Shown here one piece after another: positions 1 to 64,000 of a stretch of 64,000 nt of DNA (position 1 is its first letter; each line of letters begins with the position of its first letter). The position numbers and the translations under genes were made by a program. The notes beneath the pieces are model-generated. The model was not told the origin of the DNA. It saw nothing but the letters and a program-made list of their open reading frames with translations, and ran no database searches. Where the stretch lies: assembly GCA_031274285.1 (NCBI GenBank), contig JAISQJ010000151.1, forward strand, positions 3,843-67,842. The letters are read 5' to 3'. This DNA is from Treponema sp. GTDB lineage: Bacteria; Spirochaetota; Spirochaetia; Treponematales; Breznakiellaceae.

Positions 1-572
1 AGCTCTTTTATTTGACTGGCAATTGATAATTGCGGGTTATCATTTTGCAAATCTTTCAATTCGCTGACCAATGCGTCATAGCTCAGTTCATTGTCATTCT
101 TTTGATCAAAAAGATCACCTACTTTGGTAAAGAAATTTTTTAAGGAAATATTTTGATGTGATGCCGGTGTAAAGACTTCGTTTTTTCTGACCGCACGTAT
201 CACATCGATTGGTACGCGATAAGTTGGCATGTCGTGTTCTCTTTTACGGCAGCGGATGAGTTTTCGTTTTTCAAGCTCGTCAATGTCGTCCATAAAGCGG
301 AGCAGCTTTATACGGCTGCATTTTATAGATATAGCGATATCCTTAATGGTGATTGCCTGGTCATCACAGCGGTTTAGGAAATGGGCAAATATCGCCGCCT
401 GCGGCATAGAAAGCTGTAATTTTGCGACGGAGTAATCAAGGTGCGGCTTTGCCTTTTCCCAAAATCCTTCGGTAAAACCTTTCTTTTTGGATAGTTCGAC
501 GATTCTTTCAAAATGTTCAAGCAGGCCCATTGCCTTAACTGTTTCGCCGCTTTGTTTTTGTTGTTCAGTCAT
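1..572 (-). CDS. Partial CDS (first 190 codons; continues past the left window edge), unknown function; possibly the N-terminal leader of a larger ATPase-type protein
   Basis: Absent from the ORF track because it has no stop inside the window. The minus-strand ATG at 572-570 overlaps the TGA of the WYL gene (plus-strand tcat at 569-572 = ATGA). I translated 190 codons down to position 3 with no stop (MTEQQKQSGETVKAMGLLEHFERIVELSKKKGF...LSIASQIKEL). The region is visibly AT-rich compared with the rest of the window. The ATPase idea rests only on my recollection of similar N-termini and is unverified. Confidence 0.6.
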   Translation of the reverse strand, partial: MTEQQKQSGETVKAMGLLEHFERIVELSKKKGFTEGFWEKAKPHLDYSVAKLQLSMPQAAIFAHFLNRCDDQAITIKDIAISIKCSRIKLLRFMDDIDELEKRKLIRCRKREHDMPTYRVPIDVIRAVRKNEVFTPASHQNISLKNFFTKVGDLFDQKNDNELSYDALVSELKDLQNDNPQLSIASQIKE

Positions 573-1558
573 GCTTCCTCCCCCGTCATGCCGCTTAATT
601 CTTCAATATGCCATTTCCAGTCATCCACCAGTTCCCGCGGTTCAATGGGTTTGGCATAGCAGCCATGCGACAGGAGCCATTCCAGGACTTTATCGAATTG
701 GGTGCTGGTAAAGGTGATGATGGTCCCGTCTTCCGCATCGGTAAAGCTTTGATCCTGCGCCCATTTCCGTTCCTTTACCGATATGGCGGCTTCAGCATAA
801 AACTTGATTTTGAAGGTAAACTTGGTGTCTGCCGCAAAAATACCAAAATTGCTGCCGCCGGTGTGGTTGATATAGGTATAATCCTCCGGCAGGGTAAAGC
901 GGTCTTCCGTGGGGGCCGCGTTTTTAATCCGGTACAGTGAAAATACCCGCGTTCCCTTGCGTTCCTCGGAAAAGCCGTAGAGAAACCAAACCCCCTGGTC
1001 ATAGAGGAGTTGGTAGGGACGGACCCGGCGGCCAAAGGTTTCCTCATCGCTGGCGGACCGGTAATCAAAGGTGATGATTTTGTTTTCCCTAAGGCCGGAG
1101 ATAATGATATTCCAAACGCCGCTGTCCACCACGGCGGGGGCCGGCGGGGGTACCGCTATCCGCTTTTCGTACCACATGGGGTTATCGCCGTCTTCTAACG
1201 GGGAGGCAATGCCGTCCATGAATTGTTTTGCCGTTTGGTAAAGCGGAGTATCCCGGTAGAGGGAAAGAAATTGTTTTGCCATGCCCAGGGCCAGGAGGTC
1301 ATCGGCGGTGGCAAAGGCGGCGGGGATACGGAACCTCTTTTCCGTGTAGCAATAACCCCGCCGGGTTGTGTCATACGCTATGGGGGCGTTGAGGGTATCC
1401 CGCATAAACTCAATGTCCCGGCTGATGCTGGGAATGCTGGTTTCGTACTTTTTTGCCAGATCGCGGGTGCTGGGGTACCGTCCCGAGGCTATTTCCCGGT
1501 CTATAAAGTAGATACGCGATAGTTTTGTCCGCTTACTAAGGCTTTTTTGTTCGTTCAT
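569..1558 (-). CDS. WYL-domain transcriptional regulator (N-terminal wHTH, central WYL, C-terminal extension; BrxR/CapW/PafBC-like architecture)
   Basis: 329-aa ORF. N-terminal HTH-like segment: YPSTRDLAKKYETSIPSISRDIEFMRD. WYL-type core: RVRPYQLLYDQGVWFLYGFSEERKGTRVFSLYRI. Confidence 0.85.
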   Translation of the reverse strand: MNEQKSLSKRTKLSRIYFIDREIASGRYPSTRDLAKKYETSIPSISRDIEFMRDTLNAPIAYDTTRRGYCYTEKRFRIPAAFATADDLLALGMAKQFLSLYRDTPLYQTAKQFMDGIASPLEDGDNPMWYEKRIAVPPPAPAVVDSGVWNIIISGLRENKIITFDYRSASDEETFGRRVRPYQLLYDQGVWFLYGFSEERKGTRVFSLYRIKNAAPTEDRFTLPEDYTYINHTGGSNFGIFAADTKFTFKIKFYAEAAISVKERKWAQDQSFTDAEDGTIITFTSTQFDKVLEWLLSHGCYAKPIEPRELVDDWKWHIEELSGMTGEEA

Positions 1559-1576
1559 GGCTTAAATATAGCACAG

Positions 1577-1601
1577 ACCTCTATCACATAGTGATAGAGG
1601 T
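1577..1601. promoter_or_regulatory. Perfect palindrome (11-bp arms, 3-bp centre) just upstream of the WYL gene start; candidate operator
   Basis: acctctatcac-ata-gtgatagaggt at 1577-1601, about 18 nt upstream of the minus-strand ATG at 1558, in the divergent region shared with rdgB. Confidence 0.5.
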
Positions 1602-1674
1602 AAAAAAAGACCATGGCCCGGCCGGACTCCCCAAAGCCCCCCCCTTCTGGTATGATGCCCCTCCGGGAGGGGAT

Positions 1675-2358
1675 ATGGCGCGGGAGATCTGGTTTGCCAC
1701 CGGAAACAGCGATAAAAAACGGGAACTTTCAGGGTTACTGGCCCCCCTGGGCATCACCGTTAAAATTCCCGGCGACGGGGGGATCGAAGGCTTCGATCCG
1801 GAGGAGACGGGGGGCAGTTTCCTGGAAAATTCCCTCCTCAAGGCCAGGGCCCTGCGTTCCCTGCTGCTAAGCCGGGGTATCTTTGAGCCGGTAATCGCCG
1901 ATGACTCAGGGCTCTGTGTGGACGCATTGGGGGGAAGGCCGGGGGTATACTCGGCCCGCTATGCCGGAAGGCATAGCGGACGCTATACCGGCAGCGGACG
2001 CTATACCGGCAGCGGGGACCGGGGACCGGGGGCCAGGGACAAAAAACTTGACGCGGCCGAGCGGAACCGCCTGCTCCTGGAGGAGCTGGGGGACCGGCCC
2101 GATCGCGGGGCCCGCTTTGTCTGCGCCATGGTCCTGCTGTTCGACGAAAACCGTTTTGTCTGCGTCCAGGAAACCCTGGAAGGGGAGCTGGTCAGGGAAG
2201 AAGGCCGGGGGACCGGGGGCTTCGGCTACGACCCGATTCTCTACATTCCTGAATTGGGCCGGACCGCGGCGGAACTGGGGGAGGAAGAAAAAAATAGAAT
2301 CAGCCACCGGGGAAAAGCGGGAAGGGCGATAGTAAAACTGTTGACATGCCAAAGCTAA
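1675..2358 (+). CDS. rdgB: RdgB/HAM1-family non-canonical purine NTP pyrophosphatase (dITP/XTP pyrophosphatase)
   Basis: IWFATGNSDKKRE, SARYAG, GFGYDPI and NRISHRGKA motifs. I prefer the ATG at 1675 (preceded by gggagggga) to the track start at 1591. Confidence 0.9.
   Translation: MAREIWFATGNSDKKRELSGLLAPLGITVKIPGDGGIEGFDPEETGGSFLENSLLKARALRSLLLSRGIFEPVIADDSGLCVDALGGRPGVYSARYAGRHSGRYTGSGRYTGSGDRGPGARDKKLDAAERNRLLLEELGDRPDRGARFVCAMVLLFDENRFVCVQETLEGELVREEGRGTGGFGYDPILYIPELGRTAAELGEEEKNRISHRGKAGRAIVKLLTCQS
1976..2015 (+). repeat. 18-bp tandem duplication (about 2.2 units) inside rdgB
   Basis: gcggacgctataccggca occurs twice and then restarts as gcgg. It encodes SGRYTG-SGRYTG-SG, inserted after the conserved SARYAG motif. 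Confidence 0.9.
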
Positions 2359-4559
2359 ACTACGAAGGGGAACTCAACGGTCCCCAGCTCAAGGCGGCCC
2401 TCAGCCTGGAAGGGCCGCTGCTCATCATTGCCGGGGCGGGCTCGGGAAAAACCAGGGTCATCACCTTCCGCATTGCCCGGATGCTGGAAAAGGGCATCGG
2501 CCAGCACGCCATCCTGGCCCTTACCTTTACCAACAAGGCGGCCCGGGAAATGGAAAGCCGGGTTAAGGAGTTAACCGGCCGGAAACTGCGGGATTTAACG
2601 GTCAGTACCTTTCACGCCTTTGGGGTAAAGATACTGCGGGAAGAGATAGAGGCCCTGGGCTACCGGAAAAATTTTTCGATCTACGACGAGACCGACCGGA
2701 ACCGGCTTATCAAGGAATGTCTGCGGGAATGCAGAGTCGGTTCGGAAGGGGTGGACCTCTACAAGCTGGGGCAGCTTTTTTCCAATGTCAAGATCGGCCG
2801 TTTCCGCTGGGGAAGCGATCCCGGCGGCGATACGGCGGATTCCGTTTGGGAGCCGGTGTACCGGGAATACCAACTGGGCCTCAAGATTTACAACGCCCTG
2901 GACTTTGACGATCTCCTCAGCCTCCCCATCAGGCTTTTTGAGGAGCACCCTGAAATACTCGAAAAATACCACCACCGCTACCGCTACCTTATGGTAGACG
3001 AGTTCCAGGATACCAGCCTTATCCAGTACCGGCTCCTCCGTATGCTGGCCTGGGGGAATGCCGCGGGTCAGGGAAACGGCGGTCAGGGAGAGGGCGGCCG
3101 GGGGCCGAATGTATGCGTGGTGGGGGACGACGATCAATCGATATATTCCTGGCGGGGGGCAAACTACGAAAACCTCAGCCGTTTTGAAAAGGATTTCCCC
3201 GGTACCCTGGAGATCAAGCTGGAGCAAAACTACCGTTCCACCACTACCATCCTGGAGGCCGCCAACGGGGTTATCGCCAACAACAGCAGCCGTAAGGATA
3301 AGCGGCTCTGGTCAGGAAACGGCGGGGGCCGGCCCATTGAATTATGCAGCCCGGAAACCGAATCGGAGGAAGCGGATTTTATCGCGGGGGAAATAAAAAG
3401 GCTCCGCTACCAGGACAAGCTGCGCTACGACGATTTCGGGGTCCTCCTGCGGACCAATTCCCAATTCCCCGTCATCGAAGAAGCCTTTTTGGCGGAGAAT
3501 ATCCCCTACCGGGTTTCCGGGGGCATGAGTTTTTTTGAGCGGGAGGAGATACGGGACATCATTTCCTACCTCCGGGTCATAGGCAACCCCGATGACGATG
3601 TAAATTTACTGCGGATCATAAACACCCCCCGCCGGGGCATCGGTAAGTCCACGATAGCATCGCTGTCGGAGCAGGCGAAAAAAAATCATACCAGCCTTTG
3701 GCAGACCCTGCAGCGGTTCGAAGGGAGACATTCCGCTTTACAGGAAGCCGAGCGGAGCCAGGGAAAACTTTTTCAGCATGAAACGGGCGCGGACTCTTTC
3801 CACGGGGCCTTTCACCGGCCTTCCCAGGGGGACCAGCCCCCCCGCGGTGAAATTGAGGGGTTTGTTACCCTTATCGAAGGCTGGCGGGAATCGATTCTAG
3901 GGAAGAAGGGTTTTTCCCAGATGGTGCGGGCCATGGTGGACAGCGTTGATTACTGGAGCTACCTGGTCAGCGAGTACAGTAAAAATGAGAAGATCGCCCG
4001 CTGGAAATTCGGCAACATCGATTACCTGATCAAGAGTATTGAAACCTGGGAACAGGATGGGGACAACCTGGACCCCAGCCTCTACCCCTGGCTCAACCGG
4101 ATAAGCCTTATAAGCCGCAGCGACGGGGACGATTCGGAGGACGGGCAGTTCAGATCCGGCAGGGTGAATCTGATGACCATCCATGCCGCCAAGGGCCTTG
4201 AATTCCCCGTGGTCTTTATCGCCGGCGCGGAGGCGGGCATCATCCCCCACAAGCGGAGCATCGAAGACGGGGAAGCCGGTTCCCCAAGCCCCCCGGACAC
4301 CGCAGGTCCGGCCGCCGCCAGCCCGCCGGCCCTGGAGGAGGAGCGCCGGCTTTTCTATGTGGCCATCACCAGGGCCAGGGACAAGCTCTACATATCAAGC
4401 TGCCGGAAACGCCGCACCAGGCAGGAACTCTGCGACAGTGCCCCCTCCCCCTTTCTGGAAGAGATACCCCCGCACCTCATAACGCAGCACGCGGAACAGA
4501 CGGAGGAAGAGTCCGGTACGGAGGATTTTTTTTCCAGAATAAAGGAGCGGCTCCGTTAA
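2346..4559 (+). CDS. UvrD/PcrA/Rep-family ATP-dependent DNA helicase
   Basis: AGAGSGKTRV (Walker A), TFTNKAAREM, DEFQDTS, VGDDDQSIYSWRGA, MTIHAAKGLEFPVVF, RRLFYVAITRARDKL. Overlaps the end of rdgB by 13 nt. Confidence 0.93.
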   Translation: MPKLNYEGELNGPQLKAALSLEGPLLIIAGAGSGKTRVITFRIARMLEKGIGQHAILALTFTNKAAREMESRVKELTGRKLRDLTVSTFHAFGVKILREEIEALGYRKNFSIYDETDRNRLIKECLRECRVGSEGVDLYKLGQLFSNVKIGRFRWGSDPGGDTADSVWEPVYREYQLGLKIYNALDFDDLLSLPIRLFEEHPEILEKYHHRYRYLMVDEFQDTSLIQYRLLRMLAWGNAAGQGNGGQGEGGRGPNVCVVGDDDQSIYSWRGANYENLSRFEKDFPGTLEIKLEQNYRSTTTILEAANGVIANNSSRKDKRLWSGNGGGRPIELCSPETESEEADFIAGEIKRLRYQDKLRYDDFGVLLRTNSQFPVIEEAFLAENIPYRVSGGMSFFEREEIRDIISYLRVIGNPDDDVNLLRIINTPRRGIGKSTIASLSEQAKKNHTSLWQTLQRFEGRHSALQEAERSQGKLFQHETGADSFHGAFHRPSQGDQPPRGEIEGFVTLIEGWRESILGKKGFSQMVRAMVDSVDYWSYLVSEYSKNEKIARWKFGNIDYLIKSIETWEQDGDNLDPSLYPWLNRISLISRSDGDDSEDGQFRSGRVNLMTIHAAKGLEFPVVFIAGAEAGIIPHKRSIEDGEAGSPSPPDTAGPAAASPPALEEERRLFYVAITRARDKLYISSCRKRRTRQELCDSAPSPFLEEIPPHLITQHAEQTEEESGTEDFFSRIKERLR

Positions 4560-4610
4560 CAGCCTGTTGCAGGCGCAGCAAACTCCTAAGAGCCGTAGCT
4601 TCGTGTCCGG

Positions 4611-4982
4611 TTAGGCGCTCTTCTTGCGGGCCCTTACCAGGGTTTTTATTTTTTTTAAGGTCTCGTCGGAAAGGAGGTGCTCCATCTTGCATGCGTCCTT
4701 TTCCGCGGTTTCCCCGCTTACCCCCACCACATCCTGCAGGAAATTGGTAAGCAGACTGTGCCGTTCCCGAATTTCCTGGGCCCGGACAACTCCCTTGGGG
4801 GTAAGGCTTACCGTGCGGTAGCGTTCATGGCCCAGGTAGCCCTGGTCCTCCAGAATTTTAAGGGCCGTAAGCACCGAAGGCTTGCTCACGTTAAGGCGGG
4901 CGGCAATATCCGTTACCCGGACTTCCCCCTCGTCGGCGAGAAAACTAACCATTTCAAGATAATCTTCCAAAGACTGAGTCAT
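4611..4982 (-). CDS. DtxR/MntR-family metal-dependent transcriptional repressor (TroR-like, short form)
   Basis: LEDYLEMV...VRVTDIAARLNVSKPSVLTALKILEDQGYL...RHSLLTNFL is the typical N-terminal wHTH plus dimerisation region. Confidence 0.85.
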   Translation of the reverse strand: MTQSLEDYLEMVSFLADEGEVRVTDIAARLNVSKPSVLTALKILEDQGYLGHERYRTVSLTPKGVVRAQEIRERHSLLTNFLQDVVGVSGETAEKDACKMEHLLSDETLKKIKTLVRARKKSA

Positions 4983-4993
4983 TATCCATAAGT

Positions 4994-5842
4994 TTGGGGG
5001 ATAAACCGGGACTTGTCAATGTACGATGTTTATACGAGAACTTACGGGTGAAACAAAATACCGCCTTTGAAGCCTGGTACCATGCCGTTTACGGCGGCCG
5101 CTGGGCCCTGCTGCGGGAGAGCCTCCTGGCCCCCGCCGGGGGCATCCTCTATGACGAGGGCCTGGTCAAACCCTACCGGATGGATCCCGCCTCGATCCTG
5201 GCGGCCCGGTCCCTAAGGCTCCCCGCGGAGGGCGAAATTTTGGACGCGTGCGCCGCACCGGGGGGCAAGACCCTGGTCATCACGGGCCGCATGGGTATGG
5301 GGGTCCGGCTCCTGGCCAACGAAATTTCCGGCCCGCGGCGCAGGCGGCTCCTGGCGGTGCTGGATGAACACCTGGATGCGGAAAAGCGGGCAAGGGTACG
5401 GGTTTCGGGCTTTGACGCCGCGGCCGCGGGGGCCAGGAGGGGCGAATGGGGCCGCTTCGACGCCATCCTCCTGGATGCGCCCTGCTCCAGCGAGCGGCAT
5501 GTACTGGCCGATCCCGGGGCCCTGGCCCAATGGCGGCCCGCCCGGCCCCGCTTCCTCGCCAAGCGGCAATGGTCCCTGCTCTCCGCCGCCTTCCTCCTCC
5601 TAAAGCCGGGAGGCTCCCTGGTCTACGCCACCTGTTCCATAAACCCGGACGAGAACGACGGGGCGGCCGGGCGGCTTCTGGAAAAATACGGGGAAGCGGC
5701 CCCAGGCCGGACGGAGACGGCGCTGCCGGATCCCCCGGACTTTACCGAGGGGGAGGCGGCTCAATTCGGCAGGATCATCCTCCCCGATGTTGCAGGGGGC
5801 CGGGGACCCATGTACGTGGCCCGGTTTAGAAAGAGCGGCTAG
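4994..5842 (+). CDS. RsmB/NOP2/Sun-family SAM-dependent RNA (cytosine-C5) methyltransferase
   Basis: DACAAPGGKT, ILLDAPCSSERH and LVYATCSINPDEN motifs. The start is uncertain: the track start is TTG at 4994, only 11 nt from the divergent repressor gene. An in-frame GTG at 5048 is an alternative. Confidence 0.85.
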   Translation: MGDKPGLVNVRCLYENLRVKQNTAFEAWYHAVYGGRWALLRESLLAPAGGILYDEGLVKPYRMDPASILAARSLRLPAEGEILDACAAPGGKTLVITGRMGMGVRLLANEISGPRRRRLLAVLDEHLDAEKRARVRVSGFDAAAAGARRGEWGRFDAILLDAPCSSERHVLADPGALAQWRPARPRFLAKRQWSLLSAAFLLLKPGGSLVYATCSINPDENDGAAGRLLEKYGEAAPGRTETALPDPPDFTEGEAAQFGRIILPDVAGGRGPMYVARFRKSG

Positions 5843-5888
5843 TACCCAGGCGCACAAGGGGAAGATCGTGTAGGAGCTGTGCATGTCC

Positions 5889-7076
5889 TTAGTTCAATCG
5901 AGCTTCCAGGGCTCCGGCCAGCCGTTCCAGGGCCGCTTCCAGGGTTGCCGGGGGACAGGCCAGGTTGACCCGCTCAAAGCCCCGGCCCGCATCGCCGAAG
6001 ATATAGCCCTCGTCAAGGAAAAGCTGGGCCTCGTTAACCATGAAGTTCTCCAGTTCCCGGTGATCCATCCCCAGTTCCCGGCAGTCCCACCACTGGAGGT
6101 AGGTTCCCTCCAGGGGGAAGGGCCTTATCCGGGGAATCCGGCGGGCAAAAAATTCCTCAACCATTTTTCTGTTGGCGTCAATGACGGTGATAAGCTCCTC
6201 CAGCCAGGCTTCGCAGCGGGTGTAGGCAATCTCGCAGGCCCGGTAGGCCAGGATGTTCAGTTGGGGATGTCCCAGGTGGCGGATCACCTCATCGGTGTAC
6301 TGTTTCCTCAGTTCCCGGTTGGGAATAATGATGTTGGAAACCTGCATCCCCGCGATGTTAAAGGTCTTGCTGGGGGCGGTACAGACGATCATGTTCTGGG
6401 CGTATTCCTCCCCCAGGGCGGCGAAGACCCGGTGGGAAAAGCCGGGCATGACAAGATCAAAATGAATCTCGTCGGAGATAATTTTGACCCCGTTCCTTAG
6501 ACAAATATCGCCGACCCTTTTCAATTCTTCGGCTTCCCAGACCCGGCCCACGGGGTTGTGGGGGCTGCAGAAAAGGAGAACCCGGTTATTGGGATCCTTG
6601 GCCTTTGCTTCCAGATCGTCAAAATCAATCTCGTAGCGGCCGTTTTTCAGCAGCAGCGGATTGACCGCCAGGGCCCGCTGGTTCAGTTCCACCGCGCTGA
6701 AAAAGGGGGGATACACCGGCGGCATGATGATAACCCCCTGCCCCGGAGCGGCAAGGGCGTTGACCGCGTTGTAAAACGCGGAGACCACTCCGCCGGAGCT
6801 GACGATCCAGTCATCCTCGATTTCCCAGCCGTGGCGGCGCTTCATCCAGAGCCGGACCGCCTGGTAGTACCGTTCCGTGGGACCGGAATAGCCCAAAACC
6901 AGGCCGTCCAAAAAATCCCGCAGGCCCCCGGTAATTTCCGGCGCGGTCTTGAACTCCATGTCCGCCACCGAAAGGGGCACGATGCCCTTGGCCAGCTTGG
7001 GATTCTTCCGCTTCATGGCGTCCCATTTGCCGGACCCCGATCCGGAACGGTCCACCTGGGTTGTAAAATCGTACAT
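5889..7076 (-). CDS. patB: PatB/MalY-type PLP-dependent C-S lyase (cystathionine beta-lyase-like aminotransferase class I/II)
   Basis: MYDFTTQVDRSGSGSGKWD, CSPHNPVGRVW, PSKTFNIAGM. The ATG at 7076 follows AAGGAG; the track start at 7115 is probably an extension. Confidence 0.85.
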   Translation of the reverse strand: MYDFTTQVDRSGSGSGKWDAMKRKNPKLAKGIVPLSVADMEFKTAPEITGGLRDFLDGLVLGYSGPTERYYQAVRLWMKRRHGWEIEDDWIVSSGGVVSAFYNAVNALAAPGQGVIIMPPVYPPFFSAVELNQRALAVNPLLLKNGRYEIDFDDLEAKAKDPNNRVLLFCSPHNPVGRVWEAEELKRVGDICLRNGVKIISDEIHFDLVMPGFSHRVFAALGEEYAQNMIVCTAPSKTFNIAGMQVSNIIIPNRELRKQYTDEVIRHLGHPQLNILAYRACEIAYTRCEAWLEELITVIDANRKMVEEFFARRIPRIRPFPLEGTYLQWWDCRELGMDHRELENFMVNEAQLFLDEGYIFGDAGRGFERVNLACPPATLEAALERLAGALEARLN

Positions 7077-7087
7077 CGTTATGCTCC

Positions 7088-7876
7088 TTAATCTCGATAA
7101 TAATCGATCTCCCACAAAAAAAGGCCCTGTCCCGGCAGGGTGGGACCGGCAAGGCGGCGATCCCCCCTGTCCAGGGCCTCCGCCAGGGCCTCCGGGGCCA
7201 GGCCCCGCTCCTCATAGCAAAGCAGGGTTCCCAACACGGAGCGGACCATCTTCCACAGGAAGGCGTTGGCGGAAATTTCAAAGATCAGGGTATCCCGCTG
7301 TACAAAAAAAAAGCAACGGGAAATATAGCGGCAACGGGAAAGGCTTGAATCCCGGGGACTGGCAAAAAGAGAGCAGTCCCGTTCCCCCAAAAGCAGCCGT
7401 CCGTAGTCATTGAGACTCCGTATCCGGGGACGGCGGCGCAGGGCTAGGGCGTAGCGCAGCTCCTGGGGCAGGGCCTGCCTGCCGCAGATAAGGTGGTAGC
7501 GGTAGGTCCGGGACCGGGCGTCAAAGCGGGCGTGGAAGTCTCCCCCCGCCTCCCTGGCTTCCAGAATCCGGATATCCTTGGGCAAGAGGCTGTTCAGGGC
7601 GGGGGCAAAACGTTCCGGAGGAATACTCTCCAGGGGCGTATGGAAATTCGCCACCTGTCCCGCCGCATGGACCCCCGCATCGGTACGGCCCGATCCGGTA
7701 AGGGGCGTCCTGGTCCCCTGCATCTTTTCCAGGGCATCTTCAATGGTCCCCTGGACGCTGCGCCCCCTGCCCTGCCGCTGCCAGCCGCAAAAGTCCGTGC
7801 CGTCGTAGGCGATACGGAGCCGGATATTGCGCTTCCCCCGCGGGGAAGTTCCGTCCGCGGACCGATCTTCACCCAC
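7088..7876 (-). CDS. truA: tRNA pseudouridine(38-40) synthase
   Basis: RIAYDGTDFCGWQRQ and GSGRTDAGVHAAGQVANF motifs. Confidence 0.92.
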   Translation of the reverse strand: MGEDRSADGTSPRGKRNIRLRIAYDGTDFCGWQRQGRGRSVQGTIEDALEKMQGTRTPLTGSGRTDAGVHAAGQVANFHTPLESIPPERFAPALNSLLPKDIRILEAREAGGDFHARFDARSRTYRYHLICGRQALPQELRYALALRRRPRIRSLNDYGRLLLGERDCSLFASPRDSSLSRCRYISRCFFFVQRDTLIFEISANAFLWKMVRSVLGTLLCYEERGLAPEALAEALDRGDRRLAGPTLPGQGLFLWEIDYYRD

Positions 7877-7893
7877 AGGAGGCCCCGGCCGGC

Positions 7894-8751
7894 TCAGGCA
7901 TCGGCTTCATTCAGTTCCCGGTTGATGGCATCGTAGATCTGCCGGGCATGGTCTAAGAGGGGCCCCGGCTTGTCCTTGGAGGATTTTCCCATGCCAAAGA
8001 TCTTGGCAATGGTTCTGCGGGCCTCCTCCAGGGAAGGCTGCCGCTGTTCCGGTTCGGTGGGGCCGAATTTGTAACGCAGGTAGGCGCAGAGGTAAAGCAC
8101 CCCCTCGTACGCGTAGTTTTTATCCGTGTCCGGGCCGAAACTCTTCATCGCCGAGAGGGTCTCCCTGCCGGCCTGCTCCAGCCGGATTGCCTCGTTGTAC
8201 AAAAACTGGGCCTTCCGCCTGAAAAGGGTGGCAAGCCAATCGTAATGCTGGCGGGGATTCTTTTTATCAAGGTCGTCAAAAAGCCAGGCCGCCCGCAAGG
8301 CGGCCAGCCCCTGCTTGATGGTGGGGCTGGAATTTTTATCAAAGTACTGGTAGCAGCGCATGACCAGGTACTGGGAAACCGCCCCCTCCGCCAGGCCCCG
8401 GGGGGAAGAAAAATCCACTCCCGCGGACAGGCGTTTCGCATCCTTAACCCGGTTCTCCCGGTCGTCTTTGGCCTTAAGGAGGCCCTCGCCTGCAAGCTCC
8501 GCAAAATCCTGGTCCATGACCGCGAACCAACATTCGGGACAGACCGTGGCCTGGTAAATCAGGGGAAAAATTTCACCGTATTTGGCGCTGGGCTCGTAGA
8601 TCCGGTGGAGCTCTTCGGTCATGGGGCCGGCGATAAGCCTGCCCCCGCCGGAAAGGAGTTCTTCCTTCCGAAATTTAGCCCCGCAGACCGGGCATTCGTA
8701 CTCTCTCCGGGATAAAAACGATACCTTTAGTTCCTTTTCGTCTCCGTCCAT
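7894..8751 (-). CDS. DUF2225-like protein (N-terminal zinc-ribbon CxxC...CxxC, helical C-terminal part)
   Basis: YECPVCGAKFRKEELLSGGGRLIAG ... ATVCPECWFA. The family assignment is from memory of the DUF2225 pattern. Confidence 0.6.
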   Translation of the reverse strand: MDGDEKELKVSFLSRREYECPVCGAKFRKEELLSGGGRLIAGPMTEELHRIYEPSAKYGEIFPLIYQATVCPECWFAVMDQDFAELAGEGLLKAKDDRENRVKDAKRLSAGVDFSSPRGLAEGAVSQYLVMRCYQYFDKNSSPTIKQGLAALRAAWLFDDLDKKNPRQHYDWLATLFRRKAQFLYNEAIRLEQAGRETLSAMKSFGPDTDKNYAYEGVLYLCAYLRYKFGPTEPEQRQPSLEEARRTIAKIFGMGKSSKDKPGPLLDHARQIYDAINRELNEADA

Positions 8752-9129
8752 CTATGCCCCCCCTTCCAGCACCACCATGGCAATGGCGTTATCCCGCTCG
8801 TGGGTCAGGGAAATGTGGATTCGCAGGGCCCCGCTTCTTTCCAGGGCCTTCCGCGCGGTGTTAAAAACCCTCACCTCCGGCCGCCCGTTAAAGCTGTTTA
8901 CCACCATCACGTCTTTTAATACGATCCCCGCCAGCCCCGTGCCCAGGGCCTTGCCAAAGGCTTCCTTGGCGGCAAACCGGGCCGCCAGGGAAAGATTGGC
9001 CCCCACACCCTTTTCCAGGGCCGCGGAAAGCTCCTGGGGGTGGAAGTACCGTTCCAGCAGCCCCGGAATGGAACGCCACCGCTCCATGCGGTTCACGTGG
9101 ACCACATCCACCCCTATTCCGGTAATCAC
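8752..9129 (-). CDS. acpS: Holo-[acyl-carrier-protein] synthase
   Basis: ITGIGVDVVHVNRM, KEAFGKALGTG, SLTHERDNAIAMVVLE. Confidence 0.92.
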   Translation of the reverse strand: MITGIGVDVVHVNRMERWRSIPGLLERYFHPQELSAALEKGVGANLSLAARFAAKEAFGKALGTGLAGIVLKDVMVVNSFNGRPEVRVFNTARKALERSGALRIHISLTHERDNAIAMVVLEGGA

Positions 9130-10103
9130 GGCGCCTCTTCAAGGGTTACCCCAATCTCTTCGGGCTCCATGCGGATCAGGCTGAGGGAGGGGGGCAGGGC
9201 GGCCTTTACCGGCAGGGTATAGCGGCCCGCCCCGGTAAGGCCCGAACAATCCACGGTAAGAAAATCCGGCGGCGGGGAAAAGGAGTCCAGGTCCCCCCGG
9301 TTCCCCTCCAGTCGGACGATTCCGGTCCTTATATCACCCTCCCCCAGCAGCCCCGGCCCCAGGGAGGTAAGCACGATGGGGATGTTCCCAAAATTCCGCA
9401 CGTCAACCCGGGAATAGATAAAGCCCTTAAACTCGGTGGTCCCGTTCCCCCGGATGGTGAGCAGGGGGTCCCGGTTCAAAATGGCCACGGTAACCGAAAA
9501 ATCGGCGTTCCTGCCGTTAAGGTCGATGACATCGGTGTAAAGTTCCGGCACCTCGGCCAAAAGGCCGCTGGGGCCTTCCAGCACCACCTGGGTAGGGGAA
9601 AGTGTATGGGACACCAAATCGAAACCCGGTTCGGGACTGCCCTCGATATTCGCGGTCAGGGGGACGTATTTGTTCACCTTGTAGTCAAGATCGATAACCA
9701 TGGTCACGGGGTCCACGGTTATTTCCAGGGGCTCCACCCCCAGGGCGGTCCCCTTCTTGCGGATTCTCACCGGGGCATGGTAGGTCCCCGGCGATTCGTA
9801 GCTCCCAAGATCGATGTAGGCTTCAAAATCGTCATCCTGGATAGGTTGAATATTGTTCGCATCCCCCCGCAGGGTTACCCGCACCATCCGGGCATAGGGA
9901 CTGGCGGGGCACAGGTGGGAGGAAAGATCCAGGATAAGGGGGATGGAGAAAAACCGGGTTTCCAGGGTGGAATTCCGGTGAACGATGAAGATCACCAGGG
10001 CCAGGGCGATGGAGAGCACCTTGGGGACCCAGTTTTCCGCCGCGCCCCGGAGAAAGCCCTTAAGGTTTAGCGAAAACATCACCCTTCTCCTTGGGGGACA
10101 CAT
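9126..10103 (-). CDS. cdaR: YbbR-domain protein (CdaR-type regulator of diadenylate cyclase)
   Basis: N-terminal TM helix followed by repeated beta-rich YbbR-like segments. It lies immediately downstream of and overlapping cdaA, the canonical gene order. An internal start (MFSLNLKG, 10079) is possible. Confidence 0.75.
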   Translation of the reverse strand: MCPPRRRVMFSLNLKGFLRGAAENWVPKVLSIALALVIFIVHRNSTLETRFFSIPLILDLSSHLCPASPYARMVRVTLRGDANNIQPIQDDDFEAYIDLGSYESPGTYHAPVRIRKKGTALGVEPLEITVDPVTMVIDLDYKVNKYVPLTANIEGSPEPGFDLVSHTLSPTQVVLEGPSGLLAEVPELYTDVIDLNGRNADFSVTVAILNRDPLLTIRGNGTTEFKGFIYSRVDVRNFGNIPIVLTSLGPGLLGEGDIRTGIVRLEGNRGDLDSFSPPPDFLTVDCSGLTGAGRYTLPVKAALPPSLSLIRMEPEEIGVTLEEAP

Positions 10104-10923
10104 CCCCTACGCCAAGATCGGAATCCCCGCCGAGGCCCCCCGGCAGGACCTCCCGCCGGGCCCCCCGATCCAGAAGGTCCTTGAGCCGGCGGGTCAGTTC
10201 CAGGCTGGAAAGGTCATAGTATATCTTTGAATCAAAGGCCAGGGAGATGGCCCCGGTCTCCTCGGAGACGACCAGGACCACCGCATCCGACTGTTCGGAC
10301 ATGCCCAGGGCGGCCCGGTGCCGGGTCCCAAAGCTCTTGCGGATCCCCTGCTGTTCGGAAAGGGGAAGAAAGCAGCCCGCCGCGGCGATGCGGCCGTTTT
10401 GGATGATCATGGCCCCATCATGGAGGGGGCCGTCAAATTCAAAGACCGCCACGATAAGGGGGCTGGATATGTCCGCATTCATCCGGGTCCCCGTGTCAAT
10501 AATGTTTCTGACGTTGATCTTCCGGGAAAAAACCACCAGGGCCCCCCGCCTTTCCTGGGAGAGGATCTCCGCCGCGGTGACCACCGCCTCCAACTGGCCA
10601 ATCCGGGGCTTGGTGTCGGGCCGGAAGATGTCCCCCTGGCCCAGGCGCATGAAGATCTTCCGCAGCTCCGGCTGAAACACAATGGCAATAACGATAAGGA
10701 GTCCCGGGGCCAGAATCTGGAGGATCCACTGCAGGGTGTTAAGGCGGAAGAGATAGGCCACGCCGTAAACCAGGGCCAGGAGACCCGCCCCCTTAACCAA
10801 CTGCATGGCCTGGGTTTTAACCAGAAAATCGTAGGCCTTGTAGAGGAGAAAGGCCAGAATTGCCACATCCAGTACCGGCCTTACGAGATCATAGATGTAG
10901 CTAAAACGCTGAAACCACTCCAC
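10060..10923 (-). CDS. cdaA: Diadenylate cyclase CdaA (three N-terminal TM helices plus DAC domain)
   Basis: RRGALVVF, DGAMII, GTRHRAALGMSEQSDAVVLVVSEETGAISLA. Confidence 0.93.
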   Translation of the reverse strand: MEWFQRFSYIYDLVRPVLDVAILAFLLYKAYDFLVKTQAMQLVKGAGLLALVYGVAYLFRLNTLQWILQILAPGLLIVIAIVFQPELRKIFMRLGQGDIFRPDTKPRIGQLEAVVTAAEILSQERRGALVVFSRKINVRNIIDTGTRMNADISSPLIVAVFEFDGPLHDGAMIIQNGRIAAAGCFLPLSEQQGIRKSFGTRHRAALGMSEQSDAVVLVVSEETGAISLAFDSKIYYDLSSLELTRRLKDLLDRGARREVLPGGLGGDSDLGVGDVSPKEKGDVFAKP

Positions 10924-10980
10924 CCTTTATTATTCGGCCCTTTTCACCAGCCTCATCATGGCGAATTATCCCTTGAAAAT

Positions 10981-12903
10981 TCAAGCTTCCCGCAGGGCCA
11001 GGACGGAGCCGGCGATGCCCGCGCCGTCCAGCCGGTTCATCTCCAATAGTTCCCGCCGGGTCCCCAGCCCTTCAAAATCCCCCTCCGCGGCCAGGGTCAA
11101 AACCCTGCCGCCGCAGTTCCGCCTGCGGGCCAGGGCCAGGGCGTATTCCCCAAAGCCCCCCTCCCGGATACCCTCCTCCGCAAAGACCGTCAGGCCGTAG
11201 CGGTCCATAATGGCCGCCAGGTAGGCCTCGTCCACGGGCTTCAGGAAGCGGAGGTTATAGCAATCCGCCTGAATCCCCTCGGCGGCCAGCAGCTCCGCGG
11301 CCTGGAGCACTTCGGTGTAGAGCCCCCCGGTAAAGGCCAGGCACACCCGTGGAGCGGCATCCCCGCGGGCAGGCCCGGTGGAATCTCCGGTAAAATCCCC
11401 GCCGGAAGGCCCCCGGACCCAGACCCCCCGGCCTTCGACCAGGGGTTGGGAAAAGGCCGGTATTTCCGGGGGGCAGCGATCCTTGGGGTAACGGATGGCG
11501 ATAGGCCCCCCTTCCCCCTGGCCAAGGGCCCAGTCCAGCATCAGGCCAAGCTCCGAAGCGGCCGCGGGGGCCAGGAGCCTCATCCCCGGCGCGGGGCGAA
11601 GGAGGGCCATATCAAAGAGCCCCTGGTGGGTTTCCCCGTCCTCCCCCACAAAGCCGGAACGGTCCAAAGCCAGGACCACCGGGAGCTTTTGCAGCGCCGC
11701 ATCGTGGATCACCTGATCGATCCCCCGCTGGATAAAGGTGGAATAGATGGCCGCCACGCTCTTAAAGCCCCTGGCCGTCAGGGCGCTGGCGAAGATCACC
11801 GCGTGTTCCTCCGCGATTCCCACATCAAAAAAACGGCCGGGAAAGGCGCTCATAAAACCGGAAAGACCGGTCCCCTTTTCCATGGCCGCGGTAATGGCGG
11901 TAATGCGGCCGTCCCGCTCCGCAGCCGCGCAGAGGGAGCGGCCAAAGACCTCGGTAAAGCTGACCCCGGAATCCCCGGTCCGGCCCGGAGGGGCGGAGAC
12001 CCCGTGGTACATCCCCGGATCATCCTCCGCATCCCCGTAACCCTTGCCCTTCCGGGTTATTACGTGGATCACCACCGGCCGGCCCAGCTTCTTTACATCG
12101 TGGAACACCCGCGTAAGGGCGGAAATACGGTGGCCGCCGATGGGCCCCACATATTCAAAACCCAGGTCCACAAAGAAGTTATCCGTGTAAAAGACCGCCT
12201 TAACCGCCCGCTTGAGCCGCTGGATTCCCACATGCAGGGACTCTCCCACCAGGGGTATCCCCTGCACCAGGGCGTCAAAGGTCCGCCTGAACAGTTGGTA
12301 CTTGGCCTTCATGGACAGCCGGCTTAGGTACTTGGAAAGCCCCCCCACGTTGGGGCCGATAGACATCTTGTTGTCGTTCAGGATCACCACCAGGGGAAGG
12401 CCCAACTGGCCCGCGTGGGACAGGGCTTCGTAGGCAACGCCCCCCGTAAGGGCGCCGTCCCCGATCACCGCCACCGCCATGCCCTTCCCCCCGGCGATCC
12501 GCTCCCCCGCCAGGAAGCCCAGGGCCGCGGAAACCGAGGTAGACGCATGGCCCGTATTAAAAACATCGTGGGGACTTTCGCCGCGCTTGGGGAAACCCGC
12601 CAGCCCCCCCCGGCGCCGCAGCTTGGAAAACTCCCCCTGGCGGCCGGTCAGGAGCTTATGGGCGTAGCACTGGTGCCCCACATCCCAGACAATTTTGTCC
12701 CGGGGGGACTCAAAAACCGCATGCAGGGCGATAGCCAGCTCCACCACCCCCAGATTGGAGGCCAGGTGCCCCCCGTTTTTCTTGACCGTGGAGACAATAC
12801 ACTCCCGAATCTCAACGGCCAAGCGGGAAAGTTCCGGAAACGTTAAGGATTTTAGATCCTCCGGCCCCCTTATCCGGGGCAGAAGGGGATAGGATTCCGC
12901 CAT
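10981..12903 (-). CDS. dxs: 1-deoxy-D-xylulose-5-phosphate synthase
   Basis: 640 aa. GGHLASNLGVVEL, GHASTSVSAALG and GDGALTGG motifs, with a transketolase-like C-terminal half. Confidence 0.95.
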   Translation of the reverse strand: MAESYPLLPRIRGPEDLKSLTFPELSRLAVEIRECIVSTVKKNGGHLASNLGVVELAIALHAVFESPRDKIVWDVGHQCYAHKLLTGRQGEFSKLRRRGGLAGFPKRGESPHDVFNTGHASTSVSAALGFLAGERIAGGKGMAVAVIGDGALTGGVAYEALSHAGQLGLPLVVILNDNKMSIGPNVGGLSKYLSRLSMKAKYQLFRRTFDALVQGIPLVGESLHVGIQRLKRAVKAVFYTDNFFVDLGFEYVGPIGGHRISALTRVFHDVKKLGRPVVIHVITRKGKGYGDAEDDPGMYHGVSAPPGRTGDSGVSFTEVFGRSLCAAAERDGRITAITAAMEKGTGLSGFMSAFPGRFFDVGIAEEHAVIFASALTARGFKSVAAIYSTFIQRGIDQVIHDAALQKLPVVLALDRSGFVGEDGETHQGLFDMALLRPAPGMRLLAPAAASELGLMLDWALGQGEGGPIAIRYPKDRCPPEIPAFSQPLVEGRGVWVRGPSGGDFTGDSTGPARGDAAPRVCLAFTGGLYTEVLQAAELLAAEGIQADCYNLRFLKPVDEAYLAAIMDRYGLTVFAEEGIREGGFGEYALALARRRNCGGRVLTLAAEGDFEGLGTRRELLEMNRLDGAGIAGSVLALREA

Positions 12904-13032
12904 CTACAAGGACCCCTGCAAAAAAAGAAGCCGCCTTTGAAGAACCCCGCCTTCGGCCCCGTTGGCGGGTCAAACCCCCAACCTAAGACCCGATCTTCAA
13001 AAACGGCTTTGCGGCGCCGCCACCTGGCGCCC

Positions 13033-13051
13033 AAAAACGCCCAAGGGCGTT
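13033..13051 (-). terminator. Short hairpin plus T-run after the 29-aa basic protein gene
   Basis: The minus strand reads taACGCC-CTTG-GGCGTtttt directly after the stop. The stem is only about 5 bp, so this is weak. Confidence 0.35.
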
Positions 13052-13139
13052 ATTTCTTCTTGTGTCTGTTCTTCCGAAGCTTTTTCTTGCGCTTGTGGGT
13101 CGCAATTTTGCGCAGCTTGCGTTTTCTTCCGCAGGGCAC
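13050..13139 (-). CDS. 29-aa highly basic small protein, AURKAIP1/COX24-domain-like (Lys/Arg-rich, ribosome-associated type)
   Basis: Not in the ORF track in this frame. GTG at 13139 is preceded by AAGGAGA with a 7-nt spacer. Translation: (M)PCGRKRKLRKIATHKRKKKLRKNRHKKK, stop TAA at 13052-13050. The sequence closely resembles the conserved KRKxxKxxTHKRKKRLRKNRHKKK-type mini-proteins, as I recall them. Confidence 0.7.
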   Translation of the reverse strand: MPCGRKRKLRKIATHKRKKKLRKNRHKKK

Positions 13140-13577
13140 TTCAGCGTCTCCTTGTAAGAATCCATTCCCCGGACGTTACCGGGGCCGGCAGGAAAGTTAA
13201 GCCAGTATAGGCTTGGGTCGGGGAAAGGTCAAGGGGGGGGCTACCACGGCCAAGGTGCCCGCAGCCTGCCCCCTGCGGGGCCGCCTTTGCTTTAGGCCAG
13301 CCCTGAATCGTTTACTCCGCAGCCTAAAGCGTTTCCCTGGCCTAGGCCATGTTGCATAAGTTTAGGGACACCCTCCGCCCCAGCCAAAGAGCACCCCCGT
13401 AGGTGCGGCCGAAAATCGAATTTTTTTGCATTTTTTCCCGTTTTGTGCGTAAACACTGAATACAGCGCCGGATTCCTCAGGCTACAATAACTATCATCTG
13501 CCGGAAGCCGGCTTTTACAGGGAGGATCTACGTTGTATTTTGCCCCATACCTTAGTGGTCAAATAATACCCTTCGTA

Positions 13578-13596
13578 CCCCCCCCCCACATATAAT
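13578..13596 (+). promoter_or_regulatory. C10 homopolymer directly abutting a perfect TATAAT hexamer (candidate length-variable promoter spacer)
   Basis: Ten C at 13578-13587, then aca, then tataat at 13591-13596. This lies about 190 nt upstream of the lipoprotein ATG at 13782. Confidence 0.4.
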
Positions 13597-13781
13597 GTAG
13601 TTACTAGCCAAAATTACAAAAACACGCTATATGTAGCGTTCTTTTGCTCCACAAAAACCAAGAATCCCCAAAAACCCCGGACCGGAGCGGGAAATATTAT
13701 CCCCCTGGTTTGCACCGCAAAATTGAACCTGTGTATGCAGGTTTAAAATATGCCGGCGGGCATAAAACGCAAAAGGAGTTT

Positions 13782-14255
13782 ATGATGAAAAATAAACTTT
13801 TGGTCTCGGTAATGCTGGCCGGTCTGCTGGCATTAGGTTTTGCCGCCTGTAATAATGGTTCGCCAGGGGGTGATACCTATTATTTTGAACAATGGGATGT
13901 GTATTCGGGAAGTTTTTCGGCGTTTGAGGGCTTCTCGTATTCCTCCTTCGGAACTGGCCTGACCGGCGCTGTAAATGTTGCCACAAATGGAACTTTCGAC
14001 GAAATTAAAGCTTACTGGGAGGCTTTCGAAGCCGACAGTACCATCACCAGAGACCCTCCTTTAAACGGCGTCATGAGCGGCATTGTAACGAAAGCGGGAT
14101 TTAGAAACGCCCTCAAGGAACAAACAGACATTACAGACGCAATGTTGGATCAGATGTTTAACCTGATCGACACAAGGGGAAATTGCATTGTAAGCGTTGA
14201 CGCTAGAAACGATGCAATCTCAAGATATATTCTTGTGTACGTTGAAAAACAGTAA
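13782..14255 (+). CDS. Lipoprotein, unknown function
   Basis: AAGGAG then ATGATG. Signal peptide with lipobox: MMKNKLLVSVMLAGLLALGFAAC. G+C is lower than in core genes. The track start at 13644 is an upstream extension. Confidence 0.75.
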   Translation: MMKNKLLVSVMLAGLLALGFAACNNGSPGGDTYYFEQWDVYSGSFSAFEGFSYSSFGTGLTGAVNVATNGTFDEIKAYWEAFEADSTITRDPPLNGVMSGIVTKAGFRNALKEQTDITDAMLDQMFNLIDTRGNCIVSVDARNDAISRYILVYVEKQ

Positions 14256-14282
14256 AAGGGCGGCATCCGTTTAATGTGCAAT

Positions 14283-14334
14283 AGCCTCGCCAAATTTGGT
14301 GTGCCAAAATTGGCGCGCCAATCTTGGCGAGGCT
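14283..14334. terminator. Nested palindromes between convergent genes (candidate bidirectional terminator)
   Basis: agcctcgccaa (14283-14293) pairs with ttggcgaggct (14324-14334). The loop contains the palindrome ttggcgcgccaa (14310-14321). Confidence 0.45.
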
Positions 14335-14434
14335 TTAAGGTTACCCATGGAAGACCGCCGGGTTTTCGGTATTAATAGACTTGTTCGATAACCTGTTTTA
14401 CTGATTTCATCGAAATCCAGTACAATTTCTTTAT

Positions 14435-14878
14435 CTATTCTTCATCATCGTCATCGAATTCATCAAACAAACTGCACTTCCGGTTCATTTCACTGATGCA
14501 GCGATTGGGGCAGACAACGCAGCTTCCTAATAATTCGTCCCACGCCTGTGCCGCCGTATTTAACAGCGTCAAATTTTCCCTGCTGGTATTATCAGGATAA
14601 AACTGTTCCACGTATTTTTCATAAAACGTGGTCGCTTCTACCAATCCTCCCAATTTTTCATATATGCTTTTTTTCATTTCCTTTGAGAAATACACACAAA
14701 AATTTGTAATTTGCTCTTGAGTGTTATTTTTTCTGTATTTTTTTAATTTATCGGAGTTCTTTAAATGTGAATATAATATAAAGGCGTATTCATAACAAAA
14801 CCAATTTATTTTTATTTTTTCTTCCTCGTTATCATAGAAATATTTTGCCTTAATGGGATCAATTTCAAGTTTTTCCAT
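14435..14878 (-). CDS. Hypothetical 147-aa protein, very AT-rich gene; C-terminal CVVCPNRC...C motif and acidic tail DEFDDDDEE
   Basis: Long ORF in by far the most AT-rich stretch of the window. In AT-rich DNA an open frame of this length is unlikely by chance. I recognise no family. Confidence 0.6.
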   Translation of the reverse strand: MEKLEIDPIKAKYFYDNEEEKIKINWFCYEYAFILYSHLKNSDKLKKYRKNNTQEQITNFCVYFSKEMKKSIYEKLGGLVEATTFYEKYVEQFYPDNTSRENLTLLNTAAQAWDELLGSCVVCPNRCISEMNRKCSLFDEFDDDDEE

Positions 14879-14945
14879 AAAATACTCCGATGCTCTTACG
14901 ATAAATCTATTTTTGCCGTTACGTCAATTGGGGGCTCTGCGGCCC

Positions 14946-17417
14946 TTACTTCAGAATAACTTCGGTTCTGCCCGCTCCCCCCAGTTCCGGGGGGGAAAAG
15001 TAATAGTCCGCCACGGCCTCCTCTCCCCGCAGGTACTCGTGGACGCCCTTCATCAAAACCCCCTCCCCCTTGCCGTGGACCACGGCGAATTCGTGGAGCC
15101 CCGCCAGGACCGCCCCGTCAATCTGTTTCCGCAGGGCTTCCAGGGCCTCCTCCAGACGCATGCCCCGCAGGGAAAGCTCCAGCCGGGGGGGCCGCCTTTC
15201 CGCCAGTTCCACCGATGCGGCGTAGGGCTGGGGAGACGTTCCGGGAGGAGCGGGGATAAGATCGCCGCCGTCTATGCTGAGTTTGAGGGAACCGATCTGC
15301 ACTATCCAACTACCGTTCTTTTTACGGTCCGGCCGCAGAACCCGGCCCCGGCGCCGCCGCTCCCCCGCCAGAACCTCCATCCCCGGCTCCAGGGCGCCGG
15401 GGTCCCGGACCGGGCCGGAACCTCCGGAGCCGGCGGCTTCGGGGGGCTCAAGGACGGCCCGCTCATCGGCGATGATGCCGGCCTTTTCCCTTTCCAGGGC
15501 CTCCCCGGCCTCCAGGGCTGCCTCCTCAAGGCCGGCCAGAAATTCCTTGACCGCGACGGTCTTCTCCCTGGTGATCTCCCCCTCCCGCAGTTCCCGCACC
15601 AGGTTTTCCAGGGTCTTCCTGCTTTCCGCAAGAAAGGCCTCAAGCCGGCCCAGGCCGGCGTTCTTCAGTTCCAGTTCCCGCTGCCGGATCCTCAACTCCC
15701 TCAGATCGGCCTTCCGCCGCTCTTCCCGGAGGCCCTCTTCCTGGGAACGGATATGCTCCCGGCCTGAGTCCAGTTCCCGGTGCTTGTCCCGCAGCCCCCG
15801 GATCAGGGCGGACACATCGGCCCGCTCCTCCGCCAGGTAAGACCGGGCCCTTTCCACCATGGCCGGGGGAAGGCCGTTCCGGCCGGCAATATCCAGGGCC
15901 CGGCTTTCCCCGGGAAGGCCCATGAGGATACGGTAGGTGGGGGACAGGGTGCGGCCGTCGAATTCCACACTGGCGTTCTCCACGCCTTCCCTGGTGTAGC
16001 CATAATTTTTGAGAATCCCGTGGTGGGTGGTAACGATAAGGCAGACTCTCCGTTCGATGAGGTGATCCAGAATCGCCATAGCTATGGCGCTCCCCTCCTC
16101 CGGGTCCGTGCCGGAACCAAGCTCGTCCAGCAGCACCAGGGAATGTTCGCCGGCCCTGGCGGCAATGCCGGCGATGTTCACCATGTGGCCGGAAAAGGTG
16201 GACAGGGACTGGCTAAGGGACTGCTCGTCCCCGATGTCCGCGTAGATCCCGTCAAAGACCGGCAGGGAAGTCCCCTCCGCCGCGGGCAGGGCAAGGCCGC
16301 CCTGGTTCATCAGGGCAAAGAGACCCAGGGTCTTGAGGGCCACGGTCTTACCCCCGGTGTTGGGGCCGGTGATGATCACCGACCGTTTGCCCGGCGGCAT
16401 TACCAGATCGATAGGAACCGCGGCCGGGCCCAGCAGGGGATGCCGGGCCTGTACCAGGGCGATAAGGGAATCCCCGGCGCCGGAGGCAAAGACCCCCTGG
16501 GTTTCCAGGGCGTAGCGGGCCTTGGCCCGGAGTACCTCCAGTCTGACGATGCCCCGGTGGAACAGGGCCAGGTCCCCCCGCCTGGCGGCGACGGCCCTGG
16601 TCAATTCCCGCAGGACCCGCCGAATCTCCGCATCCAGGGCCCGCTGTTCGATAAGGATACCGTTGTTCCGCTCGACCACTTCCTCCGGTTCCACAAAAAC
16701 GGTCTGCCCGCTGGCGGATACCTCGTGGACAATGCCCCGGACCCGGCCCCGGAAATTTGCCCTTAGCGCCAGCACCAGCCTGCCGTCCCGCTGGGAAGGC
16801 AGGGGGGATTGGAGCATCCGCCTGGTTTCCTCGTTCCCTGTGTAGCGGGCCACCGCGGCTTCCAGCTCCCCGCGCAGGGCCTGTATCCGCTTTTTTATGG
16901 CCCGGAACTCCGGCAGGTCCCGGAGCTTCCCGTCCCGGCCTATGACCCTAAAAACATCCTGGGCCAGGGCGGAACAATCGGGAAGGGCAGGGATCAGCTC
17001 CCCCAGGAGGCCGCCGGGTCCGGCTTTTTCCCCAGGGAAAGCGGCTTTCCCTCCGGGAGATCCGGCCTTTCCTCCGGGGGGGGGAAGAGCCTTGAGGAGC
17101 CAGGATTTAAGCTCCGCCCCCCGCTCCGCGAAAATGCCCAGGGCATAGGCCTCGTCGATTTCCAGGCCCGCCCCCTCCACGTCCAGCTTGGGGAGGATGG
17201 CTCCGATGGGGGGGAGCGATTCCCGCTTCTCCTCCTCCCCTCCCTTCATCAGATGGAGAATCGCCAGGACCGAGGCTTTCAGATTTTCCACCTCCGGGGC
17301 GCCGGTAAGGGGAAGTTCCTCCCGGATCAGCGCGGCGGCCTCCTCGCTCAGGGCGCGGCGGGCAAGGGCTTCCTGGATTTCGGCGTATTCCAGGAGCCGC
17401 AGGGTCCGGCTGTTCAT
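14946..17417 (-). CDS. mutS2: Endonuclease MutS2 (MutS domain V ATPase plus C-terminal Smr domain)
   Basis: GPNTGGKTVALKTLGL, LLDELGSGTDPEEG, Smr tail HGKGEGVL. Confidence 0.93.
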   Translation of the reverse strand: MNSRTLRLLEYAEIQEALARRALSEEAAALIREELPLTGAPEVENLKASVLAILHLMKGGEEEKRESLPPIGAILPKLDVEGAGLEIDEAYALGIFAERGAELKSWLLKALPPPGGKAGSPGGKAAFPGEKAGPGGLLGELIPALPDCSALAQDVFRVIGRDGKLRDLPEFRAIKKRIQALRGELEAAVARYTGNEETRRMLQSPLPSQRDGRLVLALRANFRGRVRGIVHEVSASGQTVFVEPEEVVERNNGILIEQRALDAEIRRVLRELTRAVAARRGDLALFHRGIVRLEVLRAKARYALETQGVFASGAGDSLIALVQARHPLLGPAAVPIDLVMPPGKRSVIITGPNTGGKTVALKTLGLFALMNQGGLALPAAEGTSLPVFDGIYADIGDEQSLSQSLSTFSGHMVNIAGIAARAGEHSLVLLDELGSGTDPEEGSAIAMAILDHLIERRVCLIVTTHHGILKNYGYTREGVENASVEFDGRTLSPTYRILMGLPGESRALDIAGRNGLPPAMVERARSYLAEERADVSALIRGLRDKHRELDSGREHIRSQEEGLREERRKADLRELRIRQRELELKNAGLGRLEAFLAESRKTLENLVRELREGEITREKTVAVKEFLAGLEEAALEAGEALEREKAGIIADERAVLEPPEAAGSGGSGPVRDPGALEPGMEVLAGERRRRGRVLRPDRKKNGSWIVQIGSLKLSIDGGDLIPAPPGTSPQPYAASVELAERRPPRLELSLRGMRLEEALEALRKQIDGAVLAGLHEFAVVHGKGEGVLMKGVHEYLRGEEAVADYYFSPPELGGAGRTEVILK

Positions 17418-18451
17418 CCCCGGCCCTCCTCCAATTCCTCCCGCATCCTAAGAAAACTTTCGTAACGGTCTTCGTGGATGATCCCCGCCGCGGCCGCTTC
17501 CAGAATCTTACAGCCCGGCTCAGTACGGTGGGTGCAGGACAGACCGTAGCTGCATTTCCCCGCCAGGGGGGCAAATTCCCTCATCCGGAGCACCAGTTCC
17601 TCCGCCCCCAGGCCCTGGGGCACAAAGCGCCGTATGCCGGGGGTGTCAATGAGCAGAGTCTCCGCGGTTCCCGGAATCTCGATGATCTCCGCCAGGGTGG
17701 TGGTGTGGTTTCCCCGGTCGTATTTTTCGTTCAGGGCTCCCACCCGGGCCTGGGCTTCGGGCCGCAGAGCATTCACCAGGCTGGACTTCCCCACCCCGGA
17801 CTGGCCCACCAGCACCGCGCAGCGGCCCCGGATAAGGTCCCGCAGGGCGGACAGGCCCTCCCCGGTTTTGGCGGAAACCCGCAGCACCGGGTACCCGATG
17901 CGCTTAAAGTCTTCCAGCCGTTCCTCCATGTCAAGCCAATCCCCCTCCGGGTCCGCAGAAGAGTCCAGGAGGTCCTGCTTATTACAGATGATCGCCGCGG
18001 CGATCCCCGAGGCATCGGCCTGGACCAGGACCCGGTCCAGAAAACGGGGCCTAAAAGGGGGGGAGGCGGGAGTGGTAAGGACCAGGATCAGGTCCACGTT
18101 GGCGGCCAGAATCTGGGCCTCGGCGGCTCGGCCGGCCCCCAGGGCCTTCTGGTTTTTCCGGGTAAAGAGGTTACGCCGTTCCAGGACTCCGGTAATCAGG
18201 CCCGCGCCGGGGGCGCCGGAGTCTCCCCCGGGAGATCGTAAGATTCCGCCCGGAGGATCCCGCTCCAATTCCACCGTCACCCGGTCTCCCGGAGCCAGGG
18301 GGTTGCTGTAGGCCTCCATCCCTTTAAGGACCTTCCCCTTGATCCTGCAGGCAAGGCAGCGCCTCCCCTCCCCCTCGTCGTCAAGGCGGACGGTAAAGAT
18401 GTTGCGGGAACCCCGGATCACCAGCCCCTTCCGGCTCACAGGCGTCTTCAT
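17414..18451 (-). CDS. rsgA: Ribosome small-subunit-dependent GTPase A
   Basis: GQSGVGKSSLVNAL, DTPG, C-terminal zinc knuckle CSYGLSCTHRTEPGC. 4-nt overlaps with both neighbours. Confidence 0.92.
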   Translation of the reverse strand: MKTPVSRKGLVIRGSRNIFTVRLDDEGEGRRCLACRIKGKVLKGMEAYSNPLAPGDRVTVELERDPPGGILRSPGGDSGAPGAGLITGVLERRNLFTRKNQKALGAGRAAEAQILAANVDLILVLTTPASPPFRPRFLDRVLVQADASGIAAAIICNKQDLLDSSADPEGDWLDMEERLEDFKRIGYPVLRVSAKTGEGLSALRDLIRGRCAVLVGQSGVGKSSLVNALRPEAQARVGALNEKYDRGNHTTTLAEIIEIPGTAETLLIDTPGIRRFVPQGLGAEELVLRMREFAPLAGKCSYGLSCTHRTEPGCKILEAAAAGIIHEDRYESFLRMREELEEGRG

Positions 18452-19245
18452 AAAATTCCTAGCTCAAATCCAAGTTCGGCCGCCAGACCCGGCCAGGGGG
18501 CCCCTTGCCCGGAGGGTCCTTCAAGTTCCCGGACATAGAAACGGCGGAAGCGCGGAAGCGCGGATCGCAGGCCCCCTTCGTCCAAAAGGTTTTCCACACG
18601 CCGGGTAATCCCCTCTACCGAATCGTAGACGGTGATATCCGGCGCCGCTTCTTTTTTGAATTCTTCGCGGAGAAAAAGAAAATGGGTGCAGCCCAGCACC
18701 ACCCCGTCTACCCCGGCGGTCCGGAATCGTGCCAGGTAGGGAATCACAGCCTGCCGCCGCTCCTCCTCCCCCGCCAGGGCATAGCGGTACTCCACAAAAT
18801 CCACCAGGGCCGGGGCCGCAAGGGGAACAACCGTACAGCCTCCGTGGCGGGAGGCCAATTCGGCGATATAGGGATCGTCGATGGTCCGTTCGGTCCCCAG
18901 CACCCCGATCCGGCCCGTCTTGGTCCCCAGGGCCGCGGGTTTAACCGCGGGAACGGTACCCACAAAGATCAGGGAGGGAAAGCATTCCCGCAAAAATGAA
19001 AGGGCCGAAACGCTGGCCGTATTGCAGGCCAGCACCACGAGCTTTGGATTTTCCCTGGCGATCAGATCCGCCGTCAGGGTCCTGAGAATCTCCAGCAATT
19101 CCTCCCTGCTCCGTTTCCCGTAGGGAAAGTTCCGGCGATCCGCCAGGTATACCAGGGATTCTTGAGGGTTGCGGGAAACAAACCGGCGGCAATAGGGAAT
19201 CCCCCCAATACCGGAATCCAGAAAAACTATGGGACGATCATCCAT
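18448..19245 (-). CDS. murI: Glutamate racemase
   Basis: MDDRPIVFLDSGIGG, VLACNTAS, LGCTHF. I place the start at ATG 19245. The 72 upstream codons of the track ORF are Pro/Arg-rich and overlap the next real gene. Confidence 0.9.
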   Translation of the reverse strand: MDDRPIVFLDSGIGGIPYCRRFVSRNPQESLVYLADRRNFPYGKRSREELLEILRTLTADLIARENPKLVVLACNTASVSALSFLRECFPSLIFVGTVPAVKPAALGTKTGRIGVLGTERTIDDPYIAELASRHGGCTVVPLAAPALVDFVEYRYALAGEEERRQAVIPYLARFRTAGVDGVVLGCTHFLFLREEFKKEAAPDITVYDSVEGITRRVENLLDEGGLRSALPRFRRFYVRELEGPSGQGAPWPGLAAELGFELGIL

Positions 19246-19540
19246 GCGGATCAAAGAGGCCGTCAAAGGCGGCCCTGGCGGCCTGGGCCTTTTCTTTTTT
19301 CTGCCCCGGTCCGGGAGAACGGAATTTTGGGTCCAGGGAAAACCAATCGCAGAAATTCGCGCGTTCCCGGTCGGCGGGCGGATCGGAGGCCGCCTGGGGT
19401 TCCCGGCAGTGTCCGGAAGAACCGGGGCTGTAGAAACGGCAATTTTTACAGCAGCGAACATCCCTGCCGCAGCTTTCGCATCTTAGGGACCGGCCTATGG
19501 GTTCGGCTGCGCTCGTGGGGACTCCGCAGTACCAGCACAT
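19238..19540 (-). CDS. Small Cys-rich (zinc-ribbon-like) protein, unknown function
   Basis: MCWYCG...LRCESCG...CCKNCRFY...GHCREP...ERANFCDWF. It overlaps the murI start by 8 nt and is the first gene of the operon. Confidence 0.65.
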   Translation of the reverse strand: MCWYCGVPTSAAEPIGRSLRCESCGRDVRCCKNCRFYSPGSSGHCREPQAASDPPADRERANFCDWFSLDPKFRSPGPGQKKEKAQAARAAFDGLFDPHG

Positions 19541-19660
19541 GTACCGATTCTAACCCGGAATCCCCGCCAATGCTAGTACGGCGGGATCAGGGCAACAGTA
19601 TGAGCGCTCTTACGGTATTTCCCTCCCTATTTTGGCAGCAATTAACTGGATTCAAGGAAT

Positions 19661-19797
19661 AAAGACGCCCAGGCCATACAGGGAGGGGCGGCAGGGAGGC
19701 CCCCAAGACGGCCACTTGACCGAAGCGGCGTAGCCGCTTGGGGCCGACTTGGGGATGTCCCTGCCGCCCTCCGGTGAATGTTCTCGGGCTTCTTTTC
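19661..19797 (-). repeat. Copy A (inverted orientation, core only) of the structured repeat family also found at 35392-35706 and 40068-40386
   Basis: Minus-strand core: GGAGGGCGGCAGGGACATCCCCAAGTCGGCCCCAAGCGGCTACGCCGCTTCGGTCAAGTGGCCGTCTTGGGGGCCTCCCTGCCGCCCCTCC (19772-19681). It shares the conserved TTCGGTCAAGTGGCCG bulge and the stem architecture of the other two copies. Confidence 0.8.
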
Positions 19798-19852
19798 TCT
19801 TTGGAATGCTTAAAAGTTAAATTGCTACGGCGGGATTTACCAATGAGCCTTT

Positions 19853-20458
19853 TTGGCATATAACGGAATCATGTTCACCATGATCCCCTGCGCCGCGGGC
19901 TGCGGCCGGCTTGCGGTCAGCGGTTCCAATACCTGCGCCATGCATGCGGCGGATTCAGGCCGGGAGGCGGAGCGGATAGGGAACCATATCACCGCCCTGG
20001 AGGTGATCAAGGACCTCTCCGCCTGCGGGCTCAGCTTTGAAGGCATGGATTTTTCCCGGCGCAAATTCTACGGCTGCAATTTTTCCGGGGCATCCTTTTC
20101 CCGCTGCCTTTTTACCGGGGTCCAGATGCGGATTCTGTTTTTTGATTTCTGTAAGTTTAAGGACTGCGACTTTTCCAATTCAGACCTGGAATTTCTGTCC
20201 TTCGCGGGGTCCGGCATCAGCGGCTGCACCTTTAAGGGCTCCAACCTCATCCACATCAACTACGGAGGAACGGCGATCACGGAAACCACCTTTAACGATT
20301 CGGACCTTTACAACAGCCGTTTTATCAATGCGGATATTACCCGGACCGGTTTCGAGGACTGCAATCTCAAGCGCGTCTACTTTGTCAATGCCCGGCGGGA
20401 GGAAGTATCCTTTAAGGCTTCCAATGCGGCGGAAGCGATCTTTGAGACCGGGGAATAG
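19853..20458 (+). CDS. Pentapeptide-repeat protein with N-terminal Cys/His cluster
   Basis: Runs of A(D/N)LxF-type pentapeptides (CNFSGASFSRCLFTGVQM..., DFSNSDLEFLSFAGSGISGCTFKGSNL...). N-terminus: CAAGCG...CAMH. The start could instead be at MFTM (19871). Confidence 0.8.
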   Translation: MAYNGIMFTMIPCAAGCGRLAVSGSNTCAMHAADSGREAERIGNHITALEVIKDLSACGLSFEGMDFSRRKFYGCNFSGASFSRCLFTGVQMRILFFDFCKFKDCDFSNSDLEFLSFAGSGISGCTFKGSNLIHINYGGTAITETTFNDSDLYNSRFINADITRTGFEDCNLKRVYFVNARREEVSFKASNAAEAIFETGE

Positions 20459-20459
20459 G

Positions 20460-21077
20460 GTGAAACTTTTTTTTCATTACTGCAGCTATGGGTTTAGCAA
20501 CTGCTATGTATTGGGCTCCGATCCGCCGGGGGAACGGGGCGCCCTTATCATTGACCCCGCGGTCATGGATGAGCAGATCGTGAACTTCCTGGAAGGAAAC
20601 GATTACCCCCTGCTGGGAGTCCTGGTAACCCACGACCATATCAAGCATGTGCGGGGTCTGCGGACCCTCAAGCGAATCTACAATGCGGAAATATTCGCCG
20701 TTAATCCCCATATCAGGGAACACCGGACCATCATGGTGCGGGATGGGGACAATATCGGCATCGGCCCCTTTAAGGTTGAGGTGATCACCACGCCGGGCCA
20801 TTCGTCGGACTCCGCGGTGTTCCGTGTCGAGCGGATGCTCTTTACCGGGGACTCCCTCAGCGCCGGCATGGTGGGGCGGACCGCCAGCACGTACGGCTCG
20901 GCGGTACAGATGACCGCATTGCGGACCAAGATTCTCTCCCTTCCCGGAGACTTTACGATACTCCCCGCCCACGGCCCGCCGTCCACCCTGGAAGCGGAAC
21001 GCCGTTTCAATGCGGGGATCGGCGCCTTTGACGAGCACCGCAACCGCAGGCCCAAGTTCAAGATGGATCTTTCGTAA
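20460..21077 (+). CDS. MBL-fold metallo-hydrolase
   Basis: VLVTHDHIKHV (HxHxxH-type variant), TPGHSSDS, LFTGDSL, AHGP. I use the in-frame GTG at 20460, right after the pentapeptide stop. The track ORF start at 20037 overlaps the upstream gene. Confidence 0.8.
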   Translation: MKLFFHYCSYGFSNCYVLGSDPPGERGALIIDPAVMDEQIVNFLEGNDYPLLGVLVTHDHIKHVRGLRTLKRIYNAEIFAVNPHIREHRTIMVRDGDNIGIGPFKVEVITTPGHSSDSAVFRVERMLFTGDSLSAGMVGRTASTYGSAVQMTALRTKILSLPGDFTILPAHGPPSTLEAERRFNAGIGAFDEHRNRRPKFKMDLS

Positions 21078-22800
21078 CCCTGATCCGGAAAACCCTGCCC
21101 GCGCCCAGGCCCCAGCGCTCGGCTGCATAGCGGTCAAAGGCTTCGGCTTCGATCCGGAAGGCCTCCGCCAGGCTGGGCCAGGACCCGGCCTCCTCATCCT
21201 TTTCCGGCAGTACGGTCCTGCGCCAGGGGGAGGCGTCGATTCGGGAGGCCAGGGTTTCCCCAAAGTAGCGGGCCGCCCTGGACACGGGCTGCTGCAGCAC
21301 ATGGGCCATAAATTCATTGATCATCAGGTAGTCGTCCCCAATGTCGTAACGCTGGTAGTCAAAGTAGGAAACAATGAAGCGCCGGGCGCCGGGGCTCAGG
21401 CCCTCCCAGCGGCGGCGGCTGAAATCCCGAAAATCCCCGTCAATAAAAAAGATGCCGTGGAAACCCTCGTGGGCCATGAAGAGGCTCCTCAGGTAGCCCT
21501 CCGACTGCCGCGAAATCGAAATGATCCCCCCATGCCCCGGAACGATGCGGTCTCCGTCCCGGAGGATGATGCGCTCCTCAAGCAAGATGGATCGCAGCTC
21601 CCGTTCCTCGGGAAGCAGCGGAAAGTTCCCCTGCCGGGCGGCCTCGAAAAAGCGGGCCAGATCATGGTCCCGGTAATCGTGGGCGTTCCAGCCGTGCTGG
21701 CCGGCAATCTCCTCATCCCGGACAAGCCGGCCCCGGTAGCCCGCCTTTTCCACGAAGAAGGCAAGCCGCTTAAAAAGCCGGTCCTGGACCTCGTAGGATT
21801 CGGTGTCGAAGATGAGGAGGGAGGGGAAGGTTTCCCAGCGGAAAACCTCATAATCGCTCCGGCGCCAGGAAGACTGGGGGTAATCCAGGATCAGCGCGGG
21901 GTCCAGGGGAATGGGATCGGGAAAAGGCCGGTTCCCCGCGGTAACCAGGTGGAGACTTTCCATAGCTTCTCCTTCCGCCCTAAGCTGCCGGGGGGATGAG
22001 GGAAAGACCCCGGCGGGGACACGAAATTCCCCGTCCGCCGGGGGGCCTTCGATACGGAGCGCTCCGGCGCTGACGCACACCGTTCCCCCGGAACGGATCA
22101 GCAGATCCGCCCCGCCGGGGAAGGCGAAATCCCCGGGCAGATCCAGACCAATGTCCCCCTGGGGACCGGCAAACACAAAGGGGCTCAGGCTCAGGACCTC
22201 TCCGTCCCTTGCCAGGCCGTACCACCGGGGCACAATGGCCAGGGACCTTATTTCCAGAACCAGGGAGCTTTTCTTTAGGGCCTGGGCCAGTTCCCGATCC
22301 TCGGTCCTCGGAGAGGCGGCGATACGGATACCCGCCAGGCTGTCCCCCGTCAGGGGAACCACGTAGCGGATGGTGTCTCCCCGCCTTTCCGCGGGCAAAA
22401 AATCCGCATCCCAGGGCAGGACAAAGGCGGGACCCCCGTCCGCCGCGCCGTTTTCCGACAGGGAGCAGTACAGGGCCAGATCCAGGTTTTCCCGGAACCG
22501 GGAAAGGTCCTCCGCCGGGGAGGCGGAACGGAAACCGTATTCCAGGGCCAGGGACATGAGGGGGGGAATCTGCAGAGCCGGCTCCACCCGGAGTTCGACG
22601 GCGCCCCGGACCCCGCTTCCGGCGAACTTGAGGAGCCCCTGGGCCGCATCCCTGCGGGAACCGTACAGGGCGCTGCCCCCAAGCCGTGCTTGAAATTCCG
22701 CCGGAATTCCGGGAGACCGGACGCAGGCCGAAAGCAGGAGCGCCGGCAGGGTCAGGAGGAAGCTCCTCCGGCCCGGGAAAGCCATCTTACAGATCCACAA
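21058..22800 (-). CDS. Large lipoprotein with C-terminal HExxH motif (putative zinc metallopeptidase-like), otherwise uncharacterised
   Basis: Lipobox LPALLLSAC. HEGFH is followed about 50 residues later by NEFMAH. The start is ATG 22800 or 22785. Confidence 0.6.
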   Translation of the reverse strand: MWICKMAFPGRRSFLLTLPALLLSACVRSPGIPAEFQARLGGSALYGSRRDAAQGLLKFAGSGVRGAVELRVEPALQIPPLMSLALEYGFRSASPAEDLSRFRENLDLALYCSLSENGAADGGPAFVLPWDADFLPAERRGDTIRYVVPLTGDSLAGIRIAASPRTEDRELAQALKKSSLVLEIRSLAIVPRWYGLARDGEVLSLSPFVFAGPQGDIGLDLPGDFAFPGGADLLIRSGGTVCVSAGALRIEGPPADGEFRVPAGVFPSSPRQLRAEGEAMESLHLVTAGNRPFPDPIPLDPALILDYPQSSWRRSDYEVFRWETFPSLLIFDTESYEVQDRLFKRLAFFVEKAGYRGRLVRDEEIAGQHGWNAHDYRDHDLARFFEAARQGNFPLLPEERELRSILLEERIILRDGDRIVPGHGGIISISRQSEGYLRSLFMAHEGFHGIFFIDGDFRDFSRRRWEGLSPGARRFIVSYFDYQRYDIGDDYLMINEFMAHVLQQPVSRAARYFGETLASRIDASPWRRTVLPEKDEEAGSWPSLAEAFRIEAEAFDRYAAERWGLGAGRVFRIRVTKDPS

Positions 22801-23566
22801 TGCCCCTGGCGATCACCTGGGCCAGGGAATAGCGGCGCTCCATGGTCATCTCCGGACCCTGGCGCACAAAGTTTTCCAGCTCCGCGGGGAAGGAATCGGG
22901 GAGGCAGGGCAGTTCCAGCACCTGCCTATAGTAGGCCCGGTGGGAAGGCTCGAAGCGGCGGTTGATACAAAAGAGGGTAAGGCACGCGTCCTTGATAAAA
23001 CCCGCCGAGGCCAGCAGGTAATGGAATTCATCGTTTTGAAGGTAGGCGGCCCCCAGATCGTTGAGGAAATGCTCCATTTTGGACTGGTTGGCCCCGCGCA
23101 TCCCCTCCCAAAAGGAATCCCCCAGCCGTTCCAGCCTTTTCCGAATACCCCGGATCCAATCGGTCCGGGAAAAGAGGATATCCCCGTTGGCAAGGCGGTA
23201 AAAACCGTAGGTCCCGGAGTCTTTGATAAGCCACAGGGATTCAAGGCGGGTATCGGCGATGTCCACCAGTTCTTCCACCTTGGCGGTGGATTTGTATTCC
23301 AGCCTCACCGGAATATCCCCGATAAGAAAACGGTCCTTCACGGTCTGGGGGGATGTTTCAAAGGCCAGCACATCCTGACCGTAGAGACGGCGGCGTTCCT
23401 CCGCGGCCGGGACCGGCTCGGCGCAAAACACATCCAGGATAAGGGCAAAGTAGGGGTCCAGGGTATCGGACAGGGCCGCCTCGTTCACGGTGACACATTC
23501 AATGCCGGGCCACGCGGATAAATTTTGGGCAAAACGCTCGGCCAGCACCTTAGTTTTGTACTTCAT
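22787..23566 (-). CDS. Hypothetical protein, possibly a divergent nucleotidyltransferase-fold plus helical domain
   Basis: 259-aa ORF with normal composition, co-directional with and abutting the HExxH lipoprotein gene. The fold guess (DPYFALILDVF strand) is weak. Confidence 0.5.
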   Translation of the reverse strand: MKYKTKVLAERFAQNLSAWPGIECVTVNEAALSDTLDPYFALILDVFCAEPVPAAEERRRLYGQDVLAFETSPQTVKDRFLIGDIPVRLEYKSTAKVEELVDIADTRLESLWLIKDSGTYGFYRLANGDILFSRTDWIRGIRKRLERLGDSFWEGMRGANQSKMEHFLNDLGAAYLQNDEFHYLLASAGFIKDACLTLFCINRRFEPSHRAYYRQVLELPCLPDSFPAELENFVRQGPEMTMERRYSLAQVIARGIVDL

Positions 23567-23633
23567 GATGACTGTTCCTTAGAAGCCGCATCCTTAGCAT
23601 ATACACGAAAACGCGGTACACTCATCATAGTGT

Positions 23634-24287
23634 ATGAGGGGGAACATGGGAAGCAGAGAGTCTGCTATCTATCTTGCGGTGCTGGTCCCCCACCGGGACA
23701 GCCGGAGGCTCCTGCGGCAGTGGAGCGGGGAACTTTTTGCCGCAGGCTATTGGGGCGCCTGGTCTTTCCCCCACGCCGCTCCCCTGGCCCTGCTCTCCGC
23801 CCCCCTGAACGGCGATGAACTAAAGGGCCTGGCAAGGGCCCTGCGGGACCGCAGCCTGGCGGGGGGCCGGGACGGCATGTTCCACCCCGGAGCGGCGGCA
23901 ATCCTTCCCCTGACCGCGGGGGGCGGCACGGGGGCCGAAAGCGGTGCAGGCGACACAGGCGGCGAAAGCGGCATAGGCCGTGCGGCGCTCCACGGCCTCA
24001 GACTCTGCGGCCCGGCGCTGGACATCGGCATAAGCGGCGGGGACTTCGGCCGCGGCGCGGAAAAGATCGTTACCCTGTTCCCCCGGCCCCTGCTGGGCTG
24101 CATGCTCCTGCCGGAAAACCAGGACCCGCCCGCCGCCCCGCCGGGCCTGAGATTCCGGGCTGCGGCTGCGGCAAACCTCCGGTACAGCCCCCTGACCGCG
24201 GGGGAGCCGGGCTACTCATTTTCCTGGAAAATCGGGAAACTCCACTGGCTGCCGCCGCCCCGCTCCCTTCCCCGGGGGCAGCACTAA
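23634..24287 (+). CDS. Hypothetical protein (Gly/Ala-rich central segment)
   Basis: 217-aa ORF. An alternative ATG at 23646 follows GAGGGGG. The stop abuts the DUF167 gene start. No confident family. Confidence 0.45.
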   Translation: MRGNMGSRESAIYLAVLVPHRDSRRLLRQWSGELFAAGYWGAWSFPHAAPLALLSAPLNGDELKGLARALRDRSLAGGRDGMFHPGAAAILPLTAGGGTGAESGAGDTGGESGIGRAALHGLRLCGPALDIGISGGDFGRGAEKIVTLFPRPLLGCMLLPENQDPPAAPPGLRFRAAAAANLRYSPLTAGEPGYSFSWKIGKLHWLPPPRSLPRGQH

Positions 24288-24586
24288 TGGCGGCGGGGGA
24301 ATGGCTTAGCATCGACGGGGACAGCCTCCGCATCGAGATAAAGGCCCAGGCCGGGGCCTCAAAGACGGAAATCGCCGGGGTCAGGGACGGACGCCTCAGG
24401 GTCCGGATCGCCAAGGCCCCCCAGGACGGCCTGGCCAATGCGGAACTCTGCCGCTTCCTGGCCGCGATCCTGGGCTGCCCCAGGGGAAAGGTAAGGCTCC
24501 TGCGGGGGGAAAAGTCCCGGCTCAAAACCCTTGCGGTCCCCCGCTCCTGTGCCGAAAAAGCCCGGGCCCTGGCGCCCCCCGGCTAA
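24287..24586 (+). CDS. DUF167 (YggU-family) protein
   Basis: LRIEIKAQAGASKTEI...LRVRIAKAPQDGLANAELCRFLA...VRLLRGEKSRLK. Confidence 0.85.
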   Translation: MAAGEWLSIDGDSLRIEIKAQAGASKTEIAGVRDGRLRVRIAKAPQDGLANAELCRFLAAILGCPRGKVRLLRGEKSRLKTLAVPRSCAEKARALAPPG

Positions 24587-25644
24587 TTCCCTGCGGCCTG
24601 CTTAAAGGCGGTCCACACCCGCTCGTGTTCCTCCTGGGCATCCTGGTTTACGGCCCGCAGGGTTTCCATATCGGTGTTAAAACCCTCCGGCAAGGTCAGG
24701 AAGGGCCGGTACTCCGGGGAGATAAAAGGATCGGAGGCGGCAAAGGTGCAGTAGTAGCCCAGATGCTCAAAGCATCGGGCCCCCCGCCGGGCTTCCAGGA
24801 TGTAGTTAAGGAAGGCGTGGGCGGCCGCGGCATTGGGGGCCCTGACGGGGATAAAGGCCCCCATAAGGCCGTAACCGATTCCCTCCTCGGGGAACACCCT
24901 GGCCAGTTCCGCATTGGCCATCAGGGCCCGGGTGGCCTGGTCCGTATACATCACCGCCGCGGCAATTTCCCCGGAGAGCAGGTCCTCGTCCAGGAAGTCA
25001 TCCTTGATAAGGCGGACATTCGGCGCCAGGTCGATCATCAGCCTTCCCGCCTGGGCGATGACGGCGGGGTCCGGCTCATTGTAGCTTTTCCCCATGACCT
25101 TGAGGGCCAGGCCGTTCATCACCCTAAGGTTGGCGGTCAGCCCCAGCCTGCCCCGGAAGATCGGGTCCCAGAGGTCCCTATAGCCGTTTACCGGCCTGGC
25201 GATTACCTTGGGATCGTATACGATGGTCTGCACCCCCGCGCCGTAGGGCACGGTGTACTCGTCCCTGGGATCGTAGAAGGGTCCCCGGTAGATAGGATTG
25301 ATGTTGCCGTAATTGGGAATCTTGCCCTTGTCCAGCTTTTGCAGGAGTCCCTCCTCGATGGCGGTTTCGATGATATAGTCATCGGCGATCACCAGATCGT
25401 AACCGCCCCCCCTTTCGGTCCGCAGCTTGGTCAGCATCGTTTCGTTGGAATCGAAGTTTACATAATTGATTTGCAACCCCGATTCCCTGGCGAAGCCGTC
25501 CAGGATCTCCTGGGGAAACATTTCCTCCCAGGTATAGATCGTAAGCCGCTCCGTATCCCGCACCGCTCTGGCAAAAAGCGATCCGGGAATCAGAACGGCT
25601 CCCAACAGTAAAACCACCGGAAACAGAAATCTCTTTTTCATCAT
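24583..25644 (-). CDS. potD: Spermidine/putrescine ABC transporter substrate-binding protein
   Basis: Signal peptide MMKKRFLFPVVLLLGAVLI. PotD-like sequence throughout, and clearly paralogous to 30260-31327. The start at 25644 overlaps the potC stop (ATGA). Confidence 0.88.
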   Translation of the reverse strand: MMKKRFLFPVVLLLGAVLIPGSLFARAVRDTERLTIYTWEEMFPQEILDGFARESGLQINYVNFDSNETMLTKLRTERGGGYDLVIADDYIIETAIEEGLLQKLDKGKIPNYGNINPIYRGPFYDPRDEYTVPYGAGVQTIVYDPKVIARPVNGYRDLWDPIFRGRLGLTANLRVMNGLALKVMGKSYNEPDPAVIAQAGRLMIDLAPNVRLIKDDFLDEDLLSGEIAAAVMYTDQATRALMANAELARVFPEEGIGYGLMGAFIPVRAPNAAAAHAFLNYILEARRGARCFEHLGYYCTFAASDPFISPEYRPFLTLPEGFNTDMETLRAVNQDAQEEHERVWTAFKQAAGN

Positions 25645-26471
25645 GTTTCTCCTTTGCTTATTTTTGACCGGCCGCCATAGCCGGAAATTACCGCGGAACA
25701 GAGGGAGAGAAGGGCCGTCAGGACAAAGAGGACGGTACACAGGGCGTTGATCTTCGGACTCACCCCCACTTTAAGCTGGGTGTAGATTCTGATGGGCAGG
25801 GTACTGGTATGCGCCCCGGTAACAAAGATACTAATGATCACGTCGTCAAAGCTCATGGCAAAGGAAATGAGTATGCCGGAAACAATGGCGGGCATAACCA
25901 GGGGCAGGGTAATATCGTAAAAGGCCCGCCATTCCCCTGCTCCCAGGTCCCTGGCCGCCTCTAAAAGGCTTTTATCGATCCCCTCCAGCCGGGCCTTAAC
26001 CAAAAGAAAGACGTAGGGAATACACATGGTGGTATGGGCGATAACCAGAGTGAGCATCCCGAAGGGAAGGGAGATAAGGGCAAAAAAGGCCAGGGACACC
26101 ATGCCCATGATGATCTCCGGGGTGATGATGGGGAGGACCGCCAGGAATTCAATGCCCCCGGCGCCGGGGAGTCTGGCCCTGGTCATGCCGGAGGCCGCCA
26201 GGACCCCGATCACCGCGGCAAAAAGGCTGGCACAGACCCCCAGGACCAGGCTGTTAAGAAGGGCGCCGAAAAGGGCCTGGTCCCTCAGGAGTTCCCCGTA
26301 CCAGCGCAGGGAAAAGCCCCCCCAGTTGGTACTAAGCCTGTTCGCATTAAACGAAAACACGATGACTAAGAGGATGGGCACGTACATTACCACCAGGAGT
26401 ACCGCGAGGTAGAGCTTTGACAGTGATATCCGTTTCAAACCAGACCCTCCAGTTCCCCGCTGCCGCCGCAC
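25641..26471 (-). CDS. potC: Polyamine ABC transporter permease
   Basis: Six-TM permease with an EAA-type loop (LEAARDLGAGEWRAFYDITLP). Confidence 0.88.
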   Translation of the reverse strand: MRRQRGTGGSGLKRISLSKLYLAVLLVVMYVPILLVIVFSFNANRLSTNWGGFSLRWYGELLRDQALFGALLNSLVLGVCASLFAAVIGVLAASGMTRARLPGAGGIEFLAVLPIITPEIIMGMVSLAFFALISLPFGMLTLVIAHTTMCIPYVFLLVKARLEGIDKSLLEAARDLGAGEWRAFYDITLPLVMPAIVSGILISFAMSFDDVIISIFVTGAHTSTLPIRIYTQLKVGVSPKINALCTVLFVLTALLSLCSAVISGYGGRSKISKGET

Positions 26472-27322
26472 AGCCGGCCCAGGACACGGTAAAGATAGAT
26501 GAAGGCGCTGGTCATGATCATCAGCACCACGCTGAGGGCCGCGGCAAAGGGCCAGTCATGGCCCTGCATAAGCTGTTCCTGAATAAGGCTGCCCACCAGT
26601 ACCACCTTGTTGCCCCCCAGAATATCGGCGATAAAAAAGAGCCCCATGGAGGGGATAAAGCTTAGAACCACGCCGGAAAAAAGCCCCGGCATGGTCAGGG
26701 GCAGGGTAACCGTAAGAAAGGCCCGGAACCGGGAGGCCCCCATGACACGGGCCGCCTCCACCAGGTTCCAGTCCATCTTTTCCGCGCTGACAAAAACCGA
26801 GTAGATCATAAAGGGCAGGAGCACATAGATCATGCCCGTAACCACCGCCTGATAGCTGTAGAGGAGTCTGAGGGGAGAGGAGCTGAGGCCCAGGGCCATA
26901 AGGATACGGTCCAGGGGTCCGTTGGACCGGAACACGATGATCCAGCCGTAGAGCCGCATAAGGGAACTGGTCCAAAAGGGGATGATCAGGATCAGCATTA
27001 CCCGGCCCCGCCACCGGATCGGAAGCTTGGCCATGAAGTAGCCGAAGGGATAGCCCAAAAGGGTAACCAGGACGGTACAGACAAGGGCAAGCCTTAGGGA
27101 ATGGGAAAAGGTGGTCCGGTACTCGCTGATGGCGATGCGCCGGTAGTTCCGCAGGGTAAATTCCAGGGCCACTCCAAGGTTCCCCTCCCGGCGCAGAAAA
27201 CTTAAGACCACCATGTAGAGCAGGGGACCCAGGACAAAAACCAGGGTAAAGGCGTAGAGGGGCAGGGCCATCATAAAGGCGGAACGCCGCTGCCTGGCCC
27301 CAAGGGAGGGGAGGGTTTTCAT
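26435..27322 (-). CDS. potB: Polyamine ABC transporter permease
   Basis: TM-rich, EAA loop (VEAARVMGASRFRAFLTVTLP). Confidence 0.88.
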   Translation of the reverse strand: MKTLPSLGARQRRSAFMMALPLYAFTLVFVLGPLLYMVVLSFLRREGNLGVALEFTLRNYRRIAISEYRTTFSHSLRLALVCTVLVTLLGYPFGYFMAKLPIRWRGRVMLILIIPFWTSSLMRLYGWIIVFRSNGPLDRILMALGLSSSPLRLLYSYQAVVTGMIYVLLPFMIYSVFVSAEKMDWNLVEAARVMGASRFRAFLTVTLPLTMPGLFSGVVLSFIPSMGLFFIADILGGNKVVLVGSLIQEQLMQGHDWPFAAALSVVLMIMTSAFIYLYRVLGRLCGGSGELEGLV

Positions 27323-28320
27323 GGAGAGGTCTCCGGGGGATCGGCGCTGACCGGGACCGCGTGTTCCGCGTCCCAGCTTACCCGTACCGTTTGTCCGCGC
27401 TCCACCGGCCAGTCGATTCCCTGGCGGCTGGCCACAATCTCCTCCCCCGTGTCCCTAAGGGCCGCGCTTACCCTGACCTGCCCCCCGGCGAACTGTTTCC
27501 CCGTGACCACGGCCAGGAGGCCCTCACCGGAATCTTCGGCTACCCTTAGATTCACCCATTCCGAGCGGACCGCCAGGAGGCGGGATTCCGCCGTCCTGAT
27601 AATGTTGGCGTTACCCACAAAACGGGCCGTAAAACTGGTCCGGGGATGGTCGTAGATTTCCTGCGGCGCGCCTATCTGCTCAAAATTCCCGTCCCGCATC
27701 ACGGCAATACGGTCCGACATGGTAAGGGCTTCTTCCTGATCATGGGTGATATAGACAAAACTAATGCCCAGCCGCTGCTGCAGGCCCTTGAGTTCAAGCT
27801 GCATCTGGCGGCGGAGCTGCAGGTCCAGGGCCCCCAGGGGCTCGTCCAGGAGCAGGACCTTGGGGGAATTGACCAGGGCCCGGGCCATGGCGACCCGCTG
27901 CTTCTGGCCCCCGGAAAGCTCCGAGGGCATACGCCGCCCGTAACCCGGAAGCCTTACCGTTTCCAGGGCCTGCCCCACCGCCTCCTGGATCTCCTTCCGG
28001 GGCCTGTTCTTTATCTTCAGGCTGTAACCGATGTTGGCGGCCACGTTCAGGTGGGGAAAGAGGGCGTAGTTCTGAAAAACCATGTTCACATTCCTGTGGC
28101 GGGGTTCCTCGTCCGTCACATCCCGGCCCTCAATAAAGACTCTGCCGGAATCCGCCCTCTCCAGACCCGCAATGATCCTCAGGGTGGTGGTTTTACCGCA
28201 GCCCGAGGGCCCCAAAAGGGTAACAAATTCCCCGGCCCCCACCGAAAGGCTGATCCCCCTAAGAACAGGCAGCGAACCGAATTTCTTGGCGATCCCCTCC
28301 AGGCGCAGCAGCTCAGCCAC
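27319..28320 (-). CDS. potA: Polyamine ABC transporter ATP-binding protein
   Basis: GPSGCGKTTTLR, LSGGQKQRVAMARAL, LLLDEPLGALD, TOBE-like C-terminus. Confidence 0.92.
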   Translation of the reverse strand: MAELLRLEGIAKKFGSLPVLRGISLSVGAGEFVTLLGPSGCGKTTTLRIIAGLERADSGRVFIEGRDVTDEEPRHRNVNMVFQNYALFPHLNVAANIGYSLKIKNRPRKEIQEAVGQALETVRLPGYGRRMPSELSGGQKQRVAMARALVNSPKVLLLDEPLGALDLQLRRQMQLELKGLQQRLGISFVYITHDQEEALTMSDRIAVMRDGNFEQIGAPQEIYDHPRTSFTARFVGNANIIRTAESRLLAVRSEWVNLRVAEDSGEGLLAVVTGKQFAGGQVRVSAALRDTGEEIVASRQGIDWPVERGQTVRVSWDAEHAVPVSADPPETSP

Positions 28321-30235
28321 GGAAATAGTATCCTATAGCCCCGTACGCGAGAAAAGCCAGGATGGTGATGACGATCACGTAGGGCAATTTTGTCCGGTAA
28401 TAGGTGATGGGATTTATCCCCAGCATGGGACCCTCAAAAAATATATCCCCCAGGGCGATCTCGTTGCCGGCAAAACCGGCGGCGCAGACCGCGCCCACAA
28501 AAATTCCCAGATCCATGTTGACCGTCCGGCCCAGTTCCAGGGCCAGGGGCATCCCCAGGGCGTACATGGCCCAGGGGTTGTCAAAGAGGGCCCCCACCAG
28601 GGTACAGACGCCGAAAATCAGGGCCGGCAGCAGCCACGCCTGGCCGCCGATAAGGGCCCGCACCGCCTCGTTAAGCCAGGAGGAAAAACCGATCTCCCCG
28701 ATGGCGGAGGCAAAGCAGCTTGAGGCCACAAACATGACGATGGGGGCAAGCATGCTCTCGATTCCAAAAATGATATTGTTAAAAAACTGTTCCGGGCTCA
28801 TGTAGCGCTGGGAACAGTAAAGGAGGAAGGTGAAGATCAGGGTGATGATCATGCCGTAAAGCACATTCACCGAGAGGGCGCCGCTTTCCAGGGTACCGGT
28901 GATGATCGACGCGGCAATGAGTACCAGGATGGGAACTATCAGATTCCTCAGCTTCCCCCGGTTGGAACTGTCCCGGCCCTGGCCTACTTCGGTCCCCTCG
29001 GGCCACAGATCGCCCCCTTCCCTTACCCGGATGATTCCCCTCCTCAGGGCCCCCGCCGCGGGCAATTTATCAAAGATGAGGAGGAGGATAAAGGCCAGGG
29101 CGAGGATGGCGGAGAAGTTGTAGCGGGCCGCCCGGATAAAGAGTTCCTTCCCCCCCCCGGAACTGGTAATTACCCCCGTAAGGTAAAGCCCCGTCAGGGA
29201 AAGGGGGCTTAAAATACAGAGGGCCATGGGGGACATGCCCAGCACAAAGGACGATTTTTCCCGGGGAATCTTCTTTTGGTCCGAGGAGGGGGTAAAACAG
29301 GCGCCGTTGATCAGGATGCTTAAATATTCATCGATGGCAATTAAAACCATGGAGCAAAAGGCGGAAAGGAGAATCCCCCGGCCGGTTTTTATCCGTTTTT
29401 CGGCCAGGTATTTTAACGCGTTGATGCTGCCGGAGGCGGAAAACAGCCGGGTTAGGGAACCCATGAGCACCACCATCAGGATGAGTCCCGAATTCTCCCC
29501 CAGCGCGCTTATCACCCTATCCGTATACGCGCTGATAAAATTGAACCGGGATTGTATGATGGAAATGTAAAACCCCGACAGGACAATGGATTCCAGGGCC
29601 CGGCGGGTAATCACGATATAGGCTACCAGGAATATGATGGGGGAACAGAGCCACAGGGGATGGGACGATACGGCGCTTAGTTCCGGGGCAAAGAGGATAA
29701 GGTTAAAAAAGATGAGGAACACCAGGTAATAATGGACGAACAGGGACAGGCTGCTCTGGGGCTTTCCCCCCGCGGAGGAGCCCAGACCGCGGCGGGCATT
29801 GAGGACCCGGACCAGGTTTTGGTACCTGTCCGTGGCTTGATCGTAGATACCCCTTAAAAAAAGGCCGTAGATCTTGGGCTGGGATTTGGTAAGGACATGC
29901 AGGACCCTGGTACTAAGTTCGTAGACCTGGACCATCCCGTTGGCCTGAATATCCGCCGACCGTTTTTCCCCCGTCAGGGCGGCGTACTCGCCAAAGTAGC
30001 TGCCGCTCTGGAGTTCATTGAGGATTTGATTCTTGCCGCCCCGGACAAAGACTACCCCGGATTCGATAAAGTACATGCTCTGGGAACTGTCGCCGGCCCG
30101 GCAGATGTAACTGTTGTGGGGGTATTCCTTTAAGACCAGATGGGACATGACATAGTCCAGAATCCGCTCGTCCCGGGTCTGGTCCCCAAGCTTAAAGAAT
30201 TTTCGGATGTATTCCCGGGTTACGGTTTGTGACAT
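28313..30235 (-). CDS. Fusion protein: N-terminal cyclic-nucleotide-binding domain plus NhaC-family Na+/H+ antiporter-type membrane domain
   Basis: cNMP-binding signature: YICRAGDSSQSMYFIESGVV...GSYFGEYAALTGEKRSADIQA. Membrane part has the NhaC-type motif IAIDEYLSILINGACFTPSSDQKKIPREKSSFVLGMSPMALCILSPLS. Confidence 0.8.
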   Translation of the reverse strand: MSQTVTREYIRKFFKLGDQTRDERILDYVMSHLVLKEYPHNSYICRAGDSSQSMYFIESGVVFVRGGKNQILNELQSGSYFGEYAALTGEKRSADIQANGMVQVYELSTRVLHVLTKSQPKIYGLFLRGIYDQATDRYQNLVRVLNARRGLGSSAGGKPQSSLSLFVHYYLVFLIFFNLILFAPELSAVSSHPLWLCSPIIFLVAYIVITRRALESIVLSGFYISIIQSRFNFISAYTDRVISALGENSGLILMVVLMGSLTRLFSASGSINALKYLAEKRIKTGRGILLSAFCSMVLIAIDEYLSILINGACFTPSSDQKKIPREKSSFVLGMSPMALCILSPLSLTGLYLTGVITSSGGGKELFIRAARYNFSAILALAFILLLIFDKLPAAGALRRGIIRVREGGDLWPEGTEVGQGRDSSNRGKLRNLIVPILVLIAASIITGTLESGALSVNVLYGMIITLIFTFLLYCSQRYMSPEQFFNNIIFGIESMLAPIVMFVASSCFASAIGEIGFSSWLNEAVRALIGGQAWLLPALIFGVCTLVGALFDNPWAMYALGMPLALELGRTVNMDLGIFVGAVCAAGFAGNEIALGDIFFEGPMLGINPITYYRTKLPYVIVITILAFLAYGAIGYYFRG

Positions 30236-30259
30236 GCGCCTGGACCGGCGGGCGGGGAA

Positions 30260-31327
30260 TTACCGTTGGCTCATTGCCACGGTAAAGGCATCCCAGATCC
30301 GGGCGTGGGCGGCTTCGGCTTCTTCCGGAAGGTTAAACATGAATTCATAGTTGCCGAATCTGCTTACCGTCCTGCCGTTCCGCTCCTCCGTAGGCAGCAG
30401 GAGGAAGGGCCGGTACTCCTGTTTTATATAGGGGTCAGATGCCTGGAAGGTACAGAAGTAACCCAGGTACTCAAAACACCGGGCCCCCCGGCGGCGCTCC
30501 ATGATGGCGTTGAGGAACCAGTGGGCCGCTTCCGGGTTGGGGGCGTTAAGGGGGATAAAGGCGGGCATAATCCCAAAGCCGATTCCTTCCCTGGGGTAGA
30601 CCATCTTGAGCCTGGGATTCTGCATCATGGACTTGAAGACCTGGTCGGAGTACATCAGGGCCACGTCAATATCGCCGTTCAGAATCAACTCGTCCAGGTC
30701 CATGTCCTGAATCACCGCCACGTTTGGTACCAGGTCCAAAAGCCTATCCCCCGCGGCATCGATGATCTCCGGATCGGTCTCGTTGTAACCGCTTCCCATG
30801 GTCTTGAGGACCATGCCGTTGATAACCCGGTAATTGGCGGTGATTCCTACCCGGTTTCTAAGGCCGGGGTTCCAAAAATCCGAAAGGCCCCTGATCTCAA
30901 AATTCACCTTATCGGGATTGTAAACTATGGTCTGGATCCCCGCGCCGTAGGGAACGGTATACTCGTCATCGGGGTCATAGAAATGGTGCTGGTAGAAGGG
31001 GTTTACATTCCTTAGATTGGGAAGCAGCTTCTTGTCCAGCTTTTGGGCGAGGCCCTCGTTGATGGCGAATTCCACGATGTAGTCGTCGGCAATTACCAAA
31101 TCGAATCCGCCCCCGTTGTTCATTTCCAGTTCCACCAGCATGTCTTCGTTGAAGTCAAAGGTCTTGAGCACCACCTCTACCCCGGTTTCCCGGGTAAAGT
31201 CATCGAAGATCTCCTGGGGGATCATCTCTTCCCAGGTGTAGATAACCAACTGCTTCTTCTGGGCGTAAAGGGAAGCCAGGGAACACAGGGAAACCAGGAT
31301 CGCCAGGACAAAACGGACTCTTTTCAT
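30260..31327 (-). CDS. Second PotD-like polyamine-binding periplasmic protein
   Basis: Signal peptide MKRVRFVLAILVSLCSLASLYAQ. Collinear similarity to 24583-25644 (IYTWEEM.PQEI.D.F..E.G..., VIADDYI.E.AI.EGL.QKLDK). Confidence 0.85.
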   Translation of the reverse strand: MKRVRFVLAILVSLCSLASLYAQKKQLVIYTWEEMIPQEIFDDFTRETGVEVVLKTFDFNEDMLVELEMNNGGGFDLVIADDYIVEFAINEGLAQKLDKKLLPNLRNVNPFYQHHFYDPDDEYTVPYGAGIQTIVYNPDKVNFEIRGLSDFWNPGLRNRVGITANYRVINGMVLKTMGSGYNETDPEIIDAAGDRLLDLVPNVAVIQDMDLDELILNGDIDVALMYSDQVFKSMMQNPRLKMVYPREGIGFGIMPAFIPLNAPNPEAAHWFLNAIMERRRGARCFEYLGYFCTFQASDPYIKQEYRPFLLLPTEERNGRTVSRFGNYEFMFNLPEEAEAAHARIWDAFTVAMSQR

Positions 31328-31380
31328 ACACGCTCCGTTAAAAGGTTAAAATCTGAGACCAAAGAATATCATGTTATAGC

Positions 31381-32013
31381 CTAGTTATCTACGCTCTCCA
31401 CCATAACATCAACATAGGTTCCCCGTGATACCCCCAGGGCCTGGGCCGCGGCCCGTGATATTTCGATGATCCGCTCCTGGGAAGCCCGGACCCGGCTGTT
31501 AACGGTAAGCAGCACCCTGCGGCCGTTGGCCCGGTTGCTTACCTGCAACTGCCGGCCCATGGTCATAGACGGGTGCCCCGCGGTAAGCTCCGCGCCGGAA
31601 GACAGGATCGCCGCCCGGCCCGATTGCTGGAAATTTCGGATGGTGGTGGCCCGCAGGGCCTTGGGCCGGACATCCACCTTGACCACCTCCGTGATGCGCA
31701 CCGGGGTAAAGCCCATGTCATACATCTCCAGCACATCCGCCGCCTGGGGGGAAAGCTCCACTACCCACCGGCGGTCCTTGGGAATCCGTCCCCCTACCTG
31801 TACGGTAACCTGCTTATTGTTATCCAGATTGGTGACGATGATCTCGGTCCCGAAGGGCAGATCCGCATGGGAGGCAAAGAGACCGGAACCCTGGTCGTAC
31901 CAGGAACCCATGCCCTCCGCGACAAGGGGCTGGGCATTGACCGTCTGGGCAAATCCGGGGACCGTTAGCATGAGCCCCAACAACCCAGTATAGAATAGTT
32001 TACGCTTCCCCAT
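31381..32013 (-). CDS. RlpA-like (double-psi beta-barrel) secreted protein with two DPBB modules
   Basis: Signal peptide, then GMGSWYDQG...ASHADLPFGTEIIVTNLDNNKQVTVQV. A second module follows: GHPSMTMGRQLQVSNRANGRRVLLTV. Confidence 0.7.
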   Translation of the reverse strand: MGKRKLFYTGLLGLMLTVPGFAQTVNAQPLVAEGMGSWYDQGSGLFASHADLPFGTEIIVTNLDNNKQVTVQVGGRIPKDRRWVVELSPQAADVLEMYDMGFTPVRITEVVKVDVRPKALRATTIRNFQQSGRAAILSSGAELTAGHPSMTMGRQLQVSNRANGRRVLLTVNSRVRASQERIIEISRAAAQALGVSRGTYVDVMVESVDN

Positions 32014-32172
32014 CCGACACCTCCCCTACCCCCGTAGGATGACCTATTTTTAGTAATCAGATCATACTGTAGCGCAAAAAACACCGTTTTTCTACATTTT
32101 GATTAAAAAATATCCATATTCCTCAAAGCCGCCCTTTCCGCTACACTGGGTTGAACCTTAAAGGAGACGGTG

Positions 32173-33372
32173 ATGGCGGAAAAAATTGCCATGGAAAACG
32201 CGGTGGCGGAGATCGACGGGGATGAGATGACCAGGGTACTCTGGGCCCTGGTCAAAGAGAAGCTGATTCTGCCCTTCGTGGACCTGAAGACCGAGTATTA
32301 CGACCTGGGGCTGGAAAACCGGGATGCCACCGGCGACCGGGTGACCGTGGAAGCCGCCCAGGCGATCCGGCGTCTGGGGGTGGGGGTCAAGTGCGCCACC
32401 ATCACCAGCAATGCGGCCCGGCAGGAGGAGTACGGCCTGAAGGCGCTCCTCCCCAGCCCCAACGCCACCATCCGGGCCATCCTGGACGGTACGGTGTTCC
32501 GCGCTCCCATCCCCGTCAAGGGGATAAGCCCCACGGTAAGCACCTGGAAGAAGCCCATTGTCATCGGCCGGCACGCCTACGGGGACATCTACCGGGCCGC
32601 GGAGATGCGGATTCCCGGCCCCGGCAGGGTAGAACTGGTCTATACCTCCCCGGAGGGGGCCGAACAGCGGCTCAAGGTGGCCGACATGGAGGGGCCGGGG
32701 ATAGTCCAGGGTATACACAACCTGGACGGCTCCATCCGCAGCTTCGCCCGCTCCTGCTTTCAGTATGCCCTAAGCGAGAAACTCCCCGTCTGGTTTGCCT
32801 CCAAGGACACCATCTCCAAGACCTACGACGGCCGCTTTAAGGAGATCTTTGCCGAGGTTTACGAGGGGGAATTCAAGACCCGGTGCCGGGAGGCGGGTAT
32901 CTCCTACTTCTATACCCTTATTGATGATGCGGTGGCCAGGGTGATCCGGGGGGAGGGGGGCTTCCTCTGGGCCTGTAAGAACTACGATGGGGACGTGATG
33001 AGCGACATGATCGCCAGCGCCTCCGGGAGCCTGGCCATGATGACCAGCGTCCTGGTTTCCCCCTCCGGGGCGGTGGAGTACGAGGCCGCCCACGGCACGG
33101 TACAGCAGCACTATTACCGCTGGCAAAAGGGGGAAAAGACCAGCACCAACCCGGCGGCCCTGATCTTTGCCTGGACCGGGGCCCTGGCCAAGCGCGGGGA
33201 ACTGGACCATAGCCCCGCCCTGGCCGCCTTTGCCCGCCGCCTGGAGCAGGCCGTTTTACGGACCATTGAGGAGGGGGACCAGACCGGGGACCTGGCCCGG
33301 CTTGCCAATCCTCCCCCCGCCAGGGTCCTGAACTCCTGGGAATTTGTGGACGCCATCGCGGGGCGGCTCTAA
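32173..33372 (+). CDS. icd: NADP-dependent isocitrate dehydrogenase (about 400-aa eukaryote-like dimeric type)
   Basis: AEIDGDEMTRVLW, VKCATITSNAARQEEY, GTVFRAPI, ACKNYDGDVMSD, EAAHGTV. ATG 32173 lies 6 nt after AAGGAG. Confidence 0.93.
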   Translation: MAEKIAMENAVAEIDGDEMTRVLWALVKEKLILPFVDLKTEYYDLGLENRDATGDRVTVEAAQAIRRLGVGVKCATITSNAARQEEYGLKALLPSPNATIRAILDGTVFRAPIPVKGISPTVSTWKKPIVIGRHAYGDIYRAAEMRIPGPGRVELVYTSPEGAEQRLKVADMEGPGIVQGIHNLDGSIRSFARSCFQYALSEKLPVWFASKDTISKTYDGRFKEIFAEVYEGEFKTRCREAGISYFYTLIDDAVARVIRGEGGFLWACKNYDGDVMSDMIASASGSLAMMTSVLVSPSGAVEYEAAHGTVQQHYYRWQKGEKTSTNPAALIFAWTGALAKRGELDHSPALAAFARRLEQAVLRTIEEGDQTGDLARLANPPPARVLNSWEFVDAIAGRL

Positions 33373-33400
33373 TGTACTATCTTACACAGAAGTAGGAATA

Positions 33401-33523
33401 ACCACGGACGACACAGACAGACACGGACAAAGAAAAAGAGTAGATAATGAAGCAAAATCGTCCTAAATATCTCATATTCTTTGGGTTTTCTCGGTTTTCT
33501 GTGTGGTCCGTGAGGTCCGTGGT
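33401..33523. repeat. Four copies of the heptamer CACGGAC/GTCCGTG (two per orientation) flanking an AT-rich spacer of about 70 bp
   Basis: accacggac...cacggac at 33401-33428; gtccgtg-ag-gtccgtggt at 33507-33523. The outer 9-mers accacggac/gtccgtggt are exact inverted repeats. Confidence 0.8.
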
Positions 33524-33746
33524 TTGACTTCATTAAGCCAATTGTCAACGATACGGTAGACTAGTCCTGCCCCCCGGTAGGGCGAACCCACCAGGGGGGT
33601 AGCGTAAGACTTGACGCCGGCGTGTCGAAGTCTACATATAAGGCGGCAAGGCTGGAGCGGAGGGGGGCCGGGCGAAAAGGCGGCGGTTTGCCGGAAAATG
33701 CCTGGTAACAGGCCCCCCTTCTGAATAGTTATTTAATTTAAGGTTG

Positions 33747-33774
33747 CTTTCCCAAAACTGCAGTTTTGGGAAAG
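33747..33774. repeat. 28-bp perfect palindrome, copy 1 (identical 33-nt sequence recurs at 52629-52661)
   Basis: ctttcccaaaactgcagttttgggaaag. The shared stretch extends to ...cctca (33747-33779). Confidence 0.9.
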
Positions 33775-33793
33775 CCTCATTTGTCTAACCTAA

Positions 33794-34180
33794 TCACTTC
33801 GTACAAGCAAGCTGCCGGTCGGAAGACCGGTCGGGGCGGAGGACTTCGGCGCCGTTGCGGTATACGTGGCGGGGGACGGAGCCTTCCTCCAGGTAGCAGT
33901 GGATGAGGACCCGGATGCAGCGTTCCAAGCCCCCCCGGACCTCGGCTTCCTGAAGGCAGAACAGGGCCAAATCCGCGCCCCGGCCCGATTTCCGCAGGGC
34001 CGCGGCGGGATTCTTGGCGTCCAGGTCCCCGGTGACCGAGAAGAACAGGGAAACGATGTCCCCCTCCCCCAGATTATTGGCGCTTAACAGTTCGTCGTAG
34101 AGCGCGGCTACCTGGCGGCAGATGTCGTCTTCCCGGTTCAGGCACTGGACCGCGCCCCGGAGGGCGTAGAGCCGCTTCAC
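33794..34180 (-). CDS. aroH: Chorismate mutase, AroH class
   Basis: (V)KRLYALRGAVQC...LFFSVTGDLDAKNPAAALR...LERCIRVLIHCY...RHVYRNGAEVLRPDR matches the B. subtilis AroH pattern (RGA...CIRV...HVY...LRPD). GTG start at 34180 overlaps the upstream stop (GTGA). Confidence 0.85.
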   Translation of the reverse strand: MKRLYALRGAVQCLNREDDICRQVAALYDELLSANNLGEGDIVSLFFSVTGDLDAKNPAAALRKSGRGADLALFCLQEAEVRGGLERCIRVLIHCYLEEGSVPRHVYRNGAEVLRPDRSSDRQLACTK

Positions 34181-34524
34181 CGGTTGCCCCCGGCCAGCGC
34201 AGCGATAAAGGTTCCCGCAACGGCTACCAGGGCGCCCAGGGCCCCCAGGAGCAGAAAACCCGCGGACGCGGCGAGGAGCAGGGGCCGACGGCAGCGCAGG
34301 GAGAACCAGAGGCCGGCAAAGAAACGGTAGAGGGAGAGGATGGTCAGGACGATGCCGCCGTAGACCGCCCATTGGAGAATTGCCAGCAGGCTGGGGCCTG
34401 TAAATTCCTGGCGGATTCCCGCGGCGTAGAGGAAAAGAGCCAAAAGACAGAAGACAAGGGCCAAAAGGGCGGCCAGGCTGAGGAGGCCCAGGAGGACAGG
34501 TTTTGCGCGGGGGGATTTGTTCAT
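34177..34524 (-). CDS. Small integral membrane protein (3-4 TM helices), unknown function
   Basis: MNKSPRAKPVLLGLLSLAALLALVFCLLALFLYAAG... is strongly hydrophobic. It is in a different frame from the 250-aa track ORF, whose N-terminal half is Pro/Arg/Gly junk. Confidence 0.65.
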   Translation of the reverse strand: MNKSPRAKPVLLGLLSLAALLALVFCLLALFLYAAGIRQEFTGPSLLAILQWAVYGGIVLTILSLYRFFAGLWFSLRCRRPLLLAASAGFLLLGALGALVAVAGTFIAALAGGNR

Positions 34525-34575
34525 AGCCGCTTCTCCGTGCTATCATTGTAGGGAAGACCGATACTAAATTCCAGG

Positions 34576-35382
34576 ATGGCTGCGATGCGGAAAGTGTTCA
34601 TCGTCTTACTTATCCTCCTTGCCCTGGGCGGGGCGGGTTTCTTTTTCGGCTGGGCCCAGATGGACCTGGTCCCCGGTTCCTACGGGGTTATGCGTTCCAA
34701 GACCCACGGTATCGATGCCGCCCTGATCCGGGAAGGGGAATTCCGCTGGGTGTGGTACAAGCTGATCCCCTCCAACGTGACGATCCAGGTCTACCGGCCG
34801 GTCCGGGTGGAACGGACCGTGAATCACCGGGGGACCCTGCCCTCCTCCGACGTGTATACCGGCTTTGCCGGGGTAGCGGCGGATTTTTCCTACGAATTCA
34901 GCGCGGTCCTGTCTTTTAGTATCGGAGCGGAATCTCTTATTCCCCTTATCGGGGAGCGGAACATCAGCGGCCAGGAGGAGCTTGAGGCCTACGCCGAGGC
35001 CCTGGGGGAGGAACTGGAGGCCGCGGCCCTGGGGGCCCTGCGGCGGCTGGGGGAAGACGGGGAAGAAGTGAGGGCCATCCTGGAAACCGGGTCCAGCGCT
35101 GCGCTGGAGGGGGAACTCCGCTCGGCCTTCCCCTACGCGGATGACCTGGAGTGCCGGATTCCGGCGATCCGGTTCCCCGACTTTGAACTCTACTCCCGGC
35201 TCCGGGGCCTCTACACCGATTACCTTAACAGCCAGCGGGAGTACCTGGCCAGGGCCCTGGACGGAGGATCGGAGCGGCAGATCGATTCCCGGTTCCGCAT
35301 GGACGAACTTGCCCGCTACGGCGAACTTTTGACCCGGTACCCGGTATTGCTGGAATACCTGAAGCTGGAAGGGTCAAGGTAA
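34576..35382 (+). CDS. Membrane-anchored hypothetical protein (possibly SPFH/band-7-like)
   Basis: N-terminal TM helix VFIVLLILLALGGAGFFFGW, then VPGSYGVMRSKTHG. The helical C-terminal half is Glu/Leu-rich. The domain guess is weak. Confidence 0.55.
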   Translation: MAAMRKVFIVLLILLALGGAGFFFGWAQMDLVPGSYGVMRSKTHGIDAALIREGEFRWVWYKLIPSNVTIQVYRPVRVERTVNHRGTLPSSDVYTGFAGVAADFSYEFSAVLSFSIGAESLIPLIGERNISGQEELEAYAEALGEELEAAALGALRRLGEDGEEVRAILETGSSAALEGELRSAFPYADDLECRIPAIRFPDFELYSRLRGLYTDYLNSQREYLARALDGGSERQIDSRFRMDELARYGELLTRYPVLLEYLKLEGSR

Positions 35383-35391
35383 CCCCGGTGC

Positions 35392-35706
35392 AACGGCAGT
35401 TAAACGTATGGAGGATACACCCGTTCCCTACCTGCCGCGTAAGAAAAAACGGCGCCTGGCACCCCATCCGCCAGCCGGATGGCGGGGACACCCCCAAGCC
35501 GGACCCGCTTGCGGCTGCGCCGCTTCGGTCAAGTGTCCGCCTTGGGGGGCCCCCCGCCATCCCCCTTGCATGTGCGGTGTCAGGCGCCGTTTTCCAGTAC
35601 CAGCGCCGGGGATTTATTTCGGGTGTATCCTCCCTAGCATCACGCAGGCCGTTGCCCTGGACCTTGATCGCGGGGAAGCGGGGAAAAAACAGCTATGCGG
35701 TATTCA
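35392..35706 (+). repeat. Copy B (long form) of the structured repeat family
   Basis: Aligns along most of its length with 40068-40386. Outer helix: GGCGCCTGGCACC (35451-35463) with GGTGTCAGGCGCC (35576-35588), flanked by an A-run and a T-run. The core hairpin at 35481-35557 is shared with copy A. Confidence 0.85.
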
Positions 35707-35830
35707 GCTTGCGATGAGGGAAGAATTGAAGACAGGGCCAGGGGCAAATGCTTTTCCCTTGAAGTAACCCCCCGGTTTTACCGTTTGTTGTACTATGGAA
35801 AACCATCCCGATAGGGTATATAGGAGTACC

Positions 35831-36469
35831 ATGAAATTTCGCCTCGTATTCGGAGTGTTAGCGCTGTGTATGGGTTTAAGCCCCCTGGCCGCCCAGGACG
35901 GGGATTGGAACGACGAGCCCGGCGAGGAAGTGCCGGCGGATGACTGGTCCGGCTTTATGCCGAGCCTCTATTCCCGGGGGGATCAGGCCTTCGGCATTTC
36001 ATTCGGCGTGGTGGTGCCCACCCTGTTCACCGGTTCCGGCGGGGAGATTTTACCCCGGAACATCATCATCGGCGGTACCGGCTCCCTGTCCTACGATTAC
36101 TTTTTGGGGTCCAACTTTTTTGTGGGTGGGGAATTGCAGGGCATGTTCGCCTCCACCCTGGGGGACCACATGCTCTTTATCATCCCCATTACCCTACGGG
36201 CGGGCTACCAGTTTATAGCGGGGCGTTTTGAATTCCCCCTGTCCCTGGGCCTTGGGGTGGCGCCCCAGCAGTTCAGGACCTCCAAGAGCTACGGCTATGC
36301 GGGGTTCTTCGTCAAGCCCAGGGTTTCGGCCTTTTTTCGGTTTAACCCCGACTGGTCCTTTGGGATAAACACGGCCTGGTGGTGGGTTCCCCAGATAACC
36401 AGGAACTCCAGCGATTCGGTCCACGGTCACTTCTTTGAAGCCACCCTGGCGGTCCGGTATCATTTTTAA
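35831..36469 (+). CDS. Outer-membrane beta-barrel protein (OmpA-like barrel / porin-family fold)
   Basis: AGGAG then ATG. Signal peptide MKFRLVFGVLALCMGLSPLAAQ. Alternating hydrophobic pattern and C-terminal ...LAVRYHF. Confidence 0.75.
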   Translation: MKFRLVFGVLALCMGLSPLAAQDGDWNDEPGEEVPADDWSGFMPSLYSRGDQAFGISFGVVVPTLFTGSGGEILPRNIIIGGTGSLSYDYFLGSNFFVGGELQGMFASTLGDHMLFIIPITLRAGYQFIAGRFEFPLSLGLGVAPQQFRTSKSYGYAGFFVKPRVSAFFRFNPDWSFGINTAWWWVPQITRNSSDSVHGHFFEATLAVRYHF

Positions 36470-36482
36470 GCAAGGTAGCTAC

Positions 36483-37700
36483 ATGCGATTTTTTAACACG
36501 AACGGCCATTTCCGCTCTTTCGGCCTTGGATGCCTGGGGGCGCTGCTCCTGGCGGCCCTGCTCCCCGCCTGCACCCAGGACCCGATTTTTGCCATGATCG
36601 CCCGGGAAGTAAAGCCCAGGGAGCCCCAGATTAAGGGGGTGCCCACCAAGATGGTGGTCTTTGAATACGGTTCACAAAAGGCCGTGTTTGTGGGGGCCTC
36701 CTCCCTGCACCGCTACATACAGGTGAACGGGCAGGCGGTCTGGGACTCGGCCATTCCCCAGCCGCCGGGAAAGATCATCGATCTGGCGGCCACCGAAAAC
36801 TATCTCTACGCCCTGACCAACGCGGACTCCCCGGCGCTCTACCGCCTGGGGAAGCAGGCCCCCATCTGGGAACAGGTCAGCTTTCCCCATGCCGATTTTC
36901 CCCGGCTCCAGGCAATCTACGGGGCCGTCGATGACAAGGGCATGCCCCTGTCCGATTACATCTTTGTGGGAAGTCTAGCCAATTCCCTGGGCAAGGACGA
37001 CCGGACGGACTACGCGGTGTACCGGGCCAAAGACAGCGGCGGCGCGGCTCTATCTTTTACCGCCCTCAAAGAGGGGACCTCCCTCTTAAGCGGCGCGGCC
37101 TATGACGGAAACAACTACTACTTTTCTACCAAGGGGGACGGGGTCTACTGGCTTGGCGGCTCATCTCCGGTCATGGTTACCGGCAAAGAGAATGTGCGGG
37201 GCATGATCCGGGTGGATTCGTCGATTCTGGCCCTCTGCTACGGCGGGGACATCCTGAAGATCGACGGCACGGGCTCCACCGTGCTGAACAGTACCGGCAC
37301 CGGCCACTACCTGAGGGGCCCCGCGGCGGTCTACAGGACGGCGAACGGCCAGCGGACCCGCCTCTTAACGGCGGTCATCGCCAGGGATTCCTACAGCAAC
37401 ACCTACGGGTACCGGGAGATCGATATAACGACCGGCCCCATCCTCAGTTCCGTGCCCGGCGAGATTATCCTGCTGGAACCGGGAACCCCCCCCTACGGCA
37501 CCATGGACGATGTCAACCGTTACCGGGACACCATCGAACCCAAGCCCGTGAACGCCATATTCCAGGTTCCCTCCGACATCGATCCCGAGATGACCTTGTT
37601 CGCCTCGATCCAGGGCACGGGGACCATGAAGAACGACACCGACGGCGGTCTCTGGTCCTACAGGGCCAGGGAGGGCGGCTGGCAGTGGAACGCGGAGTAA
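36483..37700 (+). CDS. Lipoprotein, probable beta-propeller-like, unknown function
   Basis: Lipobox LLAALLPAC after MRFFNTNGHFRSFGLGCLGA. The track start at 36435 overlaps the upstream gene. Confidence 0.65.
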   Translation: MRFFNTNGHFRSFGLGCLGALLLAALLPACTQDPIFAMIAREVKPREPQIKGVPTKMVVFEYGSQKAVFVGASSLHRYIQVNGQAVWDSAIPQPPGKIIDLAATENYLYALTNADSPALYRLGKQAPIWEQVSFPHADFPRLQAIYGAVDDKGMPLSDYIFVGSLANSLGKDDRTDYAVYRAKDSGGAALSFTALKEGTSLLSGAAYDGNNYYFSTKGDGVYWLGGSSPVMVTGKENVRGMIRVDSSILALCYGGDILKIDGTGSTVLNSTGTGHYLRGPAAVYRTANGQRTRLLTAVIARDSYSNTYGYREIDITTGPILSSVPGEIILLEPGTPPYGTMDDVNRYRDTIEPKPVNAIFQVPSDIDPEMTLFASIQGTGTMKNDTDGGLWSYRAREGGWQWNAE

Positions 37701-37742
37701 CAGGGCAACAGCCTTTACGCATACAAGGGTCCGGGGGACCGG

Positions 37743-40064
37743 GTGAGTGATCTCTTTACCGGAGCGGCGGAGGGTTCCGGCCCCCTGGCGGACCGGATGC
37801 GGCCCCAAACTCTGGAAGACATTGTGGGGCAGGATCACATCGTGGGGCCGGGGCGGCTCCTGCGGCGGGCCATCCAGGCGGACCGGCTTTCCTCGATCAT
37901 CTTTTACGGCCCCCCGGGCACGGGAAAAACCAGCCTGGCCAGGGTTATCGCCAACACCACCAGGGCGGCCTTTGAGAGCCTGAACGCGGTGCTGGCGGGG
38001 ATTAAGGACATCCGGGAGGCCATAGACCGTTCCGACGAGCGGCGGCGGCTCTACGGCCGCAGGACCATCCTCTTTGTGGACGAGGTCCACCGCTGGAACA
38101 AGGCCCAGCAGGACGCGCTGCTCCCCTGGGTGGAGAACGGCACGGTGATCCTGGTGGGGGCCACCACGGAAAACCCCTTTTTTGAGGTGAACCGGGCCCT
38201 GGTAAGCCGGAGCCGGGTGTTTCAGCTTAAACCCCTCAGCAAAGAGGACCTGCTGGAAACCGCGCACCGCTGTCTGGGGGACCGGGACCGGGGTTACGGC
38301 AAGTGGCGGGTGGTTTTTGAGGAGGGGGCCCTGGAACACCTGGTGGAGGTTGCCGGCGGGGACGCTAGAAGCCTCCTCAATGCCATGGAACTGGCCGTAG
38401 AGACCAGCGCCTGGGTTAGCCCCGCGGGCGCTCCCCCTGCCGGAACTTCCCAGACCGGGATCGAAGCTTCCCCTGGGGTTTCCCAGGCCGGAGCTTCCCC
38501 CGGCAAGGGGCCCGGCCCCCAGTTTCCCGAAGGGGCGGAGATCCGCATCTCCCTGGAAGCGGCGGAGGAGAGCATACAGCGGCGGGCCCTGCTCTACGAC
38601 CGGGACGGGGACTACCACTTTGACACCATCAGCGCCTTTATCAAGAGCGTCAGGGGCAGCGATCCGGACGGGGCCCTCTACTGGCTTGCCAAGATGATCC
38701 GGGCCGGGGAGGACCCGCATTTCATTTTCCGCCGGATGATCATCCTGGCCGGGGAGGACGTGGGCCTGGCGGACCCCAACGCCATCTGTGTGGTCAGCGC
38801 CTGCGCCCAGGCCTTCGACCGTATCGGTTTTCCCGAGGGGAATTTCCCCCTGGTGGAGGCCTGCCTCTACCTGGCCACTGCGCCCAAGTCCAATTCGGCC
38901 CTTAACTTCTTCGACGTGCTGAAGGAGGTCGAGAAGGAGGACGCGGAGGTGCCCAACCATCTGCGGGACGCCAGCCGGGACGGGGAAAGTTTCGGCCACG
39001 GGGAGGGCTACCTCTACCCCCACGCGTACCGGGACCACTGGGCGGCCCAGCAATACCTTCCCTCCAGCCTGGCGGGGAAGCTGTTCTACATGCCCAGTCG
39101 ATCGGGCTACGAGGGTAAAATCCGGGAGGAGGTCTTGCGGAAGCGGGAACTCCAGGCCGCCATTATCCTGGGGGACGAGAAGCCGGGGGACGGGGAGGCC
39201 CTTACCTGGTCCGCCACCGCCAAGGGCCGGGAAGGCTGGTTTAAGCGCCTGGAATCCGGCCGCAGCGGCCTGTTGCTGGCGGACCGGGACCGGATCCTGG
39301 GGGCGCTGAAGATCAGGCGCCATGACCGGATCCTTATCGCCAACGGCGACGACGGGCTTTTGCTGTGGGAAAGCCTGCGCCGGGCCCCGGAGGGGCTCTG
39401 CGTCTGCCTGGTGGAGAGCGGGCGGGCCCGGGATACCCTGCTCCGCTTTTCCGAAGCCCTGGACGAGGTGGAACAGCCCCGGATTGCGGTGCATTCAGGG
39501 GAGCTGGGTCTCCCGGCGGGCCCCGGAGAGGCTGAGCAGTTCGGTACGCCGGTCTTTGACCATATCGCCGCCAGGGAGCCCTGGCGCCGCTTTCCCAGGA
39601 ACGCGGCCCCCGCATGGTTCCGGCTTTTCGCGGACCGGGCCTTCGCGCTCCTGGCCGGCGGGGGCGGCGTGGCCCTGCTGCAGTCGCCCCCGGTTTTGGG
39701 GCAGCGAATCTCCGGCCTTATCGCCGGCCGGGAGTTGGGGGAACGGCTGGGCCGGGCGGAGGAGGCCTTTTTCTCCGGGGATCCGGCGCTTTCCTGGGAC
39801 GCCGCGGCCCTGGAGGAGGCATTTTCCGGGGCCGACTTTGAAACCGAGGTGGAAGTCATTGACCAGAAGGAGGACCGGCTTATCACCGCCGGGGACCTGG
39901 GCCTCTGGTTCGACGCTTCCCGGTCCCGCTGGGGGAGCTTTATCGCCGCGGCCCTGGGGGAAGACGAGGTTAAGGCCGTGGAAAACCTGCTGCGGGAGCG
40001 GATTGGCGAGGGGCCGGTAAGCTGGGCCTGGAAGAGTCTGCTCCTCAAGGCCCGAAAGTTATGA
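37743..40064 (+). CDS. rarA: Replication-associated recombination protein A (RarA/MgsA AAA+ ATPase) with an internal low-complexity insertion and a C-terminal extension of about 300 aa
   Basis: [69 protein letters not shown], then the MgsA C-terminal region ([35 protein letters not shown]). The extension begins around [13 protein letters not shown] start. Confidence 0.88.
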
Positions 40065-40067
40065 TCC

Positions 40068-40386
40068 ACGGCAGCGTTTACGCTTATGGAGGCTGTACCC
40101 GGTTAGACCTACCCGCCGCAGATGAATAAGAAAAACCGGCGCCTGGCACCCCATCCGCAAGCCGGACGGCGGGGACATCCCCAAGCCGGTCACGCTCGCG
40201 GCTGCGCCGCTTCGGTCAAGTGGCCGTCTTGGGGGCCTCCCCGCCGTCCCACCGGCATGTTTGGCGTCAGACGCCGCTTTCCGGCATCAGCGCCGGGGAT
40301 TTATTTCGTGTATATCCCCTATGACTGCAAGGGCTGCTGCCCTGGGCTTTTCATGGGGAAGCGAGGCAATTGGGGCGGTACTGAAA
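40068..40386 (+). repeat. Copy C (long form) of the structured repeat family
   Basis: Collinear with 35392-35706. Core hairpin at 40168-40243. Outer helix: GGCGCCTGGCACC (40138-40150) with GGCGTCAGACGCC (40263-40275). Confidence 0.85.
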
Positions 40387-40483
40387 GCCTGTCTATAAAT
40401 ACTATTGCCCTGGAAACAGGGATTCCCGGCTTGCGGGGACCGGAAAATTTCCCTATGCTGGACCTTAACTGAAAGGAGTTTCT

Positions 40484-41737
40484 ATGAAAACCCGGACCTT
40501 TCCTGCCCTTCTTTTAGCCGCAATGCTCTGCTCCTGCCCCTCCACGGACAGCGGCGGGCCCATCGATACCTCCGATCCCGGAAGCGTGGCCCCGGATGAG
40601 CCGCTTGACGTGGACAGCGCGCTCTGGTTTTCCGAGCTATACAAGGGGCTCAGTACGAGTGATAATAAAACCCGCAGTAATGTTTGCGATGCAATAAATG
40701 CTGCCTTTAGCCCAAACCTAAGCCTGACGGCGGATAACGGAGCAGCCAATGCGGACTGTGCGTATCTCCTCACCATGATTGACGAGGCCAACAAACAGCG
40801 GGGCTGGGAAACAAGTTATCGATCGAGCGTCTATGCCACTAATGAAATAGTTGACGGGACTACCCTTACCGCTGCGGTTGATTTTATATTCGGCAAGAAA
40901 TTCGCGGCCCTCTCTTCCGCGTACCACGCGGCCGCTTCGACGGACGGCACAAGCTGGCAGCCGGCGGCCATACCCCGGACCGGGACCTGGCAGGCCCTGG
41001 CCTACGGTAACAATACCTATGCGGCCGTCGCTTCCAGCGCCGGGAAAAGGGCGGTCTACTCCAAAGACGGAGTCACCTGGAAATGGGCGAACCTGCCCTT
41101 TGATTCAAGCTGGCAGGCCCTGGCTTTCGGGGGCGGGAAGTTCGCAGCCCTGGCCTCCTACAGCGATAAGGCGGCCTATTCCGATGACGGCCTTACCTGG
41201 ACCGAGACGGCCATGCCCCTGGCCGCAAGCTGGCGGGCCCTGGCCCACGGGAACGGAAGGTTCGCGGCCCTGGCCACCAACGGCAGCGATGCGGCCGCCT
41301 ATTCGGACGACGGCGTGAACTGGGTCCAGGCAACCCTGCCCGCGGCCCAGAACTGGTCCGCTACGGCCTATGGAAGCGGTACCTTTGCCGCCCTGGCCCT
41401 TAACAGCGCTACGGCGGCCTACTCAACCGACGGCGTTACATGGACGGCGGCAACCCTGCCGGCCGCGGCGAAATGGCGGGGCCTTGCCTATGGAGGCACG
41501 ACATTTGCCGCCATCGCCGAGGACGGTACGGCCGCCTATTCATCGGACGGCATAACCTGGACGGCGGCTTCAACGCCGCCAAGCGGCAAGGGCTGGAGCG
41601 GCGTCAGCTACGGGGATAACAAATTTGTCGCCGTGGGCGATAAACAGACCGCCTATTCCGCCGACGGCACAAGCTGGACGACAGTGACAACCATGCCCGC
41701 GACCGCGGCTTGGCAGGCCGTGGTCTACGGGGAGTAG
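40484..41737 (+). CDS. Lipoprotein with seven tandem repeats of about 37 aa (probable 7-bladed beta-propeller)
   Basis: Lipobox LLAAMLCSC. Seven units of the pattern AAYS.DG.TW....LP....W..LAYG.G.FAA.A (DGTSW, DGVTW, DGLTW, DGVNW, DGVTW, DGITW, DGTSW). Confidence 0.75.
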   Translation: MKTRTFPALLLAAMLCSCPSTDSGGPIDTSDPGSVAPDEPLDVDSALWFSELYKGLSTSDNKTRSNVCDAINAAFSPNLSLTADNGAANADCAYLLTMIDEANKQRGWETSYRSSVYATNEIVDGTTLTAAVDFIFGKKFAALSSAYHAAASTDGTSWQPAAIPRTGTWQALAYGNNTYAAVASSAGKRAVYSKDGVTWKWANLPFDSSWQALAFGGGKFAALASYSDKAAYSDDGLTWTETAMPLAASWRALAHGNGRFAALATNGSDAAAYSDDGVNWVQATLPAAQNWSATAYGSGTFAALALNSATAAYSTDGVTWTAATLPAAAKWRGLAYGGTTFAAIAEDGTAAYSSDGITWTAASTPPSGKGWSGVSYGDNKFVAVGDKQTAYSADGTSWTTVTTMPATAAWQAVVYGE

Positions 41738-41750
41738 GTAAATAATAAAT

Positions 41751-41803
41751 AATAAATAAGAGGTAAGAGGTAAGGAGTCTTCTCTTACTTATTATTTCTT
41801 ATT
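41751..41803. terminator. AT-rich imperfect hairpin between convergent genes (candidate bidirectional terminator)
   Basis: GTAAGAG (41763-41769) pairs with CTCTTAC (41782-41788), extended by imperfect AT-rich arms and followed by a T-run. Confidence 0.45.
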
Positions 41804-41809
41804 TTTTAC

Positions 41810-42199
41810 TTATGATTTCGGGGTCACGTCCTTGCATTTGACGTTGAAGATAGTAAAAAATACCAGCCAGATACGCTGCTTGTAAATCCGGTAACTGTGG
41901 CCGGGAAGGAATTCCTGGGTGATCTGCCCGGTTCCCGGGGAGCCCCCCTCATAATACCTGATCATAAAGGTATGTTCCCCCGGCGGCAGGCTGATGGTAA
42001 CTTTGCTGTCGGCGAAGGCGGGTTTCCATTCCACCGGCTTATTATCATAGAGAATTACCGAGATACTGTTTCTGATCTCCAGGGGGCATAGCAATACCTC
42101 CGGCACATCGTTATCCAGTATCCCCAGGGCGGTGGTACCCACACATCCGCCAAGGGCCAGGGCCGCCAGCGCAAGGACAAGCAGTTCCAGTTTCTTCAT
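41810..42199 (-). CDS. Small lipoprotein, unknown function
   Basis: MKKLELLVLALAALALGGC lipobox. ISLPPGEHTF strand motif. AGGAGA RBS. Confidence 0.7.
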   Translation of the reverse strand: MKKLELLVLALAALALGGCVGTTALGILDNDVPEVLLCPLEIRNSISVILYDNKPVEWKPAFADSKVTISLPPGEHTFMIRYYEGGSPGTGQITQEFLPGHSYRIYKQRIWLVFFTIFNVKCKDVTPKS

Positions 42200-42233
42200 G
42201 GTTCTATCTCCTTAAATTAGTTTTGGGAAAGGC

Positions 42234-42707
42234 TTAACCAAAGAGGCCCGCTCTTTTAAAGCTGTCCGGCTGGTTTTTAAAGGGTATGAATTCCAGGAAG
42301 GTGCCGCCCGTGCGTGTGGCCCAGGCAATGGACCTGATTTTGCCCTCGTATATGCTAACCCCCCATTGACCGTCCTTGGTATCGCCGACAATGGTGTATT
42401 TTTTTTCCCCTTCCAGATGACAGGTAAACTCCATGCCGCGCAGGCGAAACAGGACATTCTCATGGAAGAGTTCGACATCCAGGCCGATAACCGCCTCCCC
42501 CGCGGGAATTACAATGATATTTTGCCACTTTCTGGTAATAGTTATGCCGTTGTAACTTTTTATCGCCCCCGCCAGGAACCAAACCTTCGCTGATTCTTCG
42601 GGAGGGACGCCCTTGTCCCATACCACTGCCGCGGTTGAACAGGAACCCGCCAGCACCAGGATCGCGGCGGCCATAACGATTAACTTTCTCACGATTGCCC
42701 TCCTCAT
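42234..42707 (-). CDS. Small lipoprotein, unknown function (likely distant paralogue of 41810-42199)
   Basis: LIVMAAAILVLAGSC lipobox. IVIPAGEAVI strand motif analogous to its neighbour. Confidence 0.65.
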   Translation of the reverse strand: MRRAIVRKLIVMAAAILVLAGSCSTAAVVWDKGVPPEESAKVWFLAGAIKSYNGITITRKWQNIIVIPAGEAVIGLDVELFHENVLFRLRGMEFTCHLEGEKKYTIVGDTKDGQWGVSIYEGKIRSIAWATRTGGTFLEFIPFKNQPDSFKRAGLFG

Positions 42708-42709
42708 TA

Positions 42710-44431
42710 TTAGAAACCATAGCCCAGGCTGAAAAATAACAGGCCCGGTTTAATGCCCTTGATATCGCCGATGTAGAAATTGTGCTGATAGGCCGCCTGG
42801 AGGAATAAACCGGGCACCGCGGAGGTGGTAAACATCAGCCCGCCCTTGATGGAAACAGCGAACCCCATGTCTTTTTCAGGCAGCGGATCATAGGGGTTAG
42901 GCGTTCTTGGGGCCGGTTCTTTTACCGCTATGCCAAGTCCAAAATCGGCGTAGGGGGTAAGGGCGGCTTTTTTCATCCTGACGGGGAAATACAGTCCGGC
43001 GGTCGTCTCCCCCTGGAAAAATTCTTTCCCCCCGGTGTAGACCTTTAGGCCGTAGCCCGTAATCCCTGTCCTGAATTTAAAGTCCGCCCCGAAGGCGGGG
43101 CCCGTTTCCAGTACCACGGCAAGCCCCGCGGAAAATTGAAAGGAATAATCGGTTATAAGCCGTTTCGCGTCCCGTTCAGCCCGGTCCCGTTCTTCAACCA
43201 GGGTCTTGTTCCCCGCGGCAAAATCCCCAAAGGCGCTGATCCGCCAGATACCGTAGTCGTTGACCCAATCGGAACTGATGGTGCTGCCGTTGACGTTAAA
43301 AACAACGGTAAAGCCGTTTTTGTTATTGGGGGCCGTGCTGTCCACGGTTACGGAGATTCTTCCCGGCCTTGTCCGCAAGGCATTTTCGATGGTCCAGGCC
43401 ACCGCGTAGCCCATGCCCTCCACCGGGGAATGGACAAAGGCCCGGATAATATCATCCTGGACCGTCCTGTTGGCCTTGCGCAGTGTTTCTACCAGCGCGT
43501 ATTCGGCGTTTTCCCCAATGCATGCGTTGGAAAGATACTTGGCGATATGTTCATAGACGGCCCTGGATTCCCCGAGACCTTCGGTAAAGGCGCCCACCCG
43601 GGCGTCCAGGCGGGGCCGTTCGTCCTCCGGCCTGGGACCCAGGGCGGAACTTAAAAAAGCGTTGACCCGATCAACGGGGATGGAAAAATTCGCGGCCTGG
43701 CGGAAGCGGGCGCTTAGGGTGTTGATTCCCGCTACCGCGTAGCCGGTGGGAACCCCCTCGTCTCGGACCAGCAACGGTCCGCCGGAATTTCCAGGGTCCA
43801 CCTGGGCGGTATGCTGGATATAGGGGCCCATGATTCGGCCCGTTGTCGTATCGTCATTTACCGGAAACTCAACGCGGACGTTGGAGACCATGCCCCGGCC
43901 AAACTGCCAGAGGGTAACGGCGCCCAGGCCGGGGAACCCCGCGGAAAATACATCTTCTCCCTCGGCAACCGGCCGGTCAAGAAAGGTTAAGCCCTTGGGG
44001 TAGGGCTCCCCCCCCCCCCCCCCCCCCCCACGGAAGGCCAGGAGGGCAATATCCATTTCTTCGTCGGCCGCGATGATGGTAAGGCCGCCGTAGGTAATTT
44101 TACCACCGTCCTGCTTTTCAAAGGTGACCGATATATCGTAGGACTGGGTAATCACATGGTGGTTGGTGATGACATAGTTGGCGCCATTCGGGGCTACATA
44201 CACAAAACCCGTACCGGAGCCGCCTTTCAGATAATCGTCAATGCTTTTGGCGGCATCCGCATTGCCCCGCCGCTCAAAATCGGCCTTGGATTTTCCCAGG
44301 TAGGCGACAATGTCGGGATGGAAGGTTTGGTTGATCAGGCCCACATAATCCCTAAGGGATTCGGTTTGCCCGAAACAGAAAAGACCGGACACGGAGATTA
44401 TGGCTGCTGCCAAAAAAATACGGCGACGCAT
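42710..44431 (-). CDS. Trypsin-like (S1C/HtrA-type catalytic domain) serine protease fused to a C-terminal beta-barrel-like domain
   Basis: Signal peptide. ITNHHVI (His), DIALLAF (Asp), GNSGGPLLV (Ser). The C-terminal approx. 150 aa have an alternating pattern ending LFFSLGYGF. Contains the poly-G tract encoding GGGGGGG. Confidence 0.8.
   Translation of the reverse strand: MRRRIFLAAAIISVSGLFCFGQTESLRDYVGLINQTFHPDIVAYLGKSKADFERRGNADAAKSIDDYLKGGSGTGFVYVAPNGANYVITNHHVITQSYDISVTFEKQDGGKITYGGLTIIAADEEMDIALLAFRGGGGGGGEPYPKGLTFLDRPVAEGEDVFSAGFPGLGAVTLWQFGRGMVSNVRVEFPVNDDTTTGRIMGPYIQHTAQVDPGNSGGPLLVRDEGVPTGYAVAGINTLSARFRQAANFSIPVDRVNAFLSSALGPRPEDERPRLDARVGAFTEGLGESRAVYEHIAKYLSNACIGENAEYALVETLRKANRTVQDDIIRAFVHSPVEGMGYAVAWTIENALRTRPGRISVTVDSTAPNNKNGFTVVFNVNGSTISSDWVNDYGIWRISAFGDFAAGNKTLVEERDRAERDAKRLITDYSFQFSAGLAVVLETGPAFGADFKFRTGITGYGLKVYTGGKEFFQGETTAGLYFPVRMKKAALTPYADFGLGIAVKEPAPRTPNPYDPLPEKDMGFAVSIKGGLMFTTSAVPGLFLQAAYQHNFYIGDIKGIKPGLLFFSLGYGF
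44008..44029 (-). repeat. 22-nt homopolymer (poly-C on plus strand = poly-G on coding strand) inside the protease gene
   Basis: I counted C at every position from 44008 to 44029. On the coding strand it reads cgt-(ggg)x7-gag, i.e. R-GGGGGGG-E, in frame as assembled. Confidence 0.9.
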
Positions 44432-44484
44432 AAGGCCCCCTTACGCCGCTAACATACCACGGCTCCAGCGGGAAGTAAAGGGGC

Positions 44485-45921
44485 TTAAGGGGATAACAGC
44501 CCGTCCAGCCGGATCAGGGCAATCACGTAGATGGTGAGGGCCTCCAGAAGCCGGTCAATTTCCACCGATTCGTCCCTGCCGTGGGGGGTCCCGAATTTCG
44601 GTTTCGCTCCCTCCGGCCGGGCGGACATGGGATAGCCCGGACCGTAGGGGATGGCGTTTTTCAGTTTTCTGGCGTGGGTTCCGCCGCCCATAAAATAGGG
44701 CTTGGCGTCAAGGTGGAGGAATTCGTTGGCCGTATCGGTCAGCAGCCGGACCACGGGGCTTTCGGGATCATCGTAGCGGGGACCGCTGTGTTCGATAACC
44801 CGAAAGGAGAATCCGGCCTTTTCCGCGGTTTCGGTGATACGGGCGATAACCTTCTCTCCCTGACCGTGGATGGCGTAGCGGACATTGATGTTCTGCTTCA
44901 GGAGGCCGTCTTCCAGGCGGACATAGCCGCCTATGTGGGTGGTATAGCTGCCGATGTCGTCGGTCTCCTCGATGCCCAGCCCCGCGCCTTTGAAATCGGC
45001 GAAGGCGGCGGCTATGAAGGCCAGGGACTTCCCGGCGGACCCGGTGAACAGGCCGGACCCGGCCAGAACCGCGGCGAGTTTTTGAATGGCGTTGACGCTG
45101 CGCTCGGGGAAGGCCGCGTGCCCCGCCACACCGGCGGCCTCAATTTTAATATGGCCGTCCTGTTCTGACACCGCGACATCGGCGCCGTCCAGGGCCTTTT
45201 TCACGGCATCGGGGTTCCCGTCTACCAGGACAAAGGCGCTGTCCGGTACCGCGTTGGAAGCGACGCCGCCGGAAAAATCAACGATGGCCGGCGAACCGGC
45301 CTCAGGCTCATCCAGGGCTATGCTCAACTCGCCCTCAAGGATTCCCTTTTCCCCGTAACAGACCGGAAAGGCCGCGTCCAGAACCAGGGAAAGCTCCGGA
45401 ACCTCGTGGGTTTCGGCGAAATGGATCACGTCGCCCATGCCACCGGTTTCTTCGTTACCCCCCCAGATCACCCGGACGGTATGCCTAAGGGAGATGCCCA
45501 GGTCCCGGAGGGCCCGCAGCACGTAGAGGGACAAAACCGCCGGCCCCTTGTTGTCGGCGGAGCCGCGGCCTATGACATGGCCTTCCTTCTCGACGGCGTT
45601 GTAGGGTTCGTAGGTCCAGCCGGAACCTTCGGGCACCACGTCCACGTGGTTAACCAGGCCGATCTCCCTTTTGGGATCGGTTCCGGGAAACAGGAAACTC
45701 AGGTTGTAGTACCCGTCATTGTCGGTGGCAAAGCCGTACTTCTTCCCGTATTCCACACCCTTATCAATGACCGCCGCCGGTCCCGGACCAAAGGGTTTGC
45801 CGTCCCTGCCTTTTTCGCAGACGCTGCGGATATTCACCAGCTCGATAAGGTCCTTTACCAGTTCGTCCCGGCGGGCCGGCGCCCAGGTTTCAAGCCGGGC
45901 TAACACTTCCTTCTCGGTCAT
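44485..45921 (-). CDS. M20-family dipeptidase (PepV/Sapep-like)
   Basis: NHVDVVPEG, GRGSADNKGP, GGNEETG. ATG 45921 (MTEKEVLARLE) follows AAGGAG; the track start at 46044 is an extension. Confidence 0.85.
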   Translation of the reverse strand: MTEKEVLARLETWAPARRDELVKDLIELVNIRSVCEKGRDGKPFGPGPAAVIDKGVEYGKKYGFATDNDGYYNLSFLFPGTDPKREIGLVNHVDVVPEGSGWTYEPYNAVEKEGHVIGRGSADNKGPAVLSLYVLRALRDLGISLRHTVRVIWGGNEETGGMGDVIHFAETHEVPELSLVLDAAFPVCYGEKGILEGELSIALDEPEAGSPAIVDFSGGVASNAVPDSAFVLVDGNPDAVKKALDGADVAVSEQDGHIKIEAAGVAGHAAFPERSVNAIQKLAAVLAGSGLFTGSAGKSLAFIAAAFADFKGAGLGIEETDDIGSYTTHIGGYVRLEDGLLKQNINVRYAIHGQGEKVIARITETAEKAGFSFRVIEHSGPRYDDPESPVVRLLTDTANEFLHLDAKPYFMGGGTHARKLKNAIPYGPGYPMSARPEGAKPKFGTPHGRDESVEIDRLLEALTIYVIALIRLDGLLSP

Positions 45922-45938
45922 TTCATGACGCTCCTTCT

Positions 45939-46964
45939 TCAAATATTGATGCCGGTGGCGAAATTTCCCGTTTCCCGCCAACGATGGCAGCTTACGCGGT
46001 GGCCTTCCCGGACCTGTTCCTCTCCGGGCGTTTCGGTTCGGCAAATTTCACCGGCATGGGGGCACCGGGTATGAAAAACGCAGCCCCGGGGCAGGTCGGC
46101 CGGGCTGGGAAGTTCGCCCGTTAGCTTGATTCGGTTCCGCTTTTCCCAGGGTTTCTCCACCGGAACGGCCGAAAGCAGGGCCTGGGTGTAGGGGTGTACC
46201 GGTTCCTCGAACAGGTGCTTTCTTGACCCGGTTTCCACCAGCCGGCCCAGGTACATGACGCCAATGCTGTCGCAAAAATACCGGACCACCCCCAGATCGT
46301 GGGAGATGAACAGGTAGGTCAAGTCGTAATCCTCCTGGAGTTCGCTCATCAGGTTGAGGATCTGGGCCTGCACCGACACATCCAGCGCGGCGATGGGTTC
46401 ATCCGCCACGATAAAGGCGGGCTTTAGGGCCAGGGCCCTGGCAATACCCACCCGTTGGCGCTGGCCGCCGGAAAATTCGTGGGGGTAGCGCAGAAAGCTC
46501 TCCCGGCCTATGCCGCACTTCTCCAGCACCTCTCCGGCCAGTTCCAGGGCGCCCTTCCCCCGGGCCAGGCGGTGTTTTTCGATGCCCTCGGCCACGGCCT
46601 GGCCTATGCTCATCCGCGGGTCCAGGCTGGCGTAGGGGTCCTGAAAGATGATCTGCATGTCCCGCCTGGCCCGGTGCATGGCCGCGCCGCGGAGACGCAG
46701 GCCGGTTTCGGAATTGTAGATGTCCCGGCCCGCCAGGGATACGGCGCCCCGGTCCGGCTCCACCAGGTTCAGGATAGCCCGGCCCGCGGTGGATTTTCCG
46801 CAGCCCGATTCCCCCACCAGGCCGAAGGTTTTACCCCGGTCGATGGTAAAACTTATGCCGTTCACCGCCTTAACCGTCCGCCGACCGGCGGAAAAGATTC
46901 CGGTCCGAACAGGGTAATATTTTACCAGATTTTCCACCCGCAGGAGCGGCGTGTTTTCAGACAT
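45939..46964 (-). CDS. Oligopeptide/dipeptide ABC transporter ATP-binding protein (OppF/DppF type)
   Basis: [36 protein letters not shown]-terminal Cys-rich oligopeptide-type domain. Start at ATG 46964 ([13 protein letters not shown]). Confidence 0.9.
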   Translation of the reverse strand: MSENTPLLRVENLVKYYPVRTGIFSAGRRTVKAVNGISFTIDRGKTFGLVGESGCGKSTAGRAILNLVEPDRGAVSLAGRDIYNSETGLRLRGAAMHRARRDMQIIFQDPYASLDPRMSIGQAVAEGIEKHRLARGKGALELAGEVLEKCGIGRESFLRYPHEFSGGQRQRVGIARALALKPAFIVADEPIAALDVSVQAQILNLMSELQEDYDLTYLFISHDLGVVRYFCDSIGVMYLGRLVETGSRKHLFEEPVHPYTQALLSAVPVEKPWEKRNRIKLTGELPSPADLPRGCVFHTRCPHAGEICRTETPGEEQVREGHRVSCHRWRETGNFATGINI

Positions 46965-47961
46965 AGGGCTCCTCTTCCGGACCGGGCCGGAGACAACGGA
47001 CCAGGTGGCCGCCGTTTTGGGCATCGGTTCCGGCCAGGGGCGGCAGCGATTCGGTACAGGCGCCGGTCCTGCGAAAACAGCGTTCCGCGAAAGGGCAGCC
47101 CGGCCGGCGCTCGTAGGGGCTGGGTACCAGGCCCGGTATGCTGTAGAGACGGCGTTTTTCCCCTCCGCCGGACTCGGCTTTCCGGGCCCGCATTAAGCCG
47201 TAGGTGTAAGGATGCAGGGGCCGCCGGTACAGTTCTTCCACCGGCGCTTTCTCTACCACCACGCCGGCGTACATCACCGCCACCTCGTCGGCCACCTCGG
47301 CAATAATCCCGAGATCGTGGGAAATAAAAAGCATGGTCAGATTGCCCCGTTTTTTAAGGGTCTTAAGCAGGTCCAGGATCAGGGCCTGAATGGTCACATC
47401 CAGGGCCGTGGTAGGCTCATCGGCGATCAACAGGGTGGCCTTACAGCTTACGGCCATGGCGATCATCACCCGCTGGCGCATACCCCCGGACAGTTTGTGG
47501 GGATAATCGTCGATCACCCGCTCAGGTTCGGGAATGCCCACGATGTCCAGGATTTTAAGGCACTCCTCCCGGGCCTTCGGCCCCCGTAAGCCCTGGTGAA
47601 TTCGCAGGGCCTCGCCGATCTGGTAGCCGATGGTGAACACCGGGTTCAGGGAGGTCATGGGTTCCTGAAAGATCATGGATATCTTACGCCCCCGGATATC
47701 GTTCATCTCTTTTTCCGGGAGGGAAAGGAGATCCTGCCCGTTAAAGAGAATTTTCCCCTCCCGCCAGCATCCTTTGGCGGGCAGCAGGCCCATCACCGCC
47801 AGGGAGGTCACACTCTTTCCGCAGCCGGACTCCCCGACCAGGCCCAGGGTTTGCCCCCGTTTAAGCGTGAGGCTCAGGTTCTGCACCGCCAGAATCCGTT
47901 CTTCCGCCTTGCCGAAGCCCACCGACAGGTTCCGGATGTCCAATATTGAATCGCCGGTCAT
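46957..47961 (-). CDS. Oligopeptide/dipeptide ABC transporter ATP-binding protein (OppD/DppD type)
   Basis: [35 protein letters not shown]. Start at ATG 47961 ([12 protein letters not shown]). Confidence 0.9.
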
Positions 47962-47974
47962 CAATACATCCCCG

Positions 47975-48841
47975 CTAAACCAGGGCCGCGGTCGGGTCCA
48001 GGGCATCCCGGAGTCCGTCGCCCACAAAATTGATGGAAAGCACCAGCAGGAAAACCATGGCCCCGGGGGGAATCCACATCCACCACTCGCTGGAGAGGAT
48101 CCTCATGTTTTGGGCCGCGGAAAGCATGTTGCCCCAACTGGGCTGGGGCGGTTTTACCCCCAGGCCCAAAAAACTCAGGCTGGCTTCGGAGAGCACCCCC
48201 GTGGCGATGCCCAGGGTGGCATAAATGATAATGGGTCCCAGCACGTTGGGCAGAATATGCCTCAAGATAATCTCCGCGTTATTCAGGGACAGGGCCCGGG
48301 CGGCGTCGATAAATTCCCGGGAACGCAGCGACAGGGTCTCGGCCCGGACAATGCGGGCCACGCCGGTCCAGTTCAGGGCGCCTACGATGAACACCACGTT
48401 CCATACGTTGGCTCCCAGCAGGGCCGCCAGGGAAATGGCAATGGCGTAGAAGGGAAAACACATCACGATGTCGCAGATCCGCATGATAACCGAATCCACA
48501 ATTTGCCCGAAGAAACCGGCGGTCATACCCAAAAGGATGCCGATAGATACCTGCACCAGGGTAGCGCAGACGCCCACCATAATTGATACCCGGCCGCCGT
48601 AGAGGAGACGGGACAGGACATCCCGGCCCAGTTCGTCGGTGCCCAACAAATGTTCCGCCGATGGCGGGGCTTCAATGCTGAAAAGGTCGATCTTGTTCTG
48701 ATCCCACCGGGCAAGAACCGGCGCCAGGAGGCTCATGACGGTCAGAACCGTCAGTATCACCGCTCCCGCCATGGCCAGACGGTTTCGAAGGAGCTTGCGA
48801 AGCACGATTTTTCCCGGAGACAGTATCTCTTTTCTTGACAT
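47975..48841 (-). CDS. Oligopeptide/dipeptide ABC transporter permease (OppC/DppC type)
   Basis: Six-TM permease. HLLGTDELGRDVLSRLLYG N-terminal motif. EAA loop REFIDAARALSLN. Confidence 0.9.
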   Translation of the reverse strand: MSRKEILSPGKIVLRKLLRNRLAMAGAVILTVLTVMSLLAPVLARWDQNKIDLFSIEAPPSAEHLLGTDELGRDVLSRLLYGGRVSIMVGVCATLVQVSIGILLGMTAGFFGQIVDSVIMRICDIVMCFPFYAIAISLAALLGANVWNVVFIVGALNWTGVARIVRAETLSLRSREFIDAARALSLNNAEIILRHILPNVLGPIIIYATLGIATGVLSEASLSFLGLGVKPPQPSWGNMLSAAQNMRILSSEWWMWIPPGAMVFLLVLSINFVGDGLRDALDPTAALV

Positions 48842-48864
48842 AGTTTTTCCTTATGCGGGCTTTC

Positions 48865-49830
48865 TTAAGATCGGTACTGGATCCGGGGGTCCACTACCAC
48901 GTAGAGCATATCTGCCAGGAGGTTGGCCAGGAGCGTTACCACCGCTACCATCATCACCACGCCCATGATCAGGGGATAATCCCGGTTCTGCACCGCCTCG
49001 TAATTCAGCCGCCCGATGCCGGGCCAGGAAAACACCGTCTCGGTCAGCAGCGCCCCGGACAGCAGCGCGGGTATCTGCATGGTCAATAAGGTGATAACCG
49101 GCTTCAGCGCGTTTTTCATGGCATGTTTCAGGGTAACCGCGGTCCGGGAAACCCCCTTGGCCCGGGCAGTGCGGATATAGTCCTGGGAGAGGATCTCCAC
49201 CATGCTGGACCGCATGTAACGCATAAGGCTGGCGGTGTTCATCATGCCCAGGACCATGGCCGGCATGATAAGGTGCCGGACCACGTCCAAAAAGTGGGCG
49301 AATCCGGTGTACCCGGCGCCCACCGTCACCTTCCCCGCCACCGGCAGCCACCGGAGGTCCAGCCCAAAGATCTTGATCAAAAGCATACCGAAAAAGAAGG
49401 CGGGGATGGAAAGACCGATAAAAGCCGCCACCGTGGCCAGGTAGTCGCCGACGCTGTAGCGCCGGGTCGCCGTCATAATACCGATAGGCAGGCCGAACAG
49501 AATGCTGATGACCAGGGCCGTCAGGGTAAGGGTAACGGTGTTGCCAATCCGGGAGGCGATGATGCCGGTAACCGGCGCCCGGTAATGGATGGAGTACCCC
49601 AGGTTTCCCCGGAAGGCCTGGCCTGCCCATTTGAAGTATTTAAGCCACAGGGGGTCGTAGTACCCTACCCGGCGGAGCAAATCTTCCTTAACCGCCGGCG
49701 GCGCTTCCGGGTCCACCATGGCGGCGTAGGGGTCCCCGGGCTGAAGGTTCACCATGATAAACACGATGATGGAAATACCTATCAGCACGGGGATAGCCTG
49801 CAAAATCCGCCGGATATAGTACTTGCCCAT
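48865..49830 (-). CDS. Oligopeptide/dipeptide ABC transporter permease (OppB/DppB type)
   Basis: MGKYYIRRILQAIPVLIGISIIVF start. EAA loop QDYIRTARAKGVS. Confidence 0.9.
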   Translation of the reverse strand: MGKYYIRRILQAIPVLIGISIIVFIMVNLQPGDPYAAMVDPEAPPAVKEDLLRRVGYYDPLWLKYFKWAGQAFRGNLGYSIHYRAPVTGIIASRIGNTVTLTLTALVISILFGLPIGIMTATRRYSVGDYLATVAAFIGLSIPAFFFGMLLIKIFGLDLRWLPVAGKVTVGAGYTGFAHFLDVVRHLIMPAMVLGMMNTASLMRYMRSSMVEILSQDYIRTARAKGVSRTAVTLKHAMKNALKPVITLLTMQIPALLSGALLTETVFSWPGIGRLNYEAVQNRDYPLIMGVVMMVAVVTLLANLLADMLYVVVDPRIQYRS

Positions 49831-49835
49831 GGCCG

Positions 49836-51476
49836 CTACCGCTTTATTTCCCAGTTCTGAATGTTGTTAAACGGTTCGTAGGGATACGCGCCGTAGTTAA
49901 GTACCGACGGGGAGACGGCATAGCCGATATTGGGAATGTAGAGCCACAGGCGGATCACCTTGTCGTTGTGGAACTTCGCCCACTCCCGGATCAGGGGGTC
50001 CCGGGCCTTGGGGTCCAGCGTACCGTTCACCCTGACGATGAGCTCCTCCTCGTAGGGGTCCTCGAAGCGCTCCCACCAATGGCCGGTGGCGTAACTGTCC
50101 ACCCGGAAGGTGGCGCCCATCAGCATGGCGTCGTATTCGGTGGCGGAATTCTGTAAGATCGCCAGGGTCGAGTTAAAGTCCGCCAGAATCAGCTCGGTTT
50201 CAATGCCGATATCCTGCCAGTACTGCTGCAGTACCGGTGCGGAAAGTTCCCTGGTCCGGTTGCCCGTGGGATAGTTCAGGGCCAACTGGAATTTCCGGCC
50301 GTCCTTTTCAACAATGCCGTCACCGTCACGGTCTCTCCACCCGGCCTCGGCCAGCAGGGCCCTGGCCTTTTCAGGGTTGTACGCATAGGGTTCCAGGTCC
50401 CCGGGGTAGGCGTAAGATTCCGGATGTATCAGGGTATTCAAAATAATGCCGTGGCCGTAAAGCAGCTTATCGATAATGGCCTGGCGGTCCACGGCGTAAA
50501 GCAGGGCCTGACGGACCCGGACATCCGCCAGACGGGGATCGTTATAGTCCAGGGTCACATACTGGGCCCCGGATCCCACATGCTCCACAATAGTGATTTT
50601 GTTGTCCTCGTAGAGCTTCAAATCGCTGGGGTTAAAAGACGAAAGCTCGGCGATGTCCAACTCCCCGCTGATAAGCTCCGCCTGGGCGGTGTCCCGGTTG
50701 CTCACCTTGTAGATGAACTGGTCGATCTTGGGCGCGCCGTCAAAGTAGTCCGGGTTGCGTACCAAAGATACGTACTGGTCCGGCACATACTCGCTGAATT
50801 TGAAGGGGCCGGTGCCCACCGGGTGCTGGAGCAGCGCCGTGGCCTCGTTCCAGGCCGATACGGGAGTGTTCTCCCATATATGTTTCGCCAGCACCGGACG
50901 GTCGGCGAAGTAAGCCAGGGCGCCGGCGTACACGCCGGAGAAGGTAAAACTTACGGTGGTGTCGTCGATAATCCTGATACCCCGGACCGAATCCGCGCCG
51001 CCATTGTGGTACTCCTCGTAGCCGTCAAGATGGGTGGCGAAATCCGGCGTGTCGTTGGGATAATCGCCGCTGGCCGCGGCCTGGTAGGTAAAGGCCACAT
51101 CCTCGGCGGTAAAGGGCTTACCGTCGTGCCATTTGATTCCCGGTTTCAGATGAAAGGTAATGGTGCGCTCGTCACCGGAAAACTCGTAGGAGCTGGCCAG
51201 TTTAGGCTTGAAGTTCTGCTCCTGGTCCACCACAACCAGGCGGTCGTAGACCACAAAGATCACGTTCCGGTCGTAATCGGTAAAGTAGAGGAGCGGATGG
51301 AAAAGCCCGCTGGGAGAACTCCAGACCGCGTAGCGAAGCACCGAAGCGGCGCCCGATGCCTCGGCGGGTTTTCCGCCGGTGCAGGCTGCCAGGCCCGTTA
51401 GCAGCAGAGCAAGGAGAACGGCCGGGACTGTGAAGCCGGCCCTGTTTTTTATCAAGTTTCCCGATTTAGTTTTCAT
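49836..51476 (-). CDS. ABC transporter substrate-binding lipoprotein, family 5 (peptide/nickel type)
   Basis: Lipobox LLLTGLAAC. 546 aa with SBP-5-like sequence. First gene of the five-gene transporter operon. Confidence 0.85.
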   Translation of the reverse strand: MKTKSGNLIKNRAGFTVPAVLLALLLTGLAACTGGKPAEASGAASVLRYAVWSSPSGLFHPLLYFTDYDRNVIFVVYDRLVVVDQEQNFKPKLASSYEFSGDERTITFHLKPGIKWHDGKPFTAEDVAFTYQAAASGDYPNDTPDFATHLDGYEEYHNGGADSVRGIRIIDDTTVSFTFSGVYAGALAYFADRPVLAKHIWENTPVSAWNEATALLQHPVGTGPFKFSEYVPDQYVSLVRNPDYFDGAPKIDQFIYKVSNRDTAQAELISGELDIAELSSFNPSDLKLYEDNKITIVEHVGSGAQYVTLDYNDPRLADVRVRQALLYAVDRQAIIDKLLYGHGIILNTLIHPESYAYPGDLEPYAYNPEKARALLAEAGWRDRDGDGIVEKDGRKFQLALNYPTGNRTRELSAPVLQQYWQDIGIETELILADFNSTLAILQNSATEYDAMLMGATFRVDSYATGHWWERFEDPYEEELIVRVNGTLDPKARDPLIREWAKFHNDKVIRLWLYIPNIGYAVSPSVLNYGAYPYEPFNNIQNWEIKR

Positions 51477-51517
51477 ACTTTACTCCTGTTATAGCGTTTT
51501 TTTATAGCGTTTTTTTG

Positions 51518-52513
51518 TTATGCCGCGGGCTTGCCGGCCCGGCGTACCCATTCCAGGCGGGCAAGGTCGATGTCTGCCGGAACCGTGCAATCCGCCCCCA
51601 GGATCACCCCGGTGGTCCCGGCGGCGGCAAGCAGTTTCGCCGTAAAGGCCTCGATGTCCTCTTTGGAGCCCCAGTGAAGCAGCGAACCCGGCACATTGTC
51701 GAATCCCCCCAGTACCGCCTTACCGTGGAAAATCTTTTTCCCCTCCGCCAAGTCCACGTTTTCCAGGCGGGTTGCCCAGTTGAACGCGTCGACCGGATAG
51801 TCCGCAAAGACCTGAAGATCGTTATGCTGGCCGCCGAATCCGCAAATATGGAGAATCTGCCGGCCCCCGGCCGCGGCAGCTCCCTCCAGAACCTTTAGTT
51901 CCGAAGGAGCAACCCAGCGGCGGTAAGCCGGGTGGGGGAGTTTGCCGGCGTCGGGGTTGGTAACGCTGAAGTAAATACCGTCGGCCCCGCCTTTTTTGAT
52001 AACCTCTTCGGCCAGCACGATAAGCCCCGCGGCGATAGTATCCAGGGCCTTGGCGCATACCTCGGGCTTTTCGGCCAGAAAACGGAAGGCCTGGTCCCGG
52101 CCGGCCAGGAACAGCAGGTTGTTAAGCGGCGAAAAGACATTGTAAAAGTAGGCCGTGTCTTCCTGCAGGGCGGCCACTCTTCTGACCAGCTCCACCTGCT
52201 GGGTTACCCAGGGATCGTCCGCGGAAATCACGTCGATCCCGGCGAGGCTTTCAGGGCTGTCATAGGTTTTTCCCTGCCCCCGGGGATAGTTGAAATAGCC
52301 GTCGCTCATAATCTTGACGAAGTCGGGGTGAAACGCTTCGATGTATTGCTTATGGCCCGCCACGTTTTTCTCCAGCAGCGCCGGATTGTCCACCGCGCTG
52401 TTGAATTCGCCCCCGCTTAAAAAGTGGAACCAGAATCCCGCCGGCACGCGGTCTACGCTCTCGTTCCGGAACGCCTTGAACAGTCTTTCCCTGTTCCCTT
52501 CACGTTTTCCCAT
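51518..52513 (-). CDS. Uroporphyrinogen-decarboxylase (URO-D) family protein (MtaA/CmuA-like methyltransferase fold)
   Basis: RLFKAFRNESVDRVPAGFWFHF N-terminus typical of the URO-D superfamily. I prefer ATG 52513 (MGKREGN) to the track start at 52576. Confidence 0.7.
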   Translation of the reverse strand: MGKREGNRERLFKAFRNESVDRVPAGFWFHFLSGGEFNSAVDNPALLEKNVAGHKQYIEAFHPDFVKIMSDGYFNYPRGQGKTYDSPESLAGIDVISADDPWVTQQVELVRRVAALQEDTAYFYNVFSPLNNLLFLAGRDQAFRFLAEKPEVCAKALDTIAAGLIVLAEEVIKKGGADGIYFSVTNPDAGKLPHPAYRRWVAPSELKVLEGAAAAGGRQILHICGFGGQHNDLQVFADYPVDAFNWATRLENVDLAEGKKIFHGKAVLGGFDNVPGSLLHWGSKEDIEAFTAKLLAAAGTTGVILGADCTVPADIDLARLEWVRRAGKPAA

Positions 52514-52628
52514 GTTGCTTACCCCTATATTCAAACTAATTCCTACTATTACGATAGGTTTAATTAAGTTTATCAAAGTTGAAAAAAAGGATCAAGGGAG
52601 TTTGGATAAAATATGAGGTAAGACGAGC

Positions 52629-52656
52629 CTTTCCCAAAACTGCAGTTTTGGGAAAG
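52629..52656. repeat. 28-bp perfect palindrome, copy 2 (identical to 33747-33774)
   Basis: ctttcccaaaactgcagttttgggaaag followed by cctca, as in copy 1. It lies between kdgK and the URO-D-family gene. Confidence 0.9.
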
Positions 52657-52726
52657 CCTCAGATGTAAGAAATAATAAGTGATAGTGGGTTTCTTAGTTT
52701 TTAGTTCTTGACCGCCGTTTTCCGGC

Positions 52727-53749
52727 CTACCGCTGCACCCGGCCGGAGGCGTCGCCGCCGACCAGCTTCCGGACCTCGTCCACCGTGACCAGGTTGTAAT
52801 CCCCTTCGATGGTGTGTTTAAGGCAGCTTGCGGCCGCGGCGAATTCCAGGGTCTCCTGGGGGGGAAACCCCTGGACGATACCGTAGATAAGGCCGGCCCC
52901 AAAGCTGTCGCCGCCCCCTACCCGGTCCACAATATGGATGGGGTATTTTTTGGAAAAGTAGAACCGGCTGCGGTCGTAGAACATGGCCCCCCAGTTATTA
53001 TCGTTGGCGTTGATAGATTCCCGCAGGGTAATGGCCACCTGCTTAAAGCCAAAACACTCCGCAAGGGTTTTGGCCACCTCCTGATAACCCTCGCGGTTTA
53101 TCTTCCCCGTGGTTACGTCGGCGCCCACGGCCTTAATGCCAAACACATCAGCGGCGTCTTCCTCGTTGGCGATACAGAGGTCCACCTGCTTAACCAGTTT
53201 ACCCATTACCTCGGCGGCCTTTTCCCTGGACCAGAGGTTTTTGCGGTAGTTAAGATCGCAGGAAACGGTGAGCCCATTGGATTTGGCCGCCTGGGCCGCC
53301 GCCAAGGTGATCTCCGCCACATTAGTCCCCAGGGCGGGGGTAATGCCGGTAAAGTGGAACCAGCTTGCCCCCGCGAAGATCTTGTCCCAGTCAAAGTCCT
53401 CCGGGGCGGCGGCGGCGATAGAGGAACCGGCCCGGTCGTAGATCACCTTGCTGGCCCGCTGGCTGGCCCCCTTCTCTAAAAAGTAGATCCCCACCCGGCT
53501 GCCGCCCCGGACAATCCGGGAGGTATCAACCCCAAACTGCCGCAGGGTATTTACCGCCGCCTGGCCTATCTCATGTTTGGGCAGTTTGGTCACATAGACG
53601 GAATCCAGGCCAAAATTGGCCAGGGAGATGGCCACATTGGCCTCCCCGCCGCCGTAGACGGCCCCAAAACGCTGGGCCTGGACAAAACGGTAATAGCCTT
53701 CCGGGGCAAGGCGCAGCATAATTTCACCAAAGGTAACAATTTTTCCCAT
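52727..53749 (-). CDS. kdgK: 2-dehydro-3-deoxygluconokinase (PfkB-family sugar kinase)
   Basis: MGKIVTFGEIMLRLAPEG, GGGEANVAISLANFG, C-terminal DRVGGGDSFGAGLIYG. Adjacent to eda. Confidence 0.85.
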   Translation of the reverse strand: MGKIVTFGEIMLRLAPEGYYRFVQAQRFGAVYGGGEANVAISLANFGLDSVYVTKLPKHEIGQAAVNTLRQFGVDTSRIVRGGSRVGIYFLEKGASQRASKVIYDRAGSSIAAAAPEDFDWDKIFAGASWFHFTGITPALGTNVAEITLAAAQAAKSNGLTVSCDLNYRKNLWSREKAAEVMGKLVKQVDLCIANEEDAADVFGIKAVGADVTTGKINREGYQEVAKTLAECFGFKQVAITLRESINANDNNWGAMFYDRSRFYFSKKYPIHIVDRVGGGDSFGAGLIYGIVQGFPPQETLEFAAAASCLKHTIEGDYNLVTVDEVRKLVGGDASGRVQR

Positions 53750-53808
53750 CTCATGTACTCCTTAACATAGGGCGTGACCGTCCGTGGTTTCGTCTGATGC
53801 GGCAAAAG

Positions 53809-54777
53809 TTATTTTTTCTGGAGCAGGTGCCAGGCAAAGCCCAGAATCTCATCCTTGGCGAAGATCACGTTGATCTTCCCCTCCGCGTTTTTCTTGACGG
53901 AGGCGGGATCAAAGGTGATACCCAGTCGTTCCAGATAGGCCTGGGCCCGGACAAGGGTATTGGTGGCCACGGCGATATGGCCGTTTAACCCGGGGGCGCC
54001 GGGGAGCTTCATGATCTCCAGGTAGTCGCCGGCAAAGACCGAGGTGTTTCCGTCCTTCACCGTAAAACCGAAGAGGCTATTGATAAGGGCCGCCCCTTTT
54101 TTGGCCGCCTCCTCGCTTTTGGCGTTAAGCCCAAAGTGGACCACCGTAAAGCCGAACATCGTAAAAACCGCCTCTTTGGAAAGGGCGGTGATCTTTGCAA
54201 AATCCCCGGCGTTGATAAGGTCCGCCCCGACCATCCAGGTACCGCCGCAGGCGAGGATTTTATCGTAAGCCAGGTACTTACCGATATTCCCGGCGTTGAT
54301 CCCGCCGGTGGGGATGAATTGAAGGCTGGTGTAAGGGGCGGCCACGGCCTTGATATAGTCGATACCGCCGGACTGCTCGGCGGGGAAAAACTTGACCACC
54401 TCCAGTCCCGCCTCCAGGGCCGCCTCAAAGTCCGAAGGGTTGGAGCAGCCGGGGGTGACGGGAATTCCCTTTTCGATACAGTAATTGACCACTTTGGGGT
54501 TGTAGCCGGGGCTGACGATAAATTTGGCCCCCGCCTTTAGGGCCCGGTCCACCTGATCGGTACTCAGCACCGTCCCCGCCCCCACCAGACATTCGGGAAC
54601 CTCGGCGGCAATCCGGCGGATCGCCTCCTCCCCCTGGGCGGTTCTAAAGGTGATCTCCGCGCAGGGGATCCCCCCGGCAATCAGGGCCCGGGCCAGGGGA
54701 ACCGCCTTGCCGGGATCGTCAATTTTGATAACCGGAATGATCCCGATTTTCCCTAAATCTTCTAAAACCTTATCCAT
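53809..54777 (-). CDS. eda: KDPG/KHG aldolase (Eda) with an additional C-terminal domain of about 110 aa (VOC/glyoxalase-like guess)
   Basis: GIIPVIKIDD, GIPCAEITFRT, GAGTVLSTDQV, KFIVSPG, VKFFPAE, PTGGI. A further domain starts around FTMFGFTVVHFGLN. Confidence 0.85.
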   Translation of the reverse strand: MDKVLEDLGKIGIIPVIKIDDPGKAVPLARALIAGGIPCAEITFRTAQGEEAIRRIAAEVPECLVGAGTVLSTDQVDRALKAGAKFIVSPGYNPKVVNYCIEKGIPVTPGCSNPSDFEAALEAGLEVVKFFPAEQSGGIDYIKAVAAPYTSLQFIPTGGINAGNIGKYLAYDKILACGGTWMVGADLINAGDFAKITALSKEAVFTMFGFTVVHFGLNAKSEEAAKKGAALINSLFGFTVKDGNTSVFAGDYLEIMKLPGAPGLNGHIAVATNTLVRAQAYLERLGITFDPASVKKNAEGKINVIFAKDEILGFAWHLLQKK

Positions 54778-55062
54778 TCCGCACCTCGGTATAACAAATT
54801 GCCCCCCAGGGGGATGTCAGCAATACAGCCGTTTTGTTGACATACGCTGATTATTGCGCTATTGCGGGATAAATGCAACAAAGTTACACCAGCCGGGAAG
54901 GGGGGGCCCGTTACCGGACAGAGGAGCGGCGCTTAAAACGGCCCCTTTGGCCCCCCCTTGGCTCCAGCCCCCGCCCCCCCGGGGCGCGGTCTTTCGCCAT
55001 CCCCCCTGGGGAAAGACTCGGTTCCCTTGGCAAACACTACAAATAACCACTACACTATAGGT

Positions 55063-55383
55063 ATGAAGCTGCCCGGCGTAGATTGGGATGAAAACAAAAA
55101 TGTGATCAACAAAGCCAAGCATAAAGGCTTGTCCTTTGAAAGTGCCCAGTATGTTTTTACGGATCCCCAAAGGATAGAGCGCCGGGACGAAAGTGAAGGG
55201 AACATATTCGGGGAAGATCGCCGCCAAACCCTAGGCATGGTGGATAAAGTTTTAATGGTTGTCTATACAGAAATCGGAGAAACCAAAAAAATTATATCGG
55301 CGCGGCTGGCCAACAAACCAGAAAGAAGGAGTTATTATGGCTATTATCAAATCGACGGTAAGGGCTGGGAGAAAGATTCCTAA
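55063..55383 (+). CDS. brnT: BrnT-family (DUF497) type II toxin, ribonuclease
   Basis: VDWDENKNVINKAKHKGLSFESAQYVFTDP...EDRRQTLGMV...LMVVYTE...IISARLANKPERRSY. ATG 55063 lies 7 nt after TACACT (TTGGCA-N18-TACACT). Confidence 0.85.
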   Translation: MKLPGVDWDENKNVINKAKHKGLSFESAQYVFTDPQRIERRDESEGNIFGEDRRQTLGMVDKVLMVVYTEIGETKKIISARLANKPERRSYYGYYQIDGKGWEKDS

Positions 55384-55663
55384 AGAGGTAATCCAGGAAG
55401 TAAGGCGCGTAGCCAGGGAAGCCCGGAGACACCCGGAAGCATACGATCCCGAATGTCCTCCCAGTTCTCCTCAAGCCTTGGCTGAATTTGCCGCCCAAGC
55501 CCGGGAGTTACGGAAGCGAAAGTCCGCCCCGGTAGTTTCCGTCCGGGTAAAACCGGAGACCTTGGAAAGATTCAAAGCCCTGGGCCGGGGGTACTCCGGT
55601 ACCATGGGGGATGTGTTGAACTATGTGGCGGAAAACCCGGAAATACTCGCGAAGATTTTATAG
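55337..55663 (+). CDS. brnA: BrnA-family antitoxin
   Basis: AGAAGGAG then ATG. C-terminal VSVRVKPETLERFKALGRGYSGTMGDVLNYV matches the BrnA pattern. Overlaps brnT by 47 nt. Confidence 0.85.
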   Translation: MAIIKSTVRAGRKIPKEVIQEVRRVAREARRHPEAYDPECPPSSPQALAEFAAQARELRKRKSAPVVSVRVKPETLERFKALGRGYSGTMGDVLNYVAENPEILAKIL

Positions 55664-55701
55664 CGTCAACCCCCCCCCCGCACCCTTCTGAATAGGTACC
55701 G

Positions 55702-56835
55702 CTACTTTTCCCCGGCGAAGAGGGCGATTTCCTTCATGAACTTGGGGATGTCGATACCCTGGGGGCAGAGCTTGACACAGGCCCCGCAGGATATGCAGTG
55801 GTGGGCCTTCTCCCGCTCCGGCAAATAGCGGTAGGTGTTATCAAAGACGTCCCGCTTTTTGCTTACCTGGTAGTGGTTGTACTGCCTAAAGACCGTCGGG
55901 ATATCCACCCCCGAAGGGCAGTCCATACAGTAGCGGCAACCGGTACAGGGTATGGTTCCGCTGGCGTTGTAGGCCCGGGCCGCCTGGTCCAGGATCTTCC
56001 GCTCATCGTCGGACAGGGGCGTAAAGGAGGGGTTAAAGGTTTTTAGGTTGTCCTCCATTTGCTCCGGGGTGCTCATGCCCGAAAGTACGGTCATCACCTT
56101 GGGCAGGGAGGCGGCAAAGCGGATGGCCCAGGAGGCGAGGCTGTCCCGGGGGCGGGCGGTTTTGAGGATTCCCGCGGCCTTCTCGTTCAGGCTGGCCAGG
56201 GCGCCGCCCCGGACCGGTTCCATGACGATGACCGGGAGCTTGTGGGCCGTGAGGTACTCGTAAAAGCGCCGGGCGTTGAGCAGATCCCAGTCCACATAGT
56301 TAAGCTGGATCTGGGCGAATTCCCACTCGTAGCCCTCCACCACCTGGGCTAGGAGGTCCGGATCGGAGTGGAAGGAAAAACCCAGCCGCTTGATATACCC
56401 CTCCTCCTTTTTCTTTTTGAGGAAATCGTACATATGCAGGCGCTTAAATCGCTCAAAATGGTCGTAATCAAAGCTGTGGGCCAGGTAAAAATCAAAATAG
56501 TCGGTTTTGCATTTTTTAAGCTGCTCGTCAAAGATGCGTTTAACCTCGTCCTCCGACTTGGCCGTTTCCCAGGTGGGCATCTTGCTGGCCAGGTAATAGC
56601 CGGAACGATCCCGCCGGGACAGCACATCCCCCACAAAGATCTCGCTTTTCCCCTCGTGGTAGGGGTAGGCGGTGTCAAAGTAGTTGATTCCCCCCTCAAA
56701 GGCCATGTTGAGCATCTTTTCCGCCGTAGGGTAATCAATTTTGGCCTTGTCGTTGTCGATCACCGGAAGCCGCATTAAACCAAAGCCCAAAAGGGACACT
56801 TCCGCATCCAGGGAAGTTATTTTCCTTTTTTCCAT
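55702..56835 (-). CDS. Aldo/keto reductase with C-terminal 4Fe-4S ferredoxin-type domain
   Basis: GFGLMRLP, NYFDTAYPYHEGKSE, then CTGCRYCMDCPSGVDIP and CISCGACVKLCPQGIDIP. Confidence 0.88.
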   Translation of the reverse strand: MEKRKITSLDAEVSLLGFGLMRLPVIDNDKAKIDYPTAEKMLNMAFEGGINYFDTAYPYHEGKSEIFVGDVLSRRDRSGYYLASKMPTWETAKSEDEVKRIFDEQLKKCKTDYFDFYLAHSFDYDHFERFKRLHMYDFLKKKKEEGYIKRLGFSFHSDPDLLAQVVEGYEWEFAQIQLNYVDWDLLNARRFYEYLTAHKLPVIVMEPVRGGALASLNEKAAGILKTARPRDSLASWAIRFAASLPKVMTVLSGMSTPEQMEDNLKTFNPSFTPLSDDERKILDQAARAYNASGTIPCTGCRYCMDCPSGVDIPTVFRQYNHYQVSKKRDVFDNTYRYLPEREKAHHCISCGACVKLCPQGIDIPKFMKEIALFAGEK

Positions 56836-56915
56836 TACCTCTCTCCTTGAGTAAAATTTTACTGGATGGATTTACGATACCAAAATTTAGCAGCGAGGTA
56901 AACGGACAGCCGTGT

Positions 56916-58190
56916 TCATTCCCCCGGCGCGGAGGGCTGGCTCGGAGCGGGGCCGCCTGGGCGCCGTCTGCGGCGGCGCCGTTTCTTCGCCGGGGCGGCG
57001 GAGGGGTCCGCCTGCCCGGGGCGATCCGGTTCCGGCCCAGCGGAGGGCGGTCCCGGGGCTCTGCGGGGACGATCCGCCGCCTGCCGGGAGCGGTCTGCCG
57101 CCGGGCGAGGCGGGCCGGGGGTCTCCTCCCCGGCGGGCAGCCGTATGGGGAAGCGGGCCCGCTTCACCGAAAAGCCGTGCTCCGCGAAGATAAGCCGCAC
57201 CGCATGGTCCAGTTCCACCCGGGGGGGATTCATGGGCAGCACAAAGCGGCGGGCCGCTATGAACGCGGTCCGGTAGTTTTCCTGCGGGTCAGGGGCTTCC
57301 CAGTCGGTATTTACCTCCAGGTAGCCGCGGATAAGAGAACTCATGGCCCAGCCCGCGGTGTCCACCTTCCCGGCCGCGGCTTCAAGGTCCCCCAGGTAGG
57401 TCCCCCGGAAATTCGGGTTTTCCTTCAACAGCTTTGACGCGTTGGGCTGGAGGTAACGGTAAAGCCCCATGGCATCAAGCCGCTGGACGATGAGGGCCGC
57501 CGAGGAGGAACGGATAATTTTATTGATCTCCTCGGTAAGCCGGGAGGGGGAAACCTGGGCCAGGAGGGGGGACTCCCGCCGGATCTGCCAGCGCAGGGAC
57601 AGGGGCAGCCTGAAACCTGCGGCGGCGCCGTATTTTACCGCCCGGATCATCCGCACCGGATCATCCTTAAAAATGGTGTTCAGCGGAATGATAGGGCAAA
57701 TCTTCTTTTTTCTGATGTCCCCCATGCCCCCCACAAAATCCACCACGATCTGTTTAAGGGGATCGTAAAACAGGGCGTTCAGGGTAAAATCCCGGCGGAG
57801 CACGTCTTCCTCGATGGTTCCGAAGGTATTGCCCGTATGCCCGTCCTTGAGGGACCGAAAAGTACAGACTTCGAAGATCTTCTTCCCCGCATAGACATGG
57901 ACCAGGCGGAAACGGTTGCCGATGACCCGGGAATTGCGGAAAAGTTTCTTGATCTGGGCCGGGCTTGCCCGGCTTACGATGTCAAAATCCTTGGGTTTCT
58001 TGCCGAGGATCAGGTCCCGCACCGCACCGCCCACGACATAGCTTTCAAAACCCGCTTCCCGCAGCCGCCCGATGACGCGGACCGCATCGCCGTCAACATC
58101 GGCAAGGGAGATACGGTGTTCATCCTGGGTATACACCAGGGCCTTCTTAACGGGTTTCCCGTCTTTAGCTGTCGAATAACGGAAACGCAC
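56916..58190 (-). CDS. pcnB: Poly(A) polymerase I-type polynucleotide adenylyltransferase with Arg/Pro-rich C-terminal tail
   Basis: YVVGGAVRDLILGKKPKDFDIV head domain. PAP-type signature VIGNRFRLVHV. Confidence 0.85.
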   Translation of the reverse strand: MRFRYSTAKDGKPVKKALVYTQDEHRISLADVDGDAVRVIGRLREAGFESYVVGGAVRDLILGKKPKDFDIVSRASPAQIKKLFRNSRVIGNRFRLVHVYAGKKIFEVCTFRSLKDGHTGNTFGTIEEDVLRRDFTLNALFYDPLKQIVVDFVGGMGDIRKKKICPIIPLNTIFKDDPVRMIRAVKYGAAAGFRLPLSLRWQIRRESPLLAQVSPSRLTEEINKIIRSSSAALIVQRLDAMGLYRYLQPNASKLLKENPNFRGTYLGDLEAAAGKVDTAGWAMSSLIRGYLEVNTDWEAPDPQENYRTAFIAARRFVLPMNPPRVELDHAVRLIFAEHGFSVKRARFPIRLPAGEETPGPPRPAADRSRQAADRPRRAPGPPSAGPEPDRPGQADPSAAPAKKRRRRRRRPGGPAPSQPSAPGE

Positions 58191-58199
58191 GGATACTCC

Positions 58200-59216
58200 C
58201 TACCGGTCCCGGATTTGCCGGTTTTCTTCCGGCGGGGGGGACATACACTTCTCGATCCAGGTGAGGAGATTATCCATCACCTCCTCCCGGTTGGTCTCGT
58301 TCAGTGGTTCATGCCGGGCATTGGGGTAGAGCACGAATTCCAGCTTATCGATCCCCATGGCCCGGTACGCGTCCACCAGCGCGGCGGGGCTGGCCCCCAT
58401 GTCCCCCACGGGGTCCGAGGAGCCGGAAAAAATGTAAACGGGAAGCCGCCGGTCGATCCGTTCCATCCGCTCCGGCCGGTGGATACGGTCGAGAAGGGCG
58501 ATAAGGTCCCGGTAAAAGCCGGCGGAACAGGGCATGCCGCAGAGGGGGTCCCGGACAAAGGCGTCTACCTCCCCGTTGTCACGGGAAAGCCAGTCAAAGG
58601 GGGTCCGGTTGGGGCGGAAGGGCTTGTTGTAGGGTCCGTCGGCAATGGCCCGTGAAAGGGCGCTGTAGCGCCTTGGCCCCGCCAGCCGGGAAAGCAGGGC
58701 CATCACCGGGACGCCGGCCCGAATCTTAAAGCCGCCGGGACCCCTGGTTCCCGAAAGGATGCAGCCGGAAAGCCTTGGCGCCGAAGCCCCGTAGGTTTCG
58801 ATGTAGTTCTGGACCAGGAAGGAACCCCAGGAATGGCCCAGGAGGAAGAGGGGAAGGCCGGGGCGCTGTTCCGCGATATGCTGATTCAGGGTGTGGATAT
58901 CCTTCGTTACCAGGGAAAAGCCGTCCTGATCCGCACAGTGGCCCGGCAGCCCGCCCCAGGCGGGATCGTTGACCTTGGGATCTGCAGTATGCCCGTGGCC
59001 CCGCAGATCCATGGCCCATACCTCTATGCCCCTGGCGTTCAGGCGCCGGGCAAGCCGCTCATACCGGAGGGAATGTTCCGCCATGCCGTGAACAATCTGC
59101 AGCAGGGCCCGGCTCTTGTCCGGTTTTGCGGAAACCCAGCGCCGTACAAAAAGCCGTCCGTTCCCGGCGCCGGGGAGCCAGGCCGTGGAATCCGAAAGGG
59201 TATCCGGTCCGTTCAT
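58200..59216 (-). CDS. Alpha/beta hydrolase (lysophospholipase/monoglyceride-lipase-like)
   Basis: HGMAEHSLRY, nucleophile elbow LLGHSWGS, C-terminal ...ARHEPLNE. Confidence 0.8.
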   Translation of the reverse strand: MNGPDTLSDSTAWLPGAGNGRLFVRRWVSAKPDKSRALLQIVHGMAEHSLRYERLARRLNARGIEVWAMDLRGHGHTADPKVNDPAWGGLPGHCADQDGFSLVTKDIHTLNQHIAEQRPGLPLFLLGHSWGSFLVQNYIETYGASAPRLSGCILSGTRGPGGFKIRAGVPVMALLSRLAGPRRYSALSRAIADGPYNKPFRPNRTPFDWLSRDNGEVDAFVRDPLCGMPCSAGFYRDLIALLDRIHRPERMERIDRRLPVYIFSGSSDPVGDMGASPAALVDAYRAMGIDKLEFVLYPNARHEPLNETNREEVMDNLLTWIEKCMSPPPEENRQIRDR

Positions 59217-59378
59217 ACGTCCCTCCGGTCCGTCTGGGCTGCCGATCGCGCTGGAGGCGGGGCTGCGCGTGATTTCATGGACAGATTGTACTCCCTATTC
59301 GCCATTCTTTCAATTATTATTGACGGCAGGCGGGGTATGGCTTTAAAGGAGCGCCCGGCATGAAAATCGGAGGAAGCG

Positions 59379-60602
59379 ATGGCTGCGGGGGACCTGATCA
59401 ACGCGGAGGTGGAACGGATTGCGGCCGGGGGAGCGGGACTGGCCCGCTCCGGGGGGCAGGCGGTCTTTATCCCCTACACCGCGCCGGGGGACCGGATACG
59501 GGCGCGGATACGGCGGGAACACCGGGGCTGGGCCGAGGCCGATCTGGCGGAACTTGTCGAGGCTTCCCCCGGCCGTACGAAGCCCCGCTGCCCCCTTTAC
59601 TACCGGGGGCCGGAGGAAAACCGGCAGGTCTGCGGGGGCTGTTCCCTCCAGCACCTGGACTATGAATCCCAACTGGCGGCCAAGGTGGAAATCCTTAAAG
59701 AAGCCTTCCGCCGCATCGCCCGCCTGCCCCAAGGCCTCCCGGAAGTCCGGGTCTTCCCCTCCCCCCCGTGGGAGTACCGCAACCGGGTCCAGCTCCACCG
59801 GGCCGGGGCGGCCGGGGGGCGCTTCCACGCCGAAGGGGCCGCTGAGGAGGCCGTGGGCTTTATGGCCGCCAAGAGCGGCCGGGTGGTGCCGGCGGAGGAC
59901 TGCCCGGTGGCGGATCCGGGTATCCGGGCCCTCCTGGGCTCGGGGGAACTCAGGGGCCGGGCTGGGAAATTAGGGGCCCCCGCCGGCCGGGATCGTTTTA
60001 CGGTTTACAGCCGGGGGGATCTCCTCCTTACCGGGGGGGACCGGGGCAGGGTGCGGATTCGGGACCGGGACCTGTGGATGGATACGGAGGTTTTTTTTCA
60101 AAGCAATGGGACCATGCTGGAACTCCTTATCGGGGAAATTCTGGATCTGGCGGTCCGGGGGGACCCTTCCCTGCCCCTGGCGGACCTGTACTGCGGGGTG
60201 GGGACCTTCGCCGCCTTCCTGGCCGGCCGCTTTCCCCGGATCGAGCTTTTGGAGGAAAATCCGGGGGCCCTGGCCCTGGGCCGGAAAAATGTTCAGGGAG
60301 GGGAAGCCCGTTTCTTTGCCCTCACCGATAATGAATGGGTAAGGAAGCGGGAGGCGGCCGGGCCTTACGGCCTTATCATCGCTGACCCGCCCCGGCAGGG
60401 CCTTTCCCCCGCCATGCGGCGCTGGCTTGCCGAGGCCCGGGCGCCGCTTTTGCTCTATGTGTCCTGCGATCCAGCGGCCCTGGCCAGGGACAGCCGGGAA
60501 CTTTTGGAGGGCTGGGAGCTTGAAAAATTGGATCTTTACGACTTTTACCCCCAGACCGCCCACATCGAATGTCTTGCGGTATTCAGGGCCGTTTCGCCGT
60601 AA
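59379..60602 (+). CDS. TRAM-domain 23S rRNA (uracil-C5)-methyltransferase, RlmD/RumA family
   Basis: TRAM N-terminus (VERIAAGGAGLARSGGQAVFIPYTAPGDRIRARI), Cys cluster CPLY...CGGCSLQHL, ADPPRQG, YVSCDPAALARD. Confidence 0.85.
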   Translation: MAAGDLINAEVERIAAGGAGLARSGGQAVFIPYTAPGDRIRARIRREHRGWAEADLAELVEASPGRTKPRCPLYYRGPEENRQVCGGCSLQHLDYESQLAAKVEILKEAFRRIARLPQGLPEVRVFPSPPWEYRNRVQLHRAGAAGGRFHAEGAAEEAVGFMAAKSGRVVPAEDCPVADPGIRALLGSGELRGRAGKLGAPAGRDRFTVYSRGDLLLTGGDRGRVRIRDRDLWMDTEVFFQSNGTMLELLIGEILDLAVRGDPSLPLADLYCGVGTFAAFLAGRFPRIELLEENPGALALGRKNVQGGEARFFALTDNEWVRKREAAGPYGLIIADPPRQGLSPAMRRWLAEARAPLLLYVSCDPAALARDSRELLEGWELEKLDLYDFYPQTAHIECLAVFRAVSP

Positions 60603-60609
60603 TGCCCCG

Positions 60610-62298
60610 ATGATCCGGTTCCCCCCGCCTTTCGGACTGGTCACGATGTTCCTGCTGCTCCTGACGATCCCCGCGGGGGCCCAAAATGAGCCCCTCTGGA
60701 GGCTGGCCCTGGGGGGGACGGTGATTGGGACCCCCGTGGCCCAGGGGGGCTCCGTGGCCGCGGTTCTGGATTCCGGCAGCCTCAAGACGGTTTCCGCCCA
60801 GGGCAGACCCCTGTGGACCTATGCTTCCCAGGGCCGTCTTACCCCCTTCCTGACCCGTTCCCCGGAGGGACACTGTTACATCGGCCGGACCAACGGTGAA
60901 TTTATCGCGGTAAACCGGGTGGGGCGGGAACTGTGGCGCGGCAATCTCCGGGCCCCCCTTTCCGGGCCCGCGGTCCTGGGCTGGGACGGGCGGCTGTTTG
61001 TCCCCGGCGGGACCTGGATCCACTGTTTTACCGCGGCGGGGCGGCTCCTGTGGCGGCGGCAGCTTGGGCTTCCCCCGGTCATTCCCCCCGTACCCGACCA
61101 GGACGGCGGTGTGATCCTGGTCCTGGCCAACGCGGCGGCCCTGCGGCTCGGCCCCTTCGGGGAAGCCCAGAGCCTCTACCTTTCCGCCCTGCCCCGGGCC
61201 GTCGTGCCCCTGGGGTCTCCGGGAAACGGCGGCCGCCTGCTCATCCTGTACGAAAACGGGGGCATGGAACTGGCCGATTTCCGATCCGCCGATTTTAGCC
61301 GGGGTCCCCGGCCCCTGCCCCGCCTGGAGGAACGCCCCCTGGCGGCCGCGGGCTGGGGGCTGGACGCGGCGGTACTGCTGGAGTCGGGCCGGATTCTGGC
61401 CCTGAAGGGCCTCACCGGGGAGCCGCTCTGGTCCGCGGACAGCCTAGTGGCTGTTCCCGGCCGGAACGAGCCGCATCCCGCGCTGGTCTGGGATGAACGG
61501 GGAATCTACGCCTTTTCCGCCGCCGGGGCCTCGGGCTTCACCAGGGCGGGGGGGCTGCTCTGGCATCTCGACTTACAGGATACCAGTTCCCTGCCCGGCT
61601 TCGGGGACGACGGGATCCTGTACTCCGGGGGGGCCGACTGGATTCTCAATGCCTATAAGCTGGAGGAGCGGGTCCGGCGGCTTCCCTATGCCATGTACGG
61701 TCCCGCGCCGGAGGGTAATTACGGCGCCGGCTCCCCTCCCCCCTCGTCCTGGACCGGCAACCCCATGCGCTGGGAGGAGTCCGTGCTGGAGGAGCAGCTT
61801 AGGACCATCCGGGGGGACCTGCTTCAGGGCCGGGTCGGGGAGCGGGAACTGGAATACACCGCCTTTTTGATGGAAACCATCGGCGCGGGCGGGGACCCGG
61901 AAAGCTCCCGGCGCCGGCCCCTGGTACAAATAAGCCACCGGGTCCGCTCCCTGGAACTCCTGGCCCTGATGGGTTCCCGCGATACGGTCCCCTTCCTGGC
62001 CCGGATCTTCAGGGACGATCCGGAGCCCGCGGTGAGGACCGCCGCGGCCCTGGCCATCGGCGCCATCGGCCAGGATAAGCAGGGCGCCGCGCTGGATGCC
62101 TTTGCCGGGGCCGTATTCAGTCTCCGGGAAGAACAGGTGATGACGGCAGTGGCCTTTGCCGCCGGGGCCCTGGGCCGCTTCTCCGGCCCTCCCCTCAACG
62201 GCACAGGAATTCAAATCCTCTCGGTCTTAAGCGGCCCGGATCGCCCCAACCAGGTCCGGGCCCTGGCCAAACGGGAGCTTGAGAGCCTTATCAAGTAA
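60610..62298 (+). CDS. Secreted PQQ-like beta-propeller repeat protein with C-terminal HEAT-like repeats
   Basis: Signal peptide MIRFPPPFGLVTMFLLLLTIPAGAQ. Repeated G..LW motifs. C-terminus: VPFLARIFRDDPEPAVRTAAALAIGAIG. ATG 60610 is preferred to the track start, which overlaps rlmD. Confidence 0.65.
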   Translation: MIRFPPPFGLVTMFLLLLTIPAGAQNEPLWRLALGGTVIGTPVAQGGSVAAVLDSGSLKTVSAQGRPLWTYASQGRLTPFLTRSPEGHCYIGRTNGEFIAVNRVGRELWRGNLRAPLSGPAVLGWDGRLFVPGGTWIHCFTAAGRLLWRRQLGLPPVIPPVPDQDGGVILVLANAAALRLGPFGEAQSLYLSALPRAVVPLGSPGNGGRLLILYENGGMELADFRSADFSRGPRPLPRLEERPLAAAGWGLDAAVLLESGRILALKGLTGEPLWSADSLVAVPGRNEPHPALVWDERGIYAFSAAGASGFTRAGGLLWHLDLQDTSSLPGFGDDGILYSGGADWILNAYKLEERVRRLPYAMYGPAPEGNYGAGSPPPSSWTGNPMRWEESVLEEQLRTIRGDLLQGRVGERELEYTAFLMETIGAGGDPESSRRRPLVQISHRVRSLELLALMGSRDTVPFLARIFRDDPEPAVRTAAALAIGAIGQDKQGAALDAFAGAVFSLREEQVMTAVAFAAGALGRFSGPPLNGTGIQILSVLSGPDRPNQVRALAKRELESLIK

Positions 62299-62368
62299 CG
62301 AACCGGTGTCCACGGATTGGTCTTCCTTTTCCCTTCACCGACCGGTAAACTATAACAAGAGGTCTTTG

Positions 62369-63964
62369 ATGCGGCGATCCCCTTGGTTCTTGTTCATGAT
62401 GATTTCCCTTTCCCTCCATGCCCAGGTTAATCAAAGCGAGCTGGAGGAAGGCCAAACCCCCGTCTCCTTTATCAACTACGAGGGTCCCCACGCCCGGATC
62501 GAGACCCGGGTCCAGATCCGCAATATCGGCTTTGTCCTGGGCCAAGCGGTCCGGGGGGGCAATAACTCGCCGGGAACCAGGGGCAGGTACTTTGTTATCC
62601 ACGCCGCGGGTCCCGAAGACGGGCAAAGGCTGGACGCCGATATCTTCGGCCTGGGCCCCGACACCGGGGTGGATCATATCAGAAACCTCAGACTCATTGT
62701 CCAGGGTTACCTGGAAGGGGCCTACCTGTACAGCGCCCGGGACGCGGCCCTGCTTGCCGAATACGTGACGGTCTACAATGCGGTTTACCGGGGGGACTGG
62801 GAGTATATCAATTTCCGCTACAAGGATGAAGTAATCGCGGAACTGGACCAGGAACGGGCGGGACTCTCCATCCGTTTTGACGAGTGGCCGGGCCGGACCC
62901 TGATGCTTATCCCCATGGGCACAGGGGCCGCCGGTTCCCTCTCCGCCCTGGACACCGCGGTGGTGGGGGATCCCCAGGTGGTAGAGGAACTGCGGAAGGA
63001 CGAGGACCGGGGAGTTACCCAGCGCCAGGACATGGTGGATCTAAAAGAGCGGGAAGCCGACGAGGCCGGGGAGCGGGCCGAGGAACAGCGGGAGGAAGCT
63101 GACCGGGAACAGCGGCAGATAGACCAGGAGCGGCAGCAGCTTGAGGAGGACCGGCGGCAGGCCCAACCGGCCAGGCCGGAACAGGAAGCCCAGCCGGTTC
63201 AAAGGCCGGCCCAAGGGCCGCCGGTCCAGGACGAAAGGCCAAACCGGGAACAGGCCCCGGCGGATTCCCAGGCCGCTCCCGAACAGCGGCAGCCTGACCC
63301 GCGGGAGGAGGAGTTTGAAAGGCGGGAAGCGGAGCTGGACCGGCGGCAGGAAGCGGTGGACGAGAGGCGGGAGGAAGCTCAGCGGAACGAGGACTTCGCC
63401 GCGCAGAAGCGGGAGGAGGCCAGGGAGGAACGGGAGAGCATCGCCAGGGACCAGCAGGAGCTTATCAACCAGGATAATCCGCCGGAGGAGGAGGGACGTA
63501 TCTCCGCGGTCCTCAACGATCGGGATTCCCCCCTGGGGCAGTTCGTAAAGCTCGACCGCAACGGCGAGGAGCTGCGGCGTTCCGCGGTTAACACGGTAAA
63601 CGTCAGGACCATCGTCGCAGTGGAAGACAGAATCATCGCCGTGGCCGGGGAGAACCGGGGCAGCGGGGCCATCCGCCTTATCGAGGTTGACCGCAGGACC
63701 CTGGACATGAAGGCCCAGGGGGAGGACGATATCCATCCCCAAAGCCTCCTCTGGGTTAACGGGACGGATCTCTACGCCATTACCGTCACCGGGGGCGCCG
63801 CATACCTGGGCCGCTTCAATCCCGGTCTTGTCCGGCAGACCCGCTCCGCGGAAACGGTCCACCCCTACGCCGCGCTCATCTTCCAGGAGGGCCTGATCCT
63901 TACCCAGCGGCAGGACGGCTCGGCCCTGGTCCTTGACGCCCAAACCCTGGAAGCGCGGAATTAG
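62369..63964 (+). CDS. Secreted protein with long central Glu/Arg/Gln-rich (coiled-coil-like) region; possibly a spirochaetal P83/100-family protein
   Basis: Signal peptide MRRSPWFLFMMISLSLHAQ. N-terminal globular part (FINYEGPHARIE...). The charged region spans about 140 residues (READEAGERAEEQREEADREQRQIDQERQQLEEDRRQ...). The family name is from memory and tentative. Confidence 0.6.
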   Translation: MRRSPWFLFMMISLSLHAQVNQSELEEGQTPVSFINYEGPHARIETRVQIRNIGFVLGQAVRGGNNSPGTRGRYFVIHAAGPEDGQRLDADIFGLGPDTGVDHIRNLRLIVQGYLEGAYLYSARDAALLAEYVTVYNAVYRGDWEYINFRYKDEVIAELDQERAGLSIRFDEWPGRTLMLIPMGTGAAGSLSALDTAVVGDPQVVEELRKDEDRGVTQRQDMVDLKEREADEAGERAEEQREEADREQRQIDQERQQLEEDRRQAQPARPEQEAQPVQRPAQGPPVQDERPNREQAPADSQAAPEQRQPDPREEEFERREAELDRRQEAVDERREEAQRNEDFAAQKREEAREERESIARDQQELINQDNPPEEEGRISAVLNDRDSPLGQFVKLDRNGEELRRSAVNTVNVRTIVAVEDRIIAVAGENRGSGAIRLIEVDRRTLDMKAQGEDDIHPQSLLWVNGTDLYAITVTGGAAYLGRFNPGLVRQTRSAETVHPYAALIFQEGLILTQRQDGSALVLDAQTLEARN

Positions 63965-64000
63965 CGCAGGCGCAGGTCTTTGCCGGCGCTCAGGCCGAAA

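Follow-up and report, generated by a model that had tools for sequence, protein, structure and literature searches.

Palindromic intergenic repeats of a termite-gut Treponema lineage, probably MITE-like mobile elements with a conserved hairpin tip

Three related palindromic sequences (copies A, B and C) occur in a 64,000-nt stretch of Treponema DNA, which was analysed as a whole and is called the window below; coordinates are those of the window unless another contig is named. We consider it probable, at about 0.7, that they are small, non-coding and non-autonomous mobile repeats of a termite-gut Treponema lineage, i.e. MITE-like palindromic intergenic elements, and they are best explained as a known kind of element and not as a new RNA gene. 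A unit of about 230-345 nt, the interior of which is one long imperfect palindrome, is inserted into intergenic DNA beside short hairpins of the form GGCGGGGAT/ATCCCCGCC, with 9 bp of the target being duplicated. The same sites are empty in relatives, and the pairing is held by compensatory changes. The apical bulged hairpin of 35-40 nt is the most conserved part, and it is carried also on unrelated stems in other termite-gut metagenomes. Movement would take place in trans, by a transposase encoded elsewhere, for which the 9-bp duplication suggests an enzyme of the DDE type. In transcripts, the GC-rich hairpin between an A-run and a U-run would act as a terminator or protect RNA ends on either strand, and in that case intergenic insertions would be tolerable; the invariant apical hairpin would be a putative recognition site for a protein, be it a host factor or part of the element's own machinery.

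What was noticed as a covarying structured repeat can in this way be accounted for without a new RNA class. Such repeats break the short-read assemblies of termite-gut MAGs, and they can be mistaken for RNA genes or for small ORFs.

Members of the family and their extent

Besides the three copies in the window, the family has a fourth member in L014, a contig from a termite-gut Spirochaetaceae MAG. From the shared core we built an 86-position covariance model (R1), with which the window was scanned with all filters off. Exactly three copies were returned: C at 40164-40249 on the plus strand (102.9 bits, E 5e-19), B at 35477-35562 on the plus strand (101.5 bits, E 1e-18) and A at 19686-19769 on the minus strand (95.9 bits, E 1.4e-17), this last core being common to B, C and L014. 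The runner-up in the window scored only 16.6 bits, while the L014 element scored 74 bits. The initial annotation, which was made from the sequence alone, had claimed the same architecture at two further places in the window, and these three hits (E 1e-17 to 1e-19) bear it out; its quoted minus-strand reading of copy A also matches the sequence, at 19772-19682. A copy beyond the three, namely L014, came from an exact-pattern genome scan.

The most conserved module of the family is the apical bulged hairpin, which in copy A reads AAGCGGC-TAC-GCCGC-TTCGGTCAAGTGGCCG (19709-19739, minus strand) and in copy C lies at 40193-40226. The 29-mer GCGGCTNCGCCGCTTCGGTCAAGTGNCCG at the hairpin tip is identical in all four copies. 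The 16-mer TTCGGTCAAGTGGCCG has two exact matches, at 19709-19724 (minus strand) and 40211-40226, and a third occurrence, at 35524-35539, differs by one mismatch (GTGTCCG). It was also found, as had been pointed out before, that 2 nt present in B and C are missing from copy A immediately 5' of the apical stem, and copy A therefore does not keep the reading frame that B and C have in common.

The extent of the element is larger than the 19661-19797 first assigned to copy A, as in each copy the core grows into a hairpin of about 150 nt and this in turn into an imperfect palindrome of about 230 nt. The long hairpin of copy A (about 19652-19803, minus strand; -92 kcal/mol, z = -7.8) encloses 19661-19797 and lies within a palindrome at about 19614-19841. 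In copy B the long hairpin is at 35446-35597 and the palindrome at 35407-35636 (plus strand), the latter with an outer 14-bp inverted repeat GGAGGATACACCCG/CGGGTGTATCCTCC; in copy C, they are at 40133-40284 and 40082-40325. The hairpins of about 150 nt are bordered by A-rich sequence on the 5' side and by U-rich sequence on the 3' side. When B and C are aligned, about 300 nt are shared, with 87% identity over 191 nt, and the common unit extends over 35392-35690 in B and 40068-40372 in C (both plus strand), these ends being approximate. The outer arms of A could not be aligned with those of B and C, yet each set pairs with itself. L014 and copy A share the left outer arm (z = 7) besides the core, and therefore the family has at least two subfamilies, A/L014 and B/C.

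The proteins of the window are about 70% identical to their best orthologues and about 51% identical to those of T. primitia, and these matches assign the window to an uncultured Treponema of the termite gut. Pfam scans of about 56 ORFs in the window returned the usual chromosomal genes of a spirochete; none encoded a transposase, RAYT or integrase. Copy B stands after a band-7-like gene and copy C after rarA. The RarA/MgsA protein encoded there (37743-40064) has about 300 aa of extra C-terminal region (773 aa in total; the proteins of relatives are similarly long, at 744-754 aa), and the ORF downstream of copy C (40484-41737) contains tandemly repeated units of about 120 nt (40 aa) that carry a YS.DG..W motif, its counterpart in a relative showing a faint DUF6242_C match. 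Elsewhere in the window, ORF 54958-55383 matches the BrnT ribonuclease toxin of type II toxin-antitoxin systems (E 1.6e-20), and two paralogous genes for solute-binding proteins (24583-25740 and 30260-31327) are 5.7 kb apart with 74-78% nucleotide identity over parts of their length. A second short and perfect palindrome, CTTTCCCAAAACTGCAGTTTTGGGAAAG, is present at 33746-33778 and 52625-52657, and with a mismatch at its centre at 1151-1184 of L014; it appears to be a further shared family, of repeats, terminators or operators.

Searches outside the window gave few relatives. An exact-pattern scan of 185,579 species genomes (one per species) returned 23 matches, among which L014 was the only true relative. 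The core is missing from 82 orthologous loci (L024, L026 and 80 further JGI loci, the latter amounting to 514 kb), the exact 21-base core had no match in the JGI metagenomes, and phage and plasmid collections gave none either; 12 matches in viral contigs were judged to be chance. No sequencing run carrying the window itself was found, nor was an RNA run for L014. ARAGORN found no tRNA, and a tRNA-derived element was rejected. Hairpin telomere junctions, CRISPR repeats and a small peptide were rejected as well. An integron attC site, which should stand in a cassette array beside intI with each cassette ending in RYYYAAC...GTTRRRY boxes, was likewise discarded: there is no integrase and no GTTRRRY box at the hairpin base, and the copies are separated by 4.7 and 15.8 kb and lie between housekeeping genes that are syntenic.

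Insertion sites and their empty counterparts

The L014 element has a convergent gene on each side, one wecA/mraY-like and the other arsR-like. In L121, the flanks of which are about 94% identical, and in L122 and L120 this site is empty, with the two genes only 15-25 nt apart. L014 has an extra 345 nt that begin with CAGCAATTCCAA and end with TTGGAATTGCTG, carry 12-bp terminal inverted repeats (12 of 13 positions matching) and are flanked by the 9-bp direct repeat AATCCCCGC, a target duplication. The junctions are genuine and not an assembly artefact, since contigs of X1, the termite-gut metagenome that holds L014, cross the contig at an even single-copy depth of 13-20.

The whole inserted element at copy A was delimited by its collinearity with the 345-nt L014 element and by the breakpoints of relatives. 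It comprises 240 nt (19588-19827, minus strand), starting with TAGCAATTTAAC (at 19827 it begins TAGCAATT) and ending with GTTGCCCTG. The 9-bp target-site duplication ATCCCGCCG is found at 19828-19836 on the left and at 19579-19587 on the right (both minus strand); the left copy agrees in register and target motif with AATCCCCGC of L014, and the right one lies within a small target hairpin, GATCCCGCC-GTACTAGCATT-GGCGGGGATTC (19588-19558). The perfect direct repeat is in fact 11 nt long, ATCCCGCCGTA, that is ATCCCGCCG(TA), at 19836-19826 and 19587-19577. Direct repeats of 11 nt that are 150-450 nt apart are not rare, with about 35 cases in the window, and what gives weight to this one is mainly where it lies and that it resembles the L014 target. 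In both L014 and copy A the insertion target is a short GGCGGGGAT/ATCCCCGCC hairpin (19558-19588 in the window; 1290-1308 in L121). Sequences within one mismatch of AAATCCCCGCC number 14 in the window against 5.6 expected. Other CAGCAATT ends in the retrieved loci were only chance matches within genes.

When compared with contigs of relatives from the metagenomes X1, X4 and X5, the similarity to the window ends at 19577/19578, and in one X4 contig it resumes at 19828. One X4 contig bridges 19562 to 19884 with 82 nt between them, compared to 321 in the window. The 249 nt missing in relatives at this site are equal to the element plus one copy of the duplication. The left end of copy A, TAGCAATTTAAC, pairs with an internal GTTAATTGCTG, and the outer end on the right is degenerate; the inverted repeat expected there would have been lost by a deletion between two CTGAT microhomologies.

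As the initial annotation had stated, copy A is situated between divergent genes, and not behind a gene. On one side is the Cys-rich ORF that heads the murI/rsgA gene string (19238-19540, minus strand), which starts 39 nt beyond the right target duplication, and on the other is the pentapeptide-repeat gene (19853-20458, plus strand), which starts 17 nt beyond the left one. Nearly the whole divergent promoter region is occupied by the element, from which it would follow that both neighbours are transcribed from its inside or its edge; an element that fills this region may influence how murI and the genes near it are expressed. The longest murI ORF (18448-19540) overlaps the Cys-rich ORF by about 220 nt, and the true murI start is probably near 19245 (MDDRPIVFLDSGIGG), immediately after the Cys-rich ORF.

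For copy B, the interval from 35369 to 35934 measures 564 nt in the window and 284 nt in relatives. Neither L024 nor L026 has the element at the B and C sites. In L026, the site orthologous to copy B (9403-9860) is a 456-nt spacer with different terminator-like hairpins, and this contig also has a 37-nt hairpin repeat family of its own (1004-1040 and 7892-7970 among L026 coordinates). No target duplication was found for B or C; at B there is only a weak GTAACCCC repeat, and the flanks of the C site are too diverged to compare.

Taken as candidates for a MITE family, the units of 240-345 nt are within the usual limit (under about 500 bp) and have no coding capacity. Copies are dispersed in unrelated contexts, with three in 64 kb, the one of L014 and a high depth in X1. 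Terminal inverted repeats are clear in L014 and degenerate at the right end of A, and B has a candidate in its 14-bp inverted repeat. Target-site duplications are present at L014 and A, and empty orthologous sites at L014, A and B. Several observations weaken this reading: the window has no gene for a transposase, RAYT or integrase, and a parent IS whose ends match the element was not found; copy A is without its outer right inverted repeat; and conservation peaks at the centre and is lowest at the ends, whereas classical MITEs conserve their termini.

Pairing, the apical module and the rival explanations

In the core, 95.5% of the cells are paired and 6 of the 34 pairs are altered on both sides, values that were matched by only 3-6 of 500 shuffles. 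Between B and C, 4 double changes that keep the pairing are spread along the whole stem, compared to about 0.5 expected (P ~0.0009). The double change reported earlier between GGCAGGGA/TCCCTGCC and GGCGGGGA/TCCCCGCC is real, the pair being GC in B and C and AU in A, and at this pair L014 has GU. The folds are also more stable than those of shuffled sequences, with z = -7.8 (A), -8.5 (B) and -5.8 (C). Base pairing is maintained beyond chance. Compensatory change of this significance implies selection on the fold or correction of one arm by the other; DDE transposition itself needs neither. The fold belongs to the MITE-like element, and it may matter as RNA, as DNA, or to the element alone.

The initial annotation went further and considered the element to be conserved for its fold, as RNA or single-stranded DNA, and not for coding. 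Two parts of this claim stand. It is non-coding: no open reading frame is common to all copies, and a profile built on the B/C frame, which was meant to catch spurious ORFs over other copies, found nothing among 5.8 billion proteins. The pairing is kept, as the double changes between B and C indicate. What is not supported is the step to a dedicated structured RNA. Both strands fold equally well, except that the antisense strand folds slightly better in all four copies, and therefore the fold does not point to an RNA from one strand. The comparison with Rfam that had been advised was fruitless, as Rfam 15 had no match in the window at the gathering thresholds and copy B, searched at E up to 10, gave microRNA-hairpin noise only.

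A different kind of evidence came from the metagenomes. The depth of X1 climbs through the element toward the apical module, where it is about 1,100-1,400 against 13-18 on the flanks (about 80-fold, in 56 contig pieces), which shows that there are many copies in X1, depth being copy number mixed with organism abundance. Between the window copies and these metagenomes the apical 35-40 nt alone are in common. In X2-X5 the apical module is on other stems, which are mutually complementary and unrelated to those of the window; for example, a single 530-nt X4 contig has it on GGACGGAACATCTG...CAGATAACCCCTCC. The left-arm module CCAAAAGACGCCTAAAAAAGATACCGGGGGTCCTGACGG (1856-1894 of L014) is also repeated, with a depth of 560-717 in X1, and in X5 it is covered more deeply (117-124) than the apical core (26). 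Since the left-arm module is itself high-copy, the family is built of short modules in mosaic fashion. In X1, one contig of low depth (273 nt, 86% identical) joins outer arms of the L014 type without the inner 94 nt (1766-1859 of L014), and it represents either an outer hairpin in 'empty' form or a derivative that arose by deletion.

Conservation from the centre outward, together with an apical module on unrelated stems, is unusual, and with the compensatory changes it leaves room for an RNA role or for a self-mobile apical module. The apical hairpin CGCTTGCGGC-TGC-GCCGC-TTCGGTC-AAGTG may, as a tentative suggestion, be a functional unit of its own, i.e. a module homing to hairpin tips, or a protein-binding DNA or RNA motif that needs to be displayed on a long helix of any sequence. 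An independent unit of this kind would explain both the presence of at least three unrelated stem types in termite-gut treponemes and the compensatory pairing of the stems. Carried to its full consequence, the apical hairpin would be the true unit, homing into the tips of pre-existing hairpins or palindromes, and the stems would be older host or repeat hairpins and not co-evolved arms. The excess depth of the module over the stems in X1, its unrelated complementary stems in X2-X5, the X1 contig without the inner 94 nt and the failure of the outer arms of A to align with those of B and C all speak for this version. We nevertheless regard it as unlikely: its 'empty' form is one low-depth contig at 86% identity that may be a deletion derivative, short-read contigs may be chimeric across repeats, neither a duplication nor defined ends were seen for the module, and the divergence between B and C concerns the unit as a whole, with compensatory changes over the full length of the stem. 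That the family is a multi-copy structured non-coding RNA gene (an sRNA or a cis-acting RNA), with selection on the RNA fold and the long hairpin with its conserved bulged tip as the functional RNA, is a little harder still to maintain. Such a gene would agree with the significant compensatory changes, with an apical module that is invariant though the stems differ, and with the orientation of all four copies, which is that of the downstream gene. It does not agree with strands that fold equally (antisense better in four of four), with the lack of an Rfam match, with the failure to find a sigma-70-like promoter, or with an element that is missing at the orthologous sites of relatives and is bounded by target duplications.

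Two further explanations have much poorer odds. The small, bulged and GC-rich hairpin is of REP size, high-copy and outside genes, and its pairing evolves in concert as reported for REPINs (PMC3116915), so that movement as single-stranded DNA by a RAYT, an HUH Y1 transposase recognising the bulged hairpin, was considered and judged very improbable. There is a single module at the tip, where a REPIN would have two inverted REPs with a less conserved spacer between them, conservation is highest in the tip and lowest in the arms, the module has no 5' GTAG motif, and the window has no Y1 transposase gene. The 9-bp target duplications at L014 and A also count against it, as HUH Y1 enzymes are not known to make target duplications. 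Ordinary intrinsic terminators, alike through segmental duplication or convergence and not mobile, would account for B, C and L014 each standing after a gene on the same strand, for the position of the L014 copy between convergent genes, and for the A and U runs around the hairpin. This we find hardly credible at all, because copy A is between divergent gene starts, the genes next to the different copies are unrelated, two copies show target duplications and empty sites, and stems of about 60-85 pairs are far beyond what a terminator needs. A terminator role as a property of the MITE-like element is a separate matter, and it is weakened in its own right. Although the hairpin has A and U runs beside it on both strands, the U-run that follows it is short on the sense strand (U3-U4, against U4-U6 on the antisense), and a consensus terminator scan did not call the long hairpins.

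Comparison with known systems

Families of stem-loop sequences have been defined by systematic genome scans (PMC2267715). The element described here is much longer than most of those stem-loops, and a spirochete family is not mentioned in that survey; the reviews covered by our literature search likewise describe no MITE- or REP-like family of spirochetes.

The family resembles the REP/REPIN-RAYT systems and the BIME mosaics (PMC3116915, PMC3337134, PMC3479197) in being made of high-copy, extragenic and GC-rich imperfect palindromes, with long hairpins the arms of which change in concert, and in its mosaic of short modules. It differs from them in having target duplications, no GTAG, and one asymmetric module at the tip where those have two inverted REPs round a variable spacer, and no RAYT was seen in the window.

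The closer parallel is with bacterial MITEs that fold over their full length, such as Correia/NEMIS of Neisseria, ERIC/IRU of enterobacteria, and RUP and SPRITE of S. pneumoniae (PMC3184786, PMC2229807, PMC10969869; for the pneumococcal elements PMC3049150). No sequence relation to them was seen, and none is expected for a host of a different phylum. Correia and ERIC duplicate TA, whereas the duplication here is 9 bp. This family also departs from all of them in that its conservation peaks in the central bulged apical hairpin and not at the termini, and in its target, a short GGCGGGGAT/ATCCCCGCC hairpin. On the other hand, it shares with them a length of 100-350 nt, a non-coding and intergenic nature, dispersed copies, terminal inverted repeats with target duplication, presence or absence between relatives, division into subfamilies and possible nesting. 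These known elements also form stable hairpins in transcripts, and that of SPRITE is terminator-like, as may be the case for the elements described here.
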